DNA from: an uncultured Polyangium sp.
Lineage (GTDB): Bacteria > Myxococcota_A > Polyangia > Polyangiales > Polyangiaceae
Length of the DNA stretch: 25,742 nt
Direction of reading: 5' to 3'
Assembly (NCBI GenBank): GCA_964435055.1
Contig: CAYSYX010000073.1
Coordinates: 1,996-27,737, forward strand
Shown here: piece by piece, positions 1 through 25,742 of the stretch
Layout of the letters: each line of letters starts with the position of its first letter
How positions within the stretch are numbered: position 1 is the first letter of the stretch
Translations under genes and position numbers: made by a program
Notes under the pieces: model-generated
The model's database searches: none
Told to the model about the DNA's origin: nothing
What the model saw: the letters and a program-made list of their open reading frames with translations, nothing else

Positions 1-91
1 ATCCCCTTGCCCACAATTCACACCCCGCGGCCTCAATCCCCTTGCCCACAATTCACACCCCGCGGCCTCAATCCCCTTGCCCACAATTCAA
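1..91. repeat. 35-bp tandem direct repeat, about 2.6 copies (atccccttgcccacaattcacaccccgcggcctca); the window start may truncate a longer array
   Basis: Copies at 1-35 and 36-70 are identical; a third copy starting at 71 diverges after ~21 nt. No spacers are present, so this is not CRISPR-like. Confidence 0.85.
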
Positions 92-117
92 CGCGTGTCC
101 TCTCGATTCCCCCTGCC

Positions 118-222
118 CGTCGGTACCCCAAAACTCCACCGCTGTGCCTTGCTCCTGCCGATCGGTACACCCCAACCTCCAACTTCATGCGTTGGCTTAC
201 CTCTTCGGTACACCCACACCCA
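118..222. promoter_or_regulatory. Three spaced direct repeats CGGTAC(A)CCCCA at ~118, ~160 and ~204 (spacing ~42-44 bp), upstream of the kinase gene; candidate regulator-binding sites
   Basis: gtcggtacccca, gatcggtacacccca and cttcggtacacccacaccca were read directly. The spacing is about 4 helical turns. A regulatory function is inferred. Confidence 0.3.
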
Positions 223-322
223 AACGTTGATCTTCGGGCGAGCCCTTCGGTTCGTCTCGTTCTGATATTTCGACGTTTGTTTCTGGACCTTTGACCTCGT
301 TTGCAACGATACTGCGCTTCGC

Positions 323-3300
323 ATGCAAAACGGGCAGGTCGTGGGCGATCGCTTTCGCCTCGAAGCCTTCGTCGGACAAGGCGGGATGGCACGCGTTTTT
401 CGCGCGACGGATCTCGCTTCCGGTCAGCCCGTCGCCATCAAAGTTCTTCTCGACAAAGAAGAAGCAAATCGCGAACGTTTTGCGCGCGAAGCCGAAGTTC
501 TCGCCAAGCTTCAACATCCCAACATCGTCGCTTACATCGCCCACGGGGAGACCGAGACAAACGCCTGGATCGCCATGGAATGGCTCGGCGGTGAAGCCCT
601 CACTCGACGCATGGGCAAACCCATGCCCATCGCCGACGCCGTCATCGTCTTCACTCGCATCGCCGAAGCCCTCGCCGTCGCGCATCAAAACGGCATCATT
701 CACCGCGATCTCGCCCCCGGAAACATCATCCTCATCGACGGTGACATCCGCAAACCCAAGCTGCTCGACTTCGGTATCGCCCGCATCGGCGGAGCAAGAC
801 GCGAGCTCACGAGGCGCGGCGCTTTGCTTGGATCCATGGGCTATATGGCTCCCGAACAAGCGCGCGGCGACAAACAGATCGACGTGCGCGCCGACATCTT
901 CGCGCTCGGCTGTCTCATGTTTCACGCCCTCACCGGAAAGCGGCTTTTCGAGGGCGGAGACTCGCTTGCGTACCTCGTCCGCGTCGTCGTCGAAGATGCT
1001 CCGCGCCTTGGAGTGTTACGCCCGGACGCACCCTCGTGGCTCGAAGCAGTCCTCGGAAAAATGCTCGCGCGAGCGCCCGCGGATCGTTACGCAAACGCCG
1101 CCGTGCTCGCGAAAGAATTCGATCGCGTCGCGTCGCTCGACAACGACGAAACAACCGTCGACGATGTGCCGTCCCTGCATACGACAGGGTCGCTTGGGGC
1201 GGCCGAACAACGCGTGCACTGCATCTTGCTCATCACGCCGCCCGATCAACCCAGCAATCGCACGGGCGCGTATACGAACGCGCGAGCGGTGTTGGATCCC
1301 ATCGCCACGAGCCTCGAAGGCACCGTGGACGCGCTCGCCGACGGCCACTTGCTCGTGACGTTTCGCGCTGCCCGAACAGCGACCGACGAAGCGGCTCGAG
1401 CCGCACGATGTGCTCTCGCGTTCGGCGCGGCCATCGAAGGTGAGCGAGCGGCAATCGTTGCTGTTCAAAGCGCCGGCGATACGTTCTTGAGCTCGACGCT
1501 GAACGGTCTGTTACCGCTGCTCGAACGAGCTCCTGCGGACACCGTCGCCGTCGATGATGTCACCGCGGGACTTTTGGGCGCGCGATTCGACGTCGGCGGT
1601 GACGAGCGCGGCCTTTATTTGCGTGCCGAACGCGATGTCACGGAGCAAACCCGGATGCTCCTGGGCAAACCCATTCCGTTTATCGGACGAGACGCCGAAT
1701 TTGCGCAACTTCGCCAGATCGTCGAACAAACCGAGCGGGACATCACGGCCCGAGCGGTGATCGTCACCGGGGACGCGGGCGTTGGAAAGTCGCGCTTGCG
1801 CCAAGAAATCGTGTTATGGTTGGCTTCGCGAAACCGTCCGACGGAAGCCTGGATCGGTCAAGCGGATTCCATCGCGGCGGGAGCTTCCTTCGGAGCCATT
1901 TCCCGTGCGATGCGTCGATTGTCCGGTTTGACGCCGGGAGAACCATTGCACGTCGCGCAGCGAAAACTCCGGGCCCGTATCGGCAGAAACGTGGATCCCA
2001 TGCGCGCGGCGACGGTCACCGAATTTTTCGCCGAATTCATGGGCTTGCATTTCGACACCGACGGTCGTCCGCAATTGCTCGCCGCCCGTCGCAACACCAT
2101 GATGATGTGGGATTCGTTGCGACGCTCATTCGAAGAGTTTGTCCTCGCCGAATCTCGTGACAGCACGGTGGTCTTGGTGCTCGAGGACATGCATTACGGT
2201 GATATTTCCACGGTGAGCCTCATCGAACCGATGCTCGCCAAGCGCATACCGTTTGTCGTCATGGTCTTCGGTCGCCCGGATCTTTCTCGACAACTGCCGG
2301 ATTTATGGGCTGCGCATACGCCGACGACGATGACGCTCGGACCCTTTTCGCCGCAAGACAGCCAGACCTTCGTCCGAACAGCATTGGGTCCCAAAGGCAA
2401 ACCGGCGTTCGTCGCGCACATCGCCGAACGTAGCGGCGGGAATCCGTTTTTCCTGGAAGAACTCATTCGTGCCGCGGTCCGCAGCAAAGATCAATCCTTG
2501 CCCGATACGGTCGTCGCCATGGTGCAAGGCATGCTCGAAAATGTCGACCCGCGAGCTCGACGCGCATTGCGGGCCGCGAGCATCATCGGCGATACGTTCA
2601 GCAAAACGAGCCTCGCGGCATTGCTTGGCGAAGACGCCAAAGACGTCGACGGTTTACTGGAAAAACTCCTCGCCGCCGAAGTCTTGCAACGCGCGGAATC
2701 GAGCTTGCGGTCGGATGTCGGTCAGGCGCTCGAATACTCGTTTCGCCATGCCTACGTGCGAGAAACCGCGTATGCGATGCTCACCGAAGACGATCGGGCA
2801 TTGGGGCATAAACTTGCCGCGCGACATTTCGCCGCCCTTGGAAATACCGATGATTCACAGTTGGCCGAGCATTTTGCCCGCGCCCGAGAACCGCAACGCG
2901 CCATTCGGCATTTTACGCGCGCCGCCGCCCAAGCCTTGAGCGGCAGCGACCTGGCCCGAGCCATTGCCTTGGCTGAACGAGGTATCGCGTGCGGAGCCGC
3001 CGACGATGACCTCGGCACATTGCTCGTGATTCAAGCGGAAGCTCATCGATGGCGTGGAAATAGCGTCGAAGCCGTTCGTTGTGCGAGCCAAGCGATTCAA
3101 GTGCTCGTTCGCGGCACGGATGGCTGGTGCACCGCAGCGTATGAATGGCTTTCCAGCGCCTTGCTCATGGGCGATGCAAGTCCACTCGATACCGTCGTTC
3201 CCGCATTGTCGGAGATCATGTCCACCCATGCGACGCGAAAACCCGCGGTCGCCATTGCTTGTGCACGATTGGCCACGATGCTGTACATGGCCGATCGGCG

Positions 3301-4174
3301 GGACATCGCCAATACGATGTTTCAATTGGCCGCGACGTACGAAGCGGAGGTCTCCACCAAAGATCCCTCCGTGCGAGTGCGAGTGCTCGAAGCGCGCGTG
3401 GTTCATTCTTTCGTGGCCGGGGATTTGGCGCGTGCGGTTTCGCTTGCCGAAGAATTGATCCGCGGATTGACGGATTTGGGCGATGTCCGCAGTATGGCGC
3501 TCGCGCGAAGCAATCAAGGCGTCGCTTTGAATGCCATGGGCGCGTATTCGGAAGCCGAAAGGACGTTGCGCGCGGGGCTCGAAGCGGCGGAACCATTGGG
3601 TTTGGCGCGGATACTCTGTGTCATTCAGCAAAACTTGGGTTTTTCTCTCGCGCATACGGGCCGACTCGAAGAAGCTCAGGGGCTTTTGTCGCGGAGCATT
3701 CGCGAATCGATTTTGCAGCGCAATCGCCGATTCGAAGCGGGCGCTCGCGTGTATTTGGCCATCGCCGCGCTTTATGCTCGAAAACTCGAAATCGCCGACG
3801 CCGAAGCTCGGGCCGCCGCGGATGCCATGGGTACTTCGTCCGTGGGTGTGTATGCCCTCGGCGCCCTGGCGTTATCCGAAATCATGCGGGGCCGATTGGA
3901 AGAAGCCAAAGTCACGGTCACGCGCGCATTGAATGCCATGGAAGCGTTGGGCGGGGCCATTGAAGAAGGCGAAGGAATCGCCCGCCTGGCCCATATCGAA
4001 TTGCTCGTCGCGTTGGGCGATGAAGTGGGAGCGCGGCATGCGCTCGGCATTGCCAAGGAGAGCTTGGTCGGCCGCGCAAATATGATTTCAAACCCGGAAT
4101 GGCGGCGAAGTTTCTTGGAAGTGGTGCCGGAACACAAGCGCACGATGGACTTGGCGGCACATTATCGAATTTGA
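323..4174 (+). CDS. Multidomain Hanks-type Ser/Thr protein kinase (N-terminal) fused to a P-loop NTPase (AAA/STAND-like) and C-terminal TPR-like helical repeats; the catalytic loop is atypical (HRDLAPGN)
   Basis: 1283-aa ORF. Kinase motifs present: GQGGMARV (Gly loop), VAIK, HRDLAPGN, DFG, APE. Walker A VTGDAGVGKSRL and Walker B VVLVLEDMHYGD. The Ala-rich C-terminal helical region is TPR-like. Confidence 0.9.
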   Translation: MQNGQVVGDRFRLEAFVGQGGMARVFRATDLASGQPVAIKVLLDKEEANRERFAREAEVLAKLQHPNIVAYIAHGETETNAWIAMEWLGGEALTRRMGKPMPIADAVIVFTRIAEALAVAHQNGIIHRDLAPGNIILIDGDIRKPKLLDFGIARIGGARRELTRRGALLGSMGYMAPEQARGDKQIDVRADIFALGCLMFHALTGKRLFEGGDSLAYLVRVVVEDAPRLGVLRPDAPSWLEAVLGKMLARAPADRYANAAVLAKEFDRVASLDNDETTVDDVPSLHTTGSLGAAEQRVHCILLITPPDQPSNRTGAYTNARAVLDPIATSLEGTVDALADGHLLVTFRAARTATDEAARAARCALAFGAAIEGERAAIVAVQSAGDTFLSSTLNGLLPLLERAPADTVAVDDVTAGLLGARFDVGGDERGLYLRAERDVTEQTRMLLGKPIPFIGRDAEFAQLRQIVEQTERDITARAVIVTGDAGVGKSRLRQEIVLWLASRNRPTEAWIGQADSIAAGASFGAISRAMRRLSGLTPGEPLHVAQRKLRARIGRNVDPMRAATVTEFFAEFMGLHFDTDGRPQLLAARRNTMMMWDSLRRSFEEFVLAESRDSTVVLVLEDMHYGDISTVSLIEPMLAKRIPFVVMVFGRPDLSRQLPDLWAAHTPTTMTLGPFSPQDSQTFVRTALGPKGKPAFVAHIAERSGGNPFFLEELIRAAVRSKDQSLPDTVVAMVQGMLENVDPRARRALRAASIIGDTFSKTSLAALLGEDAKDVDGLLEKLLAAEVLQRAESSLRSDVGQALEYSFRHAYVRETAYAMLTEDDRALGHKLAARHFAALGNTDDSQLAEHFARAREPQRAIRHFTRAAAQALSGSDLARAIALAERGIACGAADDDLGTLLVIQAEAHRWRGNSVEAVRCASQAIQVLVRGTDGWCTAAYEWLSSALLMGDASPLDTVVPALSEIMSTHATRKPAVAIACARLATMLYMADRRDIANTMFQLAATYEAEVSTKDPSVRVRVLEARVVHSFVAGDLARAVSLAEELIRGLTDLGDVRSMALARSNQGVALNAMGAYSEAERTLRAGLEAAEPLGLARILCVIQQNLGFSLAHTGRLEEAQGLLSRSIRESILQRNRRFEAGARVYLAIAALYARKLEIADAEARAAADAMGTSSVGVYALGALALSEIMRGRLEEAKVTVTRALNAMEALGGAIEEGEGIARLAHIELLVALGDEVGARHALGIAKESLVGRANMISNPEWRRSFLEVVPEHKRTMDLAAHYRI

Positions 4175-4186
4175 CATCAAACCTTG

Positions 4187-4208
4187 TTGCGTCGCGCAAG
4201 CGACGCAA
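4187..4208 (+). terminator. GC-rich hairpin with a GNRA (GCAA) tetraloop 13 nt after the kinase stop: ttgcgtcgc-gcaa-gcgacgcaa
   Basis: Perfect 9-bp inverted repeat with a 4-nt loop, read directly. No U-run follows, so it is not a canonical intrinsic terminator. Confidence 0.35.
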
Positions 4209-4215
4209 TGCCGGG

Positions 4216-4285
4216 GGCAAGGGGCCTCCGCCCCTTGCCGGATCGAGGGCGGGGAGCCCTCGTGGGGCGTGGGGCAACGCCCCAC
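4216..4285 (+). repeat. REP-like triple-hairpin intergenic element, copy A, between convergent genes
   Basis: Three hairpins: ggcaaggggc-ctcc-gccccttgcc, cgagggc-gggga-gccctcg, tggggc-aac-gcccca. Related copies occur at 14135-14198 and 25691-25742 (inverted) with compensatory stem changes. Confidence 0.6.
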
Positions 4286-4290
4286 TTTGA

Positions 4291-5883
4291 TTAAGCGCGG
4301 GACATCGCGGGACGAATCGACTTGGCCGCTCGTCGAGCCAATGCCGAGCACAAACCGAACAGGCCGAGCAACGCGGCGGCCAATTCGCGACGCTTGCGCC
4401 GATCATGGCGCGCGTCCATATCCGGCGGAATCATCGCCGACGGCGCAACTTCCTGACACGGCACGTTGGCTTTGCGTCCCGGGACAATCCAATTGTCAAT
4501 TTCCGCTTGTTTCTCTTCGGGAGCCAGCGTCAAATCCGTCTCCAACGCTTTGCGCGACAAATTGCCCTCGATACGCGTGAGCCACACACTCGCGGGATGT
4601 TGCCCGAGCATCGCCATCTTCAAATCATTGAGCGGCACGTCGGGTTGGTCGAACGAAGGCGCACACTCGAATACTCGAGAATCGATTTGTCCCGGCATCA
4701 CGTCGGCGCACGGCATGTTCGGGTCGGTGCACAAATCGACGACCATATCCATGCTGGTTGCGTATTCGCCGAACTTCGCTGCGCAATCCGGATCGCTCGT
4801 TTCGGAATTGTTATACGCGGTGACCGTGAAAAACTGCGCAATGGTATTCACCGTGCCCGTATTGGTTTGATACGTCGATGGAGTACCTTGGGAATTGTTG
4901 ATTTGCGAAAGGAGCCCGCCCACGTGCGCATACGTGCTGAGCCACGAGCGACCTTCGTTTTGCGCCAAGAATTCGAGCCTCCGGGACGCATAATCCGACG
5001 AGCTCGACGCATAATCCCACGTCAAGTTTACCGCAGGAATCGCGACGTTCGGGAAATTCTCCGGTTGCCAACGTCCTTCACCGATCACGAAAAGCGTCAC
5101 CGCCGTCTCCGCGCCCGTGCCTGCCGCAACCATGCGTAAAGGCAATGCCGGCGATGCGCCCGGAGAAACCACTCGCACCGGTTTCATGCTTTGCACGCCG
5201 ACATTGGGCTTGAGCTTCATCGCAATGAAATCAAAACCTTCCGCTTGGTACTGATCAATCACCGGCTGAATGGAGGCATCCGCGGCAAACCCATTCATTT
5301 TGAGCCAATCGACGAGCACGCCCGGCACGTTCGCTTGCAACGTGAGGACCTCGTAAGGCCCCACGGTCGCCCGGTCGACGACTTCCACCGGCGGCGGTTG
5401 TTGCGGAACACCGTCGACCCCGCCTCCGGTGCCCGTACCATCAGCCATCATCCCCCCGGAAGCGTCACTCATCGATCCGCAACAACTCAGGCCGCTGAAA
5501 TCGTCGCCGCCCCCTTCGAAAAAGTCCCCGCCATTAAAAGGCGCGCAATTGACGGACGGCGCGAGCACGCGCGTCGAAGTCGCCGCGTCGAGCGCATTGA
5601 ACCACGCGTCACTGGCCAGCTCCAAATGAGCACCGGGTTTTACCGGAAGCACCCACGCAAACTCCGCCGGCGATCCGCTGTATTCGACTTGATCCCAAAG
5701 CACCGTTTGGGCCGGCGAGATGGCAAAAGCCATACGATGACCCGTCACGACACTGATTTCAGGCCCCGGCGGATTCTCCTCATGAAAACATCCCCCGCAC
5801 GCCTGCGCATCCGATGTCACGAGGCCCGAAACGGCCAACATCGATGCCCCCGCCAACATAAGAAATCGCGAAGTCCTCAACAT
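4291..5883 (-). CDS. Secreted or membrane-anchored hypothetical protein: signal peptide, CGGC motif, Gly/Asp-rich linker, C-terminal hydrophobic anchor with basic tail
   Basis: Start at 5883 is preceded by GGAAGGAG-N7-ATG. The N-terminus MLRTSRFLMLAGASMLAVSGLVTSDAQA|CGGCF is a classic signal peptide with an AXA cleavage site. The C-terminus AAALLGLFGLCSALARRAAK looks like a TM anchor. Family is not identified (possibly a DUF-type family; unverified). Confidence 0.6.
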   Translation of the reverse strand: MLRTSRFLMLAGASMLAVSGLVTSDAQACGGCFHEENPPGPEISVVTGHRMAFAISPAQTVLWDQVEYSGSPAEFAWVLPVKPGAHLELASDAWFNALDAATSTRVLAPSVNCAPFNGGDFFEGGGDDFSGLSCCGSMSDASGGMMADGTGTGGGVDGVPQQPPPVEVVDRATVGPYEVLTLQANVPGVLVDWLKMNGFAADASIQPVIDQYQAEGFDFIAMKLKPNVGVQSMKPVRVVSPGASPALPLRMVAAGTGAETAVTLFVIGEGRWQPENFPNVAIPAVNLTWDYASSSSDYASRRLEFLAQNEGRSWLSTYAHVGGLLSQINNSQGTPSTYQTNTGTVNTIAQFFTVTAYNNSETSDPDCAAKFGEYATSMDMVVDLCTDPNMPCADVMPGQIDSRVFECAPSFDQPDVPLNDLKMAMLGQHPASVWLTRIEGNLSRKALETDLTLAPEEKQAEIDNWIVPGRKANVPCQEVAPSAMIPPDMDARHDRRKRRELAAALLGLFGLCSALARRAAKSIRPAMSRA

Positions 5884-5960
5884 GTTCAAGCTCCTTCCGA
5901 CGAGCACGCGTGTGCCCATGTTCGCAAGCATATCGCAGAATTCGCCCGAGGAAAAGCGTC

Positions 5961-6707
5961 TCATTCTCTGGGCAGGCGGTTTCCGTTACGATACCCGCCC
6001 ATCACGAGGCGAATTTCGTCTTCGTACAAGAATGTCCCCCAATATTGTTCGACTTCCCCGTCGAGCAAAAAGCCCAAGTGCAAATGCCAACTGCCATTGG
6101 CCACGCCGGATATGCCCAACAAGTCCCCCGCCTCCACACGCGTCCGCGGCGATTTTCCTTCCGCCTGCATAAGCGCGAGCTTCGACAGATGCGCGTAATA
6201 AATGTGCGTAATGCGGCGCCCGTTATGAGCAATGGGTTCGTCGAGCTCGATACGCACGCAATTCGCGGTATCTCGAGGGCCCGTCCAGAGCGTATGCCCC
6301 GTCTCCGCGTAATCGATGAACCCCGACGCAATTGCGTACACCGGCATTTTGATGCCCATGACGTCGAGCCCCGTGTCTGCGCGATAACCGGAGATGACTC
6401 CCCCAGGCATGGGATTGAACAGACCGCTGGGAAGCCGTTTGGATTGCGTCGTGCCTTTGGGCCATTGCGGATGAATTGGTTTGTCTATCGACACCATTTC
6501 AGACGCCGGAGCGGTCTTCGCCAAATGCGCCTCGACCGGTGATTGCTGCATTTCCCCCGGCCCCTCGACGAGACGTTGCACGACCCAATTCGGGGGCGCG
6601 GGCGCAGCCGTGGACGAAGCGGTTTTCGGTTCGACGACCGTCGATGAACAACCCTGGACGCAAAAAGCGCAAAGCAAAACAAAGAATGTCCAAGTCTTCG
6701 GACTCAT
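5961..6707 (-). CDS. M23/LytM-family peptidase-like lipoprotein, probably in an operon with the downstream secreted protein
   Basis: Start chosen at MSPKTWTFFVLLCAFCVQGC (signal plus lipobox). M23 motifs YAHLSKL and GSWHLHLGF are present. The first Zn-ligand motif reads DTGLD rather than HxGxD. No obvious SD, so the start is uncertain (the ORF extends to 6761). Confidence 0.65.
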   Translation of the reverse strand: MSPKTWTFFVLLCAFCVQGCSSTVVEPKTASSTAAPAPPNWVVQRLVEGPGEMQQSPVEAHLAKTAPASEMVSIDKPIHPQWPKGTTQSKRLPSGLFNPMPGGVISGYRADTGLDVMGIKMPVYAIASGFIDYAETGHTLWTGPRDTANCVRIELDEPIAHNGRRITHIYYAHLSKLALMQAEGKSPRTRVEAGDLLGISGVANGSWHLHLGFLLDGEVEQYWGTFLYEDEIRLVMGGYRNGNRLPRE

Positions 6708-6792
6708 GTCGAGGCATCGCGGATCGGCACCGTTGTGTGACGAGAAAAGATCCGCGGTCACAAACTTTTCTCGGTGCGTCTATCCGGATGGC

Positions 6793-8139
6793 ATGGACAA
6801 CACATCGACACCCACTACGCATAAAGCGCCCGCACCAGTTTCCTCCACGGAGCGCGTCGTGTTGCTCGACGTCATTCGCGGATTCGCCTTGGGCGGCGTC
6901 TTTTTTTCCAATATCTTCTTATGGTTCAACGGCAAATTCCTGCTCCCTCCGACGTTTTGGCAATCGTACAAACCGGAGGGCGTGAATGCTGTTTTCGGGT
7001 GGATCTTCCGCTACCTGGTGTTCGGCCGATTCATTACGATCTTCAGTTTTCTGTTCGGCCTGGGCATCGCCATGCAATTCTTCCGAGCAGAAAACCGTGA
7101 TGATTCCGCGGCGTGGCGTTACACGCGCCGAGCGGCCGTCATGACGTTCTTCGGCGCCTTGCATTTGTCGCTCATTTGGTACGGCGACATTTTGCATATC
7201 TACGCGATCTTCGGTTTTTCGCTGCTGCTCTTCCGTCGCGCATCCACGAAAACGTTGATTGTCGCAGGCGGGCTCTTGACGTTCCTCGTTCCGCTCCTGG
7301 CCCAATGGGGAGAACAATTTTTGCCGCTGCTCTGGACGACCTCCGAAGCATTCAAAGAGAAACAAACGGCGACCACGGCGCAGATTGCGGAAACCAATGC
7401 GCACTTGTTGACGCTGTTGAAAAGCAATTCATTTGTGGACATCGTGCGCGGCAACGTGCTCGTGTATGGGCATCACTTCGCGCGCTTGCACGTCCTTGGG
7501 TTTTACCTGGGATTGGTCGGGAATTTCCTGCTGGGGTTCGCCGCGGGACGCGTCGAATTGTTTGCAAACGTGGACAAATTCCGACGGCTGTTTCGACATT
7601 TGCTCGGTTGGGGCCTCGTGACGGGCATTGTCGGCGGCGTCGGCATGATGATCGTCCGCAATTCCGGTCCGGGCAAAGATTATTTCAAGACAAACGAGAC
7701 GGTCGTGCCCTTGTTGATGCCGGTCATGCGCGAAGTGTCGACCTTGGGTATGGCGGCGTTTTACCTGGCCGCGATCGCACTGCTCTTCCAACGATCCTGG
7801 GGAAGCCGAATTCTTTCGATTTACGCGCCCGTGGGCCGTATGGCCGTGACGAACTACTTGTTGCAAAGCGTGGTGGCGCTGTTTGTCTTCACGGGGATCG
7901 GCTTGGGCAAAATCGGCGATATGTCGCCCGTGTGGTCGGTGTACGTGCCGGCGGTGGTCTTCGTGTTGCAGATGGTGCTGAGCCACCTATGGCTGAAACG
8001 ATTCGGTTATGGTCCGGTGGAATGGTTGTGGCGCACGATGACGTACGGCAAGCGCCTGTCGCTCGAGGAAAACAGGGCCGCGGCGAACGTAAAGGACGAA
8101 CCCTCCGAAGAAGCAGCGGTCGGAGTGGGCTCCTTGTGA
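6793..8139 (+). CDS. DUF418/YeiB-like polytopic membrane protein
   Basis: The N-terminus ERVVLLDVIRGFALGGVFFSNIF matches the characteristic start of DUF418/YeiB proteins (RIxxLDxLRGFALLGIL). Multiple hydrophobic segments follow. Start at 6793 was chosen to avoid overlap with the opposite-strand M23 gene. Confidence 0.65.
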   Translation: MDNTSTPTTHKAPAPVSSTERVVLLDVIRGFALGGVFFSNIFLWFNGKFLLPPTFWQSYKPEGVNAVFGWIFRYLVFGRFITIFSFLFGLGIAMQFFRAENRDDSAAWRYTRRAAVMTFFGALHLSLIWYGDILHIYAIFGFSLLLFRRASTKTLIVAGGLLTFLVPLLAQWGEQFLPLLWTTSEAFKEKQTATTAQIAETNAHLLTLLKSNSFVDIVRGNVLVYGHHFARLHVLGFYLGLVGNFLLGFAAGRVELFANVDKFRRLFRHLLGWGLVTGIVGGVGMMIVRNSGPGKDYFKTNETVVPLLMPVMREVSTLGMAAFYLAAIALLFQRSWGSRILSIYAPVGRMAVTNYLLQSVVALFVFTGIGLGKIGDMSPVWSVYVPAVVFVLQMVLSHLWLKRFGYGPVEWLWRTMTYGKRLSLEENRAAANVKDEPSEEAAVGVGSL

Positions 8140-8363
8140 ATCATTGAAGCCTCGCAACCCGAGCGCCCTCGATCGCCTCGAAACGCGTGCGTCGGACATC
8201 GGCGCGATCGCCCGAATCATCCCACCCATCGCCGGCAACGAAAATCATCGGATCGCGGGGAACTTCATCCATTCCCCGTTGTCTCTTGTCACTTCTGCCG
8301 GTCCCACGTAAAACCGTCGTCCCTCGGGCAAGCGATGCACCATCACCCCAGCGCAGGTCCTGC

Positions 8364-25742: not shown

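Follow-up and report, generated by a model that had tools for sequence, protein, structure and literature searches.

In the BIMEs of Escherichia coli, palindromic units of the GTAG type alternate in orientation. REP elements and REPINs more generally have been assigned to super-families tagged GTAG and CGTC (Di Nocera et al. 2013, PMC3733652; Bertels & Rainey 2011, PMC3116915). In many phyla, a terminator role has been proposed for hairpin clusters (PMC8355165).

We compared with these systems three hairpin arrays, designated copies A, B and C, that are present in a 25,742 nt stretch of DNA from an uncultured Polyangium sp.; this whole stretch is referred to as the window. The proteins of the window placed it in a Polyangium-like myxobacterium. 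All three sites probably represent a mobile DNA element that is REP/REPIN-like and non-autonomous. No description or name of the family was found in the literature covered; this coverage was incomplete and earlier descriptions may exist.

Organisation of the hairpin arrays

Copies A, B and C were confirmed to be homologous hairpin arrays, far above chance expectation. A preliminary description of the window had reported hairpin arrays at A, at B and, inverted, at C, and their coordinates (Table 1), their mutual homology and a comparison with shuffled sequence all bore this out. A repeat finder showed 91% identity between A and C over 35 nt and 83% identity between B and C over 29 nt. The window contained two clusters of at least three perfect hairpins, plus one cut by the window end, compared with 0.01 such clusters per window in dinucleotide shuffles (n = 200) and 0.35 clusters per 25.7 kb in random sequence at the elements' own 77% GC. 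The array of copy A began 42 nt and ended 111 nt past the stop codon of the kinase gene (4172 bp–4174 bp), and the predicted folding energy of the intergenic region around it was −78 kcal/mol for RNA (z −6.5) and −44.5 kcal/mol for DNA (z −6.3).

The three-hairpin architecture that had been described proved correct for hairpins H1 to H3 but incomplete, as an arm consists of four hairpins (H0–H3): a further, AT-richer hairpin, H0, lay upstream in each arm and had been missed. Likewise, of the stems of 10 bp, 7 bp and 6 bp given for copy A, the first two were as stated and H3 was 7 bp; the stem differences quoted among the copies were right. The plan of an arm was H0, H1, GGGT, H2, (T/C)GGGT, H3 (CTGGGN...NCCCAG); H1 to H3 had a G-rich 5′ side and a GGGT-type tag preceded both H2 and H3. 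In an alignment of 63 sequences this tag, GGGT/GGGGT (GGAT in copy A), was invariant or near-invariant.

A covariance model, R1, was built from ten sequences from other phyla (the source groups were Streptomyces, Clostridia, Acetobacteraceae, Armatimonadia and Magnetococcales) and contained none from Polyangium or the window. R1 detected all three copies, with E-values of the order of 1e-7 to 1e-9, and only these three fell below E = 0.1 in the window. As the model came from other phyla, its detection of A, B and C indicates a cross-phylum family and not a genome-specific one.

The window was 99.6% identical to contig WBZU01000718.1 (L001). On this contig the left arm of copy C was complete, and beyond it came a spacer, in which two further hairpins were present, and a forward arm, designated copy D. 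Copy D is the right half of C's dimer and is situated just past the window end, such that C, described at first as a separate inverted array, belongs to a dimer. The complete C–D dimer was present in the twin contigs L001 (9889 bp–10,125 bp), L002 and L004.

Table 1. Coordinates of the hairpin arrays in the window and of the RAYT-like genes in other loci (L165 is the closest relative at site A)
Feature	Locus	Coordinates	Strand	Details
Copy A insertion	Window	4192..4289	+	98 nt (±1), no counterpart in L165; flanked by shared TTGTTGCG and ATTA
Copy A H0	Window	4187..4208	+	ttgcgtcgc gcaa gcgacgcaa, 9-bp stem
Copy A H1	Window	4216..4239	+	10-bp stem, loop ctcc
Copy A H2	Window	4244-4262	+	7-bp stem, loop gggga
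Copy A H3	Window	4269-4285	+	7-bp stem, loop aac; alternative 9-bp stem 4262-4285
Copy A two-hairpin core	Window	4240..4285	+	ggat + H2 + tggggcg + H3; R1 46.6 bits, E 2.5e-9
Copy B H0	Window	14102..14126	+	tcgatttggcc gaa ggccgaatcga, 11 pairs including one T·G; related to H0 of the L048 copy
Copy B H1	Window	14135..14150	+	ccagga ctgg tcctgg
Copy B two-hairpin core	Window	14154..14198	+	gggt + H2 (14158-14178) + tgggt + H3 (14184-14198); R1 36.2 bits, E 6.5e-7
Copy C, left (inverted) arm of head-to-head dimer	Window	25691..25742	-	R1 38.4 bits, E 2e-7
Copy C hairpins	Window	H3′ 25691-25705, H2′ 25711-25729, H1′ from 25736	-	H1′ cut by window end
RAYT-like gene	L160	4519-5535
RAYT-like gene	L248	4001-4924
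RAYT-like gene	L249	364-1272
RAYT-like gene	L250	3001-3972

The remainder of the window contained other repeats and genes. Between 1 bp and 105 bp, upstream of the kinase gene, there were three tandem 35-nt units (ATCCCCTTGCCCACAATTCACACCCCGCGGCCTCA), two of them perfect and one at 71%; with these units at its start and copy C at its end, the window resembles a whole contig that was broken at repeats on both sides. The genes at 323 bp–4174 bp (+) and 17,765 bp–21,607 bp (−) encoded paralogous proteins of ~1280 aa with Pkinase, AAA_16 and TPR domains, and stretches of inverted DNA similarity were common to the two. The 947-aa protein encoded between 11,237 bp and 14,080 bp (+) matched Pfam Vault_3 and MVP_shoulder, which identifies it as a homologue, in bacteria, of the major vault protein of eukaryotes; it was conserved, with synteny, in sister species. 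A 15-nt tandem repeat (CGCGTTGTCCGTCAG, ~8 units) at 17,246 bp–17,407 bp lay within the ORF at 16,658 bp–17,524 bp (−), where it would encode a pentapeptide repeat.

Copy number and dimers in the source assembly

A 22-base signature of the D-type arm was used as a search query and matched 82 metagenome loci, 48 of which were on contigs of WBZU01, the assembly of the window's twin contig. The source assembly, with 49 sites that bear one arm signature, contained at least 49 arms beyond the copies in the window. The WBZU01 loci had a GC content of 58.2 ± 1.1% and the window one of 58.8%. R1 found 96 cores in these loci, which resolved into 42 dimers. The REP/BIME-like character that had been proposed, i.e. 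an extragenic, high-copy family with inverted dimers, was upheld by these counts; the scope of this result is a sample of ~0.5 Mb of the source genome, in loci picked because they bear the element.

Most arms of the source assembly are in head-to-head dimers of ~235 bp. All 42 of the opposite-strand neighbour pairs in the source assembly were in the order (−,+), as were 14/14 in other phyla among the matches listed, where the order (+,−) did not occur. The two arms of a dimer were unlike each other and were arranged head to head around a conserved spacer, which fell into classes of 118–123 nt and 142–148 nt with a few longer examples at 182 nt and 214–217 nt. The ends of the dimer were the outer base of each H3: alignment of the dimers showed high conservation throughout and none directly outside H3 on either side. 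The sequences flanking 40 dimers contained no direct repeat that could represent a target-site duplication. Solitary arms, A and B among them, were common and complete.

In one locus (L222), a host gene encoding an RCC1-repeat protein lay between a duplicated left arm and a right arm (5055 bp–5200 bp and 7113 bp–7276 bp), and the spacer hairpin ttggtttgtcc…caaaccaa was present as a separate copy on each side of this gene. The arrangement suggests a dimer that was split by, or recombined around, ~1.9 kb of DNA. The possibility that the gene between the arms marked an autonomous copy of the element was rejected on account of its RCC1-repeat product.

Comparison of the insertion sites with those of related genomes

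At site A the stop-to-stop spacer between the convergent genes was 116 nt in the window, compared with 15 nt, 8 nt and 12 nt in L165, L164 and L163, which encode DUF2330 proteins with 89%, 75% and 72% identity respectively. Alignment with L165 defined the limits of the copy A insert (Table 1), and comparison of its junctions with this empty site revealed no target-site duplication. At site B, the spacer between the vault-protein gene and the phosphoesterase gene lacked copy B in the syntenic loci L159 and L160, the phosphoesterases of which showed 81% and 80% identity. Searching the seven sister-species loci with R1 gave no match, at E < 0.01 in the 77 kb of L159–L162 and at E < 0.001 in L163–L165. 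A copy-B-like arm (92% over 73 nt) was present at a non-orthologous locus of another Polyangium species, and other Polyangium genomes contained near-identical arms and dimers at unrelated loci in which the internal spacer was conserved too.

Since the sister species lack A and B at the syntenic sites, both copies are to be read as insertions and not as conserved terminators. The comparison shows what appear to be recent insertions of both copies into very short spacers just past stop codons; loss of the copies from the relatives could in principle give the same distribution. The earlier suggestion of a MITE-like mobile repeat is, as far as mobility is concerned, in agreement with the empty syntenic sites and with the near-identical copies at non-orthologous Polyangium loci.

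In copy A, H0 begins with 5 nt (TTGCG, 4187 bp–4191 bp) of the sequence shared with the element-free L165, such that this H0 pairs old flanking DNA with inserted DNA. The overlap could be due to chance, to target-dependent pairing or to an excision footprint. A target-derived H0, differing from one copy to the next, was rejected for the dimers, as H0 was conserved between copies; such an origin may apply to copy A alone.

Two direct TGTCCGG repeats (ctgtccggaaagctgtccgggtac) were found upstream of the phosphoesterase gene between 14,241 bp and 14,264 bp. This promoter-proximal part was the only piece of the site B spacer to be conserved in all three species, and the repeats look like an operator or promoter element.

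Stem covariation and loop sequences

Covariation was analysed in 135 distinct cores from 100 loci in many phyla (among the matches listed), aligned with the covariance model, which favours pairing. Standard pairs made up 98.2% of the 1901 cells, both sides had changed in 14 of the 15 pairs, and double changes were found in 251 cells compared with 41 in shuffles; the signal was lost when the partner column was slid. The compensatory changes proposed from the three copies of the window are thus supported. The source family, again in a model-fitted alignment, gave similar values (97.9% paired; 161 double changes versus 40). A check independent of the alignment used the 20–23 nt that are left free by the search pattern given below: in 72 of 132 distinct matches, among those listed, this part held a perfect hairpin of at least 6 bp, compared with 3.95 in shuffles.

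Wobble pairs occupied ~24 cells of the 135-core set and mismatches 35 cells, and the source family showed the same pattern. On the tag strand, the loops were the purine-rich triplets GCA, GGA, AGC, AGA and GAA, and never their complements. In single-stranded DNA, a GNA triloop with a C·G closing pair has unusual stability. The near absence of G·U pairs, the strand-specific purine triloops and the stability of GNA loops together favour a DNA hairpin formed by the G-rich strand over an RNA structure, and the constraint thus looks to be at the DNA level. We infer this step, since a terminator acting as RNA in both directions would avoid G·U pairs likewise. Selection on RNA or DNA structure had been left as alternatives by the preliminary description; with G·U pairs as rare as mismatches, the DNA level looks the likelier of the two.

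Position relative to genes

As judged with a rough ORF caller, the outer end of the element was 1–41 nt (median ~14) from the nearest stop codon, and the sites comprised 16 convergent, 12 tandem and 6 divergent intergenic regions. A check for U-tracts revealed a T-rich tail, TTTGATT, which was called terminator-like, only after H3 of copy A; copy B was followed by cgcaaatc and copy C, in the sense of the MFS gene, by accctttc. No promoter-like site was seen near the elements.

Distribution in other phyla

The pattern GGGT-N20-23-GGGTCTGGG-N5-7-CCCAG matched 29 viral contigs and more than 117 genome loci, and most matches, among those listed, carried a hairpin in the free part. Among the matches listed, the pattern was borne by Streptomyces (frequently at the end of a contig), Clostridia (among them Ruminococcus flavefaciens MC2020, an isolate), Acetobacteraceae, Dehalococcoidia, Armatimonadia, Synergistaceae, Magnetococcales, Bradymonadia, Akkermansia, a Paceibacterota MAG and Polyangium, and the GC content of the host loci ranged from 43% to 73%. 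R1 detected at least 146 cores in the genome loci, and in MAGs of Acetobacteraceae there were as many as six within 8 kb. BLAST analysis of annotated collections with the consensus returned three Streptomyces plasmids and no phage, the 46-nt query being too short for this to be informative.

Regular tandem arrays of cores were observed in Streptomyces and in a Limiplasma MAG, with periods of ~100 nt, 155 nt and 26 nt (L099, 29 bp–375 bp; L151, ~6700 bp–7050 bp; L097, 7490 bp–7588 bp). Many of the Streptomyces matches, among those listed, were less than 200 nt from a contig end.

Search for a mobilising enzyme

No mobilising enzyme was found, and clustering of the ORFs near the elements revealed no recurrent gene family beside them. 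The clusters consisted of translated repeats and ABC transporters only, the latter being the sole neighbour common to different phyla. RAYT-like genes were present in Polyangia and scored 51.7 bits against NCBIfam NF047646, below its cut-off of 80. None of the four in Table 1 was flanked by the element, including that of L250, an element-bearing Polyangium MAG. A tblastn search over 1.9 Mb of loci, in which the source genome was covered in part, found no other RAYT-like gene.

The RAYT-like family was widespread in Polyangia (Sorangium, Polyangium and Minicystis); Pfam did not recognise it and NCBIfam did so weakly. Twin GGCGGCCGCCACC palindromes preceded these genes and CCGTGGTTG/CAACCACGG motifs were found on both sides of them; the genes and the three motifs may constitute a separate REP system. 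On a Dehalococcoidia MAG, a degraded RAYT-like frame (…VVLPERLHCV…) with stop codons was observed ~280 nt from an element (L073, 1407 bp–1520 bp, −). It matched E. coli RayT with E 7e-4, a value obtained with an approximate query sequence, and the remnant was set aside as too weak a link to the element.

Discussion

Two explanations other than a REP/REPIN-like element are a classical MITE and a terminator. A MITE would be an internally deleted DDE-type insertion sequence, mobilised by a transposase that binds its terminal inverted repeats, and the ~235 bp dimers with their inverted arms, conserved interior and sharp termini, as well as the high copy number and the polymorphism between species, are what such an element would present. 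However, target-site duplications were lacking, the stem sequences differed between the two arms of one dimer, single arms (A and B) were common and complete, and the loci searched contained neither a parent insertion sequence with the same ends nor a transposase between arms, where only the RCC1-repeat gene was found. We therefore regard a MITE as unlikely. Intrinsic hairpin-cluster terminators or 3′-UTR stabilisers, evolved and maintained at the RNA level at each gene end, would agree with the position of most copies ~1–40 nt from a stop codon, the over-representation of convergent regions, the very stable RNA folds, the terminator-like tail after H3 of copy A and the clusters already proposed as terminators in many phyla. 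Yet the sister species manage with 8–15 nt and no hairpin at site A and with no element at site B, near-identical sequence is found in other species as well as at unrelated loci, there is no U-tract after most copies, G·U pairs are tolerated no more than mismatches and some copies are in divergent regions. A terminator or mRNA-stabiliser effect on neighbouring genes is plausible, given the T-rich tail of copy A, but such a role cannot explain the origin of copies that sister species lack. It may fit a secondary function and leaves origin and spread unexplained; as the whole account it is improbable, somewhat more so than a MITE.

Two further readings concern what the palindromes do. They and their G-rich tags might be binding or structural sites in double-stranded or unwound DNA (for the nucleoid, gyrase or an IHF-type protein, as in BIMEs, or as a hairpin/G-quadruplex switch) that were spread by recombination. 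Symmetry restricted to Watson-Crick pairs would suit this, as would the conserved GGGT/GGGGT spacers, which with the G-runs provide four or more G-tracts per arm; but the stem sequence is free to vary while pairing is kept, as would be expected if a fold were recognised more than a duplex sequence, and the loop asymmetry indicates one strand. We consider sites in duplex or unwound DNA very improbable. Still less credible, and to our minds close to negligible, is a family of structured small RNAs or cis-regulatory RNAs. Covariation is strong and the Rfam likenesses are to multi-hairpin RNAs (sbcD 27.3 bits, RsmW 24.8 bits), yet these likenesses are below threshold and no Rfam family reached its gathering score, promoter-like sites were not seen nearby, the copies occur in both orientations relative to the flanking genes, wobble pairs are nearly absent and orthologous loci are without copies.

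For a REP/REPIN-like mobile element, which we consider the probable explanation, the following mechanism is proposed. The palindromes would fold as hairpins in single-stranded DNA, with the G-rich strand as the presumed active one, and a putative enzyme acting in trans, of the HUH/Y1 kind (RAYT or IS200-like) or of another kind, would recognise and copy them. The copies would land just past stop codons without target-site duplication. Transcripts from the neighbouring, often convergent, genes are probably also terminated or protected by an array once it is in place, as a by-product and not as the cause of its presence.

As a defined family, the elements have sharp ends, a polarity and a signature that can be searched for (GGGT + palindrome + GGGGT + CTGGGGC-nnn-GCCCCAG), where annotation would otherwise list them as "terminators" of one gene after another. 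Copies that have landed 1–40 nt past the stop codons of convergent genes provide natural experiments on how 3′ ends are formed. The repeats also matter for assembly, as contigs break at them: the window ends inside one and many Streptomyces matches are at contig ends.

More tentatively, and as a possibility that we would not yet favour, the GGGT-tagged tandem-hairpin elements may be a third, unnamed REP-like super-family beside GTAG and CGTC, common to Actinomycetota, Bacillota, Pseudomonadota, Myxococcota, Chloroflexota, Armatimonadota and others, which would keep a GC content of 65–85% even in hosts of 43–55% GC and be copied by a single-strand-DNA enzyme other than a repeat-flanked RAYT. 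If the cross-phylum family is truly homologous, it would represent widespread mobile or self-propagating DNA for which no enzyme has been identified, in parallel with the CGTC repeats that are without a dedicated transposase.

Comparison with known systems

At the gathering score, no Rfam family matched the window or 12 element-bearing loci, and the L001 dimer had no Rfam match whatever; weak likenesses appeared only at permissive E-values. The best of these for region A was to the sbcD RNA (RF01757; E 7e-4, with a score below the gathering score of 40), which is likewise a run of four GC-rich hairpins, but there was no common primary-sequence signature and RF01757 has no GGGT tags. With MITEs and PATEs, which are non-autonomous elements derived from insertion sequences, the element shares small size, lack of coding sequence, inverted ends, many copies and differences in presence and absence between related genomes; it differs from them in that there is no target-site duplication and no identifiable parent element, and in that half-elements occur alone.

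The likeness to E. coli BIMEs is in the mosaic of several unlike palindromic units that are joined by short, defined linkers at one intergenic site, whereas in the present element all units of an arm point the same way, and the sequences are unrelated. The agreement with REP elements and REPINs is the most extensive. Both are short extragenic palindromes of high copy number in which the stem is adjoined on one side by an unpaired tag of 4 nt, both are mostly found as head-to-head dimers with conserved spacers and often unlike partners, both favour sites downstream of genes and between convergent genes, and both lack target-site duplications and have super-families that extend across several phyla. 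In contrast, the tag here is GGGT (GGAT in copy A) and neither GTAG nor CGTC, the stems are rich in G and do not open with AT pairs as those of the CGTC repeats do, an arm is a same-orientation tandem of two to four unlike hairpins whereas head-to-tail arrangement is described as negligible in the known families, and no flanked RAYT gene was found. As the GTAG and CGTC tags are absent and no flanked RAYT gene was found in the loci covered, no membership of the GTAG and CGTC families or of the RAYT system is claimed. The elements are best filed as a GGGT-tagged, multi-hairpin, dimer-forming and recently mobile REP/REPIN-like repeat, which shares the REP-type features that were tested, apart from the tag and the flanked transposase.
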